Assembly: GCA_963756875.1 (NCBI GenBank)
Contig: CAVWPA010000003.1
Coordinates: forward strand, 64,001-128,000
Source: an uncultured Verrucomicrobiae bacterium
Lineage (GTDB): Bacteria; Verrucomicrobiota; Verrucomicrobiia; Chthoniobacterales; UBA10450
Length of the DNA: 64,000 nt
Direction: 5' to 3'
The translations under genes and the position numbers were made by a program. This document shows positions 1 through 64,000 of the stretch, piece by piece; the first letter of the stretch is position 1; the number at the start of each line of letters is the position of its first letter. The notes beneath the pieces are model-generated. The model ran no database searches. It was not told the DNA's origin and saw only the letters and a program-made list of their open reading frames with translations.

Positions 1-1658
1 CCCGTCTCGTTGTCCTGGCAATAGGCATTGTTATTTCCATTCTGCGTCCGCCCAAATTCATCGCCACCACAGAGCATCGGAACGCCCTGCGACAAAAAGA
101 GTGTCGTGAGAAAGTTGCGGCGCTGCCGGCGGCGCAAAGCCTCGATCTTGGGATCGTCGGTGGGCCCTTCCGCACCGCAATTCCAGGAGTGGTTATCGTT
201 GTCGCCGTCGCGATTCTCTTCGCCGTTGGCTTCGTTATGTTTCTCGTTATAGCTGACAAGATCGTTGAGCGTGAATCCATCATGTGCAGTGATGAAATTA
301 ACGCTGGCGTACGGGCGGCGGCCGTTATGTTCGTAAAGCTCCGGACTGCCGGTTAATCGGTACGCGATCTCTCCAATGCGCCCTTCGTCGCCTCGCCAGT
401 AGCTGCGCACCGCGTCCCGATACTTCCCATTCCACTCCGACCAGAGCACCGGGAAGTTTCCCACCTGATACCCGCCATCGCCGACGTCCCACGGCTCGGC
501 GATTAGCTTCACCCGCGACACGACCGGGTCCTGATGAACCGCCTCGAAAAATGGATGCAATTTGTTGAAACCGCGCGAGTCGCGCGCGAGAGCCGAGGCA
601 AGATCGAAACGAAAACCATCCACGTGCATCTCAAGCACCCAGTAGCGCAAACTGTCCATCACCAGTTGGAGCGTGCGCGGGTGGGAAACGTCAACCGTGT
701 TGCCGGTGCCGGTATAATCGAGATAGAGCCGCGGGTTTTGCGGAGAGAGCCGGTAGTAGGCGCTGTTGTCGATACTGCGAAAACTGAGCGTCGGCCCGCG
801 ACGGTTTCCTTCCGCGGTGTGATTGTAAACCACATCGAGAATCACTTCGATCCCGGCCCCGTGCAGATTACGCACCATCGACTTGAACTCGGTCACCTGG
901 CCACCAAGCGAGCCGCTGCTGGAATACCCTGCGTGAGGCGCAAAGAAACCGAGTGTGTTGTATCCCCAGTAATTCGTCAGGCCGCGATCGATCAACGCCT
1001 TGTCGTGGATGTACGCGTGAACGGGCAAAAGCTCGATCGCGGTCACGCCGAGATTTTTTAAATAATCAATGGCCGCTGGACTACCAAGCCCGCCATACGT
1101 TCCGCGCAAGTTTTCCGGGACCTGCGGGCAAAGCTTTGTGAAACCTTTGACATGCATTTCATAGATGACCGAATCCGCCAACGGAATGGCCGGATGCCTG
1201 TCGCCACCCCAGTCAAAGGCCTGGTCGATCACGACCGATTTCGGCATTCCCCATGCGTCGTCACGAAAATCGCACGAAAGGTCCTCGCCGGGGTCGCCAA
1301 CAACATAGCCAAACATCTCGTCGCCCCAATTGACTTCGCCGGCGATCGCCTTTGCGTACGGATCGACCAGCAGTTTTGCACTGTTAAATCGCAGACCACG
1401 TTCCGGGTCGTACGGACCGGAAACACGGTAACCGTAAAGCTGACCGGGGCGCGCATCCGGCAGGAATACGTGCCACACCTGGTCGGTGCGTTCTGTCATC
1501 GGAACACGGATATTTTCCTGGCGCGCCTCGACGTGATCGAACAGGCAAAGATCGACACTGGTGGCCGATTTCGAGAAAAGCGCGAAATTCACGCCGTTTC
1601 CCATCCATGTGGCGCCGAGCGGATAGGGGTACCCGATCCAAGTCTTTACCGGAGTCAT
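1..1658 (-). CDS. glgX: Glycogen debranching enzyme, 3' end runs off the window
   Basis: Not in the ORF track. Manual minus-strand translation from ATG 1658 gives [41 protein letters not shown], and later GH13 motifs ([34 protein letters not shown]). Confidence 0.95.
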
Positions 1659-1764
1659 AAGTTAAGGCGGAGCGGTTCGGGGGACCGTCTCAGGCTGCGG
1701 GGAAACCATCAACGCCGAGCCTCGCGACGTCAATCATCTCCGCCGTGTTTGGAGTCCCGATTTG

Positions 1765-2184
1765 CTAAATGGCGCAATCTCGCAAGGCGCGCTGTGCCTT
1801 GTCCACATCGGACGGGCGCAGAATGATCGGCCCCTTCGGCGCGTTCGCGCTTGTCGCGAAATACGCGTATTCGATGTTAACTTCCGCGCGGGAGAGGCAA
1901 TCGGCGATCTTGCCCAGCACGCCCAGTTCGTTGGACGCGTCGATGATAAGAACATCGTTCTCGATCGCAAGCACGCCTCGTTCGCCAAGAAGCATGAGAG
2001 CTTTCGTCGGGTCGCTTACCACCATGCGCACGACGGAGTGATCGACCGTGTCCGAGACAGTGAGCGCGTGAATGTTGATACCGGCTTTGGCCAGCGCTTC
2101 GCATACGCGGACGAGGGCGCCGGGGCGATTCTCAAGGAAGACCGCGAGCTGCGTTGCTGTTTCAAAGGAGAGCTTCGAGTTCAT
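1765..2184 (-). CDS. ACT-domain protein (tandem ACT)
   Basis: QLAVFLENRPGAL...GINI and NELGVLGKIADCLSRAEVNIEYAY; start trimmed to MNSKLS. Confidence 0.85.
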   Translation of the reverse strand: MNSKLSFETATQLAVFLENRPGALVRVCEALAKAGINIHALTVSDTVDHSVVRMVVSDPTKALMLLGERGVLAIENDVLIIDASNELGVLGKIADCLSRAEVNIEYAYFATSANAPKGPIILRPSDVDKAQRALRDCAI

Positions 2185-2348
2185 GGTATTTTCAAGGTCG
2201 CGCGAGGCCGTGCTTCTGACAACCGGGCAAATTGAACGCGCGAAGCAGCATCGGTTCCAGATGAGGAACCGAGATTCCCGCCAAATAAACCCGCGCACTT
2301 TGCGGTTCATTGGTTATGGTGCGCCGCTATTGGACAAGTGATGAACCG

Positions 2349-3689
2349 ATGAAAGCCTCGACACTTTCCGCTTCCACACTAACGCCGGTCCCAGGTCGGA
2401 CCATAGGATTCGTCACAGCCTGCGCGATTGTCGTCGCCAACATCATCGGCACCGGCGTTTTCACCAGCCTGGGCTTTCAGGTGCGCGATATTCATTCCTT
2501 TTTCGCACTCATCATGCTCTGGGTCGTGGGCGGAATCGCCGCGCTCTGCGGCGCGCTTTCTTATGGCGAACTTGGTGCAGCTCTCCCTCGCTCGGGCGGC
2601 GAATATCATTTTCTCTCGAAAATTTATCATCCCGCCCTTGGTTTTATGGCCGGGATCGTTTCAGCCACGGTGGGATTTGCCGCGCCCATCGCGCTCGCGG
2701 CGATGGCTTTTGGCAAATATTTTCACGGCGTGTTCAATTTTGGTCCCCCGGCGATCCTCTCTTTCGCCGTCATCTGGGTCGTGGCGCTTTTCCATCTGCG
2801 AAATTTGCGCGTTGGCAGCGCTTTCCAAAATATCTGGACGCTCACTGAATTGCTCCTCATCGGCGCATTTATTACCGCCGGCTTGGTTGTCCAGCCAAAA
2901 CAGCCATTTACGCTTCTGCCGGCCCGTGGCGATATCGCCCCGATATTCGGCGCGCCGTTCGCGGTGGCCCTGGTTTACGTAATGTATTCCTACTCTGGAT
3001 GGAATGCCGCCACCTACATCACGGGCGAAATCCGGCAACCAGGCAAAAACCTTCCCCGCGCGCTTTTTGCCAGCACCGCGCTTGTGATGGTGATTTATGT
3101 GCTTTTAAACGGCGTTTTTTTAGCCGCAACGCCCCAAAATGAACTAAGCGGTCAATTGGAAGTCGGTTTGATTGCCGGCAAGCACATTTTCGGAGCAAAC
3201 GGCGCCCGGGTCGCTGGCGGAGTCATTTGCATCGGACTTATTTCCGCGATCAGTTCCATGACATGGATCGGCCCGCGGGTGACCATGTCGATGGGCGAAG
3301 ACTATCGGCTCCTCCGCTGGCTTGCCCGCAAAAACACCGAGGGCGTCCCGGGGTACGCAATCGGCCTGCAACTGCTCATCACGACTTTGCTCCTGCTTAT
3401 AGGAAGCTTCGAGTTTGTCGTCATTTACATTCAATTCACTTTGCTCCTCTGCTCGCTGCTCACAGTTCTCGGTGTCATCGTCTTGCGGACCAGCCACCCG
3501 GAAATCGCCCGTCCCTATCGGGTATGGGCCTACCCTCTGCCACCTCTCGTCTTTGCCACTATCGCGATTTGGATGATGGTTTATCTGTTGCGCTCGCACC
3601 CCGTCGAATCGTTCTTCGCTCTCGTCACCATGTCTGCCGGGTTCGCCCTCTATTTTTTCGCCGGGAAAGATCGCGGCGGCCAACAATGA
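2349..3689 (+). CDS. APC-family amino acid permease
   Basis: NIIGTGVF, YGELGAALPRSGGEY and YSYSGWN motifs; about 12 hydrophobic segments. Confidence 0.9.
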   Translation: MKASTLSASTLTPVPGRTIGFVTACAIVVANIIGTGVFTSLGFQVRDIHSFFALIMLWVVGGIAALCGALSYGELGAALPRSGGEYHFLSKIYHPALGFMAGIVSATVGFAAPIALAAMAFGKYFHGVFNFGPPAILSFAVIWVVALFHLRNLRVGSAFQNIWTLTELLLIGAFITAGLVVQPKQPFTLLPARGDIAPIFGAPFAVALVYVMYSYSGWNAATYITGEIRQPGKNLPRALFASTALVMVIYVLLNGVFLAATPQNELSGQLEVGLIAGKHIFGANGARVAGGVICIGLISAISSMTWIGPRVTMSMGEDYRLLRWLARKNTEGVPGYAIGLQLLITTLLLLIGSFEFVVIYIQFTLLLCSLLTVLGVIVLRTSHPEIARPYRVWAYPLPPLVFATIAIWMMVYLLRSHPVESFFALVTMSAGFALYFFAGKDRGGQQ

Positions 3690-4795
3690 GAAAACAATCC
3701 TTTATCACGCTGTCCGCAGCGGCCGGATTATTAATCTGCCTCGTGGCAGCCGGCGCATCCGCCCGGAATTTGGTCCCGGCCGGTGCTCCGCCTCCGAACG
3801 ACACCGCCCGTTTTCTCGCCGGGATGCCGCCCCCGAAAAAGTCACCGCTGAAGCCGCTGACGCAAAACCCGGCCTGGCAGGCGCATGCCGTTACGTTCGA
3901 GAAGGCGTTTGCCAAGCTCAACGTGCGCCAGCTACCCAAATTGCACCAATGGGAGGCGGCTTATCTTCCCGAGGCCGCTCAATCGATACCAGTCGCATTC
4001 TATATGTTCAGCGGGCCGGACTTTCTTTATGTCGATCAATTCTATCCCGGGGCCGACGTTTACGTTCTTTGCGGCAAGGAAGCGATCGGGCCGGCGCCAG
4101 ATCCGCTGCACGCAGCGGATCTGGCAAGCGCGCTGCACAATCTGGAAGACGCGATGCACTCCTCCCTGCGCTTCAGCTTTTTTATCACCAAAGATATGAA
4201 GGTCGATTTACGGTCGCAGGAGCTTAAGGGGACGCTTCCTATTCTTTACGTCTTCCTCGCGCGCGCCAACAAGTTCATCAATGAGGTGGCCTTTGTTTCC
4301 TTGGGCGGCAATGGCGTCGTCCAGGAAGGCCGTGGAGGCGGGACACCTGGAGTGAGAATCCGATATACCGATAATCGAACGGGCGCTCACCAAACGCTCT
4401 TCTACTTTACAACCGATATTTCCGACGGCGGCATCAGTTCGGGCCCCGGTTTTCTCAAGTTTTGCGATCGCCTCGGCGTCGGGTGCAGTCTTCTCAAGTC
4501 ATCTTCCTATCTCATGTTCGAAGAGGGCTTCGCGCGGATCCGCAATTTTATTCTCGATCACAGCAAGATCATCATTCAGGACGACGCCGGAATTCCTATC
4601 TCCCATTTCAACCGCGACAAATGGAACATCCGCCTGTTTGGCAACTACATTGGTCCCATCGAAATTTTCAAACAATTCTATCAACCGAAATTGCAGGAGC
4701 TTTACGAGCAAAGCAATCCGCCGCCGATCCAGTTCAACTTCGGGTACCGTTGGAACTACAAGCAGAGCAACCTGATCGTGGCCCAGCGATACTGA
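3686..4795 (+). CDS. Uncharacterised exported protein
   Basis: Signal-like N-terminus MRKQSFITLSAAAGLLICLVAAGASA; ATGA overlap with the permease stop; motifs YMFSGPDFLY, FSFFITKDM, LLKSSSYLM. Confidence 0.75.
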   Translation: MRKQSFITLSAAAGLLICLVAAGASARNLVPAGAPPPNDTARFLAGMPPPKKSPLKPLTQNPAWQAHAVTFEKAFAKLNVRQLPKLHQWEAAYLPEAAQSIPVAFYMFSGPDFLYVDQFYPGADVYVLCGKEAIGPAPDPLHAADLASALHNLEDAMHSSLRFSFFITKDMKVDLRSQELKGTLPILYVFLARANKFINEVAFVSLGGNGVVQEGRGGGTPGVRIRYTDNRTGAHQTLFYFTTDISDGGISSGPGFLKFCDRLGVGCSLLKSSSYLMFEEGFARIRNFILDHSKIIIQDDAGIPISHFNRDKWNIRLFGNYIGPIEIFKQFYQPKLQELYEQSNPPPIQFNFGYRWNYKQSNLIVAQRY

Positions 4796-4920
4796 GGTGC
4801 GATTCCAAGAAATCAAGTTGACGCCGGCATCATCAACGTTCTCAACCGTCAGAAACCAAAATCGCGTCGGAGCAGATCACTCCCGTTCAGGTACAATCAG
4901 CGAGGACGCGTGTCAAGAAC

Positions 4921-5020
4921 ATACCCGCTCGGGTATAAAATATCCAATTGAATGTCTGTATTATACCCTATAAGGTATAACCGTAATGAGTAAAACCCAT
5001 AAGAATACCCTTTCGGGTAT
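4921..5020. promoter_or_regulatory. Three 16-bp palindromic operators, ATACC(C)-N-(G)GGTAT
   Basis: ATACCCGCTCGGGTAT (4921-4936), ATACCCTATAAGGTAT (4963-4978) and ATACCCTTTCGGGTAT (5005-5020), in an AT-rich stretch at the start of the HTH gene. Confidence 0.8.
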
Positions 5021-5219
5021 AGCAGCGACATTGAAAGGACTGCGCGCCAAAGCCAACCTTACCCAAGAGGAGTTAGCCAGACGCAGCGGGGTCGGGCTAC
5101 GTTTTGTCCGCGAAGTCGAGCAGGGGAAAGCAACGGTCCGGTTGGACAAGGTCGATCAAGTGCTGGCGCTTTTCGGTTATCACCTAGAGGCGGTGAAGGA
5201 TCGTGAAATCTCTGCGTAA
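4986..5219 (+). CDS. hipB: XRE helix-turn-helix regulator, y4mF/HipB-like
   Basis: LTQEELARRSGVGLRFVREVEQGKATVRLDKVDQVLALFG. Confidence 0.85.
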   Translation: MSKTHKNTLSGIAATLKGLRAKANLTQEELARRSGVGLRFVREVEQGKATVRLDKVDQVLALFGYHLEAVKDREISA

Positions 5220-5517
5220 AGCCAATGTGATGTTCAAGGAGACGATGGCCGGTGTCGTCGAGGAGATCGATGCCGGTTACCGTTTCACGTACAATCCGAA
5301 CTTCTTAAAAAGCGGCGAACCGATCGCGGTGGCATTTCCGTTGCAAGCCGAGCCGTACGAGAGCCGGACGCTCTTTCCATTTTTCAAGGGTCTCTTGCCC
5401 GAAGGTTGGTACCGCGAAGTCGTCTGCCAGACGCTAAAGATCGATCCGAAGGATGAATTTGGTCTGCTGGTCAAAGCCTGCGGAGATTGCATCGGAGCAG
5501 TCTGGATTAGGCCATGA
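5203..5517 (+). CDS. Stand-alone HipA N-terminal domain protein (HipS-like)
   Basis: YRFTY...PIAVAFPL...LFPFFKGLLPEGW...DCIGAV; overlaps both neighbours. Confidence 0.85.
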   Translation: MKSLRKANVMFKETMAGVVEEIDAGYRFTYNPNFLKSGEPIAVAFPLQAEPYESRTLFPFFKGLLPEGWYREVVCQTLKIDPKDEFGLLVKACGDCIGAVWIRP

Positions 5518-6428
5518 CGAACGACTGCGACATTTGCGGAAAAACATCTGAAGGAGAGAGCCGTTATCACCCTACCTGTTTGCGTCGATTGTTCGGCACG
5601 CCGTCGCTTCCCTTTATAGAACTGAGCCATGCCGAGGTGCTGGCCAGGGCGCAGGAAATGGCCGGGCGTATGTCGATCTCGGGCGTACAACCGAAGCTCT
5701 CGATGTCGCGGCAGGGTTCGCGCCTGATCCCTGTGGCGGACGGTGGACAATTTATCCTCAAACCGCAGACCGAGCGGTTCCCGCTGCTGCCGCAGAACGA
5801 GAACCTGTGCATGACTATTGCGGAGCGAATGGGCATTGACGTGCCGCCGCACGGCCTGTTCGACCTGCGGGATGGTTCGCCGGCTTACATCGTTCGCCGG
5901 TTTGATCGGGCAGCGAGTGGACAAAAACTGCGTTGTGAAGATTTCCTCCAGATTCTCGGCGAGGACGACAAGTATTCAGGGTCCGTCGAACAAATCGGGA
6001 AGAAGATTCGGGAATTATCGAGCGTGCCCGGTTTGGACGCGCAGCTCTTCTTTGAGCGAGTGCTGTTGAATTTTTTGCTCGGCAACGGCGACGCGCATCT
6101 GAAGAACTTCTCGCTGCTCGAAAGCGCGGATGGGCAATTGCGGCTATCTCCAGCCTACGACATTGTCTGTTCCAAGGCGGTCATTCCGAAAGAAACGGAT
6201 TTTGCGATCACGCTGAATGGGAAATCGGACAAAATAACGCGGCGAGATTTCGAAAAGTTTAGCGAAGTATTGAAAATCCCGCCGAAAGTTGTGGCGGACA
6301 TTTTCCAGCGTTTCGGCAAGGGCCATTCGATGATCTTGGAAGAGATTTCGCGTTCGCGTTTTTCGGCCGAGCCGAAGGAAAAGATGCAGCGCGTCGCGGA
6401 GGAAAGACGGAAAAGAATCTTCGGTTAA
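5514..6428 (+). CDS. HipA-family Ser/Thr kinase toxin (HipT-like)
   Basis: MSISGVQPKL Gly-rich loop, YIVRRFDR, EDF, GNGDAHLKNFS and LSPAYD. Confidence 0.9.
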   Translation: MTNDCDICGKTSEGESRYHPTCLRRLFGTPSLPFIELSHAEVLARAQEMAGRMSISGVQPKLSMSRQGSRLIPVADGGQFILKPQTERFPLLPQNENLCMTIAERMGIDVPPHGLFDLRDGSPAYIVRRFDRAASGQKLRCEDFLQILGEDDKYSGSVEQIGKKIRELSSVPGLDAQLFFERVLLNFLLGNGDAHLKNFSLLESADGQLRLSPAYDIVCSKAVIPKETDFAITLNGKSDKITRRDFEKFSEVLKIPPKVVADIFQRFGKGHSMILEEISRSRFSAEPKEKMQRVAEERRKRIFG

Positions 6429-6445
6429 ACCTTATGGCAGTCAGC

Positions 6446-6640
6446 CTCGTCTGGCACACGCGGGAGATCGGGCAAGACCTTCACCATGATCACCGCCGCA
6501 CGGGCTGATTCTGGAGCTGAAAGACATTTTCAAAACGTCGACAGTGTTGCTGGTGGTGGACCGGAACGAACTGGAAGGTCAACTGACGGGATGGGTGGAG
6601 CGGTTGTCGGGCAAGTTGAGCAGCCGGGATATCAAGATCT
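6446..6640 (+). pseudogene. hsdR: Fragment of a type I restriction enzyme R subunit
   Basis: Across two frameshifts it reads LVWHT../[39 protein letters not shown], the HsdR helicase motifs I and Ia. Confidence 0.7.
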
Positions 6641-6658
6641 GCGCCGCTCGGATGAGCC

Positions 6659-7819
6659 TCACTCCTGGAAACGACGGAACCAGGAATACGGAAAACGGTC
6701 TCCCGGGCAATCCGTGGACCAGCGCGGCGGGTTGATTTGCCGGTGCGGTTCTACAATCGGATAATGGTTGCCAACTTTTCCGCATCTCTGGCGAAGGTAG
6801 CGAATTAACTCTTCGCACGATTCGAGTTGCGCCCGCGACGGCAAGTCCCGGTTGAAATCGCCGACCAGGCAAATGCCGAGTGCGATGTTGTTCAGATAAT
6901 CGCTGTGCACGTGACCGCCGTTGATCTGGCGCCGCCAGCGATCGCCTATCTCGATCTGGCCGTTACCTGTGGATGACCCGTTGCCGATGACAAAATGATA
7001 CGCCAGCCCATTTGGCATGTGGCGTACGTGCCGATGGTAGTAATCGAAGACACGGGCATTGCCCTGTCGCGTGCCGCTGTTGTGCACCACGATGTATTTC
7101 CATCGACCGCGTCTCACCGGCGCCCGGTCGATTTCCGCCCGCACGGATCGCGTCAGATAACGGTAACCGCCGCGATTGCTTTCCTCTACGCCAAAAAGCC
7201 TGGCCCAAAAGCCGCGCGGCTTCTCGTATCCGTATTTCTGAATGGTCAGTTGCTCAGGTTCCTGGCGCGGACCAGCAATCCGCGACCCTGGCTGAGGCGG
7301 GAGCGACGGAGACGCGACGGGGACCGCGCGCACCGCCGGAGCAGCGCGGCGCGCAACCGGTGTTTCGGAAGGTTTGGGCGCGGGAGTTCTCCGCCGGGTC
7401 TCTTCATCGCTCGAAGTTCGCCTTTTTCTCTTTCGTTCTGCCGTCGTTTTCTTTGATGCGTGTTTTTTTTCTGCGGATTTCGATCTGGCATGCCGGTGTG
7501 GCGTCTTTTCCGGCTCGGGCGTCGCTTCTTCCGATCTTTTTTTCGCTTTCGTCTTCGTCTTGTGTTTCGGTGCGGGCGAAGAAGATTTCGATTTGTGGTG
7601 AGCAGCTTTGCTTTTTCGACTCGGACTCGGCGATTCCTCAGATGATGCCGTGGCGGCTGCGCGGGCCTTGAGGAATTCTGCGCGCTTCTGCTTTTCCTCG
7701 TCGCTTAGTTGCGCGTGTAAGAGCGTGCAGGCCAGCCCACTGAGGACCAGCGCGACAGCAAACCAGAACCGGACACGCACCACTACTACGCAGCGTAACA
7801 GAGCATGCCGCGTGATCAA
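6659..7819 (-). CDS. N-acetylmuramoyl-L-alanine amidase (Amidase_2/PGRP-like) with a long Lys/Ser-rich linker
   Basis: [26 protein letters not shown] and TDCPG; start uncertain. Confidence 0.85.
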
Positions 7820-7879
7820 CCCCGAAGGCCTCTGCGATAAAACCCCGGGATTCTCGAATCACTCCGAAGAGGTTCGAAA

Positions 7880-8774
7880 TTATGTGGCCGGAGCGGGCTC
7901 GGTCGAAGCGGGCGGCGAGGCTGCGCACCGGCGTTGGCGTTCCTGAAGCAAAATGGAATTTAATTTGCCGCCCAGCAGCAGGAACAAACAGGTGAGATAC
8001 GTCCACGTCAGCAACATGATGATCGACGCAAGCGCCAGATAAGTCGGATTGTAGCGATCTGTACTTTTCAACGTAGAGCTGGAAAAGTTTCGTCACTACA
8101 ATCCAGCCAATGGAAAAAAAGACCGCGCCGGGCAACGCCTGCCGGGCCGTGAGATGTTTTTCAGGCGCAAGAAGGTAAAGAACCATTGCAAACCAGATCA
8201 AGGCCAATCCGATAAAAGGCAGATTCAGAGCGGCGACCCATTGCTGCAGCGGCACGCTCAGTTGAAAATTAACTTCCGCGATGCCGGCAAGCGTTTCGCC
8301 AAACACCATGGCGTTGAAACAAAACAGGATCACGATGCCGAACCAAAACAGCAGGAAAAATGAAACGATATATTTCGACCACCAGTTGCGAGCTTGATGT
8401 ACGCCCTGTGTCTGGCTCAATGCCCGCGCGATCGTCGCGATAAAAACAGTGCCCAGATAGATTCCGAAAATAATTCCGACATTCGCGAGGATCCCGCTCG
8501 AGCCGGTCACGACCACGCTGGCAACCGCCGCGTCCAGAATGTCCTGCACCCTGGGGTCGGGTGGCAAAAAACCCTTCAGCACGGAGAACATTCCATGCAG
8601 CTTCCCGGGATCGGTGCCGAAAAGACCGAGCAGATGCCACAGAAAAAGCATCACGAACGGAAGAGCCAGCAACAACTGGTAAGCAATTTGCGCGGCCAGG
8701 CCGGGCGTATTATCGGTCGCTGTCTCCCAAACCAGGCGCCGGCAAATTCTCCAGATAGAACGCAGAATTTTCAC
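7880..8774 (-). CDS. YihY/BrkB-family membrane protein, +1 frameshift near 8060
   Basis: LAAQIAYQLLLALPF, ALPGAVF, then YNPTYLALASIIMLLTWTYL...LLGGKLN in the next frame. Confidence 0.8.
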
Positions 8775-8857
8775 GCGACTCAGAGTTTACTTTGCCCGCT
8801 CCAAATATCCATTAACTTGCGCTTCCTTTTTGCTCCTCCTCATCGCCTTTGCCTAAC

Positions 8858-9934
8858 GTGAAAATCCTTATCCTCAGCGCCGGCTTTGGCGAAGGACATA
8901 ATAGCGCCGCGCGCGGCATCCGGGACGCTCTGGCCCGCGTCGCGCCAGGCGCGGAGACTGAATTGCGCGATCTCTTTGCCGAAACCTATCCCTGGATCAA
9001 CGAGCGCGTGCGCCGTGCTTATGCAGGGCTCATCAACCGGTGGCCCCGCACGTGGGGACTTGTCTATCGGTGGCTCGATCGGAAAAAAGACTTCGACCGG
9101 AATTTTGCGCGTTTCCAAGCTCTCAAAGATTGTCTCGCGTTGCTGCTCGCGAGCTTTCAACCCGATGTTGTCGTTTCCACCTTTCCGCCTTTCCCATATT
9201 TTTTACGGCAGGTCTCAGGACAAAATCCGCGCTACAGAAACGTGGCAGTCGTAACCGACTCCATTACGGTCAATGCAATCTGGTATCGTTCCCCGGCCGA
9301 TTATTTCCTCGTCCCAAACGAGCAAAGCGCCGCCATAGTTCACGCCGGTGGCGTTGCCCCCGAAAAAATCAAGGTCTTCGGATTCCCGGTTAACCCAAAA
9401 TTCGCCGATCTTGCGCCAGAGCAGCAGTCATCTCTGCCGTCACGACCGCGGATCCTTTACATGATCAACGCCGGCACACACCGCGCGCCGGAACTGATCA
9501 GCCGCCTGCTTGATCTCGAGATTCAGCTGACCGCAACAACCGGTCGCGACGAAAAACTCCGGCGCGCGGTTGAAGGCGCAGCCGGCGATCGCAAGATCGA
9601 CATTGTCGGCTGGACCGATCAGCTCCCGCGCATTCTCTGCGAAAGTCATTTGCTCATCGGCAAGGCCGGCGGCGCAACCGTCCAGGAAACCATCGCCGCC
9701 AGCTGTCCCATGATCATCAATCACGTCGTCTCTGGACAGGAGGAAGGCAACGCGCGCTTGATCGTCGAAACGAATTCCGGCGCGATGGCGCGCTCGAACG
9801 ACGAAGTCATCGAGCAAGTCGAACGCGCATTCGCGAACGACGGCGCGCGTTGGCGCCAATGGAAAAAGAACATCAGCGCACTCAGCCGACCACGGGCGTC
9901 ACTCGATATCGCGGAGTTCCTCATTTCGCTGTAA
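8858..9934 (+). CDS. MGDG synthase/UgtP-like glycosyltransferase (GT28)
   Basis: ILSAGFGEGHNSAA, VVTD, KAGGATVQE and GQEEGNA. Confidence 0.9.
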   Translation: MKILILSAGFGEGHNSAARGIRDALARVAPGAETELRDLFAETYPWINERVRRAYAGLINRWPRTWGLVYRWLDRKKDFDRNFARFQALKDCLALLLASFQPDVVVSTFPPFPYFLRQVSGQNPRYRNVAVVTDSITVNAIWYRSPADYFLVPNEQSAAIVHAGGVAPEKIKVFGFPVNPKFADLAPEQQSSLPSRPRILYMINAGTHRAPELISRLLDLEIQLTATTGRDEKLRRAVEGAAGDRKIDIVGWTDQLPRILCESHLLIGKAGGATVQETIAASCPMIINHVVSGQEEGNARLIVETNSGAMARSNDEVIEQVERAFANDGARWRQWKKNISALSRPRASLDIAEFLISL

Positions 9935-9944
9935 CTTGATTCAA

Positions 9945-9979
9945 GGAGCGGCGCCTTCCAGCCCCGAAGGCGCTCGGGG
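9945..9979. repeat. GGAG-type REP half with an 18-nt CCCCGAA-N4-YTCGGGG hairpin
   Basis: GGAGCGGCGCCTTCCAG followed by CCCCGAAGGCGCTCGGGG; the same hairpin type recurs at 51895-51912. Confidence 0.45.
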
Positions 9980-11176
9980 TCACAGACCGACGCTCGTTGA
10001 GAAGATTTCCTCTCCGCCAACGAACGTCTGCACCACTTCCATTGTCGGTGACATGACAACAAAGTCGGCATCCGCGCCCGCGTCGAGTCGGCCTTTCGTC
10101 TTCAACCCGATTGCGCCCGCCGGATTTGCCGTCGCCATCGCGACCGCTTCGTGAAACGAGACTTTAGCGCCACGCGCCATCGTGCGGACCAGATCGATCA
10201 TGCGCGAAGCGCTCCCCGCGAGCGCAGAACCGTCCGCAAGAAGACAAATTCCGTCACGGACAACGCAATCGAGGCCGCCAAGCGAAAATTTCGATTCGTT
10301 AGGCAACCCCGCGCCGGCTGTTGCATCGGTAACAAGACAGATGCCGCCGGCGCCCTTCGCGCGATACAACATTTTCATCAACGTGGTCGAAACATGGTGA
10401 CCGTCGGCGATGAGCTCGCACATGATTTCCGGTTCGCTCAACGCAAATTCAAGCAAACCGGCCCTGCGATAAATTCCGTCGCGGCGCGCGCCCGACATGC
10501 AATTGAACGTGTGGGTGACGCCGCGCATACCATGTTCGAACGCTGCCCGCGCCTGATCGTCCCATGCGTCGCTGTGACCGCCGCTGACGTTGATGCCGCG
10601 CGCCGCGAATTTATCGATTGCATCGAGCGCGCCCGGCAGCTCCGGGGCGATGGTGATGCGTTTAATGATTTCTGCGTGTTCGAGCAGGACCGCGCAACGT
10701 TCCGGAGTAGGATCCTGGATAAATTCCTGGCGCTGCGCACCGCGTTTTGCCTTCGAGATGAATGGACCTTCCACGTGAACGCCCACGATTTGCCGGATTG
10801 AAGATCGAGCATCGCGGACGGCTTTGAGAACGTCGACAATCGTCTCGAGCGGAGCGGTCGCGGTGGTCAGCAGCAGCGAGGTCGTGCCACCGCTGGCGTG
10901 ATAATCGCAGATGGCGCGAAATGCATCGACTGATGCTTCCATCGTGTCGCGGCCAACAGCGCCGTGAACGTGGATATCAACAAATCCAGGCGCGAGATAA
11001 TTCCCTTCGAGATCGATTATCTGTTGTGGCCCTGGCTTCCCGCCCGAGGATTCACGGGCAGGATGCCCGTGCCACCTTGGTTCGCGAATCCCAGCGATTT
11101 TGCCGTCCTCGACAACCAGTTCGAGGTCATCACGAATTCCATCTGGAAAAATGCAACGCGCGTTTCGAAAAATCAT
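9980..11176 (-). CDS. nagA: N-acetylglucosamine-6-phosphate deacetylase
   Basis: PGFVDIHVHG, HVEGPFIS, GHSDA, THTFNCM, LIADGHH and LVTDA. Confidence 0.95.
   Translation of the reverse strand: MIFRNARCIFPDGIRDDLELVVEDGKIAGIREPRWHGHPARESSGGKPGPQQIIDLEGNYLAPGFVDIHVHGAVGRDTMEASVDAFRAICDYHASGGTTSLLLTTATAPLETIVDVLKAVRDARSSIRQIVGVHVEGPFISKAKRGAQRQEFIQDPTPERCAVLLEHAEIIKRITIAPELPGALDAIDKFAARGINVSGGHSDAWDDQARAAFEHGMRGVTHTFNCMSGARRDGIYRRAGLLEFALSEPEIMCELIADGHHVSTTLMKMLYRAKGAGGICLVTDATAGAGLPNESKFSLGGLDCVVRDGICLLADGSALAGSASRMIDLVRTMARGAKVSFHEAVAMATANPAGAIGLKTKGRLDAGADADFVVMSPTMEVVQTFVGGEEIFSTSVGL
11026..11075. repeat. GTGGC...GCCAC REP-like doublet inside nagA
   Basis: GTGGCCCTGGCTTCCCGCCCGAG-GATT-CACGGGCAGGATGCCCGTGCCAC; same family as 14012-14062 and 38034-38079. 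Confidence 0.75.
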
Positions 11177-11221
11177 CCTTCAGCAGCGCGAACTTCGGCG
11201 AGCCGATGGAATACGCCAAAG

Positions 11222-11281
11222 AAATTCGCCGGCGTGGCATCGGCATCCGTGCCGATTGGACATAAGCATGGAAGCCCATGC
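11222..11281. repeat. GTGGC REP-like doublet, copy 1 of a direct repeat flanking the autotransporter
   Basis: 50/60 nt identical to 14000-14059 by manual alignment. Confidence 0.8.
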
Positions 11282-11298
11282 AGCGGCAGTAAGCGTGT

Positions 11299-11359
11299 TG
11301 TAGGGCAAGCGCTCCCGCTTGCCAAAGTAGATAAAACTGCAAACGATGCGGTTGCCCTA
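11299..11359. repeat. GTAG REP-like doublet
   Basis: TGTAGGGCAAGCGCTCCCGCTTGCC...GCAAACGATGCGGTTGCCCTA; related to 33721-33800. Confidence 0.75.
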
Positions 11360-11363
11360 TGTG

Positions 11364-13925
11364 TTAAAAGCTCCAGGTGAAACCGCCGCTGACGCCGTTG
11401 CTGCTGTAATTGCCGCGGCCCAGTAACCCGTCGTAGTAGACGTAAATGGCGAAAGCGCGGTTAAGTTGTGCGCTGGCGCCTGCTCTCACCTGCGCGGCGT
11501 CGCGGCCAACATTCGGTCCGTAGACTGTGAAAACCCCGGGGCAATTAAAGAAGCTCGCGTCGATTGGATAGGCTGAATCGTTGAATTCATGCAGCCACGC
11601 AGCACTGAATTCGGGGCGGATGATTACGCTCTTGGATGCGTGCAGATCGTAGGTGGCTCTTACCCCGGCCGTGCTTTGCAGTGAGTCCTCATCCTGATCC
11701 GGGAAATCCAATGGTGCCAGGGAACCTCTCTCCCCGAAATGATCGATGTTCACATCGGTGTACTGGAAGGTAGCCCTTGGCCCGACATTGAGGCAACCAA
11801 AGTGCCAGTCGTAACCGAACGCGCCCAGCACATCGTATTGAGCGCCTTTGGTGCTGCCGATGGCATCACCCAAAAGAGCGGCGCGCCTTGTCTTGTAATC
11901 GTTCCAGGTGCCGCCACCACTGACATCGACATAAAATGGTCCGGAGAACCAGGTCGCAAACCCGCCCACGTTGCCTCCGTTGGTGGTGACCCGGCCGTCG
12001 TAAACCAGGTTGGCTATGCCGGCGTCGTAGCCGCCGTAAATGCCAAACGCCAAATTGTGCAATAAGCGGTAATCGATTCCTACGCTGAAGTTGCCGTTGG
12101 AAAGATTGTAGCCGGTGGCGTTGTCATCGTCGTCTCCGACATTAACAAACTGGCCCGAGCCGGTGGCCCAGATGCCCCAGCGATTTTCAGGGGCGGGGAC
12201 AAAGGCCGGCGCGGGGTTCTTGTTTAAGACCTCTTTGCCGTCGGACTCCTTGCTATAACTGGGAGTGGGCATTTCCACTGCAACGCTCGAGCAAAACCCG
12301 GTCGACCCTGCGCGGATATCATCCATGCGCTGCATGAGATTGACTCCCTGCATGTTGGCCTGGGTGAAGCCCATCTCGTAAATGGAAGCCATCTCTTCGG
12401 GCGCGATCAGGTCGTAGGTGGCGGGCAGATCTGCCAGCGGCACCTGTCCCTCGAAGGCGATCACGTTTGGCACGCAGTTATCCAGGAACGCGTTGTCCAA
12501 CGCCGCGCCGACAGCCCTTTGGTTACGCGTGATGCCTTGCGATTCGAATGTATTCGAAAACGCAAAGCCGATGTCCACGGTGAAGGGATCATCATAAAGC
12601 GCAATCGGCTGGACTAGACCATTCCATCCGACCGGATCCAGAACATCGAACTCACCGGTCCGGGTGCAGACGATGTCGGTTCGGAGGATCGTAACCCGAT
12701 CGCCGGGCAATGGCATGAAGTTGTTCGTTCGCACAACCTCCAGCGTCCCGCCGTCGATATAAATATTCCCGTGCACGAAAAGCAGATCGGCATCGACTCC
12801 TTCATTCAAGCCGCCGATCTCCGCCCGGAAAGTGCCATCGACACGATTATAATAGTCGTTTTGCACCCTGAGGGTCCCGGGAGAATCGCCTGGGCTCACG
12901 ATGCCGTGATTTTCCACGTTGGCGTAAATGGTTCCGTTGCCGGCGAGAGTACCGTCTGTCTTTACAACAGTGTCGCTGGCAATCGAGCCATCCACCTGCA
13001 ACACCCCTTCGTAGATGTTCGTGCCGCCGGTATAAGTATTAGTCCCGGACAAAATGAGCGTGCCGGTGCCCACTTTAGAGATCGACCCGCCGCTGCCGCC
13101 GCTTGTCCCGCCATCCTGAATCACGCCGGAAAAAGTCGTGCTCGTGTTGTTTCCTCCGACCGCCAGGCTTTTGGAGCCGAGCCGGAGGTTGCCGGCGCCG
13201 GCGATCGATCCCGCCGTCATTCCGCCGTTGGTCAGGCCGGAGATGTCGATGAACGCATCGGCCGCCCCATTAATAAGCGTCGCGGTGCCGCCGGTCGAAG
13301 TGCCGTAAAAACTCACATAGCTGGCGATGGAGCTGTTCGTGATGGTGGCATTGCCCGCGGTGGCGCTGTCGTGAAAAAACGTAGCGCTCTCGAACGCGGT
13401 GCTCGTGATGTTGGCGTTGGCGGCGGTCGAATTGTTGTTAAATTCGGTGAAGCTGGCCATGCCGCTGTTGGTAATGGCGGCGTTTGCGGCTGTCGCGCCG
13501 TTATTGAAACGGGTATCGCTGTTGCCACCGCTGTTCTCGATCGTCTGGGTATTGGCGGAATCATTGGTAATGCCCGTGCCACTTATGATTAGAGTTTGGT
13601 TCGCTCCAGAATTCAGCAGCGTAAACCCTCCGGCATTGGCGCTGAAATTGATGTCGTTGACGTTAATGTTTGCGCCGAGCGTGACCGTTCCTCCGCCGGT
13701 GCCGTTAAAGTTGGCAATGTTACTGTCCCACATCGCCGCGGTGTAACCGGGAAAAGTGCTGCTCCACTGCATGTTTGCGTTGTCCCACGTGCCGCTGCCC
13801 GCCGTGGCGGGATTCGATCCCGTGCCAGCCCAGTAAAGCTGCGCGGAAGCGTGCCCGGCAAACATGACCGTGAAAATGACGGACAGGCAAAACGCCAGAG
13901 TAGGTTTTCGTAGTTGTATCTTCAT
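11364..13925 (-). CDS. Autotransporter with beta-helix passenger and C-terminal beta-barrel
   Basis: Signal peptide, N/G/T-rich repeats, KVGTGTLILSGTNTYTGGT passenger-associated repeat, VSPGDSPGTL, barrel ending in GFTWSF. Confidence 0.9.
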   Translation of the reverse strand: MKIQLRKPTLAFCLSVIFTVMFAGHASAQLYWAGTGSNPATAGSGTWDNANMQWSSTFPGYTAAMWDSNIANFNGTGGGTVTLGANINVNDINFSANAGGFTLLNSGANQTLIISGTGITNDSANTQTIENSGGNSDTRFNNGATAANAAITNSGMASFTEFNNNSTAANANITSTAFESATFFHDSATAGNATITNSSIASYVSFYGTSTGGTATLINGAADAFIDISGLTNGGMTAGSIAGAGNLRLGSKSLAVGGNNTSTTFSGVIQDGGTSGGSGGSISKVGTGTLILSGTNTYTGGTNIYEGVLQVDGSIASDTVVKTDGTLAGNGTIYANVENHGIVSPGDSPGTLRVQNDYYNRVDGTFRAEIGGLNEGVDADLLFVHGNIYIDGGTLEVVRTNNFMPLPGDRVTILRTDIVCTRTGEFDVLDPVGWNGLVQPIALYDDPFTVDIGFAFSNTFESQGITRNQRAVGAALDNAFLDNCVPNVIAFEGQVPLADLPATYDLIAPEEMASIYEMGFTQANMQGVNLMQRMDDIRAGSTGFCSSVAVEMPTPSYSKESDGKEVLNKNPAPAFVPAPENRWGIWATGSGQFVNVGDDDDNATGYNLSNGNFSVGIDYRLLHNLAFGIYGGYDAGIANLVYDGRVTTNGGNVGGFATWFSGPFYVDVSGGGTWNDYKTRRAALLGDAIGSTKGAQYDVLGAFGYDWHFGCLNVGPRATFQYTDVNIDHFGERGSLAPLDFPDQDEDSLQSTAGVRATYDLHASKSVIIRPEFSAAWLHEFNDSAYPIDASFFNCPGVFTVYGPNVGRDAAQVRAGASAQLNRAFAIYVYYDGLLGRGNYSSNGVSGGFTWSF

Positions 13926-13999
13926 GGTTGCGATTCTTCCTGCCCAAATGGCGCCGCATGTTTGCCCGATTCGATTCCCAATGTCCAGCCCGAAGGCAA

Positions 14000-14062
14000 A
14001 AATTCGACGAGGTGGCATCGGCATCCATGCCGATGAGACATGGGTATGGGAGCCCATGCCAC
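14000..14062. repeat. GTGGC...GCCAC REP-like doublet, copy 2 of the direct repeat
   Basis: GTGGCATCGGCATCCATGCCGATG-AGA-CATGGGTATGGGAGCCCATGCCAC. Confidence 0.8.
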
Positions 14063-14266
14063 CGGCAGATCGCGTTGTCCGGCAACGCCGAATGGGTAAA
14101 TACGCCTACTCGACATTAGTGTCGATTACGCAACCTGAGACTGATGCCCGGTTCGCTCGGGAACTTTGGCGACGCCCAGCCGTCCATGAAGGGGTTCCGC
14201 GGAAGCCTGCGAAGTCCAAAAGCTTTCCGTCGCAGGCGGTCTCTCGTTCGGTGCAGATCGCTCCGG

Positions 14267-15362
14267 CTACGGATAAAGGATTTTGAGATACCAGCCGACC
14301 AAACTCTCCCCAAAAAACAACCAGCTTAGCGCGCCCAGAGCCAGATAAGGCCCAAAAGGAAGTTTGGCGGACCAGACACGCTTACCGATGAGCAGGGTCA
14401 CGATTCCGACGATCGAACCGAGCAGCGACCCGGCAAAGATGCTGAAGAGAACGGCGCGCCATCCCAGGAACGCACCAATCGCCGCGAGGAACTTCAGATC
14501 GCCGCGACCCATGGCCTCTCTCGGTATTTGTAACGTGCGCACCACGCCCGAGATTTCGTTCACCTGATCGAGCGCTAATTCGCACTCTCCCGCCTGGACG
14601 CGGTCATAATAAAACTTCAGCTCCGCAGCGCCAAACGTCCGGTCGTCGATTCGCGCTTCGTCGCAACGCAGAATCAGCAAATCCCTTTCCCGTATGAAAT
14701 GCTCGCTCCAGGTGCTGCGTTCCTCGCCCACCACCAAATCGGCGTCGTCCCCGCGCCGGGTCCAGGTAAACCGGGTCGGTTCATCGAGCCTGATATTTTT
14801 TCGGCCAAATACGAGCTTCCCCGCTTCCAGGACGAACAACAGGACGAAGTATCCCAGCGCCGCCGATAACACCGACATCAGCGAGCGCGCTCCAGCGGCT
14901 TTCCGAGCGCATGAGTTCCGGGAGAATGAAACTGCTGACAAGTCCGGCGATCGTTCCGCCCCACGTCACTTCATCAGGAATGATGTAGTGCTCAAAATCG
15001 ATGAACGTCGCAACGATCAGGATCGAAACAAAAACGCCATATGCGATCGCAACCGGCCACGGGAAGAGTCGCCAGATAGCAAGGAAAAGGAGCGCAGTGA
15101 GAAGCTCTACCCCAAAGTAACGAAACCCGATTTTGTGTCTGCAATTGGCGCAACGCCCCCGCAGCACGAGCCAGCTGACGAGCGGAATGTTCTGGTGCCA
15201 GGGAATTTCCTTTTTGCAATGGGGACAAAACGAGCGGCGCGGCCGATTGACAGAAAGATCGCGAGGCAAACGATAAATGCAGACGTTCAAGAACGAGCCG
15301 ACGACTGCGCCGAGGCCGAATGCGAACGCGCTGAAGAGAAAGCCGTAGGTTGATTCGTTCAC
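14267..15362 (-). CDS. pilD: Prepilin peptidase (A24), frameshift near 14882
   Basis: GSFLNVCIYRLP, RSFCPHC, GRCANC and IDFEHYIIPD in one frame; MGRGDLKF and PFGPYL in the other. Confidence 0.9.
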
Positions 15363-15366
15363 GCGA

Positions 15367-16149
15367 TCAGGCAGCGGGAGTGGTTGATTTCCGCCGCTCC
15401 ATGAACCACGCGATCCAGATGCAACTTTCGTAAAGCACGCACATCGGTAACGCCATTGCCACCAATGTCAGCACGTCCGGGGTTGGCGTGATGATACTGG
15501 CGAGAATAAAGATAAGGACGATCGCGTAAGGCCGGGTGCGCGCCATAAACTTATAGGTAACAAGTCCGAACCTGACCAACGCCAGAACAACCACCGGCAA
15601 TTCAAAGGCAAGACCGAACCCGATAACGAACCGGGTAACGAACGAATAATATTGTTGCACGGTCCACGTAGGCGCCCAGCCGAGCGACTCCGTGTCGCGA
15701 AAGAAGAAAAGAATCGTTTTCGGCAGCAACCAAAAATAACAAACCAGCACACCAAGCAAAAAAAGGCCGAAGCTGACGAAGATTGCGGGAAACAAGAATC
15801 GTTTTTCAACAGCAGTGAGGGCGGGCAGCACAAACTCAGCCAAAAAATAGAGAAGGATTGGAAAAGAAACGGCGATACCCGCATAAAACGCCAGGTGAAA
15901 CGAGATCACAATGGAGTCGGTGATTCCGAGAGCCTTAAGCGCCCCGATTTTTGAACCGACATCATGTAAAGGCACCTGCAGGACGCGCACAAGGGTCCCG
16001 CGAAAGGCGAAGCATAAAATCATGGCAACAACCAGGGTGATCGCCATTTTCACGATCATCCATCGCAGGTCCTCGAGATGCTCGAGAAACGGTTTCGACG
16101 TTTCGCTCTCGGGCAGCTCACGAAATTTGAAAATGTCCCGCAGCGCCAT
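15367..16149 (-). CDS. tatC: Twin-arginine translocase subunit C
   Basis: PFLEHLEDLR, FVLPAL, GLAFELP, ITPTPD and LYE. Confidence 0.95.
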   Translation of the reverse strand: MALRDIFKFRELPESETSKPFLEHLEDLRWMIVKMAITLVVAMILCFAFRGTLVRVLQVPLHDVGSKIGALKALGITDSIVISFHLAFYAGIAVSFPILLYFLAEFVLPALTAVEKRFLFPAIFVSFGLFLLGVLVCYFWLLPKTILFFFRDTESLGWAPTWTVQQYYSFVTRFVIGFGLAFELPVVVLALVRFGLVTYKFMARTRPYAIVLIFILASIITPTPDVLTLVAMALPMCVLYESCIWIAWFMERRKSTTPAA

Positions 16150-16164
16150 GTGATCGGCAATTAA

Positions 16165-16773
16165 TTAATGCGAATCAAGCGAGAGGAGCCCGCGTGCCGC
16201 CAGCCGCGCGCAAATGCCGAGCGTGTTGGCGTCGCGAATCTCGTTTTCAGCGATCATGCGGCACAGCTCTTCGGCCGAAAACGGGCGGCACTCGATAATT
16301 GATTCCGTCTCATCACGCACATAACCGGCGCACGGCCGAACCGGCCGGGCGAGCAAAAAGTATCCATGCTCATCGGTAAATCCCGGCGAGCAAAAAAAAT
16401 GCCCGAGCTCGATCAGTTCGCCGCCTGCCGCCAGTTCGTAGCCCGCTTCCTCGCGAAGTTCGCGCAGGCCTGTCTTCTGAATTTCATTTCGGTCCGGCTC
16501 ATGCGCGCTGTCGATCTGACCCGAGGGCATTTCCCAGATCGTGGTGCGAATCGGAATGCGTTCCTGACGAATCAGGACGATTTTCCCATCCTGAGTCATC
16601 GGCGCAACAATTACAGCGGCCTTGCGACGCACCACGGTCCAGGAACGCGGCTTGGAGCGCATCGGCGTCCGCACGTAATCGGTTACCACTTCGACATGCG
16701 CGTTCGCAAAGTGCGGCTCGCTCGAAATAGTTTCCCAGCCATCGGCATCGTGGACCAGCCCGTCTCGTATCAC
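16165..16773 (-). CDS. Nudix hydrolase (ADP-ribose pyrophosphatase-like)
   Basis: WEMPSG...GLRELREEAGY Nudix box and SPGFTDE; start uncertain. Confidence 0.85.
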   Translation of the reverse strand: MIRDGLVHDADGWETISSEPHFANAHVEVVTDYVRTPMRSKPRSWTVVRRKAAVIVAPMTQDGKIVLIRQERIPIRTTIWEMPSGQIDSAHEPDRNEIQKTGLRELREEAGYELAAGGELIELGHFFCSPGFTDEHGYFLLARPVRPCAGYVRDETESIIECRPFSAEELCRMIAENEIRDANTLGICARLAARGLLSLDSH

Positions 16774-16837
16774 GCGGTGAACTGTAGAGGCCGCTCTCCT
16801 CAGCGGCAATCACCGGATTTTGTAATCAAACTCGCCC

Positions 16838-18211
16838 CTATCGCTTCGCCAGCTGTTTTTTCCAGCGCTCGATTTGCGCGGCGACGTTCTCCGGTGAAGG
16901 CGCGCCAGTCGCGCGCCGCGCCGCAAGTGAGCGACGCGCATCGAAAATGTTCGCCATGTCGGCATCGAACATGGGAGAGAATTTCTTCAACTCGGCCCAT
17001 GGCATTTCGCTCAGTCGCGCTCCCTGCTCGATCGTCCGGGCGACAACCTTGCCAACGATCTCGTGAGCCTCTCGAAACGGCGTTCCTTTCTTTACCAGAT
17101 ATTCTGCGAGATCGGTGGCAAGAAGATTCGGATCGTTCGCCGCGGCTTCCATGCGGCCACGGTTGATTTTAATCTCCGGCAGCATTGCCGAAAAAAGCTC
17201 CAAAGCCGCGGCAATTGTGTCCACGGAATCGAAAAGCGCTTCCTTGTCTTCCTGTAAATCGCGATTGTAAGACGTTGGCAGACCTTTCATGACCGTCAGG
17301 ATGGACATCAGATTCCCATAAAGCCGCCCGGTCTTGCCGCGCGTGAGCTCGGCCATGTCCGGATTTTTCTTCTGAGGCATCAAACTCGATCCCGTGGAAA
17401 AAGCGTCGCTCAACTCGACGAAACCGAACTCGCTCGTGCTCCAGAGAATCAGGTCCTCGCTCAGGCGCGAGAGATGCATTCCGATCATGGCGAGACAAAA
17501 CAAAAACTCGCAGACGAAATCGCGGTCGCCCACCGCGTCGAGACTATTCTGACTGACACGCGCAAAGCCGAGTTCGCGCGCCATCGATTCACGATCCAGG
17601 ACAATGGTGGAGCCGGCCAGCGCGCCGGAACCGAGCGGAAACACATCGACCCGCCCGAGACAATCATGCAACCGATCCACATCGCGATCCAGCGCCTCGA
17701 TCTGGCCTAACAAGTGGTGAGCAAGCAGAATCGGTTGGGCGCGCTGCAAATGCGTGTATCCCGGCATGACAACGTCGGCATGGCTGCTGGCGAGATCCAG
17801 CAGAGCGGCTTGCAACCGTACGATCCCTGACCCAATCCCGCCGGCCTGATCCTTGACGAACAGCCGAAGATCGAGCGCAACCTGATCGTTTCGACTGCGG
17901 GCGGTATGCAGCTTCGCCCCGGCCGCGCCGATCCGCTTTGCCAAGGCCGCCTCGATATTCATGTGCACGTCTTCGAGCGAGGCATCCCAGTGGAACTTTC
18001 CACTGTCGATTTCCTTTTCAATTTCGCGCAATCCCGCGGCGATTTCGTCGCGCTCCTCCGCAGATCAGGATCCCGGCCTGGGTCAGCGCCGCTGGCGTGA
18101 GCGATGGAGCCGGCTGATGTCATAACGAAACAGGCGCTGATCGAAAGAAACCGACTCACTGTAACCCTGCGCGGATTCGGCAACTGAACGGTTGAATCTT
18201 CCCTTGCGCAT
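16838..18211 (-). CDS. argH: Argininosuccinate lyase, three +1 indels at about 18115, 18093 and 18062
   Basis: EDVHMNIE, HTARSRNDQ, MPGYTHLQRAQP and GSSLMPQKKNPD; the N-terminus MRKGRF...SVSFDQRLFRYDI/AGSIAHA/AALTQAGIL was recovered by hand. Confidence 0.95.
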
Positions 18212-18361
18212 GTTTCAACCGGCCGCGGCACCTGAATCGTCATCTGCCGACGCGTTACTGGAACCCATAGGACTCACGAAACCTTCGTTTCGCCGCATAC
18301 CCCAGAATAGTCAATCCTGTTTCGGCGATGCTGCCGTTGAACCTCCGTTTTCCGTGTCGCT

Positions 18362-18733
18362 TCAACCGACGCGTGCTCGTCGCGTCACGCTTACCGAAGC
18401 ATAGGCGGCGTCGGCCAAAACGAACTTGCGCACCTCCACAACGATCTTTCGAATGGCAAAGCTCCGTAGCAAATGGGCTGCGATCCGGTCGGCCAGAGTC
18501 TCGATCAGTTTGGGCGATTGCTGCCGCGCGAATTTCTTGGCTTCTTCACAAACGGCGGAATAGTCCACCGTCCGCCAGATCTCGTCGTTCAGATCCCGAA
18601 AGTCGCGCACCGGCCAGAGCGTCAGGTTGACGATGAGTCGTTGCCGCTTCGCCCGCTCGGCTTTTGGAACGCCAACACGCGCGGAGACTTTGAGCTGCTC
18701 AATATGAATCTCATGACCGGGCCCGGTTCTCAT
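18362..18733 (-). CDS. folB: Dihydroneopterin aldolase
   Basis: RVGVPKAER, TVDYSAV, LIETLADRIA and VEVRK. Confidence 0.9.
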   Translation of the reverse strand: MRTGPGHEIHIEQLKVSARVGVPKAERAKRQRLIVNLTLWPVRDFRDLNDEIWRTVDYSAVCEEAKKFARQQSPKLIETLADRIAAHLLRSFAIRKIVVEVRKFVLADAAYASVSVTRRARVG

Positions 18734-19091
18734 CCGAACCTTAGCATCCGTTAGCGTTGGGCCTGAGCGCAACAATGGATTGAGCAGGTGGAACCGGCAA
18801 ACCGCGCGCTCCAGCAGCATTGATAGGCCGCTGATGCTGACGATGCGATTATTTAACCTTCACGACGTTGCCAGTAAAAACTAGAATGGGGAGGCCGCTC
18901 GTTTCGGCTTATTTCAGCAGAATCCAATTTGATTGCTGCTCAGCCCACCACAAAGGCGAGCCTCTTCGGCGACTGTGCCGCGGAAGCGCTGCCTGATTTC
19001 TTACAAGAGCTCGATCTTGCGAACGGCGCTCGAATTTGGGAAAAATGGTTCAAGCGACCAAGGCCACAACCTGAAACCGTCGGCTCAACGA

Positions 19092-20522
19092 ATGGATAGA
19101 CACCGTCAAACATTTCTGGACAAGCTGCAAGCGAACGCGTTCGCGCGGGTTGACATCGCTTCTCTCGTTTTTTTTCGGATCGCTTTCGGCCTTTTAATAG
19201 TCTGGAGGGTCCAGTGGGCCTGGTCGCTTCATCGGATTGAGCAGTGGTGGATCGCCCCGCGTTTTCTGTTCAAATATCACGGATTTTCCTGGGTCCATCC
19301 CTGGCCCGGCAACGGACTTTACATTCACTGGCTCGTTCTCGGCATTCTGGCGCTGTTCATTGCAGCCGGTTTTCTCTATCGCGCCAGCACCGTTCTTTTT
19401 TTCCTAAGCCACACCTATTTCTTCCTTCTGGACCAGGGACGGTACGTCAATCACACCTACCTCATTTGTCTGTTCGGCTTCCTTTTGATTTTTGTTCCGG
19501 CGCACCGCGCATTCTCCATCGACGCGTGGCTGTTCCCCAGGATTCGCTCGCAGACGGCTCCGGCCTGGTCGCTCTGGCTGCTGCGCGCCCAAATGGGTGT
19601 GGTTTATTTCTTCGCCGGCGTGGCGAAAATTTCGTCCGACTGGCTTCACGGCGAACCGATCCGAGGAATGCTGCCGCATACCAGCAGCTCTCCTTTCATA
19701 AATTATATGTTGCACCGGGAGTGGCTTCCCTACGCCGCCAGCTACGGCGGCCTTCTCTTTGATTTGTTTGTTGTGCCGCTGCTGCTTTGGCGCCGCACGC
19801 GGATCGCAGCTTTTTGTCTCGCGGTGTTATTTCATTTGGCTAACGCGCTGGCGTTTCCCATCGACATTTTCCCGTGGCTTGCCATCGCAGCCACGACGGT
19901 CTTTCTGTCGCCAAACTGGCCACGCCGGATCGTATCTTTTTTCCGAAAACCGGCGGCAGTCGCATCGCCTTCCACAGAGGAGATAAAGATGCCGTCACGG
20001 CCCAAGCGAATCTTGGTTTTGAGCTTTGTGACGATTTACATCGCAATCCAATTGCTGGTCCCCCTCCGTCATTTCCTTTATCCCGGTGGCATCGAATGGA
20101 CCTACATGGAACATCGTTTCAGCTGGCAAATGATGCTGCGGAACTATCGACTGATCACGTTTTTCTACGTTACCGATCCGAACAGCGGCGAGATATACCA
20201 GATAAGGCCGGAGACCTATCTGAACCGCGGACAGATCCAGCGCATGGGATGGCGGCCCGACATGGTCCAGCAATTTGCGCATTTCCTTGCCGAAATCGGG
20301 CCGCGTACCGGCATCAAGCCACTTCGGGTGGAAGTGCGAATGTTCGTCTCGGTGAACGGCCGAAAACCGCGGCTCTTTTTCGACCCGAACGTCGATCTCA
20401 ACGCCGAACCACGGACCTGGGGCCGGCCGCGTTGGCTTCTGCAAGTACACGAGCCCCTTCCTCCTCGCGGGCAAAACCTGTCCGGAGACCTCTTTGACTC
20501 ACCGCGCGATGGCTCGGAATGA
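19092..20522 (+). CDS. HTTM-domain protein (vitamin K-dependent gamma-carboxylase-like)
   Basis: SLVFFRIAFG, YVNHTYL, YFFAGVAKISSDWLHGEP, FSWQMML and FDPNVDL. Confidence 0.85.
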   Translation: MDRHRQTFLDKLQANAFARVDIASLVFFRIAFGLLIVWRVQWAWSLHRIEQWWIAPRFLFKYHGFSWVHPWPGNGLYIHWLVLGILALFIAAGFLYRASTVLFFLSHTYFFLLDQGRYVNHTYLICLFGFLLIFVPAHRAFSIDAWLFPRIRSQTAPAWSLWLLRAQMGVVYFFAGVAKISSDWLHGEPIRGMLPHTSSSPFINYMLHREWLPYAASYGGLLFDLFVVPLLLWRRTRIAAFCLAVLFHLANALAFPIDIFPWLAIAATTVFLSPNWPRRIVSFFRKPAAVASPSTEEIKMPSRPKRILVLSFVTIYIAIQLLVPLRHFLYPGGIEWTYMEHRFSWQMMLRNYRLITFFYVTDPNSGEIYQIRPETYLNRGQIQRMGWRPDMVQQFAHFLAEIGPRTGIKPLRVEVRMFVSVNGRKPRLFFDPNVDLNAEPRTWGRPRWLLQVHEPLPPRGQNLSGDLFDSPRDGSE

Positions 20523-20543
20523 TTTGCCTTAGTTAATCTTGGG

Positions 20544-20903
20544 TCAGCCGACCCGAAAACGGACGTCGCGGATGATTTTGCCGCCGAAACGCTGCTTGAG
20601 TTTTCTCAGGATGTCGGCCTTGGCGATCTGTTCGAGCTCGTAATGCAACGCCGGTTGCAGCACTCGCACATAGAGGACGCCTTCCCGCAGCGCCACCGGC
20701 GCGGAGTTCGCAGCGATAAATTCGCCGACAATTTTTTCCCAAGCCTCCATCACTTCCGTTTCGTCCAGCCGCTCCTTCAACCCGAGCCGCTGCATCAACC
20801 TTGGCAGGAGATCGCCAGGCGATTGCCACCGGTCGGGCTTCGAGAATTTTTCCGACAACCCGCGCCATTCAGCGATGGCACGCGCGCGAAGACTGGGATT
20901 CAT
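20544..20903 (-). CDS. DUF721/DciA-like protein
   Basis: AWEKIVGEFIA...LREGVLYVRV...VRFRVG. Confidence 0.75.
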   Translation of the reverse strand: MNPSLRARAIAEWRGLSEKFSKPDRWQSPGDLLPRLMQRLGLKERLDETEVMEAWEKIVGEFIAANSAPVALREGVLYVRVLQPALHYELEQIAKADILRKLKQRFGGKIIRDVRFRVG

Positions 20904-20912
20904 GAGTCTGAC

Positions 20913-20984
20913 TGTAGCGGCGCTCCGTGAGCGTCGCATTCCTTTATTCTTTGGTTCGAGCGACGGTCATAGACCGCCGCTACA
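20913..20984. repeat. GTAG REP-like doublet
   Basis: TGTAGCGGCGCTCCGTGAGCGTCGC...GCGACGGTCATAGACCGCCGCTACA; the right arm is the exact reverse complement of 51762-51786. Confidence 0.85.
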
Positions 20985-20993
20985 GAAGAATGC

Positions 20994-22412
20994 TCAATAT
21001 CTGCGCCGCATGTTGCTTGGCAGAATATTGAGCTCGGTCCGATACTTTGCCACCGTACGGCGCGCGATCGGAATGCCGCGCTTGCTCAGAATCTCCACGA
21101 TTTCCTTGTCGCTCAGCGGCGCATTGCCATCCTCGCCCTTCACCAGATCGAGGATCGCTTCCTTCACGCTGGTGTTACTCATCGACTCGCCGGTGGCGGT
21201 CTGGTAGCCGGGCGTAAAAAAGTATTTCATTTCAAACACGCCCTGCGGCGTGGACATGTATTTGCCGGAGATGGCGCGGCTCACGGTGGTCTCGTGTACC
21301 CCCACCGCGTCGGCGATCTGCACCATCGTCATCGGCTTAAGATGCGCCGAGCCCTTCTCGAAGAACTCGCGCTGCCGCTTCACAATCTGGTGCGCGATAT
21401 TGGAAATGGTCTGCTGGCGTTGATGGATCGATTTGATCAGAAATTTTCCGCTGCGGATCTTGTCGCGAATGTAGTCCTTCACTTCGCTGCCGTTGCTGTC
21501 CTGCGCCATGATATCCTTGTAAGTATTGCTGATGCGCAGATGAGGAATTTGTTCGCCGTTCAGCATTACCTGGTAATCGCCGTTCACTTTTTCGACGGTC
21601 ACATCGGGTAATACGTAATTTTTTGGCGCCTCCGCGAAGATCGCACCCGGTCGGGGATCGAGTTGCGCAATGTTGTTGGCACATTTTTGCACCTGCTCCG
21701 TGCTGATCCCCATGCGACGCGCAATTTCCGGGAACCGGCGCTTGCCGAGATCCGCCATGTGCTCGGAGATCATTCTATATTCGAGGCTGTTTTGCCTCCC
21801 TTCGCGCTTCAGCTGAATCAGCAGACACTCGCGCAAATCGCGCGCGCCTACTCCGGGCGGATAAAAGCTCTGAATGAGCGTGAGCATGTGCTCGAAATCC
21901 TCCTGCGGAATGCCGGTGTTAAGCGCCATTTCCTCCGGCGTGGTTTGCAAAAATCCGTTGTCATCGATGTTGCCGATAATCAGCTCCGCCGTCTTGCGGT
22001 CCATTGCATTGAGCACGTTTTGATTGAGCTGACCCATCAGATGCTGTTGCAACGTTTCCTGGGTAGGGATGGAGTCGAAAAAAAATTGCCGCTTGTCTTC
22101 AGCCTCCTGCGAGCGCCCGGTGTAGCTGCTCGATTGCGCCATGTAATCGCGCCACTCCTCATCGAGCTTCGCCAGTTTATCGAACTCTTCCTTGAAATTC
22201 TCGTCTGCCGTCTCCTTGGATTCAGGAGGCTCGTCCGCACTCGGTTCGGTCGCCAATTCTTCCAGGACTGGATTCGTTTCCATCTCCTGCTGGACGAGAT
22301 TGCGGAGCTCCAGAAGCGGGGCCTGAAGGATAAGAAGGCTTTGCTGAAGTTGCGGCGCAAGGACCTGCTGAAGGGAGAGATTCTGCGTTTGATGCATTCC
22401 CGGGCCGGCCAT
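20994..22412 (-). CDS. rpoN: RNA polymerase sigma-54 factor
   Basis: Gln/Leu-rich region I, HETTVSRA and the RpoN box ARRTVAKYR. Confidence 0.97.
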   Translation of the reverse strand: MAGPGMHQTQNLSLQQVLAPQLQQSLLILQAPLLELRNLVQQEMETNPVLEELATEPSADEPPESKETADENFKEEFDKLAKLDEEWRDYMAQSSSYTGRSQEAEDKRQFFFDSIPTQETLQQHLMGQLNQNVLNAMDRKTAELIIGNIDDNGFLQTTPEEMALNTGIPQEDFEHMLTLIQSFYPPGVGARDLRECLLIQLKREGRQNSLEYRMISEHMADLGKRRFPEIARRMGISTEQVQKCANNIAQLDPRPGAIFAEAPKNYVLPDVTVEKVNGDYQVMLNGEQIPHLRISNTYKDIMAQDSNGSEVKDYIRDKIRSGKFLIKSIHQRQQTISNIAHQIVKRQREFFEKGSAHLKPMTMVQIADAVGVHETTVSRAISGKYMSTPQGVFEMKYFFTPGYQTATGESMSNTSVKEAILDLVKGEDGNAPLSDKEIVEILSKRGIPIARRTVAKYRTELNILPSNMRRRY

Positions 22413-22536
22413 AAGCGGAGCTTACTAACGTCGTCCGGCAGAGGCAAGCAATTTGCGCGCCCGAGGCGGTAGCAATAGCTAACAAGCCCTGTCATTTTCA
22501 ATCGTTTTGTCAGTCATTTTTCGCAACGTTCTGCGA

Positions 22537-22588
22537 TTTTGGCCGTTGAAGATTCCCTGGTGCTTGGGGTTTGGGATTTGGCGCTTTT
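22537..22588. repeat. Half array of TTGGNRY heptamers
   Basis: TTGGCCG TTGAAGA TTCCCTGGTGC TTGGGGT TTGGGAT TTGGCGC; matches the right arm at 36449-36503. Confidence 0.65.
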
Positions 22589-22630
22589 AGCGGCAGCGCC
22601 ATGGCCGAATTCCTGCTTTGAAATTACGCC

Positions 22631-23146
22631 GTGAACGGGCCGCTGCTTGTCGAACAACTGGAAACATTACTGCCGCTGGCAACCGATTGGGCGACGGAAC
22701 AAGAGCGACGGATCCTGTCTGAAGGCGTACCGCTCTCTGACGAAGAAATCGCCGACGCAAAAGCTGTGGGCGTGCAGAAGCCGGAACGCGTTCGTCTGCT
22801 CCAGGTCGATGCGATCCCTGCTCCCGCACATCCGACGTTAAGAGCGGCTTGCGCGACCATCAATTTCCTGACCGCCGCGCCGCGCGGTCTCACTTTTCAA
22901 TACGGCATCTTTGTTCGATCCGATTGCTGGGGGAATCGAGATCTGGTGGCGCACGAACTGGCCCATACCGCCCAATACGAGCGGCTTGGCGGCATCGTCC
23001 CTTTTCTAAAGAGCTACATTGCCCAGTGCGCCACCGTTGGATATCACGAAGCGCCGATGGAACAGGAAGCAATGATGCTCGCGGCGCATACCTGCGCACT
23101 TAAAGAAAAAGAAGATCGCGCCCTGTCACCAATCGGCGCAAGATAA
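22631..23146 (+). CDS. Hypothetical HExxH (zincin/DUF4157-like) protein
   Basis: GLTFQYGIFV, LVAHELAHTAQYERLGG and PMEQEA. Confidence 0.7.
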   Translation: MNGPLLVEQLETLLPLATDWATEQERRILSEGVPLSDEEIADAKAVGVQKPERVRLLQVDAIPAPAHPTLRAACATINFLTAAPRGLTFQYGIFVRSDCWGNRDLVAHELAHTAQYERLGGIVPFLKSYIAQCATVGYHEAPMEQEAMMLAAHTCALKEKEDRALSPIGAR

Positions 23147-23218
23147 CAAAGCCCTGCGGCGCATCGACATCGTCGCTCCCGGCTTGCTAATGTAGGTTCG
23201 CCTTTCGGAGCGATCGAC

Positions 23219-23668
23219 ATGAACCTTCTGTTAAAAACAAAAAAAGATGCCGAAACCCACTTTGGGCAGAAGGCAACGATGGCGCCAAACCTTCTTGGAA
23301 TGGTGAATCACGGCGAAAAGGCATTCGGATTTCTAACCGGCGACATGGACGAAGGCTTCGACATCACGGTCGGTTTTTTCAATGCCAAGGCGCGCTACAT
23401 CGCTTTCAAAAAACGGACTGGCTCGGCATGGGGCGAAAGCGATCTCCGGGCGGCACTTGGACAGATCGGCCGATACTCCGATTGGTCGGTCAAACCCGGC
23501 TCGGATTTCTTCGATTATGTCGAAAAGGACGGGAAACAAATCGTAGCGGAAGCAACCGGCTGGCAAACGCCGAAGCGGCACTATTGCTTCGCTTACGTCG
23601 CCGATGTTCCGGGAGACATCGGATTAATGCCCGACAAAACGGCTGTGGACCATAAGTTCCCAGCGTGA
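23219..23668 (+). CDS. Hypothetical protein
   Basis: 149-aa ORF with globular composition and no recognised motif. Confidence 0.6.
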   Translation: MNLLLKTKKDAETHFGQKATMAPNLLGMVNHGEKAFGFLTGDMDEGFDITVGFFNAKARYIAFKKRTGSAWGESDLRAALGQIGRYSDWSVKPGSDFFDYVEKDGKQIVAEATGWQTPKRHYCFAYVADVPGDIGLMPDKTAVDHKFPA

Positions 23669-23685
23669 ACAGCTGGAGAGCGAGA

Positions 23686-24309
23686 TCATCGTCGTTTCGC
23701 CTTGCGGTGGCCAACCATTTCGGCACGAACGGTGCGTAGATCGACTCGGGTAAGTTTCTTTTCCATTACCGGAGTCAGCAGCCGAATGTGTGGAATCTCG
23801 CAGAGATGTTCGGCAATGAACCAGATTGGCTTGTCGGTTGTCATCCAGTGAAGATGATCGAAGCGCGACAGGTTCACGGGGCGCGAATAGCGGCGTAACG
23901 TGCGCTCCCAGCGCAAGTTGAAGTAGATGTTGAAGTAGCTCATGGCCAGCTCGCGCAGGTTGCGATAAACCGGCTCGCGATAACGGCAGCCCGTAAAATT
24001 GGATTTCGCCACCGCACCCCAATGTCCGCGCACCTTAAAAATCGCCACCACGTGGTCGGTGTCGTGGTCGGCTTCGAGGTCAAAGATCAACGGCGGAAAT
24101 CCGAGAGCGCGCAGCGCCGCCGCTGCAAAAATTCCGCCCTCCAGGCAGGAGGCGGTCCGATCGTGTAGAACTCTTCGCGGTGAGCGAGCGGTGAAACTGA
24201 GATTGTAAGGCAGCTCATCAAGAAACCGCTGCACTCCTGCCGGCGTCTTCAGCGCCCGCAGCGTACGGCGCTCCGACGGCGTGAAACCGAAATCAGAACT
24301 CGAAAGCAC
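23686..24309 (-). CDS. Hypothetical protein, possible transglutaminase-like Cys/His fold
   Basis: SPRRVL...ASCLEGGIFAAAAL...DHVVAIF...WGAVAKSN; the upstream part of the listed ORF is repeat sequence or overlaps the next gene. Confidence 0.7.
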   Translation of the reverse strand: MLSSSDFGFTPSERRTLRALKTPAGVQRFLDELPYNLSFTARSPRRVLHDRTASCLEGGIFAAAALRALGFPPLIFDLEADHDTDHVVAIFKVRGHWGAVAKSNFTGCRYREPVYRNLRELAMSYFNIYFNLRWERTLRRYSRPVNLSRFDHLHWMTTDKPIWFIAEHLCEIPHIRLLTPVMEKKLTRVDLRTVRAEMVGHRKAKRR

Positions 24310-24370
24310 CAACCTCCAATACCCAACATCCAAAGAATCACCAAATCCCAATCTGGGATTTGGAGCGTTC
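24303..24370. repeat. AANNYCC heptamer array with a short inverted arm
   Basis: AAGCACC AACCTCC AATACCC AACATCC AAAGAATCACC AAATCCC AATC TGGGATT TGGAGCG. Confidence 0.65.
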
Positions 24371-24392
24371 GGCTGTGACTTCGTCAACGAAG

Positions 24393-24956
24393 TCAGAGTC
24401 CGGCCGGATGGCGGGCCACGAAACCGAACGGAAAGCGGATTGTGCGCTGCCAGCGCGGCGCCCATCGATCGTGACCGGTAAGATACGGTGTCGTGTCGAG
24501 ACGCAGGCCCGCGATAATGGCGAACGTATGGCCGCTGCGCGCGTAAACCGTGATCCATTTGCCACAACCGCGCTCTCCGAAATGGCGAAACTCAGACGAA
24601 CTCATCGGTGATCTGATCAAACCCGCCGCCGCCAGCGCGTAGGAAACTGTCCCGGAACAATCGTAGGCGCTGTCGAGAAACGAACGATGACCGCCGCCGT
24701 ATCGGTACGGCTTCGAGCGAAGTTGGTTCGCAGCCCAAATGGCACGCTTCACGGCCAGCGGAGCTTTTTCCGGCGCAGCCGCCTTGCCGCCGGCGCGGAG
24801 ACGCGCCTTGCTTCCCGGCACGACGGGGCCCGAGGAGGGGAAAGAGCCTGCGACGGCTACCGACGAAAGGAACACGCCGAAAACAGTCACGCCAAAAAAA
24901 ATCTTAAACCTCGCCAAATGCACAACTCGTTCGGAGCGTGTGTTATGCCATAACAT
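24393..24956 (-). CDS. NlpC/P60-like peptidoglycan endopeptidase
   Basis: PYRYGGGH, YDCSGTVSYAL and GHTF; signal-like N-terminus. Confidence 0.8.
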   Translation of the reverse strand: MLWHNTRSERVVHLARFKIFFGVTVFGVFLSSVAVAGSFPSSGPVVPGSKARLRAGGKAAAPEKAPLAVKRAIWAANQLRSKPYRYGGGHRSFLDSAYDCSGTVSYALAAAGLIRSPMSSSEFRHFGERGCGKWITVYARSGHTFAIIAGLRLDTTPYLTGHDRWAPRWQRTIRFPFGFVARHPAGL

Positions 24957-25088
24957 CTGTTGACGAGAAAGAAGAAATTCACGCGATTATTCGAAATTCG
25001 CATTCATGCAACGCCAACCGTGTTAGCGGAATAGCTTATGCTGCAAAAGTTGTTCGGCACAGATTGAATAACAGTCGGTGCCGAGAGT

Positions 25089-26018
25089 ATGCCCCAACTC
25101 GACTTCCGCCAGCTTTTCCCCTCGTCTAAACAAGAGCCAATTTTACCTCCAGATTCGTGGCCGGAACAGCCGGAGGACCGCATCGGGAGCGCACCCAAAA
25201 ACTTTCAACGAGCAAAACGGCAGGGCCGTCTTGGTTATTTGGGATGGATCAACATCGCTTTCGTGGCGCTCGCCGCGCTCGGCGCCATCATCTGCGCATT
25301 TTACTTCTTTAATGCCACCAAGCTTCTATGCACGACAGCGGCATGGTCCCGGGAATTTCTCTATCCGCAGCCTCCAGCCTTGGCTGCTGCGAATATCAAG
25401 ACGTCGAATCGGCTGGCTGCCGCGGGCCGTGTCGCGAACTCAACCGGACGTGTGAACGATGTCGCTCATGACACGGCTGCACCGTTTAACCGGAGTGTCT
25501 GGCCGCGAGATCTCTCCAATCCCACCACGCTCGGTCCGGCGAATTCGGCCCCGGGTGCTCTTTCGATAAGGCCACAGACCCCCACTGAGAGTTCGCTAAC
25601 CAGTGAGCGCAACACTCTTTCGAGAGATGCAAAGTCGGTGGCCGAGACGGCTCATCAGACTGTTTCAAAATCGGAATCCGGGGAAAAGACCACGGTCTCC
25701 ACGCGCAAGACATCTGCCTCCGCGCACAAGCGCACTTCAAAAGTAAGGAAAAAAAACGTCCGGCGATTAAGGACGGTTGCCCGCAAATCGAGGACAACGT
25801 CGAAACCGTCGGCGCGCCCCACCACGCGAACCACACAAAAGACCAGCACTCGTGTTCAGTCGACTGCGCGCAGTCCCGGAACATCTCGTACCGCGGGCGG
25901 AACCGGTAGCACCCCGGGGGGATTCGGCGCGGCTCCGGGAGGATTGCGCGGCTTTAGTGGACGCATCGGTGGATTCATGGGCCGTGGCGGGATGGCCGGC
26001 GGCGGGCGCGGGCGTTAA
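25089..26018 (+). CDS. Hypothetical membrane-anchored low-complexity protein
   Basis: One TM segment, a Ser/Thr/Lys-rich tail and a Gly-rich end. Confidence 0.6.
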   Translation: MPQLDFRQLFPSSKQEPILPPDSWPEQPEDRIGSAPKNFQRAKRQGRLGYLGWINIAFVALAALGAIICAFYFFNATKLLCTTAAWSREFLYPQPPALAAANIKTSNRLAAAGRVANSTGRVNDVAHDTAAPFNRSVWPRDLSNPTTLGPANSAPGALSIRPQTPTESSLTSERNTLSRDAKSVAETAHQTVSKSESGEKTTVSTRKTSASAHKRTSKVRKKNVRRLRTVARKSRTTSKPSARPTTRTTQKTSTRVQSTARSPGTSRTAGGTGSTPGGFGAAPGGLRGFSGRIGGFMGRGGMAGGGRGR

Positions 26019-26099
26019 TCTTCCATCTTTCCGAATAGTCATGCCGGTCCGTGCGCATTAATCTGATGGCGACATAAAAGTTCGTGATATTCTTGCGGT

Positions 26100-26702
26100 A
26101 TGATGCGCGGTCTGGCGCTTCTTATTACGGTGGCAATCGCTGCCAGCGCGTCTGCTCAGGATGAATCGTCGAAGCAGGACGATCCCGACTCATTCGAGAT
26201 CGAACCGCCGCTGCTGATTCCAAATCGGGAAAGCGAACCGCTGCCGAAGACGTCGAAGGCGCCAGTGCAGGACGCTGATGTTGCGCATTTAGAGAAGAAG
26301 CTCGAACGCGCGAAGAGAAATGCCGCGGGCACCGAACGCCTTTGTCGAATCGGCGCCCTCGCCAAAATTGAAGTGGAACAACGCGATCTGCGTGTCGTGC
26401 GTTTGGAATACGATCTCGCCGATGCGCGGCTGGCGCTGGCAAAAGTGGACCTGGCCGCGCAGGAATCGCAGGCCGCGACCAGCGAGAACGCGAAACAGGA
26501 TCTCCGGGCCGCCACAGTAACGCTCGCCCGGGCCATCGAGGCCGCGCATGCCGCCAAGGCAAAGCTCGAGCGCGCCGAGCTCGATGCTGCCCAGGCAAAC
26601 TTGCGGCGCCAGAAGAAACTTCTCGCGCTCGGTAGCGCGCGAAAATCCGACGTCGCGCGCGCCGAACAAAAACTTGTCGAGCTAAAAGCGCCGAAAAATT
26701 AG
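26100..26702 (+). CDS. Hypothetical exported coiled-coil protein
   Basis: Signal peptide and Ala-rich heptads with TolC-like helical words (LLALGSARKSDVARAE). Confidence 0.7.
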   Translation: MMRGLALLITVAIAASASAQDESSKQDDPDSFEIEPPLLIPNRESEPLPKTSKAPVQDADVAHLEKKLERAKRNAAGTERLCRIGALAKIEVEQRDLRVVRLEYDLADARLALAKVDLAAQESQAATSENAKQDLRAATVTLARAIEAAHAAKAKLERAELDAAQANLRRQKKLLALGSARKSDVARAEQKLVELKAPKN

Positions 26703-28066
26703 TCGCGTTGCGCGCGATTTTGGGACGCGGTCCGGAGAAAATACAGCACGGACGCCACAAGAAGCACGATTGCGGTCACGGTGAACTCGCGCAGGGTCGC
26801 GTGCGCCAGAATCCAAACGATCACGGCGATCGCCAGTGCCGGCACGATTTTCACTCCCGGAAAACTGACACTGGAAGTTTTCGCAGTTGAAGAGCCGGGG
26901 TCGGTTCGAACGTCCCGGCTGATCAGGGGCCAGCAGGCCGCGCAGCACAGCAAGTACATTAAGAGTACCGCGACGTTCGACAGCACAGCCAGCGCTTCGA
27001 ATGTCGACGTTATGGAAAACGCAAAGGCAACGACGGCGTAAACGATGATGGCTACGTCCGGCGAGCGATAGCGCGGATGAACGTGGGCGAACCACGTCGG
27101 CAACACCCCGTCCCGGCCGAATGCGAACAAAATCCGGGGCGAACTCAGAATATCGCTGGTGACAAAACCAAACGCGGAGATGGCCGCGCCGGCCACCAGG
27201 ATGGTGCGCCCGAGATTTCCCAGAAAAAGCGCGGCCGATTCCGCCAGTGGCGTATCGGGATGATTGGCCAAATCGGCACCCAGCGTGCCTTGCGCCACAA
27301 GCTGGATCATGATGTAGAGCACGGTGGTTATGGCCAGGGCGATGTAGATTGCGCGCGGCACGGTGCGCGCGGGGTTTTTGACTTCGCCGCTGGGAATCAG
27401 GGCGACTTCGATGCCGACGAAAGCAAAGATCAGGAGGATCACACTATCGCCTAACGCCTTGCTTCCAGGCCAACCGGGCCAGCCCATGTTCGCGGGATGA
27501 ATGAAGAATATTCCCGCGCAGACGAACAACAGCAGCGGCAGGAGTTTCGCCAACGTGACAACTGACACGGCGCCAGCGCCGACGCGGACGCCGCGGACAT
27601 TGATGACCACGAGCAATCCGTAGACGACCAACATGACAACAACACGGACCACCGGATTTCCAAAAAGCGGGACCAGTCCGGCGATGGAGTTTACGAGAAC
27701 ATTTACTACGCCGGCGACAGCCGTGACCGCGGTGATGTAGTAAAGCACACCGGCGAGAAATCCGACGTAACGACCAAAGGCAATCTCGACGTACGCGTAA
27801 AGTCCACCGGTGAGCGAAACGCGACTTCCCGCGACAGCAAAGCAGGTCACAAACAAAACCATCGCCAGCGCGCAAGCAACAAAGGCAAGAGGCGCGGCGG
27901 CGCCAAGACCCTTGGCCACCAGCGCGGGCAGGACAAAAATGCCCGCGCCGATGGTTGAATTCACGATGTTGGCTGTCAGGCCGGGGACGCCGATCGCGCG
28001 GACGAGCCGGTGATCGACGCGCTCCGCTTGTTGGATCGATATCGTCTCCTCAACCACTCCGCGCAT
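26699..28066 (-). CDS. APC-family amino acid permease
   Basis: NSTIGAGIFVLP, TGGLYAYV and FAFVGIE...EVKNPARTVP. Confidence 0.9.
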   Translation of the reverse strand: MRGVVEETISIQQAERVDHRLVRAIGVPGLTANIVNSTIGAGIFVLPALVAKGLGAAAPLAFVACALAMVLFVTCFAVAGSRVSLTGGLYAYVEIAFGRYVGFLAGVLYYITAVTAVAGVVNVLVNSIAGLVPLFGNPVVRVVVMLVVYGLLVVINVRGVRVGAGAVSVVTLAKLLPLLLFVCAGIFFIHPANMGWPGWPGSKALGDSVILLIFAFVGIEVALIPSGEVKNPARTVPRAIYIALAITTVLYIMIQLVAQGTLGADLANHPDTPLAESAALFLGNLGRTILVAGAAISAFGFVTSDILSSPRILFAFGRDGVLPTWFAHVHPRYRSPDVAIIVYAVVAFAFSITSTFEALAVLSNVAVLLMYLLCCAACWPLISRDVRTDPGSSTAKTSSVSFPGVKIVPALAIAVIVWILAHATLREFTVTAIVLLVASVLYFLRTASQNRAQRD

Positions 28067-28115
28067 CGTGATTTATCGCGCAAGGAAGAGCAAGGTGGAT
28101 CGACCCGCTCAGTTC

Positions 28116-28262
28116 GGGGGAGCGCACGCGCACGCGCGTGCTGTTTGTCGCGCCTTCGCGGCAAACCTCTTAGGTATTCAACGCAGCGCAGCATGCGGAC
28201 GAGGAAAAGTTTGCGATGGCGAGGGCGCCATCGCCGGCACGCGAGGCGCGTGCGCTCCCCGG
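28116..28262. repeat. ~150-bp MITE-like palindromic element
   Basis: GGGGAGCGCACGCG...CGCGTGCGCTCCCC termini with internal hairpins; same architecture as 53481-53634. Confidence 0.75.
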
Positions 28263-28321
28263 AATTGTGCCGCTCGCTTCAGTTGGACGTTCAGCGTTCG
28301 GCGTTTTCTTTTCCGAAATCT

Positions 28322-30129
28322 TCAGTATCCCGCCGCCTGCCCGTCTTTGCGCGATTCGCTCGCACCGACATAGACGCGCTGGCCCTGATGCATTTCCACC
28401 TTGATCGCCTGGTAACCGCCGTAACCGCCTACGTCGAACCGAACGTCGTGCCCCATTTTGCGCAATTCTCGCACCGTTTCGTACGGATTCCGCTTTCGAC
28501 ATCGACAAATCCTGCCGGGCCAACTTTAACGCCGCCTTCTGTAACACCCGTTTCGTTAGGCTCCTGGCTGCTTTCGTGTTGCCAGCGCGAAGCGTCGCCC
28601 GCTTCCTGCACGTTCAGGCCGAAATCGATCTGGTTCGTCAACACCTGGACGTGGCCCTGCGGTTGCATCCCGCCGCCCATCACTCCGAAGGCTTCCCATG
28701 GCTTGCCATCCTTCATCACGAAACCGGGAATAATGGTGTGAAATGGCCGTTTTCCCGGCGCGTAAACGTTCGCATGCCCAGGCTCCATCGAAAAAAGCTG
28801 TCCACGATCCTGAAACATGAAGCCAAGCCCCGGCACCACAATCCCGCTTCCCATCCCGCGATAATTGCTTTGAATCAGGCTAACCATGTTTCCCGCGTCG
28901 TCCGCGGTGCACATGTAAATCGTGTCGCCCCGGTCCAGCGCCCCGGGTGTCTGTGGTGGCAGCCGTGTCGGCTGCGATTCCTTCCGATCTGCAGGCGGCA
29001 CGCCTGCCTCTACAGCTTTCGCCGCGTGATTCGGATCGATCAGTTTTCGTCGTTCCTCCGCGTACTTTTTCGAGAGCAGCCCTTTCAGCGGAATTTTTGC
29101 AAATGCGGGATCGGCGTAAAACTTTGCCCGGTCCGCCCATACCAATTTCTTCGCCTCAATCATCGTGTGCAGCGTTTCGGGCGAATTGCGACCCATCGCG
29201 CGCAGATTGTACCCCTCCAGGATGTTCAACATCTCGAGCGTCGCGATCCCCTGGCCGTTGGGCGGCAATTCGTACACATCGTAGCCGCGGTAATTCACCG
29301 AGGCCGGGTCGACCCACGTTGAGGTATGCTTTTCGAAATCGATCTTGCGCAGATATCCGCCATTCGCCTTCATGAACGCGTCGATCTTGTCCGCTATCTC
29401 GCCCTTATAAAAAACGTCGCGCCCTTTCTCGCCGATTAATCGCAGCGTGTTGGCCAGCGCCGGGTTTTTGAAAACGTCGCCTTCGGCTGGAGTCCGGCCT
29501 TTCCCATCGAGCGTGTACGTTTCGAAAAACGCACCGGGCAACCCCTTGTAAATTCGCGGACCGAACGACCAGTAATACGAGATCAGCTGAGTGACCGGAA
29601 AACCTCCCTCCGCGTAATGGATCGCCGGCGCAAGATCGTCCGCCAGCGTCAGTTTGCCGAATTTCTTGTGCAGCTGGTCCCAGGCATCCACAGTTCCCGG
29701 CACACTGATCGGCAACATCCCCCTCGGCGGAATTGTGTCCTCATGAAGTTTCGCCAGTTCCGCCTTCATCTGATCGTAGCTAAGTCCGAGCGGAGAGCGC
29801 CCGCTGCCGTTAATCCCGTAAAGCTTGTTCTCCTTCGCGCTGTAAACGATCGCAAACAGGTCGCCGCCGACGCCGTTGGAAACCGGTTCCATCAATCCGA
29901 GCGTTGCGTTCGCCGCGATGGCCGCGTCCACCGCGCTGCCGCCCCGCTTTAGAATCTCGATTCCCACCTGCGTCGCGGCAGGCACACTCGTGCAGACCAT
30001 TCCGTGCCGGGCCAAAACCTGCGAGCGTGTCGCGAAGTTTCTACCGTTGATCCTGTCGATCTGCGCGAACGACGTTCCGGTGGTTGCGAGCAACAGGGTC
30101 ACGGCACAAGCGGCGCAAATCGATTTCAT
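28322..30129 (-). CDS. ggt: Gamma-glutamyltransferase, -1 frameshift near 28486
   Basis: GGSAVDAAIA, NGVGGDLF, GD/TIYM nucleophile site, KRPFHTIIP and GGGMQPQGH; the C-terminus ...GASESRKDGQAAGY* is in a shifted frame. Confidence 0.93.
28953..29013. repeat. GTAG REP-like doublet inside ggt
   Basis: Minus strand reads GTAGAGGCAGGCGTGCCGCCTGC...GCAGCCGACACGGCTGCCACCAC. Confidence 0.75.
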
Positions 30130-30247
30130 GGATCGAAGATTACCACCGACATCCGCTGGCGCGAGACGAGAGTTTTATGGATGGCATTCGCGATTCCAAT
30201 CGAACAGCATTCAAGGAATTCGAACCTCGAACCGTCAAACCGGTAAC

Positions 30248-31237
30248 ATGCTTTTCCGCCTGCTGATTATCATGACGCTGCTCGGCCCGATCATCGTGCC
30301 GGCGACAGCAGCGGAGCAGACGCTCGGCGAAAAGATCAAAAAGATTTTCACGACGCCGACTCCCACTCCGACGCCGCGGAAGAAAAAGCATTCGCCCACG
30401 ACGAAAGAAAAATCCCGTTCGCAAAAAACTTCGGAAGCGAAAGAGAAATCCACAACCGGTTCTCACAAGAAGACAAAAAAATCTTCGCCTTCTCGCACGC
30501 CATCCCCATCGCCCAGCGCGTCGCCTCCGCACAAAAAAAAGCATTCTCCCACACCGAAACCGTCCGAAACGCCGGAAGAATCTCCATCGCCAAGCCCGAC
30601 TCTGACTCCGACACCGGCTCCTTCGCCGGCTGCCTCAAAGAAACATGGCGTGCCGGACGCGACGCTGACTCCCGGGCAAATCAAGGGCTTCGATGATTAT
30701 CCTGAGAAAGTGCGGAAACTTGTCGCGTCGGCGCTCGAACTCACGGCGCGGAACCTCGATTACAAATACGGCTCGGCCGATCCTGGCAACGGCGGCATGG
30801 ATTGCTCGGGCTTCGTTTACTTCGTGTTGAGAGAAAACGGAATTAAAGATGTTCCGCGCGATTCGAGCGAGCAATACGTCTGGGTGCGCAAGGCCCACGA
30901 GTTCGAGGCGGTGCTAAGCCGGCAGGAGGATTCGTTTGAGCTGGAAGATCTGAAACCGGGCGATCTTCTTTTCTGGACCGGCACCTACTCCATCGAGCGC
31001 GACCCGCCGATTACGCACGCCATGATTTATCTGGGTCGCGAAAGGAAAACCGGAAAACGAGTCATGGTCGGCGCCAGCGACGGCAGGGTTTACGACGGGA
31101 AATCACGCTTTGGCGTCAGCGTTTTCGATTTCAAAATTCACACCGGCAAAAAACCCGAGGAAGGAAAGACGTTCCCAACCTTCGTCGGCTACGGGCACAT
31201 CCCGGGACTGGGAACACGACGCGATGAAGCCCAGTAA
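30248..31237 (+). CDS. NlpC/P60 (C40) peptidase with Pro/Ser/Lys-rich linker
   Basis: YKYGS, MDCSGFVYFV, PRDSSEQY, PGDLLFW and THAMIYLG. Confidence 0.9.
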   Translation: MLFRLLIIMTLLGPIIVPATAAEQTLGEKIKKIFTTPTPTPTPRKKKHSPTTKEKSRSQKTSEAKEKSTTGSHKKTKKSSPSRTPSPSPSASPPHKKKHSPTPKPSETPEESPSPSPTLTPTPAPSPAASKKHGVPDATLTPGQIKGFDDYPEKVRKLVASALELTARNLDYKYGSADPGNGGMDCSGFVYFVLRENGIKDVPRDSSEQYVWVRKAHEFEAVLSRQEDSFELEDLKPGDLLFWTGTYSIERDPPITHAMIYLGRERKTGKRVMVGASDGRVYDGKSRFGVSVFDFKIHTGKKPEEGKTFPTFVGYGHIPGLGTRRDEAQ

Positions 31238-31360
31238 CGCCGTCTCGTTGCGGCCCTCTCGTTTTAAAAACCTATAGGCTGCGGCGCGGCAGTTAGCGCG
31301 ATGAACGCGCCTGCCCCGCCGTATTTGAACCAGTCCCAAATCTTCGCAAGATTCTTCGTT

Positions 31361-33055
31361 ATGATACCAAGATCTTCCTCGATCAATCGCGCAGCATCTA
31401 AAAGGCGACACCTACTCGGCCTCGCCTTCAGCTTCTTCCTGGCAACTGCAACGTTCGCCGTTCAAGTCAAAGCGGCTTCCGAAAAGAACGCGGAGATTGA
31501 GTCAAAGGCTACGCCAGGCCCAACCCCCAACTTTAAGTCCGAATCCACTAACAGCACAGGCAGCGTGACTGTCGAAGGCAGCCGAATCGACTATCAGGCC
31601 GTGGCGGGCACACTGGTCGTCCATCCCAAAGGCTGGGATGACGCGGCCTTGCCTGGGGACCGGGAAAGCGAGGAAAACAAGGAGAGCGAAAAGGACCATA
31701 AGAAGAATCCGACGGCTGAAGCTTCAATGTTCTACGTGGCCTATACCAAGCAGAAGGCTGAAGCGGACAAACGGCCCGTCACGTTTTTGTTCAACGGCGG
31801 ACCCGGCTCTTCGACCGTCTGGCTGCACATGGGCGCGTTTGGACCCCGGCGGGTGATCACCGCGGACAACGCGCATACCCCGGCCGCGCCGTATCAAATT
31901 GTCAATAACGACTACAGCCTGCTGGACGCCAGTGATCTGGTGTTTGTGGACGCTCCCGGCACCGGCTTCAGTCGCATCGCCGGAAAGGATAAGGAAAAAA
32001 GCTTTTACGGCGTGGACCCGGACGCGCACGCGTTCGCGGAATTCATCGTGGCGTATCTCAGCAAGTATGGACGCTGGAACTCGCCCAAGTACGTCTTCGG
32101 TGAAAGCTACGGCACTCCTCGCGCCGCTGTGCTGGTGAACCTGCTCGAAAACGAATACAGCCTCGACTTGAACGGCGTCATCATGCTCTCGCAGATCCTA
32201 AACTTCGACCTGAGCGTGGATGGACCGGAAAACAATCCCGGAATCGAGTTGCCTTACGTCGTGGCACTGCCGACTTACGCGGCCACCGCCTGGTACCATC
32301 ACAAGTTGCCCGGCCCGAATTCTCCCGCCGCGCTCGAATCTTTCCTCAAGGAAGTGGAGGAGTTCGCCATGAAGGACTATGCGAACGCGTTGGCCCAAGG
32401 AGCGACTCTGCCGAAAGCCGAGCGCCAGGCCATTGCCGAAAAACTACACGCTTACACCGGCCTTCCCGTCAGCTACATTCTCAAGGCCAATCTGCGCATC
32501 GACGGCGGCGAGTTCGAGAAGAACCTCCAGGATGCTACCGACACCACCACCGGCCGGCTCGACACGCGTTTCTCGGGCCCCACCATGGACCCGCTGAGCA
32601 AGGAGGCCCAATACGATCCGCAGTCCGCCGCCATCAGCTCCGCCTATGTGTCCGCCTTCAACGACTACGTGAGAAAGACTTTGCACTATGGGCAGGACAA
32701 AAAGTTCCTGCCCGAAATTCCGTTGTGGAAGACCTGGAACTTCCAGCACCAGCCGCCGGGGAAAAACCGGCCGCTGCAACAGGCGACCAACACCATGCCG
32801 GATTTGGCCAGCGCCATGAAATATAATCCGGACCTTAGAATCCTTCTGACTGGCGGTTATTTCGATCTGGCCACGCCGTTTTACGAAGGCTGGTACGAAA
32901 TGCACCACCTGCCCATTCCGGCCCGGCTCCAGGACCACATCCAATATCGCTACTATCAGTCGGGCCACATGGTGTACGCCCATCAGGAATCGCTCAAAGC
33001 CCTCCACGATGACACGGCGGCGTTCGTCCATTCGACCAATCACCCGGGCAAATAA
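31361..33055 (+). CDS. Serine carboxypeptidase (S10)
   Basis: FNGGPGSS, DAPGTGFS, GESYG, DLATP and SGHMVY. Confidence 0.93.
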   Translation: MIPRSSSINRAASKRRHLLGLAFSFFLATATFAVQVKAASEKNAEIESKATPGPTPNFKSESTNSTGSVTVEGSRIDYQAVAGTLVVHPKGWDDAALPGDRESEENKESEKDHKKNPTAEASMFYVAYTKQKAEADKRPVTFLFNGGPGSSTVWLHMGAFGPRRVITADNAHTPAAPYQIVNNDYSLLDASDLVFVDAPGTGFSRIAGKDKEKSFYGVDPDAHAFAEFIVAYLSKYGRWNSPKYVFGESYGTPRAAVLVNLLENEYSLDLNGVIMLSQILNFDLSVDGPENNPGIELPYVVALPTYAATAWYHHKLPGPNSPAALESFLKEVEEFAMKDYANALAQGATLPKAERQAIAEKLHAYTGLPVSYILKANLRIDGGEFEKNLQDATDTTTGRLDTRFSGPTMDPLSKEAQYDPQSAAISSAYVSAFNDYVRKTLHYGQDKKFLPEIPLWKTWNFQHQPPGKNRPLQQATNTMPDLASAMKYNPDLRILLTGGYFDLATPFYEGWYEMHHLPIPARLQDHIQYRYYQSGHMVYAHQESLKALHDDTAAFVHSTNHPGK

Positions 33056-33102
33056 TCTCCGGATTAAAGTCCCGAATCGGTGCGAGACACCTGGCATTTC
33101 GT

Positions 33103-33127
33103 CGGCTCCACAGAGTGTCGCCCCACC
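33103..33127. repeat. Single GTGG-type REP-like hairpin
   Basis: Minus strand reads GGTGGGGCGACACTCTGTGGAGCCG. Confidence 0.45.
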
Positions 33128-33223
33128 GGCAGGAGGAGGAATTTGGTTCGACAAATGGTGCGAAATTTCGCAATGAAGGTTCAGGGTTTTTGAGGGCTAA
33201 CAGAAGCTTGCAGCCTAAACCGT

Positions 33224-33646
33224 ATGAACTTGAAAAAATTCCTTATCGCATTCGTTGCCGCCTTCATTTTCATGTTTTTTTGGGGGTGGCTCTTCAACGA
33301 CGTCTTTATGAAAGACGTCTACGCGACCACGGCCAATCTTTGGCGGCCCCAAAACGAAGTGATGAACCGCCTCTACTGGATTGTCATCGGCCAGGCGATT
33401 CTGGCTTTTGCCGTTGTGCTGATCTTTGCCGCCGGCTTCGCTAATGGCGGTGTCGCGGCCGGAATCAAGCTGGGGATCATGCTGGAGATTATGGCATTCG
33501 GCGCGCGCTTAATGATTTACGCGGTGCAACCGTTTCCCGGAAAACTGATTGGGTACATGACGCTGGGCGGGTTCATCGAGATGATCATCACCGGCGCAAT
33601 CATCGGCGCGATTTACAAATCGAGCACCGCGACAACGGGAGCTTGA
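33224..33646 (+). CDS. Hypothetical four-TM membrane protein
   Basis: Four hydrophobic segments, ending GAIIGAIYK. Confidence 0.75.
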   Translation: MNLKKFLIAFVAAFIFMFFWGWLFNDVFMKDVYATTANLWRPQNEVMNRLYWIVIGQAILAFAVVLIFAAGFANGGVAAGIKLGIMLEIMAFGARLMIYAVQPFPGKLIGYMTLGGFIEMIITGAIIGAIYKSSTATTGA

Positions 33647-33720
33647 ATTTCCGCAGGGGAAGCAGCCTGCTTCCCGATGTTAGGTCAGTCGTCTATCGGA
33701 GGTTAAATAGCCTCTTCGAT

Positions 33721-33800
33721 GGCAGGCGATGCGCCTGCCCTACAACGGCTTTTCATCGCTCCAGGAACCATCGCGTTGTAGGGCAAGCGCACCGCTTGCC
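33721..33800. repeat. Back-to-back GTAG REP-like units
   Basis: GGCAGGCGATGCGCCTGCCCTACAA...TTGTAGGGCAAGCGCACCGCTTGCC. Confidence 0.8.
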
Positions 33801-33951
33801 GAACCAAGGGAAGCTGGCAATCTCGAATGCCCGTGGTTTCCACGCGGGAAATTGCTTCCACTTCTTCCGCGCGCGGCGGTATCATCAGATTGAGGAGCGG
33901 CCGCAATACGGTCGACGCGGCATTGAAAAACTCCTCGCACCCCACCCACCA

Positions 33952-34884
33952 ATGCGGATTTTTAATCGGGCTCACGTTCCCTGGTTCTTCTTCGTCGTCG
34001 TCGCAACGCTTATTTCCGTGTGGCTGTACGTCGGAAATTTCGTACCTGAAAAATTACCGGCGGGACTGAGACTGCCTCCGCAACTGGTTCAAAAAGCTTC
34101 CACTCATCGCAGCGTCGGCGGCACGCCGGTCGGTCTGATGTTCGGCGCGATCTCGCTGGCGATTTTTGTTTTCGCAGCGTTTCTCGGTCTTCGCAAGAAA
34201 GTCGTCCTTTGGCGCGTCGGCACCGTGCAACAATGGTTGCGCGCGCACATCTGGCTGAGCTTGCTCACCATTCCTTTGGTCATTCTGCACAGTGGTTTTC
34301 GCTTCGGCGGCCCAATGACCACGCTGCTCATGGTTCTTTACGCCATCGTCATGGTCAGCGGGATCTACGGGCTCGCCCTCCAACATCAGTTGCCGCGGAT
34401 CATGAAAGAGCGTTTGCCGACGGAAACCGTTTTCGAACAAATTCCGTATATCCGTGCTCAACTTCACGCTGCCGCGGCAAAGATGCGCGATTCAATTAAA
34501 GCGGCGACACTGGCGCAAACCGCAGTTGCGGTTGCCGACCGGGAATCGGCGCCAGCCGTCGACACTGCATCGGAAACGGCTTTCCTCGATTTTCTCGACC
34601 AGCAGGTCCTTCCCTATCTGGCTGCCCGGCGAGGCGACAAATTTCGTCTCAACGACACCCACTATTCGGAAGATTTGTTTCGGTTCGTTAAACTGCGCGT
34701 GGCGGACGAGTATCGCGACCGCGTCGAAGAAATTCAGGCGTGGTGCGATCAGCGACGAGTGCTCGACTTGCAGACCAGGCTGCAACACTGGCTGCATGGC
34801 TGGCTTTTTGTGCACGTGCCGATTTCGTTCCTGCTTATCATGCTGACCGCATGGCATGCTTACGCCACGCTTTTTTATTATTGA
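33952..34884 (+). CDS. Membrane protein with intramembrane His residues (putative cytochrome b-like partner)
   Basis: WLRAHIWL...LVILHSG and WLFVHVP...AWHA His pairs within TM segments. Confidence 0.7.
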   Translation: MRIFNRAHVPWFFFVVVATLISVWLYVGNFVPEKLPAGLRLPPQLVQKASTHRSVGGTPVGLMFGAISLAIFVFAAFLGLRKKVVLWRVGTVQQWLRAHIWLSLLTIPLVILHSGFRFGGPMTTLLMVLYAIVMVSGIYGLALQHQLPRIMKERLPTETVFEQIPYIRAQLHAAAAKMRDSIKAATLAQTAVAVADRESAPAVDTASETAFLDFLDQQVLPYLAARRGDKFRLNDTHYSEDLFRFVKLRVADEYRDRVEEIQAWCDQRRVLDLQTRLQHWLHGWLFVHVPISFLLIMLTAWHAYATLFYY

Positions 34885-34916
34885 TGCAAACGCGCCGCAT
34901 ACATTGAGCGCCTGCC

Positions 34917-36360
34917 ATGGCCGAGCCGCGTCGAACGCAGAAACAGATTTCCGAACGCTACCGGGGCAACCTCGGTTACTACAACAGACTGCGTTCCTGG
35001 GTGCGGGCGCGCTTCATTGTCAGCTTATTGGCCGTCCTCGCCGGCCTCTTCGCCATCTTTCTCTTCCAACGACACGGACACGAAACATTCTTCAACCCCG
35101 GAAAGATTTCCACGCCGCATGCAAAGTTCGCGGACAACTGCGCGAAGTGTCACGACCAATCGTTGATGACAGGGGGCCCGCTCACTCCTGCGAAATTCAA
35201 GCAAGTTGTAAGCGATCGGTTCCATTCAGGAATCGCCTTTGGTCCGATCGACAGGAAATGCGAAGCCTGTCATACGCACCACGTTTTGCACGAGCCGGAC
35301 GTGGTCCAAAACCGCTCCTGTTCCGCGTGCCATCAGGAACACCGGGGCCTGCAGTCATTGACGCGGGTCGCGAGCTCGAATTGCGCGTCCTGCCACAACA
35401 ACAGCGCGACAATGGAAGCCTCATCGCAAAAAGGGATGCAGTTGAACTGGGCGAATTTCCATCGGCACCCTCATTCAAAACGACAGGTGGTGTTCGATTT
35501 GCCGCGGCCGCCCCGGGGTTACACGCAAACGTTTCCCTCGTTCTGGAATGGTCATCCGGAGTTTCAACTGGACCGCGAGAAGGTGCGCGACCCGGACGTG
35601 CTTCGTTTCAATCATCAACGCCATTTCGCCAGCGACATTCCGCCCGTGAACGGAAAGAAACTCGACTGCGCGTATTGTCACCAGCCTGATCTGGACGGTC
35701 GCTATTATCAGCGGATTACTTTCGCGTCGAACTGCCAGACGTGTCATTCGCTTCAGTTCGATCCAAAAAATCCCGAGCTGACTTTACCGCACGGCAGCGC
35801 CGCAGCGGTCCGCGCGTTTCTGCGCACGCTTCCGACGCAATATGCCGAGCTTGCCGTGAAAAAGGGGATCACACGGCAAAGCGATATTCGCAGCTTCGTC
35901 GCCAAACAAATGACGCAGCTCCGGGACCGGGTGCGTACAGGGCGAAAACCTGGAGCACGAAGTATTCTTTACAACCGATCCTTACAAACTACCGGCGGCG
36001 AACGCGCCGCGGATGCGGGCCTCATTTTACGGCTGCGCTTTTTGTCACGAAGTGAAGCCGGTTGCGAACGCCGCGGCGATCATTACAAAACCGATTTTGG
36101 TCGATCGCTGGATGCCGCAGGCAAAATTCAATCACTCCAAACATCAGACCGATCCGAACACGCAAAAGCCGCTCGATTGCAACGTTTGCCATCACGCCGC
36201 GCAAAGCCGCGAAACGTCCGACGTACTGATGCCTGCGAAAGCAACTTGCGTCATCTGTCACAGCCCGCAGGGAAAAGTGGTGGCTGAATGCACCACCTGC
36301 CACACCTATCACGCCGCCGCCGCTGTAACGACACGCGAGATGTTGCTAGATCAAAGATAG
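34917..36360 (+). CDS. Membrane-anchored decaheme cytochrome c, +1 frameshift near 35941
   Basis: Six CxxCH motifs before and four after the shift; one N-terminal TM; the shifted frame ENLEHEVFF...MRASFYG is open. Confidence 0.85.
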
Positions 36361-36370
36361 CGGCGGCGGA

Positions 36371-36503
36371 AAATCCCAAATTCCAAACCCCAGGCACCAG
36401 GAAAGCTCCAAATCTCAAGCTCCAATTCGTTCAGCGCATCGCCGCTATTTGGGATTTGATTATTGGAATTTCCCTGGAGCTTGGGGTTTGGTGCTTGGTG
36501 CTT
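36371..36503. repeat. Inverted heptamer arrays (AAATCCC-type / TTGGGAT-type)
   Basis: AAATCCC AAATTCC AAACCCC AGGCACC... versus ...TTGGGGT TTGGTGC TTGGTGC TT. Confidence 0.8.
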
Positions 36504-36512
36504 CAATCGACC

Positions 36513-37571
36513 ATGCCTGCGAATAGAACTCCCGCTCAGTTCGGTTATCGCATGCCCGCCGAATGGGAGCCGCACGCAGCCACGTGGCTCTCCTGGCCCA
36601 GGCGCGAAGGCATCAGTTTTCCCGGATCGTTCGACCGGGTCATGCCAACTCTGCGCGAAATGGTGGCGGCGCTGATCGATAACCGCCAGTCCGGCTCGGA
36701 CCCGGTGTGCATCAACGTTTGCAATGGCGCGCACGAAGCGGAAGCGCGCGCCGTGCTCGACGGCTTGCCGCAGGAATGCATTACCTACTACGAAATCCCC
36801 ACTGACGAACCGTGGTGCCGCGATCACGGTCCAATTTTTTTAACACGGAATGCCGATCCCAAACTGGCGGTCGTCGATTGGGATTACAACGCGTGGGGAA
36901 ACAAATATCCGCCGTTTGCGCTCGATGAAGTTGTGCCGACGCGCGTCGCCGAGATTCTCCGCGTGCCCGTTTTTTACCCGCACATGATCCTGGAAGGCGG
37001 CTCCATCGAAGTGAACGGCGGGGGCGTGCTACTGACCAGCGAATCGTGTTTGCTCAACAAAAATCGAAACGCCAGGCTCTCGCAGGCTGAAATCGAACAG
37101 CGTCTTCGCGACTTCCTCGGTGTGCGTGAAATCCTCTGGCTGGGCGACGGCATTGCGGGCGACGATACCGACGGGCACATCGATGATCTTGCGCGGTTTG
37201 TTTCGGAACGAAAAGTCGTGACTGTCGTCGAAGAAAATCGCGACGACGAAAATTACGAGCCGCTTCAGGAAAATTTCGAGCGATTGAAGAAGATAAAGAT
37301 TCGCGATCGGCCGATCGAAATTCTTACCTTGCCAATGCCGAAGAAGATTGTGCGTGAAGGACTGCGCCTTCCGGCCTCCTACGCAAACTTTTACATCGCG
37401 AATTCGTGTGTGCTTGTGCCGACCTTCGGCGATCCGGCGGATGAGCCCGCGTTATCGACATTGCGCAAATGTTTTCCGGACCGGCGCATCGTCGGGATCG
37501 ATTGCCGGGAATTAATCTGGGGCCTGGGCACGTTTCACTGCCTGACGCAGCAGCAACCGGCGGTGAAGTAA
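36513..37571 (+). CDS. aguA: Agmatine deiminase family protein
   Basis: RMPAEWEPH, WCRDHGP, LEGGSIE, DDTDGHIDD, ASYANF and GTFHCLTQQQP. Confidence 0.9.
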   Translation: MPANRTPAQFGYRMPAEWEPHAATWLSWPRREGISFPGSFDRVMPTLREMVAALIDNRQSGSDPVCINVCNGAHEAEARAVLDGLPQECITYYEIPTDEPWCRDHGPIFLTRNADPKLAVVDWDYNAWGNKYPPFALDEVVPTRVAEILRVPVFYPHMILEGGSIEVNGGGVLLTSESCLLNKNRNARLSQAEIEQRLRDFLGVREILWLGDGIAGDDTDGHIDDLARFVSERKVVTVVEENRDDENYEPLQENFERLKKIKIRDRPIEILTLPMPKKIVREGLRLPASYANFYIANSCVLVPTFGDPADEPALSTLRKCFPDRRIVGIDCRELIWGLGTFHCLTQQQPAVK

Positions 37572-37572
37572 G

Positions 37573-37681
37573 AAAACGCCCAACGCTGAACGTCCAACGC
37601 CCAATGTCGAATTCAGAAGCTCTGTTTTCGAGATTCGATGTTGGGCGCCTGCTCGCGAAGACTTTCGGAGTTCGGCGTTTT
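37573..37681. repeat. Inverted AACGYYC heptamer arrays with a nested 23-nt insert
   Basis: AACGCCC AACGCTG AACGTCC AACGCCC AATGTCG ... TTCGATG TTGGGCG [CCTGCTCGCGAAGACTTTCGGAG] TTCGGCG. Confidence 0.8.
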
Positions 37682-37687
37682 CCGTCC

Positions 37688-37981
37688 TCAGTCGATCCTC
37701 GCCGCGGGTTTATAGCCGCTCTTCAGAATCGCGTCGTGCAGATCGGGCGCGTGCGTTTTGCGCGCATCGAATGTCACGACTACGCGCGCGTTTCCCGGAT
37801 CGACTTTTACGTCGCAGACGCCTTCAATTTTTAAAAGCGGCTTGCTCAATTTTCGTACGCATTCCTCGCAATCTTCGCCTTCGGTTGCGATCTCGATGGT
37901 TTCTAAAACAACGTGATCGGCCCGCCCGGGGTTGAACGGATCTGCTGGATCGGGCTCGTTTGGTCTGGCTGGGTCCATCAC
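37688..37981 (-). CDS. Heavy-metal-associated (CopZ-like) domain protein
   Basis: GEDCEECV...IEGVCDVKVD...LHDAILKSGYKP. Confidence 0.75.
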   Translation of the reverse strand: MMDPARPNEPDPADPFNPGRADHVVLETIEIATEGEDCEECVRKLSKPLLKIEGVCDVKVDPGNARVVVTFDARKTHAPDLHDAILKSGYKPAARID

Positions 37982-38716
37982 TTATTTAACGTTTTTCGCC
38001 GGCTCGCTGGCCGTCTGGTGCACAATACGCCTCGTGGCACCGGCTTCCAGCCGATTCGTTGGCAGGATGCCAATGCCACTGTGGGACGTTGCGGTTGAGA
38101 CTTCTCGCGCGATTGGTTCAAGAACGCGCCAGACATTCTCCGCCAGAATCTTGTGCCCGGCGGCGTTCGGATGGATCCCATCAGGCAAATTCAACGACGG
38201 ATCGCCGGCCACGTCTGCGAGTAAATAAGGCACCAGCGCGGCCTGATCTTTCGCGGCAAGTTCGGAATAGATTTTTCCGAACTCAAAAACATAATCGTCG
38301 GCCCTGTAATCCGGCAGCTGCATCCCACAAAGGATGACGCGGACGTTCGGGTCCCGCGCTTTTACCTTGTCGATGATTGTCTGCAGATTGCTTCGAATTT
38401 GGGAAATTGGCACTCCGCGGAACGCGTCATTGACGCCCAGTTCGAGAATAAAGATGTCGATTTTATGTTTGAGATGTGCGGGCAACCGGCGCAAACCACC
38501 TTCGGTCGTGCCACCGCTCTGGCTGGCATTGATCACCTGAAAGCTCAATCCCGCTGCGCGCAATTTTTTCGTGAGAAGCGCGGGATAAGCCTGGCTCGAT
38601 TTTAGCCCAATGCCTTCTGATAAACTGTCGCCGAGGACAAGGATCCTTTTCATCGGCGAGGCCGCAAGGGTCTGCGCGAAGAACAACGCCAGGAGCAACG
38701 CGATAGCCCGCTTCAT
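37982..38716 (-). CDS. GDSL arylesterase/thioesterase (TesA-like)
   Basis: GDSLSEG, NASQSGGTT, ELGVND and DGIHPN; signal peptide starting MKRAIALL. Confidence 0.9.
   Translation of the reverse strand: MKRAIALLLALFFAQTLAASPMKRILVLGDSLSEGIGLKSSQAYPALLTKKLRAAGLSFQVINASQSGGTTEGGLRRLPAHLKHKIDIFILELGVNDAFRGVPISQIRSNLQTIIDKVKARDPNVRVILCGMQLPDYRADDYVFEFGKIYSELAAKDQAALVPYLLADVAGDPSLNLPDGIHPNAAGHKILAENVWRVLEPIAREVSTATSHSGIGILPTNRLEAGATRRIVHQTASEPAKNVK
38034..38079. repeat. GTGGC...GCCAC REP-like doublet inside the arylesterase 3' end
   Basis: GTGGCACCGGCTTCCAGCCGAT-TCG-TTGGCAGGATGCCAATGCCAC. Confidence 0.75.
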
Positions 38717-38721
38717 CACAG

Positions 38722-38810
38722 AAAACGTCCAGCGCCCGACGCTCAACGTCCAACGTTCAATGGTTATGAATTGCAAGTTGAGCGTTGGGCGTTGAGCGTC
38801 GAAAGTTGAG
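38722..38810. repeat. Inverted AACGYYC heptamer arrays
   Basis: AACGTCC AGCGCCC GACGCTC AACGTCC AACGTTC ... TTGAGCG TTGGGCG TTGAGCG TCGAAAG TTGAG. Confidence 0.85.
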
Positions 38811-38848
38811 GTCCGCGGTTTCAACCTTCAACTCTTAGACCCTAACTT

Positions 38849-39850
38849 ATGGCAAACTACGCAATTAACGGCTTTGGGCGCATCGGACGCAATGTCCTGC
38901 GCGCCATGACGCAAAAACAAGTCGAGCGCGTGCGCGCGATCAACGATCTCACCGATACCCATACTCTGGCGCACCTCCTCAAATGGGACTCGATACATGG
39001 CAAATTCGACGGCGAGATCGCTTACGATGACGAAAACATCATCGTGCGCGGTCACAAAATTAAAATCTTCAAAGAGCGCGACCCGGCGGCCCTGCCCTGG
39101 AAACAATTGGGAGTCGATGTGGTACTGGAATCGACCGGTTTCTTCACCAGCCGCGACAAGGCGGAGTTGCACCTGAGCAAAGCCGGCGCAAAACGCGTGC
39201 TTATTTCCGCGCCGGCGAAAAATCCGGATGCCACGATTTGCATGGGGATCAACGACGACATTTACGATCCGGCGAAACACACGGTGGTTTCAAATGCGAG
39301 CTGCACGACTAATTGCCTCGCGCCGATGGCCAAAGTACTGAACGACAAATTCGGGATCGAGCGCGGATTCATGAGCACGATCCACAGCTACACAAACGAC
39401 CAGCGCATTCTCGATTTTCCGCACAGCGACTTGCGGCGCGCGCGGGCGGCGGCGATAAACATCATTCCATCGAGCACCGGCGCGGCGAAAGCCATCGGCG
39501 AAGTGATTCCGCAACTGAAAGGAAAGTTGAATGGCGGCGCGTTTCGCGTGCCGACGCCGGACGGATCGGTGACCGATTTCACCGTTGTGCTGGCGAAGGA
39601 TGCGAGCGTCGACGCGGTGAACGCAGCGTTCAAGGAAGCCGCGTCGGCCAAGAGCTACAAAGGCGTGCTCGAATACAGCGATGAGCCTCTCGTTTCCCAG
39701 GACATCGTAGGCAACCCGCATTCCTGCATTTTCGACAGCAAACTGACGATCACGCTCGGCGAGCGTTTCGTGAAGGTGGTCGGCTGGTACGACAACGAAT
39801 GGGGCTATAGCAATCGCTGTGTGGAGATGCTCGAGATGCTGGGGGGGTAG
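38849..39850 (+). CDS. gap: Glyceraldehyde-3-phosphate dehydrogenase
   Basis: INGFGRIGR, NASCTTNCLAP and WYDNEWGYS. Confidence 0.98.
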   Translation: MANYAINGFGRIGRNVLRAMTQKQVERVRAINDLTDTHTLAHLLKWDSIHGKFDGEIAYDDENIIVRGHKIKIFKERDPAALPWKQLGVDVVLESTGFFTSRDKAELHLSKAGAKRVLISAPAKNPDATICMGINDDIYDPAKHTVVSNASCTTNCLAPMAKVLNDKFGIERGFMSTIHSYTNDQRILDFPHSDLRRARAAAINIIPSSTGAAKAIGEVIPQLKGKLNGGAFRVPTPDGSVTDFTVVLAKDASVDAVNAAFKEAASAKSYKGVLEYSDEPLVSQDIVGNPHSCIFDSKLTITLGERFVKVVGWYDNEWGYSNRCVEMLEMLGG

Positions 39851-39854
39851 GGAG

Positions 39855-39886
39855 TCTTGATCATGCTCATGCTCCTGATCATGATC
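39855..39886. repeat. Left hexamer array of the four-helix-bundle cassette
   Basis: TCTTGA TCATGC TCATGC TCCTGA TCATGA TC. Confidence 0.8.
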
Positions 39887-39891
39887 GAGTA

Positions 39892-40323
39892 ATGAAAAGC
39901 TACTTCGATCACGAAAAACTGGATGTATATCAGCAATCGATCGCGTTCTGCGGATGGGTGGGCGATTTTATCAACGCAATTTCGAGCAAGGCTGCCGCGA
40001 AAGATCAACTCGACCGCGCGTCCACGAGCATCCCGCTGAACATCGCGGAGGCAAATGGCAAGTTCTCGGATGCCGATCGGGCGCGATTTCTCGAGATTGG
40101 TCGCGGCTCTGCTCTGGAATGCGCGGCCTGCCTGGATGTGCTAGTTGCAAGACAGCTCGCTGCCGCAGATCAAATTGTTCCCGCAAAACAACAGCTTGTC
40201 GGCATTGTAAACATGCTCATGGGCCTGCTGAAGCGGTTCTCCAGTCGCGCGGAGTTTTTGCGTGAGGATGATCCTGGATACCGGATCGATCAGGATCAGG
40301 ATCAGGATCAAGAGCATGAATAA
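39892..40323 (+). CDS. Four-helix-bundle protein (23S rRNA IVP/bAvd-like family)
   Basis: FDHEKLDVYQ, DQLDRASTSIPLNIAE and FLEIGRGSALECAACLD. Confidence 0.9.
   Translation: MKSYFDHEKLDVYQQSIAFCGWVGDFINAISSKAAAKDQLDRASTSIPLNIAEANGKFSDADRARFLEIGRGSALECAACLDVLVARQLAAADQIVPAKQQLVGIVNMLMGLLKRFSSRAEFLREDDPGYRIDQDQDQDQEHE
40288..40319. repeat. Right hexamer array, inverted relative to 39855-39886
   Basis: GATCAG GATCAG GATCAG GATCAA GAGCAT GA; encodes DQDQDQDQEHE. Confidence 0.8.
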
Positions 40324-40338
40324 CAGCCCTCGCCGAAA

Positions 40339-41550
40339 ATGAAACTTTCGATCCGTGACGTCGATGTTCGCGGCAAGCGCGTCCTTGTCCGCGTCGATTT
40401 CAATGTGCCGATCGCGGAGCGCGACGGAAAAATCACGATCACCGACGACACGCGGATTCGCGAAAGTTTGCCGACCATCAATTATCTGCGGGAACACCGC
40501 GCCAGGACGATTTTGATGTCGCATCTTGGGCGGCCAAAAGGAAAACGTGTCGACAAATATACGCTGCGGCCCATTGCCGACCATTTGCACGCGCTGATCG
40601 ATCAACCGGTGATTTTCAGTCACGACACGCTGGGCGAAGTGCCGCAACAAATTATCGAGCACATGCAGGAAGGCGATGTGGCCCTGCTTCAAAATTTGCG
40701 CTTCCAGCCCGGAGAAGAAGCCAACGATCCAAAGTTCGCCGAAGCACTTGCGAAATTCGGCGATATCTACGTGAACGACGCCTTCGGCGCGGCGCATCGC
40801 GCGCATGCATCGACTACGGGTGTCACGAAATTCATCAAAACATGCGCGATGGGTTTCCTAATGGAGAAGGAACTGAAATATCTCCACGAAGAACTTGATC
40901 GCCCTGCCAAACCGTTCCTCGTCATCATGGGCGGCGCGAAGGTATCGGACAAGATTGGCGTTCTTAAAGCGCTCATGGAAAAGGCAGACACAATTCTGAT
41001 CGGCGGCGCGATGGCGAACACGTTTTTCAAGGCGCAGGGGATTCCGATTGGAGCAAGTCGCGTTGAAGCGGATAAAACCGGTCTGGCAAACGAACTGATC
41101 GAGCTTGCCACAAAGCGCGGTGTGAAGTTGGTCCTGCCGGTCGATGTTTTGGAAGCGAAGGATATTCGCACTGGCGCGGAAACACGGAATACGCCGCGTT
41201 TGTCGCCGCAGAAAGGGATCGACGATGGCTGGCAGGCAGTCGATGCCGGCAGTGCGACCATTGCGCTCTTCCGGGAGGAAATCGCAAAAGCCAAAACGAT
41301 TTTATGGAACGGGCCGCTCGGGATTTTTGAAATCCCGGATTTCGGGCGTGGCACAACCGCGATTGCCGAAGCCATGGCAAAATCGAATGCGACTACGATC
41401 ATCGGCGGCGGCGACTCGGTGACCGCGGTAAAGCAGGCCGGGCTCGCAGACAAAATGACATTCATCTCGACCGGCGGCGGCGCGTCGCTGGAATTACTCG
41501 AAGGAAAAGAGTTGCCCGGCGTCGCGGCGCTAACGGACAAGAAATCATGA
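40339..41550 (+). CDS. pgk: Phosphoglycerate kinase
   Basis: RVDFNVP, SHLGRPKG, NDAFGAAHR, GGAKVSDKI and STGGGASLE. Confidence 0.98.
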   Translation: MKLSIRDVDVRGKRVLVRVDFNVPIAERDGKITITDDTRIRESLPTINYLREHRARTILMSHLGRPKGKRVDKYTLRPIADHLHALIDQPVIFSHDTLGEVPQQIIEHMQEGDVALLQNLRFQPGEEANDPKFAEALAKFGDIYVNDAFGAAHRAHASTTGVTKFIKTCAMGFLMEKELKYLHEELDRPAKPFLVIMGGAKVSDKIGVLKALMEKADTILIGGAMANTFFKAQGIPIGASRVEADKTGLANELIELATKRGVKLVLPVDVLEAKDIRTGAETRNTPRLSPQKGIDDGWQAVDAGSATIALFREEIAKAKTILWNGPLGIFEIPDFGRGTTAIAEAMAKSNATTIIGGGDSVTAVKQAGLADKMTFISTGGGASLELLEGKELPGVAALTDKKS

Positions 41551-41565
41551 AAATAACAGGTGCGC

Positions 41566-41617
41566 TTGCAGGGCGTCTGTGTCAGACGCCTTGGCGTTTC
41601 ACAGAAACGCCCTACAA
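41566..41617. repeat. GTAG REP-like doublet between pgk and tpiA
   Basis: TTGCAGGGCGTCTGTGTCAGACGCC-TT-GGCGTTTCACAGAAACGCCCTACAA. Confidence 0.75.
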
Positions 41618-41635
41618 TGAGGCGGACGTTTCGTG

Positions 41636-42409
41636 ATGCGAAAGAAGATCGTTGCCGCCAACTGGAAGATGAATATGACGCAGGAAGAGTCTGCGCATTT
41701 TGTCGAATCGTTGCTTCTCGACCTGGGCGACATCTCCGATGTGGAAGTGGTGATCGTTCCGCCCTTCACGGCGATTGCCAGGGTTGCCCAGTCGCTCGGC
41801 AAGGCGCAAAACATTAAGGTCGGCGCGCAGAACATGTACTGGGAGCACAATGGCGCGTTTACCGGCGAGATCAGCGCGGCGTTGTTGCGCGACTTATATG
41901 TGCGTTACGTCGTGCTCGGTCATAGCGAACGCCGTTCCCTGTTCCGCGAGACGGACGAAATCGTGAACCGAAAAGTCCGGGCCGCGCATGAAGCGGCTCT
42001 TCGGCCGATCGTCTGTGTTGGAGAGACATTGGCCCAACGTGAAAAGGGTAACGTCGAAAAAATCCTGTCGATCCAACTGCGCGCCAGTCTCAAGGACCTG
42101 GGCGAAAAGGAACTGCAGGAAACGGTAATCGCCTACGAACCGGTCTGGGCCATCGGCACCGGCCGCGTGGCCACGCCGGACCAGGCGCAGAGCGCGCACG
42201 CCTTCATTCGACAAATACTTGTAAAAATCTCCGACGAGGCGACGGCCGACCGCATGCGCATCCAGTACGGCGGCTCCGTGAAACCGGAGAACGCACGCGA
42301 GCTGATGACTCAGCCGGACATCGACGGCGCCCTGGTCGGCGGCGCCAGCCTCGATCCGCGCAGCTTCGCCGAAATTGTCAAAGCGGCGCGCGACGAAGAA
42401 TCGTCGTAG
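41636..42409 (+). CDS. tpiA: Triosephosphate isomerase
   Basis: ANWKMN, GHSERR, AYEPVWAIGTG, YGGSV and LVGGASL. Confidence 0.98.
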   Translation: MRKKIVAANWKMNMTQEESAHFVESLLLDLGDISDVEVVIVPPFTAIARVAQSLGKAQNIKVGAQNMYWEHNGAFTGEISAALLRDLYVRYVVLGHSERRSLFRETDEIVNRKVRAAHEAALRPIVCVGETLAQREKGNVEKILSIQLRASLKDLGEKELQETVIAYEPVWAIGTGRVATPDQAQSAHAFIRQILVKISDEATADRMRIQYGGSVKPENARELMTQPDIDGALVGGASLDPRSFAEIVKAARDEESS

Positions 42410-42453
42410 CCGCTTCGCTCGGGGGGACACGGCGACAGAGCGCCGTGGCTACA
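42405..42453. repeat. GTAG REP-like doublet overlapping the tpiA stop
   Basis: CGTAGCCGCTTCGCT...ACGGCGACAGAGCGCCGTGGCTACA; the TAG of GTAG is the tpiA stop. Confidence 0.7.
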
Positions 42454-42456
42454 AAT

Positions 42457-43212
42457 TTATTTTTTAATTTCCAGATAAGTGCGAGATAGCACGTGGTTTG
42501 TGCCGGGCTTCAATTGTTCGATGCGCATTTGTTTCAGAAACCAGCGGTTGTCGATTTTCTGCGCCGAGACGACTTCGAATCGTTTCAACAGTTGCCCCTT
42601 CCAATCGTAACCTTCCATCCGCATGAGCGCGCCGCTCTGCTTGTCTACCCACAGAAACACGTTTGAGTATTGCGACTCGCGCGACGGCGCATGCAATTGC
42701 AATTTCCAGCAATTGCGCGTGCGCACGTTTTCCTCGCCCAAAACGCGCGCATTTGGCCAATAAAGAAATCTAAGCGCGAGATCGCCGTAGGTAACTCCGG
42801 TGCCGCGAATGTCCTCACTGAACTTCGAGGCTGTGAATTTTTCCTTGTCGCCGCCGGATACCAGATCGAGACGGGAGCCATGTTCGCCCAATCGCAATTG
42901 CAACACCTGGTCGGGGTTGGAAAACACGTAACGGATGATCGGGCCGTCCTGAATGAGCCGAAACGGGACCACGGTGTCGTTTTGACGAAGCTGCCCTTGC
43001 AAATCGAGATGCTGCTGCGACTCCAGCATGCGGACCGAATCGAGCACCTCTTTCGCGGAAGGAACCGCGCCGCCGTAAACCGGCAGCGAAACAAGAGCCA
43101 AAGCAATGACGAACGAAGCTCGAATGCTCAAATGATCACAAAATGATGGCCGCGCCTTTCGCCAGGTGGACTTCTTTGTTTCCTTCGTCATTAGACATTC
43201 GTCATTCGTCAT
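42457..43212 (-). CDS. LolA-like outer-membrane lipoprotein-sorting protein, start uncertain
   Basis: IRGTGVTYGDL, SQYSNVFLWVDK and YDWKGQLLKRFEV. Confidence 0.7.
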   Translation of the reverse strand: MTNDECLMTKETKKSTWRKARPSFCDHLSIRASFVIALALVSLPVYGGAVPSAKEVLDSVRMLESQQHLDLQGQLRQNDTVVPFRLIQDGPIIRYVFSNPDQVLQLRLGEHGSRLDLVSGGDKEKFTASKFSEDIRGTGVTYGDLALRFLYWPNARVLGEENVRTRNCWKLQLHAPSRESQYSNVFLWVDKQSGALMRMEGYDWKGQLLKRFEVVSAQKIDNRWFLKQMRIEQLKPGTNHVLSRTYLEIKK

Positions 43213-43220
43213 TGATCATT
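43105..43220. repeat. Inverted AATGACG-type heptamer arrays
   Basis: AATGACGAACGAAGCTCG AATGCTCA AATGA ... TTCGTCA TTAGACA TTCGTCA TTCGTCA TTGATCA TT. Confidence 0.75.
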
Positions 43221-43273
43221 CTGACTTAAAACCGCGGACTTTAAAGTTAAGCTTCCTCCTCGCATTCAGACAC

Positions 43274-43927
43274 ATGGATCAAGCCCTGTTTCATCTTATC
43301 AACGAGCAATGGACGAATCCCGCGCTCGATTTGTTCATGGCTGCGATGAGCAATATTAATATCTGGCGGCCGGTGCTGATCGCGGCCGGAGTGGCCGTAC
43401 TTTTCCTTGGCGGATTCAAGGCGCGGGCCTGCCTTCTCTGTTTGATGGTGGCTCTGTTAATCTCGGTGCAAGTCACCCGCGTTCTGAAACTGGTGGTCGA
43501 CCGGCACCGTCCCAAACAGGTGGAACGCGTCCGCATGGTCCAGCTGCAGAAAGCGCAGCCGGAATTCATGACGCTGTTTAAAAAGCCGACGATCCGCTAT
43601 TCGGATGAAACCGATCGCAACCGCTCCGGCCCGTCGTTCCCGTCGGGACACATGACAAACAACACAGTGGCTGCGGTTTGCCTGACGCTCTTTTACCGGC
43701 GACGCGGCGCGCTTTACTGGATTATCACCGCCGCGGTTGGCTATTCGCGAATTTATCTGGGAGCGCACTGGCCGACTGACATCATCGGCACTCTTTTCCT
43801 TGCTGTCGGTGAAGCGCTTCTCATCGTTGCCGCGCTCGAATTCGTCTGGCGACGGGTCGCGCCAAAATGGGCACCGCAGATGTTTGCGAGTCATCCAAGT
43901 TTGTTTGCCGATTCAACGCGACGATGA
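43274..43927 (+). CDS. PAP2-family phosphatase
   Basis: KLVVDRHRP, SFPSGH and SRIYLGAHWPTD. Confidence 0.9.
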   Translation: MDQALFHLINEQWTNPALDLFMAAMSNINIWRPVLIAAGVAVLFLGGFKARACLLCLMVALLISVQVTRVLKLVVDRHRPKQVERVRMVQLQKAQPEFMTLFKKPTIRYSDETDRNRSGPSFPSGHMTNNTVAAVCLTLFYRRRGALYWIITAAVGYSRIYLGAHWPTDIIGTLFLAVGEALLIVAALEFVWRRVAPKWAPQMFASHPSLFADSTRR

Positions 43928-45504
43928 ACACAAGACGTGCCGTCTGGCTCTTCATCATCATCCTGACCGTCATTCGATGGTCGATGCTGGCGACAACCGA
44001 CCTGGAATTCGACGAGGCCTATTATTGGATGTGGTCGAATCATCTGGCCCCCGCTTATTTCAGCAAGGGACCGGGCGTGGCGTTCGCCATTCGCGCCAGC
44101 ACAGCTGTCTTCGGCAATAACGAATTTGGCGTTCGCTTTTTCAGCCCGCTCCTCGCAGCGGGAACAAGTTTGCTTCTTTTTTATTTCGCGAGGCGGCTGT
44201 TCAACGAGACCGCCGGCTTGTGGGCCGTGATCGCCTTGAACGTAACGCCGATATTCAACATCGGCGCAATCCTGATGACGATCGATCCGTTATCGATCTT
44301 TTTCTGGACGGCCGCGATGTTTACCTTCTGGCTCGCGTGTGAACGGAGCCCCGAATTTTCGTGGTTTTGGCCGATAACCGGTCTGCTCATCGGTCTTGGA
44401 TTTTTATGCAAATACACGAACGCCCTTGAGATCGTTTCGGTTTTGCTCGTGCTCGCCCTGGCGCCGCGCCTGCGCCCGGAGTTCAAGCGACCGGGCCTCT
44501 ATTGGCTGCTGGGGCTCTTTTGTCTGTCTACGGTCCCGCCCATTGTGTGGAACGCGCGCCACGCGTGGATAACGCTGATCCACCTTCGCTCGCGCGGGAG
44601 TCTCGAACACGGTTTCGGCCTCCACCCACTGGAGGCGCTAAAATTTCTTGGCGAGCATTTCGTCGTTTACTCGCCGCTCCTTTTTCTTGCGCTCGCCTGG
44701 GGGGTGATCGGAATTTCGCGGCGGATTAATCAGCAATTCAAGGTGCTTTTTCTTTTTTGGTTTGGGGCGCCCGTTTTCTTCTTTTATCTGCTCCTCTCGC
44801 TAAACAAGGCGGCCGCGCCGAATTGGGACGCGCTGTCATTTCTCAGCTTTGGCTTGCTTGCGATCTATTTCTGGCGCGAACGCCTGGAGAAACGGACGGC
44901 TCTGAGACAATGGGCGGCCGTGGCGCTGCTTCTTGGCCTTTTTACGAGCATGCTTGCCATCGACACAGACGTGATCCGCACCGCTGGACTTCGATTCCGC
45001 CGAAAAGATCCAAGCGATCGGATGCGCGGCTGGAAATCGGCCACAGCAGAGGTCGAGCGTATCCGCAAGGACATGGAAACAAGACTTGGCGAAAAACTGT
45101 TCCTGATTGCCGACGAACGCGATCGCGCCTCGGAAATTTCCTTCTATCTGCGCGATAAAGAGCGGGAAGGACCCAAGCATCCGCCAGTTTACATTGTGGA
45201 GTCGCAGGATTTGGTGAACGAGTTTTCCTTCTGGCCCCGCTATGATGAATTTGTGGCGGCTCCGGTCAAGGCGCCCGAAGCGCCCGGTTTGGACACCTAC
45301 ACGGAGGAGAAAGGAGTCAATCTGTTCACAGGGCGCAGTGCGCTGTTTATCCGCGGCCACGAGGGCCGATACTTGCCGCACAACATCCGCGCCGCATTTC
45401 AATCGACCGAACCGGTCGGCACCATCAGGGTGCTAAGATTCGGAAAGGTCCTGCGAATTTGGCAGATTTTCCTATGCAGGAACTATCACACGCTTCCGTT
45501 ATGA
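43924..45504 (+). CDS. GT-C glycosyltransferase (ArnT/GT83/GT39-like)
   Basis: DEAYYW, YFSKGPG, EFGVRF, MTID and GFLCKY; many TM segments; ATGA overlap with the previous gene. Confidence 0.88.
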   Translation: MNTRRAVWLFIIILTVIRWSMLATTDLEFDEAYYWMWSNHLAPAYFSKGPGVAFAIRASTAVFGNNEFGVRFFSPLLAAGTSLLLFYFARRLFNETAGLWAVIALNVTPIFNIGAILMTIDPLSIFFWTAAMFTFWLACERSPEFSWFWPITGLLIGLGFLCKYTNALEIVSVLLVLALAPRLRPEFKRPGLYWLLGLFCLSTVPPIVWNARHAWITLIHLRSRGSLEHGFGLHPLEALKFLGEHFVVYSPLLFLALAWGVIGISRRINQQFKVLFLFWFGAPVFFFYLLLSLNKAAAPNWDALSFLSFGLLAIYFWRERLEKRTALRQWAAVALLLGLFTSMLAIDTDVIRTAGLRFRRKDPSDRMRGWKSATAEVERIRKDMETRLGEKLFLIADERDRASEISFYLRDKEREGPKHPPVYIVESQDLVNEFSFWPRYDEFVAAPVKAPEAPGLDTYTEEKGVNLFTGRSALFIRGHEGRYLPHNIRAAFQSTEPVGTIRVLRFGKVLRIWQIFLCRNYHTLPL

Positions 45505-46217
45505 GCGACGCGGCGAATTCACCGGCGATTTCCGTCGTTGTCCCGGTCTTCAACGAGGAAGAAAATATCTCGATCCTGCAATCGGAGTTGCGAGCGGCGC
45601 TTTCCGGGCGCGATTACGAAATCATTTTTGTCGACGACGGCTCGACCGATCGCACGGCTGAGCGCATCGAAGATGCGCCCCAGGTTCGAATATTGCGTTT
45701 CGAGAAAAATGCGGGGCAGAGTGCCGCCCTGTATGCCGGATCAAAGGCGGCCCGCGGCAAAACGGTTGTCCTGATTGACGGCGATCTGCAAAACGACCCG
45801 GCCGATATCCCGCGGCTACTGGCCGAAATCGATCGCGGAGCCGATCTTGTTTGCGGCTTTCGTGCAAAGCGCAAAGATACAACGGTAAAACGCCTAACGA
45901 GCAGGGTAGCGAATTTCGTGCGCAGCCGATACACAAAGGACGGGGTGCGGGACACCGGCTGCACGTTGAAAGCGATGCGGCGCGAGTGCGTCGAGGCGCT
46001 CGTTCCATTCAAGGGAATGCACCGATTCATTCCGGCTCTGGTTAAAGGCGCGGGCTATCGAATTGTCGAGACCCCGGTAAACCATCGGCCGCGCCGTTTC
46101 GGGCGAAGCAAGTATGGATTGGGAAATCGTGCGTTGCGCGCCACAGCCGACATGTTCGGCGTGCGATGGCTTCTGTCGCGGAGATTGAATTACAAACTTC
46201 GTCAGCGCGAACGGTGA
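45501..46217 (+). CDS. GT2 polyprenol-phosphate glycosyltransferase (ArnC/DPM1-like)
   Basis: VVPVFNEEEN, VDDGSTD, DGDLQNDP, DTGCTLK and HRFIP. Confidence 0.9.
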   Translation: MSDAANSPAISVVVPVFNEEENISILQSELRAALSGRDYEIIFVDDGSTDRTAERIEDAPQVRILRFEKNAGQSAALYAGSKAARGKTVVLIDGDLQNDPADIPRLLAEIDRGADLVCGFRAKRKDTTVKRLTSRVANFVRSRYTKDGVRDTGCTLKAMRRECVEALVPFKGMHRFIPALVKGAGYRIVETPVNHRPRRFGRSKYGLGNRALRATADMFGVRWLLSRRLNYKLRQRER

Positions 46218-46268
46218 AGAGCTTCTTCTCGCAACAGGGCCAGTGTCTGGGAAATTGGCGTGAGCGCA

Positions 46269-46323
46269 CCCTCACCGGGCGCTTCGCGTCCTCCTCTCCC
46301 TGAGGAGAGGAACGAGGTGAGGG
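46269..46323. repeat. CCCTCACC...GGTGAGGG palindromic element
   Basis: CCCTCACCGGGCGCTTCGCGTCCTCCTCTCCCTGAGGAGAGGAACGAGGTGAGGG. Confidence 0.7.
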
Positions 46324-46444
46324 CCCGCTTTCCAGATGGCAGCCCATAAATGGCCAGCATTACGCGCAGCGGTTCGAAATATCCAAAATGCCTTGTCAAG
46401 CTGGATGCTCCCGGTAAACTTTCGCTCCCACTGGGGATCTCCGT

Positions 46445-46912
46445 ATGTCGTTGGGCAATTTACTATCTTCCGAACAAATTATTCCCGAGATGAAGGCGAC
46501 CGAACGCTGGCCGGCCATCGTCGAGTTGATCGATTTGCTCGTTAGCCTGGGCAAAATCAAGGCGGACGCGCGCGACAGCATTCTCGCGTCGCTCAAGCAA
46601 CGCGAAGAGACCATGAGCACCGGGATTGGTTTTGGCATCGCCATCCCGCACTGTTCGTCCGACCGGCTCGACGAAGTCGTGGCCGCATTTGGAAGATCGA
46701 GCACCGGGATCGAGTTCGACGCGCTCGACAACGCGCCGGTCAAATTTGTCGTTCTTTTCATTGTGCCGAAGAACCAGTTCCAAACGCACCTGCGCACGCT
46801 CGCCTCGATCGCGAAGTTTCTGAACGATCGCGCCACGCGTGAGCGCCTCGCGAAGGCGACATCGACCGACGAGATTTTGTCGATCTTTCGCGATTCCGGT
46901 AAAACTGAATAA
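46445..46912 (+). CDS. PTS IIA domain protein (PtsN/fructose-type)
   Basis: REETMSTGIGFGIAIPH, GIEFDALDNAPV and HLRTLASIAK. Confidence 0.9.
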   Translation: MSLGNLLSSEQIIPEMKATERWPAIVELIDLLVSLGKIKADARDSILASLKQREETMSTGIGFGIAIPHCSSDRLDEVVAAFGRSSTGIEFDALDNAPVKFVVLFIVPKNQFQTHLRTLASIAKFLNDRATRERLAKATSTDEILSIFRDSGKTE

Positions 46913-46913
46913 C

Positions 46914-46995
46914 CTGTAGCCGCCGATCTTCGGCCGGCGCGATGCGCGGGTGTTAGCAATGTCAGCGTTTCGCTCGCCGCGGTGAGCGGCTACAG
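46914..46995. repeat. GTAG REP-like doublet upstream of argS
   Basis: CTGTAGCCGCCGATCTTCGGCCGGCG...CGCTCGCCGCGGTGAGCGGCTACAG. Confidence 0.75.
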
Positions 46996-47008
46996 TTGCC
47001 TCGAATTC

Positions 47009-48769
47009 ATGGAAACGTTCCAATCAATTCTCGCCAGACGGCTGAGCGATTCGCTCGCGAAGGCAGGGTTGCCCGGCCCCGGCGAATTGACGCAGGCAGC
47101 GGATCCGCGCTTTGGCGACTATCAGACAAATGCCGCGCTCGTACTCGCGAAGCAACGCGGTGAAAATCCACGAGACGTCGCCGCGAAGATTCTCGCGCAA
47201 CTGGATGTCGGCGATATTTGCCAGCCGCCAACCGTAGCAGGAGCCGGGTTTATCAATTTTACTCTGCGCCCGGAAGCCGCGGCGGAGAAGACTGCCGCGC
47301 TCCTTAAAGACGAAAGGCTTGGCGTTGCCGGAGCGGCATCGCCCAGACGAATCGTGGTCGATTTTGGGTCGCCCAACGTGGCGAAACCGATGCATGTCGG
47401 TCACATCCGCAGCACAGTGCTCGGCGACACGCTCGCTCGCATCGCGACGTTTCTCGGCCACGAAGTCATTCGCGACAACCACATCGGCGATTGGGGCACG
47501 CAATTTGGAATGGTAATTTGGGGCTGGAAAAATCTGCTGGACCGGCGAGCACTGGAACGCGATCCCGTGGCGGAAATTGTTCGGATCTACAAGGAGACCA
47601 ACGAACGATCGACGGCCGATCCCGCAATCCGCGAAGCGTGCCGCCAGGAATTGGTGAAGCTGCAGGCCGGCGACAAGGAAAACATCGACATCTGGAACGA
47701 ATGCGTGGCGCTCTCGATGCAGGGTTTTGAGCACGTTTACGAATTGCTCGACATTCATTACGACATCCAGTGCGGCGAAAGTTTTTATAACGACCGCCTG
47801 CCGGGCGTGGTCGAACGGCTGCTCAAATCCGGCATCGCCGAAGTGAGCGAGGGCGCGGTCTGTGTTTTCTTTCGCGATGTCCCGGAGCTGGCGGACAAAC
47901 CGTGCATCATTCGCAAACGCGACGGCGGATTCAATTATGCCACTAGCGATCTGGCGACGGTCGATTACCGCGTTAACGATTTAAAGGCAAATACCGTTTG
48001 GTACGTCGTCGGCGCACCGCAGGTCTTGCATTTCAAACAGATTTTCACGATTGCCCGGCGCGAAGGGTACACCGCGGATTTTCGCCACATTCCCTTTGGA
48101 AACATTCTGGGCGAAGACCGTAAGCTGATGAAAACGCGCTCGGGCGAGAACGTCCCCTTGCGGGATGTTCTGGAGGAAGCCCTCAAGCGTGCACGAAAGA
48201 TCATCGACGAAAAAAATCCTGACTTGAGCGAAGAGGAAAAAGCCGACGTCGCACAAAAAATCGGCATCGGCGCGGTTAAATATGCCGATCTCTCGCAATA
48301 TCGAATGACCGATTATGTTTTCTCCTGGGACAAAATGTTGTCGTTACAGGGGAACACTGCCCCGTACTTGCAAAACGCGTACGTGCGCATTCAATCGATT
48401 TTTCGAAAAGCAGGCGAAACCGCTGTAGCCACGCCCTTGCAGGGCGTTGAGAAAGAGACGGGCCACAGGCCCGTGGCTACAGTAACCGGCGCACTGACGC
48501 TGGTTGAATCTGCGGAGATCAATCTGGCAAAACGGTTATGCCAGTTCGCGGAAACGGTTCCGCAAGTGCTGAACGATTTTCGGCCGAATATTCTCGCCAA
48601 TTACCTGTTCGAACTGGCGAACAGCTTTCACACGTTTTACGAAGCCTGTCCGGTGTTGAAGTCGGCGGAACCGGCGCGCAGCTCGCGCCTGGCCCTTTGC
48701 GAGCTAAGCGCACGAGTCTTGCAATGCGGCCTCGGTTTGTTAGGCATTAAAGTGCCGGAGAAAATGTAG
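47009..48769 (+). CDS. argS: Arginine--tRNA ligase
   Basis: FGDYQTN, SPNVAKPMHVGH, HIGDWGTQFG, MKTRSG, GNTAPYLQNAYVRI and C-terminal VPEKM. Confidence 0.97.
   Translation: METFQSILARRLSDSLAKAGLPGPGELTQAADPRFGDYQTNAALVLAKQRGENPRDVAAKILAQLDVGDICQPPTVAGAGFINFTLRPEAAAEKTAALLKDERLGVAGAASPRRIVVDFGSPNVAKPMHVGHIRSTVLGDTLARIATFLGHEVIRDNHIGDWGTQFGMVIWGWKNLLDRRALERDPVAEIVRIYKETNERSTADPAIREACRQELVKLQAGDKENIDIWNECVALSMQGFEHVYELLDIHYDIQCGESFYNDRLPGVVERLLKSGIAEVSEGAVCVFFRDVPELADKPCIIRKRDGGFNYATSDLATVDYRVNDLKANTVWYVVGAPQVLHFKQIFTIARREGYTADFRHIPFGNILGEDRKLMKTRSGENVPLRDVLEEALKRARKIIDEKNPDLSEEEKADVAQKIGIGAVKYADLSQYRMTDYVFSWDKMLSLQGNTAPYLQNAYVRIQSIFRKAGETAVATPLQGVEKETGHRPVATVTGALTLVESAEINLAKRLCQFAETVPQVLNDFRPNILANYLFELANSFHTFYEACPVLKSAEPARSSRLALCELSARVLQCGLGLLGIKVPEKM
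48424..48481. repeat. GTAG REP-like doublet inside argS
   Basis: TGTAGCCACGCCCTTGCAGGGCGT-TGAGAAAGAG-ACGGGCCACAGGCCCGTGGCTACA. Confidence 0.85.
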
Positions 48770-48771
48770 AG

Positions 48772-48883
48772 AAAACGCCGGGCGCCCAACATCGAGCCCA
48801 AAGCCCGAACTGTTGCGCGACGTGCGATCGCAAGATTCTTTCATTGGGCGTTGGACGTTGGGCGTTGGGCGTTGGACGTTTTC
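48772..48883. repeat. Inverted AACGYYC heptamer arrays
   Basis: AACGCCG GGCGCCC AACATCG AGCCC... versus TTGGGCG TTGGACG TTGGGCG TTGGGCG TTGGACG TTTTC. Confidence 0.8.
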
Positions 48884-48892
48884 TTCCTGAAC

Positions 48893-51760
48893 ATGGAGAA
48901 TGTGAAAAACCAGCATCCGCGCATCCCAGTTTGCACCTACCGGTTGCAATTCAACCGGGATTTCACATTTACCCAGGCGCGCGAGGTTGTTTCCTACCTG
49001 CATGAGCTCGGCGCGAGCGACGCCTACGCCTCCCCCTATTTTCAGGCGCGCGCAAACAGTCTTCACGGTTACGACATCACCGATCACAATAAATTGAACG
49101 AGGCGATCGGTTCGCGCGCGGATTACGACGCGTGGGTATCGGAGTTGCACGCGCGCGGCATGGGACAGGTGCTCGATTTCGTGCCGAACCATATGGGAAT
49201 CGGCGAGCCGCAGAACCTTTGGTGGCAGGACGTCCTCGAGAACGGCCCCAGCTCGACTTACGCGTCCTATTTCGACATCGACTGGCAGCCGCCCAAATCC
49301 GACCTGCACGACAAAGTGTTGCTGCCGATCCTCGGGGACCAATATGGGCGCGTGCTCGAACGCGGTGAACTAAAAGTGGGCTTCGAGGCCGGCACGTTCA
49401 CACTGTATTACTACGATCACATTTTGCCGATCGCGCCGGGGACGTACCGCTACATCCTCGATATCGCGCTCGAAAATCTGGCCGAATACAAAGAGGAAAC
49501 GTTCTACGCCGAGTTGCAGAGTATTTTGACAGCCCTCGAATACCTGCCACGACGCACGGAGACCGACCCGGAAAAGATCGCGGAACGCACCCGTGAAAAG
49601 GAAATCATCAAGCGGCGACTGGAGCGCAGGTCGCAAGAGGCGCCACAGGTTCAAGACGCAATCGACAAGGCGCTGGCACAAATCAACGGCAGGCCGGGCG
49701 AACCCCGCAGCTTCGACAGGCTCAATGAATTGTTGAACGCGCAAGCCTACCGCCTCGCCTTTTGGCGCGTGGCGGCTGAAGAAATCAACTATCGCCGCTT
49801 CTTCGATGTAAACGATCTGGCCGCCATTCGCATGGAAGTGCCGGAAGTCTTCGAAGCGACTCACCGGCTTCTTTTCGAGCTTGTCCGGGTTGGCGCGGTG
49901 ACCGGACTGCGAATCGACCATCCCGACGGCTTGTACTTGCCCAGGGACTATTTCGAGAAAATCCAGCGGCGCTGCGCGGAAGCGCTCGGAATTCCGCTGC
50001 CGGCAGACGGCCGCGCAATTTACATGGTCGTCGAAAAAATCCTGAGCGGCGCCGAACAATTACCCCGCAACTGGCCTGTGCATGGCACAACCGGCTACGA
50101 TTTTACAAACGATGTAACGCAATTGCTTGTCGATTCCGCCGCCGAGGAGGCCATCACCAAGGCCTACCGGCGTTTTATCGGGCATTCGATGCATTTCGGG
50201 CATCTGATGTACGCAAAGAAACGGCAGGTCACGCGACTGGCGCTTGCCAATGACGTGAACGTGCTCGGTGGCATGCTGGACCGGCTCTCCGAGCATAATC
50301 GCTGGTACCGCGATTTTACCCTTCAATCGCTGTCACTGGCTGTCCGTGAGACGATCGCCTGCTTCCCGGTTTACCGCACTTATCTCGAGCCCGGCGAACC
50401 CGTCAGCGATGCCGACCGGCAGGTCATCGAGCGCGCCATCGCCGCGGCCAAGCGGCGCAATCCGGGCGTCGAAGAATCGGTCTTCAATTTTTTGCGCGAC
50501 ATTTTGCTTTTCCGATTTCCGAAAAATCTCGACGAAGAATCGCGGGCGGAACACACGCAGTTCGTTCTCAAGTTTCAGCAATACACGGGGCCCATCACGG
50601 CAAAAGGGCTCGAGGACACGGTGTTCTATATTTTCAATCGTCTGGCTGCCCTGAACGAAGTAGGCGGGGAACCGCAGCAATTCGGGATCGGTATCGATAA
50701 ATTTCATCAGCGCAATCGGGACCGGCAACGCGACTGGCCGTCGACGTTACTGGCGACCTCGACGCACGACACGAAGAGAAGCGAAGATGTGCGCGCGCGA
50801 ATGGTCGCCATTTCGGAGATGCCCCATCTTTGGCGACAGTCGCTGCAGCGGTGGCGCACGGCGAATCACCGCTGGAAAAAGCGCATCGAAGAAGCGGAAG
50901 CGCCGGACGCGAACGAAGAGTATCTCCTCTATCAGACTCTTCTGGGAATGTGGCCGGTGAACACGCGCGGTCAGGCCGAAAAGACGATTGGGACGGAATT
51001 GATAGAACGAATCCAGGCGTACATGGCGAAAGCCCTTAATGAAGCCAAGATCAACACCAGCTGGATCCAACCTAACGAAGCGTGGCTGTCCGCGACGCGT
51101 GATTTTGTTACCGCCATTCTCGAACCGTCGGCCAAGAACAGATTTCTTGCGGGCTTTCTTCCCATCGTCGAGGAGATCGCGCGCCTGGGCGCGATTAACT
51201 CGCTCGCCCAAACCCTGTTAAAGTTCACTTCGCCGGGTTTGCCCGACATCTATCAAGGCAGCGAGATCTGGAATTTTTCTCTGGTGGATCCTGACAATCG
51301 GCAGCCGGTCGATTACAAATGCCGGCGCAAAATGCTTCAATCGATCGCGAAGACAAATCCGGACGAGCTCTTTCAAAACTGGCCGGACGGCCGAATCAAA
51401 ATGTTTTTGACTCACCGGCTGCTCCGGTTCCGGAACGAACATGTCGACCTTTTCCGGCACGGCGATTATTTGCCGCTCAACACCGGCGGAACGTTTGCCG
51501 AGTGTGCCGTCAGTTTCGCGAGAAAACTGGATGATCACTGGATCGTGATCGTCGCGCCGCGGCTTTCTTCGCGTATTGGTTTTCCACCGCTTGGTTCGTG
51601 GTGGAAAGAGACCGTTGTCGATCTGCCGGATTCGCTCTCGTTCGCGCACGCGCACGCGCACGATCTTTTTACATGTCGTGAAGTAGGTTTGGAAAATCGC
51701 CGGCTGAAACTCGCGGACGCGTTATCGATCCTGCCGTTCGCGGCGATTACGAATCTGTAG
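48893..51760 (+). CDS. treY: Malto-oligosyltrehalose synthase
   Basis: [45 protein letters not shown] and SLVDPDNR. Confidence 0.96.
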
Positions 51761-51761
51761 C

Positions 51762-51920
51762 TGTAGCGGCGGTCTATGACCGTCGCACTTTTCCTCGGCA
51801 GGCGTCGCGCGCGGCGTCGAAAGGAGTCTCGGATGGGGTTCAAATCTTCGGGGGTGTTCGGGCACTTGTGGATGTGCGTTAAAGATTTATGCGACCCCGA
51901 AAGCATTCGGGGCCGCTACA
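51762..51920. repeat. GTAG REP-like doublet whose right arm carries a swapped hairpin
   Basis: TGTAGCGGCGGTCTATGACCGTCGC ... GCGA[CCCCGAAAGCATTCGGGG]CCGCTACA. Confidence 0.75.
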
Positions 51921-51952
51921 AGCGGACCATCGGATAAATTTGGGAGTCTGAG

Positions 51953-52777
51953 CTAGAACTGCGCGCCCTGGTTGAAGCGATGAGCCAGGCCGACCACCCA
52001 CTGCGCGAAGTTGCCGATGTTGTCCATGAGATCCGCTCCGAAGCTGGCGAACGTGATTCGCGGCGAAGCAAGAATGAGCATCACGCAAAGCAGTATCAGA
52101 TTCATCAGATAAATCACGACCAGCGAGAAAAAGGTCCCGTGGTCGCTCAAATCCGTCTGGTTTTTCGGAATCATCCAACAGGTGAACGTGAAATGAAATG
52201 CCCAGGTGACGCCAATTAGGGCGTAAAGCAATCGACCGTAAGGCTGCATGTTATAAAACAGGCTGAGCCCACCGTAGATGAGAATAACGAGAACGCTGTA
52301 AAGCGGGAAAACGTAGGGGGCCAGCGCGATCCAGAAATTTGTGCGGTTGGTTACGATATGGCCGCCTTCGCGGCTTACACGAAACCGGCTGACCCTGCCG
52401 CCCATCAGCCAGACCCAGAGCGCGTGCGTCAGTTCATGGCCGAAAACGTAAATAACGACCGGCCGCGGCAGGCCGAAAAATGAGATCAGCCACAAGAGTG
52501 CGCCTAACGAGAAGAACCAGAATTCCTCTCCAGTCCAGAGCCCTTGCGCGACTGTGGCGCGAGTAAAGGCAGTAAAAAAAGTCTGGCTCAGGATGCCGCA
52601 GATCGGCAGCAGGAAAATCGCCGCTACGAATTTTACCCAGCGCGCCGGAACGGTGAGCGGGTCGAGGGAACGTTGCGCGCCCGGCATCGGGACGACGAAG
52701 GGAGCCACTTTTACGCGGCGGGTGCCCGTGCGCGCGTTGCGGCGATTTGCTGCCGATCTTCGATTGGTTGCTGCCAA
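51953..52777 (-). CDS. Membrane HExxH protein (M50-like metalloprotease), start uncertain
   Basis: YVFGHELTHALW and NFWIALAPY in TM context. Confidence 0.7.
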   Translation of the reverse strand: MAATNRRSAANRRNARTGTRRVKVAPFVVPMPGAQRSLDPLTVPARWVKFVAAIFLLPICGILSQTFFTAFTRATVAQGLWTGEEFWFFSLGALLWLISFFGLPRPVVIYVFGHELTHALWVWLMGGRVSRFRVSREGGHIVTNRTNFWIALAPYVFPLYSVLVILIYGGLSLFYNMQPYGRLLYALIGVTWAFHFTFTCWMIPKNQTDLSDHGTFFSLVVIYLMNLILLCVMLILASPRITFASFGADLMDNIGNFAQWVVGLAHRFNQGAQF

Positions 52778-52837
52778 GGCTGCCCGCAGATTACGCAGAT
52801 TGTCGCGGACTTTGAAAAGATAAATTACAGCCCAACG

Positions 52838-53395
52838 CTACGCGCGTCCCATGTAGTCCCCGCTGCGGGTGTCGATCTTGACGGTTTCGCCTTCTTTAAT
52901 GAATAGCGGAACGTTGATGGTTTTACCGCTCTCCAGCTTTGCGGGTTTGGTCACGTTGCTGGCTGTGTCGCCGCGCAAACCTTCCGCTGACTCGACGACT
53001 TTAAGGTTCACCGACGCGGGAAGCTCGATCTGGACCGGTTTCCCCTCGGCGTACAACACCTGCACAGCGAGATTCTCGACGAGATAATCTTTTGCGTCGC
53101 CGATCAAATTCTCCTGGAACGTAACCGTGTCATAGGTCTCCGGATCCATGAAATGGTAGCCGTTGCGATCCTTGTAACTGAACTCGAGCTGCTTTCGCTC
53201 GATCTCGACCAATTCGACCTTGTCGGTTGAACCAAACCGAACGTCAGCGCTTTTGCCGGTGTTGATGTAACGAATGATCGCCTGGACAAAGGCGCGCAGA
53301 TTGCCCGGTGTGCGATGATGCACTTCAAGCACAATGGCGGTGTTGCCATTGTATTTAACGGCCATTCCTTTGCGGAGATCGTTGGCGGCGGGCAT
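52838..53395 (-). CDS. efp: Elongation factor P
   Basis: DLRKG, YHFMDPETYD, GLRGDTAS and VPLFIKEGETVKIDTRSGDYMGRA. Confidence 0.96.
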   Translation of the reverse strand: MPAANDLRKGMAVKYNGNTAIVLEVHHRTPGNLRAFVQAIIRYINTGKSADVRFGSTDKVELVEIERKQLEFSYKDRNGYHFMDPETYDTVTFQENLIGDAKDYLVENLAVQVLYAEGKPVQIELPASVNLKVVESAEGLRGDTASNVTKPAKLESGKTINVPLFIKEGETVKIDTRSGDYMGRA

Positions 53396-53480
53396 GTTGG
53401 GAAGACGGTAATTTGTTAAAAGGGGTTACAACGTTAAATGGGAGCGCGACGTTACGCGCGAGCAGCGTCGATGCAAGTGG

Positions 53481-53634
53481 CCTGGGTAGCGCACGCGTCC
53501 CGCGTGCTGGCGACGGTGTCTCGCCGTCGCGAACTTTCCTTAGGCTTTCCATTCGTTCATCGCAAAACATCATGAGGAAAGTTCGTTTTGGCGAGACCCC
53601 AAAACCAGCACGCGGGACGCATGCGCTACCCAGG
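53481..53634. repeat. 154-bp MITE-like element with 30-bp terminal inverted repeats
   Basis: CCTGGGTAGCGCACGCGTCCCGCGTGCTGG versus CCAGCACGCGGGACGCATGCGCTACCCAGG, 29/30 complementary. Confidence 0.85.
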
Positions 53635-53646
53635 CCACGCGGCGGT

Positions 53647-54618
53647 TTATAAAAGCTTTAGTCTTGTCAAATCCTGTGAATCGACAATCCCAACCGGCTT
53701 TCGCGCGTCATCGACTACGACGAGGTCGTCAATACGGTGGCGTTCGAGCAGGCTGAGGACCTCCACCGCGAGTTTGTCCTGATGGATAGTGACCGGGTTG
53801 AGCGTCATCAAGTCGGATACCACTCGCTCGCCGACTTTTGAGTCCGATTGAAAATTTCTTACGAAATCGCCGTGCGTGAAAATTCCGACCAGCTGCCCAT
53901 CGCCATCAGTCACCACCGCGGCGCCCGCGCGCACTCTTGTCATTGCCTTCAATACATCGCGAACCGTCGCGTCAGAAGAAACCAGCGCCATCGCTTCGCG
54001 CGGGCGCATGATTTGATGGACGCGTATCAGCAGGCTGCGCCCGATCTTGCCGCCGGGATGAAATTTCGCGAAATCCTCCTTGTTGAACCCGCGCGCCTCC
54101 AGCAGCACCATGGCCAGCGCGTCGCCGAGCGCCAGCATCACCGTCGTGCTTGACGTCGGCGCCAGATTCAGCGGACAGGCCTCCTGCTGAACGCTGGCAT
54201 CCAGAAAAAGGTGGGCATTTTTCGCGAGCGTCGAGTTCGCATCTCCGCAAATAGCGATGATCTTGACCTGAAACCGCGCGATCGCAGGCAAGACACGCGT
54301 TAATTCTTCGGTCTCCCCGCTGGAGCTTAAGGCCAGAACAACGTCGCCGTCCGCCACCATTCCAAGATCGCCATGCAACGCGTTGAGCGAATCGAGTACC
54401 ACGGCTGGCGAACCGGTGCTGGTGAGCGTCGAGGCAATCTTGCTGCCGATATGGCCGGATTTGCCGACGCCCACGACGACCACCTTGCCGCGGGCATCAA
54501 CGGCTTCTTTGATCAACTCCACTGCGCGCGTGAAGCTCTCCCCCAGGCGCTCCCGCAACCGCTGGAGCTCGACGATTTCGATATCGAGAACGCGCTTAGC
54601 TTTTTCCTGATAATCCAT
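53647..54618 (-). CDS. kdsD: Arabinose-5-phosphate isomerase (KpsF/GutQ, SIS plus CBS)
   Basis: GVGKSGHIG, HGDLG, EACPLNLAPTSST, FHPGG and a CBS pair. Confidence 0.93.
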   Translation of the reverse strand: MDYQEKAKRVLDIEIVELQRLRERLGESFTRAVELIKEAVDARGKVVVVGVGKSGHIGSKIASTLTSTGSPAVVLDSLNALHGDLGMVADGDVVLALSSSGETEELTRVLPAIARFQVKIIAICGDANSTLAKNAHLFLDASVQQEACPLNLAPTSSTTVMLALGDALAMVLLEARGFNKEDFAKFHPGGKIGRSLLIRVHQIMRPREAMALVSSDATVRDVLKAMTRVRAGAAVVTDGDGQLVGIFTHGDFVRNFQSDSKVGERVVSDLMTLNPVTIHQDKLAVEVLSLLERHRIDDLVVVDDARKPVGIVDSQDLTRLKLL

Positions 54619-54692
54619 TTATATTGACAATTGTGAGCCGGAGCGCTGTAACCGGCAAGGGCTAGTGCGTCCCGGGTGAAAGGAAATCGACC

Positions 54693-54982
54693 ATGAAAAC
54701 ACTAACCATAGCGATCTTATTCGCGCTCGTTGCTATTGCCGGCGCACAAACTCTGCGAGCGCCAATTAAAAAGAAAGCGGTGAAAACGCGGCCACCAGCG
54801 CCGATTCGCCGGGAGAACGTCGACGGGAGTGCTTCCCAGCTGCTTTCCAGCCCGGCGGGAATCCGCTGCAAATGTTGAATCCGAAGGCGCCGGCGAAATA
54901 TGGAACGGCCGAACAACACGTGGACATCGATCCAAGGACCGGAAAATGGAAGGGCATCAGGCTCTTCACAATCAACTTCTGA
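54693..54982 (+). CDS. Small exported hypothetical protein, two apparent indels near 54826-54841
   Basis: MKTLTIAILFALVAIAGAQ signal; a shifted frame continues AFQPGGNPLQMLNPKAPAKYG...GIRLFTINF*. Confidence 0.55.
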
Positions 54983-55104
54983 GTGGGTGACCCGGCCCGG
55001 TCCCAGGAAAAGCGCCTCGCTTGCCGCCTTACCGCTGTATGCCTCGCCAGGCGAATGCGCTGCGATTTCGAATTGAACGCCCGGCCTTGAGCGCGGAGCG
55101 TTAG

Positions 55105-56298
55105 ATGTTGAATTCCGCTTCCGATTCGTCGCCAACTGTTGCGTTTTATTGCGCGACGTTCCTTAAGCCGGAGATGTTGCATATCTACCGGCAGATCACC
55201 GCGCTCGAGCGCGTTCGCGCCGTTGTCATCGCGCAGAAACGGGAAAACGCCGGCGTTTTTCCGTTTGATCCAATTTACCAGGTCCCAAAGCCTGCGACGC
55301 ATTTTCTTCGCCGGTTCTGGTACCGGCAAATTTGCGATGTTCCCTGGCAGTTCTCCGACAGGGAAGTTGCCGCTCTGCTGCGCATTCTGGAGACCAGTCA
55401 GGCCGAGCTGCTTCAAATCTTTTTCGGCCACATCGCCGTGCATCTTCTTCCCCTGATTCGTGCGTGGCCAAAACCGGCGATCGTTTCATTTCATGGCGCC
55501 GACGTCCTTGTCGATATGGACAAACCGGCATATCGCCGGGCGACAAGGGAAATGCTCGCTGCAGTGCAACGCGTTTTCGTCCGCTCGGAATCTCTCCGCC
55601 GCGCGATTGTCGATCTTGGCTGCGACGAAAAGAAGATCGATGTGGTGCGCACCGGCATTCCGCTCGGGCAATTTCCGTTTCGCGAGCGGAGCTTCCCGGA
55701 GAACGGCGAATGGCGATTTGTGCAGGCCTGCCGCTTAATCGAGAAGAAAGGCCTGGCGACAACCCTCCATGCATTTACAAATTTCCTCGCACAATATCCA
55801 AAGGCGAAGCTCACAATCGCCGGCGAAGGCCCATTACTCGAAGATCTGCGCGATTTGATGGCCAGACTAAAGATCGAGAATCGCGTGGCATTGCCCGGTT
55901 TTGTTTCGCAGGAGGAATTGCGCGAAATCTTTTATGCATCGCACATCTTTTTGCATCCCAGCGAGACCGGGCGGGACGGAAACCAGGAAGGGGTTCCAAA
56001 TTCGATGCTCGAGGCAATGGCCAGCGGATTGCCTGTTTTTGCGACCACCCACGGCGGAATTCCGGAGGCTGTTGAAAACGGAATAAGCGGAGTTCTCATT
56101 CCGGAACGAGATTATCAGGCGCTCGGACGAGCCTTGGTCGACGCGGCGCAAGATCCATCCCGGCTTTCGCGGATGGCGCGTGCAGGCGCGGAAGCGGTCG
56201 CGCAAAAATTCGATCAGCAACGACAAACACGCGCGCTGGAAGATTTGTATTTAAAAATGATCGCCACGGCGCGGCAAACCCAGTCGGTCAAGCCTTGA
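55105..56298 (+). CDS. GT4 glycosyltransferase (WcaL-like)
   Basis: SFHGAD, RLIEKKG, EGVPNSMLEAMASG and HGGIPE. Confidence 0.9.
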   Translation: MLNSASDSSPTVAFYCATFLKPEMLHIYRQITALERVRAVVIAQKRENAGVFPFDPIYQVPKPATHFLRRFWYRQICDVPWQFSDREVAALLRILETSQAELLQIFFGHIAVHLLPLIRAWPKPAIVSFHGADVLVDMDKPAYRRATREMLAAVQRVFVRSESLRRAIVDLGCDEKKIDVVRTGIPLGQFPFRERSFPENGEWRFVQACRLIEKKGLATTLHAFTNFLAQYPKAKLTIAGEGPLLEDLRDLMARLKIENRVALPGFVSQEELREIFYASHIFLHPSETGRDGNQEGVPNSMLEAMASGLPVFATTHGGIPEAVENGISGVLIPERDYQALGRALVDAAQDPSRLSRMARAGAEAVAQKFDQQRQTRALEDLYLKMIATARQTQSVKP

Positions 56299-56322
56299 CG
56301 CTGTCGGCGGGCAGAATGTCGC

Positions 56323-57355
56323 CTAACGGGCGGTGATGCCCTCGAAAAACTTCGCCAACTGCACGCGCACCGCTTGAAAGGAAAGGCGCTCGGCAGCACG
56401 CCACTGCGATTCCACGATTGCCGTGGCGCGCGCATTGGTGTTGGTCAGCAATCCCAGCGCAATGGAACCTACCTGGTCGGTCGTGCGCCCTTCCCCGCAG
56501 AACTTTTCGAACGCGATTCGCTCAATCGCGCCGTCCCCGCCAATGCAAACCGTTCGCGTGAGCAACGCATCGCCGGCAACCTGGCCGGGAACGCGGCTCC
56601 GATCCATTTGCAGTACCGATTTTGTGCTTCGCGACCTCCCGCAAGTATTCCGGATAGGCTTGGCGCTTCGTCAGAACACGCAGTTTGCCGGCCGGAAAGT
56701 TCAGTTCGGCAAGAGCTCTCGTGCCTTTTCGTCCGTCGAGATTAAAAACAGTCACCGCATCGCCCGTGGCGTCGCAAAGTTTGCGCGCCAGCAGTAAGGC
56801 CGCCAGATGGTTGCGCGACGGGACGTTCCATTCTCGCGTGCCAATGAAAATGCCGGCTTGCTCGTTAGGCGGTACCGCAAAATTCCACTGTTTATCTTCA
56901 ATTGGATATGGCGTCGGAATGAAGGCGACCGAGGCAGAATGCTTGTCGGCTCGCGCCAGCCGATAAATCTCCGCCGCCTCAGGTGTCGTGGCCAAACAGC
57001 CATCGGCCTTGGCCACGATTCGCAAGAATCGGGAAAGTTTCGCGGGGTTTCGCAATTGATCCGCGATCTGATGAAGACCGGTTTCTTTCAGCGAAACGGC
57101 TACAGTGCGACCGTGATTTTTGAGATCGGTCAGCGCGCGCTCGGTCGCCCTGAAATTGCCACGCAGCAGAAGCAGCACCGGCGCTTTCTCGCCAATCGCA
57201 TTTTTTGTGTCGCGCAAAAACGATCCCTGGGTGCATCCAGCGAAAGCATGAAAATTAATCGGCGGATGCGTCGTGACCGGGGCGCTTCCCTGATCGAAAT
57301 ACTGCTCCGGGTCGCGTCCACCGGGATTGAGAACGCTCAGCCGAAAATCTGTCAT
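56323..57355 (-). CDS. Hypothetical protein, possibly GT-B-like, frameshift near 56617
   Basis: ORFs 56522-57373 and 56323-56607 join as ...EVAKHKI/VLQMDRSRVPGQVAGDALL. Confidence 0.6.
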
Positions 57356-57369
57356 TCCACTGGTCGGCA

Positions 57370-59967
57370 TCACTCGCCAGGCGAAGGCAGCGGAGGCGGA
57401 GTGACCGACTCCAAGAGCGTGCCCTCTGTTTGTTCATCCAATGGACCGACCGGCTCGGCACGGCGAATCTCGACCGGCTCTTCCTGCTTTGGCTGCACGG
57501 GAATCGCCTTTAAAATCGGTTTGCCATCCTTGGTGATTCCTGTCTCGGCAGCTGGTGTGGTTGCCGGTTGCACCGGTTGCACCGGTTGCACCGGTTGAGC
57601 CGTTTGAACCGGTTGAGCAGGCGGCGCCGGCTCTTGTGGTACGGGCTGTGGCTCCGGAGTGGGCTCCGGTTTTATCGTCGCCTTTGCAGAATGATAAGGA
57701 TCTTTGTCAGCCAGCAGGGTAGGACCCTTTGCAATCACCGGCTTAACCTCATTGAGGTCGACCGCAAGCTCGGCGCGCGGCCATTCCGCCGCGGGAAGAT
57801 CGCGCACTAAACGAGTGCGCGCTTCCCCGTGCACATTGCATGGCTCAGTCGGCAGTTGGGCAGGTGTCGCGATTTCCATGTAGGTCGTGCGTTTCTGAAC
57901 AGGAGCGCCGGTCGGGCCCTTTACCGTGTCGTAGCACTTGTCCGTGGCGAGCAGACCCGAGCGCGAGCAGATCTCCACCTCTTTCAAATCGGACGGCCTT
58001 TTAATTTTGTGAGGAGGATAAGGTCCAATGGCCGCATTCATGATATCAACCCAGACCGGCAGGGCCAGATCGTGTCCGAACGCGCCCCGGTAAATCTCCT
58101 GTGGCTTGTCGAAGCCGGCCCAGACTCCGCAAGTGAAGTTGCTGTCGTATCCGACAAAAAGCGCGTCGGTAAAATCGTAAGCCGTGCCGGTCTTGCCCGC
58201 GACGTCCGGAATGGGTTTGAGACCAAGCTCCGTGCGCGCGGTTTTTCCCGTTCCTTTTTCCAATGCATCGACCAGGCACGAGTGAACTTCGTAGGCTGTC
58301 TCCGGTTTGATCACTTTTCGTTTGGTTTCGTCGTGCCGCGAGTCCCAAACAACTGTCCCGTCTTTTTCTTCAATGCGTTCCAAAATATGCGGGGCAGTCG
58401 GCCGCCATCCGCCGTTTGGAAAAATCGTGTAGGCCAGCGCAAGCTCGGCCAGAGTGACTTCGCTGCTGCCGAGAAAAGTTGCCGGATACGGCCGGAGTTC
58501 CGAATGAATTCCGGCGGCGTGACAAAGACGCAGCACATTGTCGAGACCCGCGGCCATGCCAATTCGCACGGTCGCGCCATCCTTCGATTTCGCCAATGCC
58601 TGGCGCGCGGTCATCGCACCTTCGTAGCGGTTGTCCGCGCTTTCCGGTCCCCACTCGCCCAGAATTCCCGTGGTGCCGCCGATCATGACCGCGCGGTTGT
58701 CGAGCGGCGAATCTTCCACTACCGAACCCGGATACATTCCATTTTCAAACGCTGCGGCGTAAACGAAAGGCAACATCGCGGTTCCAGCCGGGCGCTTCGC
58801 CTGCAGAGCGCGATCGTACTGATTATGCTCGAAATCGCGGCCGCCAACGAGCACGAGAATGCCACCGGTCTCGTTATTAATTCCGATCACAGCGCCTTGC
58901 AGATACTCGGGCGCGGGCTGTTTCCCGTTAGATTTCCCCTTGTGAAAACTCGCCGCGTATTCCGCATACGTCTGGTGATTGTAACCGGGATGCTGCTCCG
59001 CCTTCTCCAGGCTCTTGCGCAACGACTCCTCCGCCACCTTTTGCAGGTCGGCATCGATAGTCGTGTGAATCCGGAAACCTTCGTTCATGGCGCGGTCCCA
59101 GCCCACTGCCGCGATGACCTGCTGGCGAATGTAATCCACCGCGTACGTCTTTCCCTGTGCGTTCTGCCGGCTGCTGACCTCTATCTTTTCCGCCTGCGCC
59201 TTCGCGCATTCGGCCTTGGTGATGAATCCGAGATCGCGCATCCGGCTCAGCGCATAATTGCGCGCCTCCCGCGATGCAGCCGGATCGGCCCAGGGCGATA
59301 AATTGTTCGGACTCTTGATCAAACCGGCCAGCGTCGCGCATTCTGCCAGCGACATCTCGCCGGCCGTCTTACCGAAATACCCGCGCGCCGCCGCCTCCGC
59401 GCCATACAGGCCGCCGCCGAAATAAATCCGGTTCAGATAAAGCTCCATGATCTTCTGCTTGCCGAAGCGATCTTCGATGCGGCGGGCGAGAAAGATCTCC
59501 AGCAGTTTGCGGCGGTACGTCCTTTCCTTGAGCGAGAAACTGTTGCGCGCCAGTTGCTGAGTGACCGTGCTGGCCCCCTGGCGAACATGACCGGCCAGAA
59601 GATTTTTCAACGCCGCACGCATGATCCCCATGAGATCGTAGCCGTGGTGTTGATAAAATTTGGAGTCCTCCACCGCTACGACGGCGTCGATAAGGTAGCG
59701 CGGCAACTGGTCGTACGGAACGGTTTCCCGATTTTCCACATAGATCTGGCCGAAAATCTTGCCGTTCCGGTCCAGGATCACGCTGGCGGATTCCATCTGT
59801 TCCAGTTTGCTCAGATCGAAAGTGGCGGCCCGGCTTTTGAGATCGGACGCCACGGTCGACAGATAAATCGCGCACGCACTGAAAAGGACCGCTGCGATGG
59901 CCAACGGCACATAAAACACCGGGCGCTTGTACCACGGCGGCCGAAACCTGTAGCCAGGCGGCGGCAT
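57370..59967 (-). CDS. Class A penicillin-binding protein (PBP1A family)
   Basis: EDSKFYQHHG, GASTVTQQL, RKLLE, YLNRIYFG and GKTGT; Pro/Gln-rich tail. Confidence 0.92.
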   Translation of the reverse strand: MPPPGYRFRPPWYKRPVFYVPLAIAAVLFSACAIYLSTVASDLKSRAATFDLSKLEQMESASVILDRNGKIFGQIYVENRETVPYDQLPRYLIDAVVAVEDSKFYQHHGYDLMGIMRAALKNLLAGHVRQGASTVTQQLARNSFSLKERTYRRKLLEIFLARRIEDRFGKQKIMELYLNRIYFGGGLYGAEAAARGYFGKTAGEMSLAECATLAGLIKSPNNLSPWADPAASREARNYALSRMRDLGFITKAECAKAQAEKIEVSSRQNAQGKTYAVDYIRQQVIAAVGWDRAMNEGFRIHTTIDADLQKVAEESLRKSLEKAEQHPGYNHQTYAEYAASFHKGKSNGKQPAPEYLQGAVIGINNETGGILVLVGGRDFEHNQYDRALQAKRPAGTAMLPFVYAAAFENGMYPGSVVEDSPLDNRAVMIGGTTGILGEWGPESADNRYEGAMTARQALAKSKDGATVRIGMAAGLDNVLRLCHAAGIHSELRPYPATFLGSSEVTLAELALAYTIFPNGGWRPTAPHILERIEEKDGTVVWDSRHDETKRKVIKPETAYEVHSCLVDALEKGTGKTARTELGLKPIPDVAGKTGTAYDFTDALFVGYDSNFTCGVWAGFDKPQEIYRGAFGHDLALPVWVDIMNAAIGPYPPHKIKRPSDLKEVEICSRSGLLATDKCYDTVKGPTGAPVQKRTTYMEIATPAQLPTEPCNVHGEARTRLVRDLPAAEWPRAELAVDLNEVKPVIAKGPTLLADKDPYHSAKATIKPEPTPEPQPVPQEPAPPAQPVQTAQPVQPVQPVQPATTPAAETGITKDGKPILKAIPVQPKQEEPVEIRRAEPVGPLDEQTEGTLLESVTPPPLPSPGE
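57565..57618. repeat. 9-nt coding tandem repeat, (QPV)n
   Basis: CCGGTTGCA three times plus degenerate copies in the PBP1A tail. Confidence 0.7.
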
Positions 59968-60033
59968 AAGATGAGTATCTGTCCCGAACGTTCTCAAACC
60001 AGAAGCGAAAAATTAGTCGCGCAATGTAGGGAC

Positions 60034-60205
60034 AAACGCTCAACCCTCAACGCCGAACATTCAATGCGCAATTCGAGGACTGTTCCGAGTTGAACGTTAG
60101 GTGTTGCGCGCTTGTTCAGCCTGCCCGCCGTGGCGGGCGAAAGCCTTCGGCGTCGAGCGCTTGCCACGCCGAAGCTTTTGGCTTAGGCGGGTTGAACGTT
60201 GAACG
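60034..60205. repeat. Inverted AACGYYC arrays carrying nested mini-elements
   Basis: AACGCTC AACCCTC AACGCCG AACATTC ... TTGAACG TTAGGTG TTGCGCG [insert] TCGAGCG [insert] TTGAACG TTGAACG. Confidence 0.75.
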
Positions 60206-61386
60206 CGCAAACGAGCAATCGCGCCCTGGCTGAGCTGATGCGTTCAGAAATCTCAACCCGCGGTCCGCAATCTTTCGCCTGGTTCATGCAGCAGGCCCTT
60301 TATCATCCGCAGCACGGATATTATTCCAGCGACCGGGCAGCGATCGGACGGCAGGGCGATTTTTTCACAAATGTCAGTGTCGGCCCGTTATTCGGACAAC
60401 TCCTCGCCGCACAATTCACCGAAATATGGGAGCGCCTCACCAGCCGCGACAGCCCACGCCAGCAGAAGTCCGGTAAATTCATCATTGTCGAGCAGGGCGC
60501 GCATCACGGCCATTTCGCGCGCGATGTGCTGGAAACAGTGCGCCGCAGTTCACCTGAATTTTTTGCCGACCTGCGCTACCGAATCGTCGAGGCGTCTCCC
60601 GTTTTGCAAGGTCGCCAATTCCACACGTTGGGCGAGTTTGCGGACCGCGTGGAGTGGCGAGGGTCGCTCGACGAACTGGAGCCATTCGTTGGCATTCATT
60701 TTTCGAATGAGCTGCTCGATTCCATGCCGGCACATTTGCTCGTTTCCAGAATTCAGGGAGACGGTTCGCCGCGCTGGCTCGAAAAATTTGTCGCCCTCCA
60801 CGGCGATCAGTTTGAATTCGTCGACGGGCCTGTTGCAGATTCAACTCTGCAATCACTTGCAGAAAAACTGCCGGCTCATGCCGAAGGGTACGAAACGGAG
60901 ATCAATGCCGCAGCGCTCGATTGGATCGATAAACTGTCGGCGAAGTTGGTTCGCGGTTACGTTATGACGATCGATTACGGATTTCCGTTCGCCGAATTTT
61001 ATGCGCCGTATCGATCTTCGGGGACGTTGCAGGTGCGCGCACAACATCGATCTCTCGCATCGCCGTTCGAGCGGGTCGGCTGCGCCGATATCACCGCGCA
61101 CGTCGATTGGACGAGCCTGGTGAACAGAGCAGAAGCGCGCGGACTTCGTGTTCACGGTTTTACGGATCAGCACCACTTCATCACCGGGATCGTTTCGGAA
61201 CTGCTGCGGGATGAATTCGAGCAGGGAGCGAATGCAAAGACGAAGCGCGCTCTGAAAACATTGATCCATCCGGAAATGCTCGGCCGCGCCTTTCAAGTCC
61301 TGGCTCTCGAAAAGGAGGTCGACAGTGCCGGACCGCTTGCCGGTTACAAATTCGCCGGCTCTTCACGTGCCGCGCTCGGCATTTGA
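60199..61386 (+). CDS. SAM-dependent methyltransferase, MidA/NDUFAF7 family
   Basis: ALYHPQHGYY, GDFFT, VEQGAHHG, SNELLDSMP, IDYG and DITAHVD. Confidence 0.9.
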   Translation: MNAQTSNRALAELMRSEISTRGPQSFAWFMQQALYHPQHGYYSSDRAAIGRQGDFFTNVSVGPLFGQLLAAQFTEIWERLTSRDSPRQQKSGKFIIVEQGAHHGHFARDVLETVRRSSPEFFADLRYRIVEASPVLQGRQFHTLGEFADRVEWRGSLDELEPFVGIHFSNELLDSMPAHLLVSRIQGDGSPRWLEKFVALHGDQFEFVDGPVADSTLQSLAEKLPAHAEGYETEINAAALDWIDKLSAKLVRGYVMTIDYGFPFAEFYAPYRSSGTLQVRAQHRSLASPFERVGCADITAHVDWTSLVNRAEARGLRVHGFTDQHHFITGIVSELLRDEFEQGANAKTKRALKTLIHPEMLGRAFQVLALEKEVDSAGPLAGYKFAGSSRAALGI

Positions 61387-61400
61387 TTGAATCTGTACGT

Positions 61401-61521
61401 TGGAGGGACACGCGCCGTCCGCCGCGCCGTAGCCCTGGCGGAGGTGGGTCGTGTCCCAAATAGACAATGCGACGGTCATCCGCCTTCGCAGCTACGGCGC
61501 GACAAGTAGACCGCCGCTACA
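61401..61521. repeat. REP-like doublet with a ~30-nt element nested in each hairpin loop
   Basis: GGAGGGACACGCGCCGT[31 nt]CGTGTCCC and GCGACGGTCAT[28 nt]AGACCGCCGCTACA. Confidence 0.8.
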
Positions 61522-61591
61522 GAGATCGGTTCGAAACAGTTTGCCCGATCGCGGGGCTTTCTGGCACTGTACTCTTCGTCATCAACCAAAA

Positions 61592-63640
61592 ATGACTGCA
61601 GAACGGATGACTTCTTACTCTCCGGTGCTGGTGCCGGCATTGCACCGCATCCAGAAGCAATTTGGCTATTTGAAGCCGGAAGCTCTTGAAGCGTTTTCGA
61701 AAGAAACAGGCGTTCCGCAATATCGGCTTCAGGCGGTGGCCAGTTTCTTTCCCCACTTTCTCCTCACGCCTCCGAAGAAGGTCGTGTTGCGGATCTGTCG
61801 CGATTTGTCCTGTCATCTCGCCGGTTCCGGGAAAATGCTGCGGGAATTGAATTCGCTTACAAGCGACCAAGTCGGTGTCGAGGGAGTCTCGTGTCTCGGC
61901 CGATGCGACCGGGCGCCAGCGGCCTGCATCTCGATGCAGGGTTCCGAGCACGAAAATTATTACCTTGGACGCTCGGTTGACGAGCTAAAGGCCCTTGTCG
62001 CGGAAACTCTTAAAGGCACGCCACCGCCGCCGGATCGGGATGCCGATCAGCCGTTTGTTGGCGATGACGCCATTATCGATCCCTACAAGGGGGAGTCGCC
62101 CGATTATCGGGCGGTGCGCGCAGCAGTGGCGGCGCGCGACGCTTCCCTGAACGCGGCCATCGAATTTCTAAAAGCAAAGCCGGGGTGGACTCCGGGAATG
62201 CTGGAAAACTTTCGTGCCGGAGCTATCCGCCAACTGCGTGTCGATTTGGAAATGGACGAGGCCACTCGCGAGGCGGTGCGTTGCTGGCAGACGGAAGGCG
62301 ATTGGGCCAAGGGCCCGAAGTTGGGTGGATGGTCGGACACCCTGCTGGATGAGATCAAAGAGGCCGATCTCCGCGGACTGGGCGGCGCGGGAATTCCGGC
62401 GGTCCAAAAGTGGCGGGATGTGCGCGATGCGGTGCGAAACGCCCGGCAGCGCGACGAAGACGATCGAGCGTTTATCGTCGTGAACGGGGACGAGAGCGAA
62501 CCCGGCACGTTCAAGGATCGCGAACTTCTGCTTCGCAACGCGCACTTGATCGTCGAAGCGGTGATTCTTGCGGGATTGATTACCGAGGCGACCCAGGGTT
62601 TCATTTACATTCGTCACGAATACGCGGAACAGATCGAGGCATGCCGCGCGGAAATTCGGCGCGCGGAGCAGCTGGGGTTTTGCGGCGAAAATGCGATGTT
62701 AATCGGGCGATCTTTCCCCATCTCGGTATTCATCAGCCCCGGGGGTTACATTTGCGGCGAACAAAGCGCGCTCATCGAAGCCATGTCGGACCGCCGCGGA
62801 GAACCGCGGAACCTGCCGCCGAAACTGGAAACGAACGGGTTGGAAAACCTGCCGACACTTGTCAGTAACGTTGAAACATTTGCCTGGGTTCCGTTCATCT
62901 GCATTCACGGCGGAAAAACGTATGCGAAACAAGGAGTGAACAGCTGGAAAGGCAGGCGATATTTCTCGGTTTCAGGCGACGTGAAGCGCCCCGGTGTTTA
63001 CGAGGTGCCGATGGGAATGACATTGCGGGAGTTGATTTACGGCGATCCATACTGCCAGGGCATCGCGGGCGGCAAAAAGCTCAAAGGGTTTGCGCCCTCC
63101 GGGCCTTCCGGAGGATTCCTGCCCGCAAAACTTACGGCGAGCAAGGGTCTTCCTCGCGATCATACTAATAATGAGAGCTGGCGGGCGCTGGCGACCCGGC
63201 GGGGCTTCGATCCCTCCTCCTCCGAACTCGATATTCTGGATCTCGAACTGGAATTAAATCTCTTTCGAGCGTTGAGCCCCACACAGGCACTGGGTGCCGG
63301 CCTGGTGGTTTATGCGGAAGACCGGGATATGGCTGAGCAGGCGGTCAACTCCGTGGAATTTTTTCGCAACGAATCCTGCGGCAAATGCGTTCCCTGCCGG
63401 TTGGGATCGCAGAAACTGGCTTCACTGGGGGCCCATTTGCTCAAGGGACAAATCGATGCAGCGCGCTGGAAGGACGAAATTTTTCCGATGGTCAAAGAAA
63501 TGGGGCGGGCGATCGAGCTCGCCTCGATCTGCGGGCTGGGCCGGTCGGTGCCGGTTCCTCTCACAACAGTCGCCGCCTTCTTCGACGAAGACGTGACAAA
63601 GCATTTGTCGGGAGGAGCAAGCCAGAACGCCGAGCGTTAA
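61592..63640 (+). CDS. NuoE-NuoF-like fusion flavoprotein (NAD(H)-binding, FMN, 2Fe-2S and 4Fe-4S)
   Basis: CRDLSC and CLGRC; GLGGAG, NGDESEPGTFKDR, YICGE, NVET, ESCGKCVPC and SICGLG. Confidence 0.88.
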   Translation: MTAERMTSYSPVLVPALHRIQKQFGYLKPEALEAFSKETGVPQYRLQAVASFFPHFLLTPPKKVVLRICRDLSCHLAGSGKMLRELNSLTSDQVGVEGVSCLGRCDRAPAACISMQGSEHENYYLGRSVDELKALVAETLKGTPPPPDRDADQPFVGDDAIIDPYKGESPDYRAVRAAVAARDASLNAAIEFLKAKPGWTPGMLENFRAGAIRQLRVDLEMDEATREAVRCWQTEGDWAKGPKLGGWSDTLLDEIKEADLRGLGGAGIPAVQKWRDVRDAVRNARQRDEDDRAFIVVNGDESEPGTFKDRELLLRNAHLIVEAVILAGLITEATQGFIYIRHEYAEQIEACRAEIRRAEQLGFCGENAMLIGRSFPISVFISPGGYICGEQSALIEAMSDRRGEPRNLPPKLETNGLENLPTLVSNVETFAWVPFICIHGGKTYAKQGVNSWKGRRYFSVSGDVKRPGVYEVPMGMTLRELIYGDPYCQGIAGGKKLKGFAPSGPSGGFLPAKLTASKGLPRDHTNNESWRALATRRGFDPSSSELDILDLELELNLFRALSPTQALGAGLVVYAEDRDMAEQAVNSVEFFRNESCGKCVPCRLGSQKLASLGAHLLKGQIDAARWKDEIFPMVKEMGRAIELASICGLGRSVPVPLTTVAAFFDEDVTKHLSGGASQNAER

Positions 63641-63655
63641 CCTGAATCATAGCCA

Positions 63656-64000
63656 ATGCCTGTACAATCCGATTTCGTTGCCGGTCTGTTCGTCCGTGAC
63701 GACGACGAAGGGTTATTCAGCCGGGACATCAACGGCCAACTCGTTAGGCTCGATGCGCCGACAGAATCCGACTACGAAAAAAACGTAACGCTTCAGATCG
63801 ACGGTGTGCCGGTCACCGTGCCGCTGGCCGAGCCTTTGACCGATGCCAATGGCAATATCGTGGTCGATCTGGAGGGGCGCACCACGCCGCGTTACACCAC
63901 AATCTACGACGCGGCGCGAAAGCTCTACGTGGAGCAGGTAGGCGACGAAAAGAAAATTCCGATCCCGGTTCTCTGCCATCAACCTCACATGCATCCGGTT
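63656..64000 (+). CDS. NuoG/FdhA-N-like 2Fe-2S protein, truncated by the window edge
   Basis: Manual translation MPVQSDF...VTLQIDGVPVTVP...TTIYDAA...IPVLCHQPHM. Confidence 0.75.
   Translation, partial: MPVQSDFVAGLFVRDDDEGLFSRDINGQLVRLDAPTESDYEKNVTLQIDGVPVTVPLAEPLTDANGNIVVDLEGRTTPRYTTIYDAARKLYVEQVGDEKKIPIPVLCHQPHMHPV

Follow-up and report, generated by a model that had tools for sequence, protein, structure and literature searches.

A PF05635 gene boxed by inverted hexamer arrays occupies the gap–pgk junction of a Verrucomicrobiota bacterium

Why is the normally tight junction between gap and pgk filled, in the glycolytic operon of a verrucomicrobial genome, by a small gene whose two flanks are inverted copies of the same hexamer array? 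The locus lies in a 64,000-nucleotide stretch of DNA (the window, to which positions refer) from a soil Verrucomicrobiota bacterium, a Udaeobacter-like member of the Chthoniobacterales. The gene belongs to PF05635, a family for which we know of no catalytic domain and which is, to our knowledge, among the commonest bacterial families lacking a known function, unexplained for 30 years; the only literature ties that we know of are to rRNA intervening sequences (IVSs), plus, by fold, to the DGR protein Avd. Among 151 genomes sampled from the phylum, 107 carry PF05635, in up to 23 copies per genome.

The upstream host gene, gap (glyceraldehyde-3-phosphate dehydrogenase; 38849–39850, plus strand; Gp_dh_N 1.8e-38, Gp_dh_C 4e-67), ends with a TAG stop codon at 39848–39850, and the cassette fills the entire space from there to the start of pgk (phosphoglycerate kinase; 40339–41550, plus strand; PGK 1.2e-152). 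The left arm, located by inverted-repeat search at 39855–39888 and holding about five hexamer words NTRMTC (the complement of GAKYAN), begins 5 nt past the gap stop and finishes 3 nt ahead of the IVP start, a placement by which it occupies the expected position of a ribosome-binding site; a GAKYAN array scan also marks it (C3:103857-103886, equal to window 39857–39886). The open reading frame (ORF) that follows, 143 codons long and set between gap and pgk as originally predicted, spans 39892–40323 on the plus strand (Pfam 8.8e-21; TIGR02436 5.9e-20). Its C-terminus reads ...RIDQDQDQDQEHE, and the final ~11 residues (DQDQDQDQEHE) are, as had also been claimed, the right arm in translation: five GAKYAN hexamers (GATCAG three times, GATCAA and GAGCAT) at 40286–40319 within the 3′ end of the ORF, where TRF reports an array of period 6 at 40288–40310. 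A plus-strand spacer of 15 nt (40324–40338) separates the IVP stop from the pgk start, and the next co-directional ORF in the ORF call (41633–42409, plus strand, 258 aa) is one that we take to be tpiA, from the name given in the original prediction and the N-terminal AANWKMN motif.

A possible mini-ORF in the gap frame (39857–39892, plus strand; TTG...TAA, LIMLMLLIMIE), as read from the sequence, may run through the left arm, its stop overlapping the IVP start as TAATG; in the orthologue flanks, the overlap is similar in locus L006 and absent in L019. Because the frame varies among orthologues, a relay of this kind via the left arm is kept as a mere possibility. Just upstream of the gap start and outside the cassette lies a gene-less hairpin of the 7-base word family GTTGRGC and its complement (38737–38801), with 24-nt arms at 38737–38760 and 38778–38801 (92%) and a TRF array of period 7 at 38777–38810; word-array hairpins thus flank the operon as well.

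The arms of the cassette are complementary at 27 of 34 positions (79%; 39855–39888 with 40286–40319) in the inverted-repeat search, and an alternative pairing, one hexamer out of register, joins 39861–39886 to 40294–40319 (26 nt, 88%). The 25/32 match previously claimed between the left flank and the reverse complement of the right flank was reproduced on recounting 39855–39886 against 40288–40319. When the best ungapped inverted match between start flank and stop flank was scored genome-wide for 5708 ORFs of 100–250 aa, the IVP gene reached 18.5 and ranked fifth, against a median of 6.5 and a 99th percentile of 10.0; arm pairing exceeds chance. The ORFs that outrank it are likewise small genes with boxing arms (RAYT-like, GxxExxY and GIY-YIG). 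The third IVP gene of the genome (L001) was missed in this first scan because its arms fall outside the chosen flanks, and scored 30.5 once these were widened.

The boxed layout extends to other members of the family, in agreement with the original prediction: arms accompany all three PF05635 genes of the genome and 70 of 78 subfamily loci, the latter at an inverted-repeat score of at least 12, which 0 of 78 attain with shuffled left flanks. Scores of at least 14 were found for 22/27 and 49/78 other PF05635 loci of the phylum (together 71/105), against 0 when shuffled. A control with reversed right flanks, in which 28/78 loci still reached at least 12, is not clean, because a reversed hexamer array retains much of the word pattern, and our conclusions rest on the shuffled flanks and the genome-wide ranking. 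Across the 70 boxed subfamily loci, the right arm is translated in 48, spans the stop in 12 and lies downstream of it in 10; since the hexamer words persist where this arm is untranslated, the arms are a nucleic-acid feature rather than a protein tail. Arms of the same locus also resemble each other more than arms of different loci do, with own-pair means of 21.3 against 16.4 across loci at gap–pgk and 22.5 against 11.8 at other sites, values reached by 0 of 5000 permutations, and the two arms thus co-evolve. The words themselves match within a locus (GATCAN in both arms here, GAGCAS in both arms of L006), and each PF05635 subfamily retains its own arm word across phyla. Arrays measure ~33–35 nt regardless of word period, with median copy numbers of 4.6–5.7 words; a rule equating five words with a pentamer was dropped, as the constant length fits equally well.

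The subfamily is found at further junctions, including nuoF–nuoG, peptidase M19–metallo-beta-lactamase, HlyD–AcrB, FtsW–radical SAM and gmd–epimerase, and both neighbours are co-oriented with the IVP gene in 62/78 loci and both opposite in 5/78. Neither the window nor 18 subfamily loci without Pfam-named neighbours gave an Rfam match at or above the gathering score of its family, and therefore none of these 18 lies in an rRNA context by the Rfam test.

The protein falls in the four-helix-bundle family, with 74.6 bits for PF05635 (cut-off 33.8) and 71.5 bits for TIGR02436 (cut-off 24). PF05635, which aligns residues 8–110 to profile positions 1–105 of 106, is the sole Pfam match, and there is no HUH/Y1 transposase domain; sequence similarity extends to PDB 2gsc (XCC0516), a solved pentamer (E 1.6e-6). 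A motif (G)xxRxxxSxxxNxxE is reported for Xcc0516 homologues in the available text of PMC3936711. The IVP protein contains RxxxSxxxNxxE (RASTSIPLNIAE), and in QLDRASTSIPLNIAE the R, S, N and E stand in register, with Q instead of G at the first motif position. A median core dN/dS of 0.089, from 170 usable pairs out of 741, indicates that the protein is under strong purifying selection; the pI of its core, 6.55 here against a median of 7.9, is close to neutral.

How the cassette came to lie at this site can be read from its relatives. In 23 members of the same family, the gap–pgk junction is empty in 4 (0–11 nt), holds an open IVP cassette in 6 (478–529 nt) and a degraded one in 1, and is otherwise occupied by gene-less word hairpins (4), another palindromic element (7) or something else (1), while in same-order outgroups it measures 0–41 nt in 5 of 6. 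These empty sites uphold the earlier proposal of an insertion into a normally tight junction, and that of a compact cassette without a transposase is likewise supported. One empty relative (L005) has gap and pgk 86–89% identical to those of the present genome, and the IVP state requires 8 changes on the gap+pgk tree; the cassette is inherited at this site in about one third of the family's genera and elsewhere has been lost or replaced by gene-less hairpins. Across orthologues, the left arm starts at a median of ~5 nt past the gap stop, and the IVP stop lies at most 15 nt from the pgk start in 36 of 39 orthologous cassettes, overlapping or abutting it in 25, which for that reason have no spacer. 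The cassette is a long-ago insertion exactly between gap and pgk, old and functional.

Mobility, which had been raised as a possibility, is real in the sense that the protein tree contains a few site switches, but it is rare and old, the best same-genome pair being 76% identical in nucleotides. A pair at priA is nested within the gap–pgk clade, and another switched locus (L061) retains the left arm; gene and arms travel together when a copy rarely appears at a new site. Recent transposition was rejected, as the 107 PF05635 loci in the phylum sample include no near-identical paralogues; the junctions show no visible target-site duplication. If the IVP protein does propagate arrays or cassettes, it would do so slowly, or the arrays alone would move.

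The arm hexamer also has dispersed gene-less copies, a point overlooked in the original prediction. GAKYAN arrays form 35 clusters in the genome, of which 2 are IVP cassettes and ~33 are gene-less; among them are 6 gene-less hairpins, at 14–21 nt from co-directional ORFs, and ~23 solo arrays with no inverted partner within 800 nt. Likewise, GAGGACA, the heptamer that makes up the arms of the third IVP gene, has 10 dispersed arrays, against 0 for the reversed word. Over 151 family genomes, the median number of array windows is 23 with the subfamily IVP gene (n=71) and 3 without it (n=80), or 10 against 3 after subtraction of the cassettes' own arms, which contribute at most ~8 windows each. The median is higher in IVP-positive genomes in 17 of the 19 genera that hold both states and lower in 2, and exceptions comprise 10 IVP-negative genomes with at least 20 windows and 5 IVP-positive genomes with at most 2. 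A rank regression on array abundance puts the subfamily gene (t = 6.6) ahead of genome size (t = 2.5) and of other PF05635 copies (t = 1.4), as a correlation among related genomes without full phylogenetic correction. Thus, GAKYAN abundance tracks the presence of this IVP subfamily specifically, which suggests, by analogy, a partnership of the REP/RAYT kind.

Two known systems bear on these observations. ORF-bearing 23S rRNA IVSs, which occur also in Leptospira, are the closest known system. In the available text on Coxiella burnetii, the helix-45 IVS is 428 nt long, carries an S23p ORF in the loop of a terminal stem of 28 bp and is excised by RNase III, and its ORF is reported to be decaying and not made in vivo (PMC4990558). 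The gap–pgk cassette shares with rRNA IVSs a length of ~430–490 nt, a terminal stem of ~28–34 bp, a PF05635/S23p ORF in the loop and the lack of a transposase, as well as a sporadic distribution, empty sites and ORF-less hairpin versions. Unlike them, it lies in no rRNA helix but between the protein-coding operon genes gap and pgk, the 6-base word repeated in tandem in its arms is dispersed genome-wide, and its right arm is translated; unlike that of Coxiella, its ORF is under strong purifying selection and coupled to the next gene. The second system is that of REP/REPIN and RAYT ("REPtrons"), in which a small gene is flanked by an inverted short repeat that is also dispersed gene-less and whose abundance follows the gene; RAYT subfamilies pair with differing repeats, RAYT being an HUH/Y1 transposase and REPs single imperfect palindromes. 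The IVP gene is similarly flanked by inverted copies of a gene-less dispersed word, with abundance following the gene and words specific to the subfamily, whereas its product is a four-helix bundle without a known catalytic motif and its repeats are tandem word arrays.

The reading that we favour, with moderate confidence, is an old IVS-type cassette inserted in the glycolytic operon, in which gene and repeat are partners as RAYT and REP are. The cassette, on this reading promoterless, is ~470–490 bp long and composed of the PF05635 gene and two inverted arms of about five hexamer words (~33 nt each), and the arms may be simply the arrays beside the gene. Most likely, the IVP protein binds arrays built of its own word and also helps to make or maintain them. 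The arms could close, in the operon transcript, to a stem of ~26–34 bp, bringing the gap stop beside the pgk start, and IVP expression would be chained to that of its neighbours; as the left arm begins 5 nt past the gap stop, a ribosome terminating there would unwind it. RNase III might cut the stem, as it does that of rRNA intervening sequences.

An RNA-processing unit, in which the arms pair within the gap-IVP-pgk-tpiA transcript to give a stem for RNase III, so that cleavage frees the IVP mRNA and splits the message, with selection acting at the RNA level, is the strongest competitor, although we regard it as doubtful. It overlaps the reading that we favour and differs solely in making RNA processing the purpose of the arms. 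The layout resembles the Coxiella IVS as described in the accessible part of PMC4990558. The arms, at ~33–35 nt, are long enough for RNase III, the enzyme's gene (rnc) is present in the genome, and the strong co-orientation with both neighbours (62/78 loci) points the same way. The fold anticipated in the original prediction was also obtained, the predicted MFE and centroid structures both closing the arms, but its z-score is just -2.0 in sense and lower (-2.6) in antisense. An RNA stem under selection is expected to favour G·U, yet non-Watson-Crick arm positions show no excess of G·U over A·C on the sense strand in any of three locus sets (44 vs 41, 20 vs 43 and 44 vs 53), where many mismatches fall at the variable positions of the word and may stem from a shift of register instead of from point changes. 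The genome's terminator-like hairpins gave the expected direction (G·U 11 vs A·C 5) in a calibration whose power is uncertain, because it rests on 33 cases. The duplex has the same energy on either strand (sense vs antisense, -46.6 vs -46.4 and -43.2 vs -43.6 kcal/mol), and, given this and the missing G·U excess, the complementarity looks strand-symmetric and seems to be maintained at the DNA level. Against RNA processing, too, a cut in the stem would sever the pgk translation start from the IVP stop that overlaps it in most orthologues, and an RNase III role leaves the ~23 solo arrays unexplained.

Strand symmetry speaks for an element of the DNA transposon or MITE type, in which the arms are terminal inverted repeats, an enzyme from outside the cassette recognizes them in DNA form (single-strand hairpins, for instance), and the IVP gene is cargo. 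The dispersal of gene-less hairpins and solo arrays and the rare site switches in which arms move with the gene fit this account, as do the unrelated small genes boxed alike in the genome, including PDDEXK_3 (GxxExxY) and GIY-YIG nuclease genes, and its Y1 (IS200-like) transposase genes with flanking palindromes. We nevertheless judge it unlikely. Membership in an IS element or MITE was discarded for want of a target-site duplication and of multiple near-identical copies (best 76% nt); the pairing of each protein subfamily with a word of its own holds across phyla, the supposed cargo is subject to strong purifying selection, and a passive role is hard to reconcile with array numbers that go with the subfamily gene and not with other PF05635 copies.

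Another reading is a domesticated operon gene, whose product serves glycolysis or its regulation and whose arms act as a translational or attenuation device setting the gap/pgk ratio; long retention at the site (dN/dS ~0.09) and the overlap of IVP stop and pgk start agree with it. We hold this to be improbable, because close relatives have lost the gene and keep no remnant of it, as at the empty L005 junction, and the subfamily also occupies unrelated junctions. Finally, coincidental complementarity between an acidic low-complexity tail (DQDQ/EQEH) and an upstream stretch, to which the translation of the right arm here and in 48/70 subfamily loci might point, is refuted by the pairing rank (5/5708), the 70/78 loci scoring at least 12 against 0/78 shuffled, the persistence of untranslated arms, the heptamer- and octamer-armed relatives, which cannot encode a regular tail, and the covariation of the arms, and retains almost no probability.

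The reading of gene and repeat as partners can be set beside three further bodies of work. Cyanobacterial STRR repeats are similar short tandem word arrays. Dispersed heptamers of Xanthomonas (GGGAATC) and Nostoc (GGGGAYT) are read as G-quadruplex formers, and their arrays as mostly transcribed, in the accessible text of Rehm et al. 2015 (PMC4692102). As far as that text goes, they resemble the arms described here in being tandem words of 6–9 bases, typically 4–5 units, placed preferentially between co-directional ORFs near stops or starts and often in convergent (inverted) pairs, whereas GAKYAN words are not G-tracts; the same text contains 0 occurrences of the terms four-helix-bundle genes or intervening sequences (PMC4692102).

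The bAvd protein, a pentameric four-helix bundle, is characterized in the available part of its report as "similar to S23 ribosomal proteins" and acting on nucleic acid, and Avd-binding stem-loops and flanking duplexes are looked for there in DGR RNA (bioRxiv 10.1101/2023.10.23.563531). The IVP protein probably has a related four-helix-bundle fold, judging from sequence similarity, and differs from Avd, which is strongly basic, in its near-neutral core. The locus has no template or variable repeats, its neighbours being gap and pgk, and the 87.6%-complete genome has no match to a reverse transcriptase (RVT_1), and none lies adjacent to the IVP gene; a DGR Avd role or a reverse-transcriptase partner was accordingly rejected.

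23S_rRNA_IVP genes are also found inside CRISPR-cas operons, for example between cmr3 and cmr2, and are interpreted as having a cas-associated function, with flanking repeats unreported in the part of Zhang et al. 2014 available (PMC3936711). Both there and here, a PF05635 gene is wedged between two operon genes and encodes the motif RxxxSxxxNxxE; our data suggest that the cas-operon placements are cassette insertions at operon junctions. The literature searched yielded no description of such a unit outside rRNA, in keeping with the original prediction of an undescribed one.

More tentatively, PF05635 proteins may be trans-acting partners of 6–9-base tandem word arrays such as the Xanthomonas and Nostoc heptamers and cyanobacterial STRR, which have long been observed in the spaces separating bacterial genes, each subfamily recognizing its own word. 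A pentameric ring would correspond to the approximately five words of each arm, the protein would make, spread or stabilize arrays at transcribed junctions, and its gene would ride between two of them. If this is true, rRNA intervening sequences, the IVP genes lying within operons such as cas, and scattered heptamer or hexamer arrays would be three manifestations of a single widespread, enzyme-less-looking mobile system. The locus shows the hairpin-boxed design in an ordinary, essential operon, and at this single site, dozens of genomes form a natural series in which the junction is empty, filled, degraded or gene-less. For annotation, small genes found "inside" cas, nuo, efflux or glycolysis operons need a check for arms before a function is assigned. 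How abundant the arm repeat is genome-wide is linked quantitatively to one protein subfamily; this link provides a handle on the function of PF05635 and may in addition account for short tandem word arrays, a widespread feature that lacks an explanation.

Between gap (38849-39850, forward strand; Gp_dh_N and Gp_dh_C domains, stop codon TAG) and pgk (PF00162, forward strand, starting at 40339) lies a 143-aa open reading frame (39892-40323, forward strand), as the original prediction held. Its product belongs to the four-helix-bundle family PF05635 (74.6 bits against a cut-off of 33.8) and to TIGR02436, and is called IVP here after the 23S rRNA intervening sequences (IVS) that gave the family its name; among solved structures, the Xanthomonas pentamer 2gsc is closest to it in sequence (E = 1.6e-6). 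A 34-nt left arm (39855-39888) is 79% complementary to the right arm (40286-40319), a hexamer array with the word GAKYAN that the ORF translates as DQDQDQDQEHE, the peptide originally reported; a hand count again gave the 25 matches in 32 arm positions claimed earlier, and shifting the arms by one word yields a 26-nt pairing with 88% complementarity. The flank score, the best ungapped inverted match between the flanks at start and stop, is 18.5 for this gene, the 5th highest of the 5708 ORFs with 100-250 aa (median 6.5, 99th percentile 10) that were scored across the genome, which has 2.69 Mb in three contigs and is 87.6% complete.

The cassette is closely fitted into its operon. Across 39 orthologues at this site, the median distance from the gap stop to the left arm is about 5 nt. 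In 25 of them the end of IVP touches or overlaps the pgk start, mostly as ATGA, and in 36 the two lie at most 15 nt apart; the spacer in the window is 15 nt. Here the left arm can also be read, in frame with gap, as a short ORF ending in TAATG on the IVP start, a frame that is not conserved among orthologues. We propose a translational relay from gap through IVP to pgk, in which ribosomes exiting gap would unwind the left arm and pgk initiation would hinge on IVP translation.

The claim that the cassette is an insertion was borne out in relatives, where the gap-pgk junction was read at the pgk locus of 23 same-family and 6 same-order genomes. Empty junctions occur in 4 of the 23 (L015, 0 nt; L005, 5; L017, 10; L008, 11), while six carry an open cassette of 478-529 nt (L006, L012, L014, L019, L026 and L023, the last counted as open with an ambiguous start codon) and one, L022, a degraded and partly duplicated cassette of 770 nt. 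Gene-less hairpins of another 7-8-base word fill four junctions (L010, L011, L018, L021), a palindromic element beginning GTCATCC... fills seven (L007, L009, L013, L016, L020, L024, L025), and L033 holds 72 nt of something else. L015, L007 and L024 come from unpublished genomes (G007, G014 and G002, respectively), leaving three empty sites and five GTCATCC fills when they are set aside. In an eighth family genome, G008, the IVP adjoins a split pgk, as judged from coordinates; same-order junctions measure 0-41 nt in five of six and hold an unrelated ORF in the sixth. Because the IVP state is scattered on the gap-plus-pgk tree, needing at least eight changes, and the junction is empty in L005, the nearest relative of this genome (86-89% identity in gap and pgk), the site is a hot spot for hairpin elements, at which the IVP cassette is old and has often been lost or replaced.

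The GTCATCC-type element is 90-160 nt long, has arms of about 27 nt beginning GTCATCCCGAGCGAAG... and about 14 loose matches in the genome under study; it resembles a distinct MITE/REP-like family that shares the hot spot. Some orthologous cassettes (L019, at about 4-90 of the junction; L023; L022) bear an additional right-arm-like array directly upstream of the left arm, which could form a local hairpin competing with long-range arm pairing; in L022 this module is duplicated and the IVP frame broken.

The boxed layout extends to the rest of the family. Inverted arrays box all three PF05635 genes of this genome: besides the one at gap-pgk, a hexamer-armed copy between nuoF and nuoG (flank score 15.0, rank 7th of 5708; arms CTACTCTTTCTCATGCTCTTGCTCATGCTC and ...GAGCATGAGCAAGAGAAAGAGTAA, tail ERDQEHEQEKE) and a third between WecG-type transferase and carbamoyltransferase genes, whose arms are inverted GAGGACA heptamer arrays. 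A collection scan for close relatives of the window's IVP, the subfamily, gave 80 loci with 50-81% identity, of which 78 were evaluated (L066 and L104 lay too near a locus end); 70 have an inverted match of at least 12, against none with the left flank shuffled. From Verrucomicrobiota, Planctomycetota, Lentisphaerota and Kiritimatiellia to one Desulfococcaceae genome, their arms are always GAKYAN-type hexamers and the complement. Of the right arms, 48 fall within the ORF, 12 cross the stop and 10 lie downstream, so the words are a nucleic-acid feature, translated only where they fall in frame by chance. In an independent phylum sample, 107 of the 151 genomes carry PF05635, the highest count being 23 copies, and a flank score of at least 14 was reached by 22 of 27 and 49 of 78 evaluated loci (none when shuffled); the arm period in the latter 49 is 7 in 38, 8 in 10 and 9 in one, and arrays found by TRF span about 33-35 nt at any period (median 4.6-5.7 units). 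Four Planctomycetota loci (L098, L102, L103, L110) have flipped polarity relative to the gene, with purine-rich GAKNAG words upstream, the complement downstream and both arms outside the ORF, an arrangement that would not arise from simply flipping the segment between them.

The five small genes with a PDDEXK_3 (GxxExxY) nuclease fold in this genome likewise all have inverted flanks; they lie at C1:473342-473755(+), C3:1126458-1126841(+), C3:667225-667620(-), C1:480618-480965(-) and C2:10039-10386(+), with scores of 14.5-22 in four and 13 in one, and several are built of 7-8-base words (ACGGATT, ACGCCAAA, ACACGAATGG); the boxed design is thus common to an unrelated small-gene family. Five further top-ranking small ORFs, at C1:528442-528792(-), C3:1596655-1597131(+), C3:1591790-1592317(-), C3:11960-12409(-) and C3:1782843-1783256(+), comprise one GIY-YIG gene, three RAYT-like genes with REP-like palindromes on their flanks (a Y1_Tnp match in one, no Pfam match in two) and one 137-aa ORF that has no Pfam match and is flanked by a perfect palindrome.

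Gene and arms have evolved jointly. The 78 subfamily loci include the 39 orthologues at gap-pgk, 8-9 copies at nuoF-nuoG, 8 between peptidase M19 and metallo-beta-lactamase genes and 2 beside priA, with others at HlyD-AcrB, FtsW-radical-SAM, GDP-mannose dehydratase-epimerase and further sites; both neighbours run in the direction of the gene in 62 and opposite to it in 5. Left arms match their own right arms better than those of other loci (means 21.3 versus 16.4 at gap-pgk and 22.5 versus 11.8 elsewhere), the own-pair mean being reached in none of 5000 permutations, and words have shifted jointly, to GATCAN in both arms here and GAGCAS in both arms of L006. The IVP core, with a median dN/dS of 0.089 (the 170 of 741 pairs with unsaturated dS), is under strong purifying selection. 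Clades of the protein tree match insertion sites (SH-aLRT 97 for LactB, 99 for nuoF-nuoG) with three exceptions: a priA-adjacent pair nested inside the gap-pgk group, a copy beside a MotA-like gene that kept the left arm alone, and one nuoF-nuoG copy among those of gap-pgk. In all three, homology begins at the arm; copies therefore do move with their arms, but rarely; the best same-genome pair among 107 phylum-sample PF05635 loci has 76% nucleotide identity.

The original interpretation is supported in part: its proposal that the arms could pair in the mRNA fared less well than the insertion and the boxing of family members, as arm pairing lacks an RNA signature. For both strands, the MFE and centroid structures predicted for 39845-40345 pair the arms with each other (z = -2.0 sense, -2.6 antisense), and the genome has an RNase III gene. 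On the premise that a stem selected as sense RNA should be richer in G·U than in A·C at its non-Watson-Crick positions, no G·U excess was found in the arms (44 versus 41 in the hexamer class, 20 versus 43 and 44 versus 53 in the phylum sets); terminator-like hairpins of this genome, a small sample, gave 11 versus 5 of 33. Nor did arm duplex energies differ between sense and antisense RNA (-46.6 versus -46.4 kcal/mol, p = 0.76; -43.2 versus -43.6 kcal/mol, p = 0.60). The complementarity therefore looks strand-symmetric, maintained either at the DNA level or through pairing intolerant of wobble. An RNA stem at the cassette would follow by analogy from the IVS of Coxiella, an element of 428 nt with a near-perfect 28-bp stem that RNase III excises (PMC4990558); in our view such a stem would be a consequence accommodated by the host operon, not the reason for the arms.

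The arm words are themselves dispersed. Tandem GAKYAN (at least three words) forms 49 arrays in 35 clusters in this genome, with a rough chance expectation of about 0.001 for four tandem words; two clusters are the hexamer-armed cassettes, six are inverted pairs that enclose no gene, their arms 4-94 nt apart, four are same-strand multiples and 23 are solitary arrays that lack a partner within 800 nt. The gene-less pairs lie 14-21 nt from co-directional ORFs, as the cassette does, and polarity is identical in all eight inverted pairs. GAGGACA, the third IVP's heptamer, forms 10 arrays, its reversed word none. An unusually dense 8-kb stretch (C3:1550969-1558422) holds four arrays of each word. 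Some solo hexamer arrays lie inside long open frames (e.g. C1:339462-339491, C1:326451-326480), their pyrimidine-rich strand giving a hydrophobic LLILIMILLMI near an N-terminus, in what may be coding segments or upstream DNA. A second word family, GTTGRGC/AACGYCC heptamers, forms gene-less hairpins or arrays at 38737-38801, 37572-37604 and 48770-48884 of the window, one hairpin immediately before the start codon of gap; frames through them give recurrent TLNVQR-like peptides, as in spurious ORFs. Further short tandem arrays of the window, at 43184-43221 and 57564-57615, consist of TTCGTCA x5.4, which lacks an inverted partner for about 1 kb, and the 9-mer CCGGTTGCA x5.8.

Published sources place IVP ORFs inside rRNA insertions of CPR bacteria (PMC11270868; see also PMC4990558 on rRNA IVS) and between cas genes, where a cas-associated function was assumed (PMC3936711), and describe Avd, the accessory protein of diversity-generating retroelements, as a related pentamer working with RNA stem-loops (bioRxiv 10.1101/2023.10.23.563531). 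Heptamer arrays of Xanthomonas and Nostoc are dispersed, frequently in inverted pairs that separate aligned ORFs, in a study that does not mention four-helix-bundle genes (PMC4692102). Our search of the literature outside subscription journals found no work joining IVS, cas-operon IVPs, Avd and word arrays, and no description of the cassette outside rRNA.

Array abundance follows the gene across 151 family genomes, counted in four-word windows: the 71 with a subfamily IVP (E <= 1e-20) have a median of 23 (IQR 10-69.5) and the 80 without it 3 (0.75-9.25), with at least 40 windows in 23 and 2 genomes, respectively, and medians of 10 and 3 once 8 windows per cassette are deducted. Of the 19 genera with both states, 17 show a higher median in their IVP-positive genomes (sign test, 0.0007), one of them with 141 windows versus 11. 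Abundance correlates with subfamily copies (Spearman rho 0.58) more than with other PF05635 copies (0.33) or genome size (0.37), as it does in rank regression (t = 6.6, 1.4 and 2.5), and the link is specific to the subfamily gene. These statistics run over related, non-independent genomes and include the unpublished G002, G007, G014 and G298; at least 20 windows persist in 10 IVP-negative genomes, and at most 2 occur in 5 IVP-positive ones, all with more distant copies.

The mRNA operon thus carries a cassette of the IVS type whose word-array arms are linked to a repeat dispersed through the genome. The same arrangement, a dispersed repeat following a gene, is seen with REP sequences and RAYT genes, and since the dispersed word tracks IVP as REP tracks RAYT, a gene-repeat partnership is the best reading. 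In that partnership, a picture that as a whole we consider slightly more likely than not, the cassette arms would be the arrays adjoining the gene, and IVP, as our guess, may be a word-specific nucleic-acid binder.
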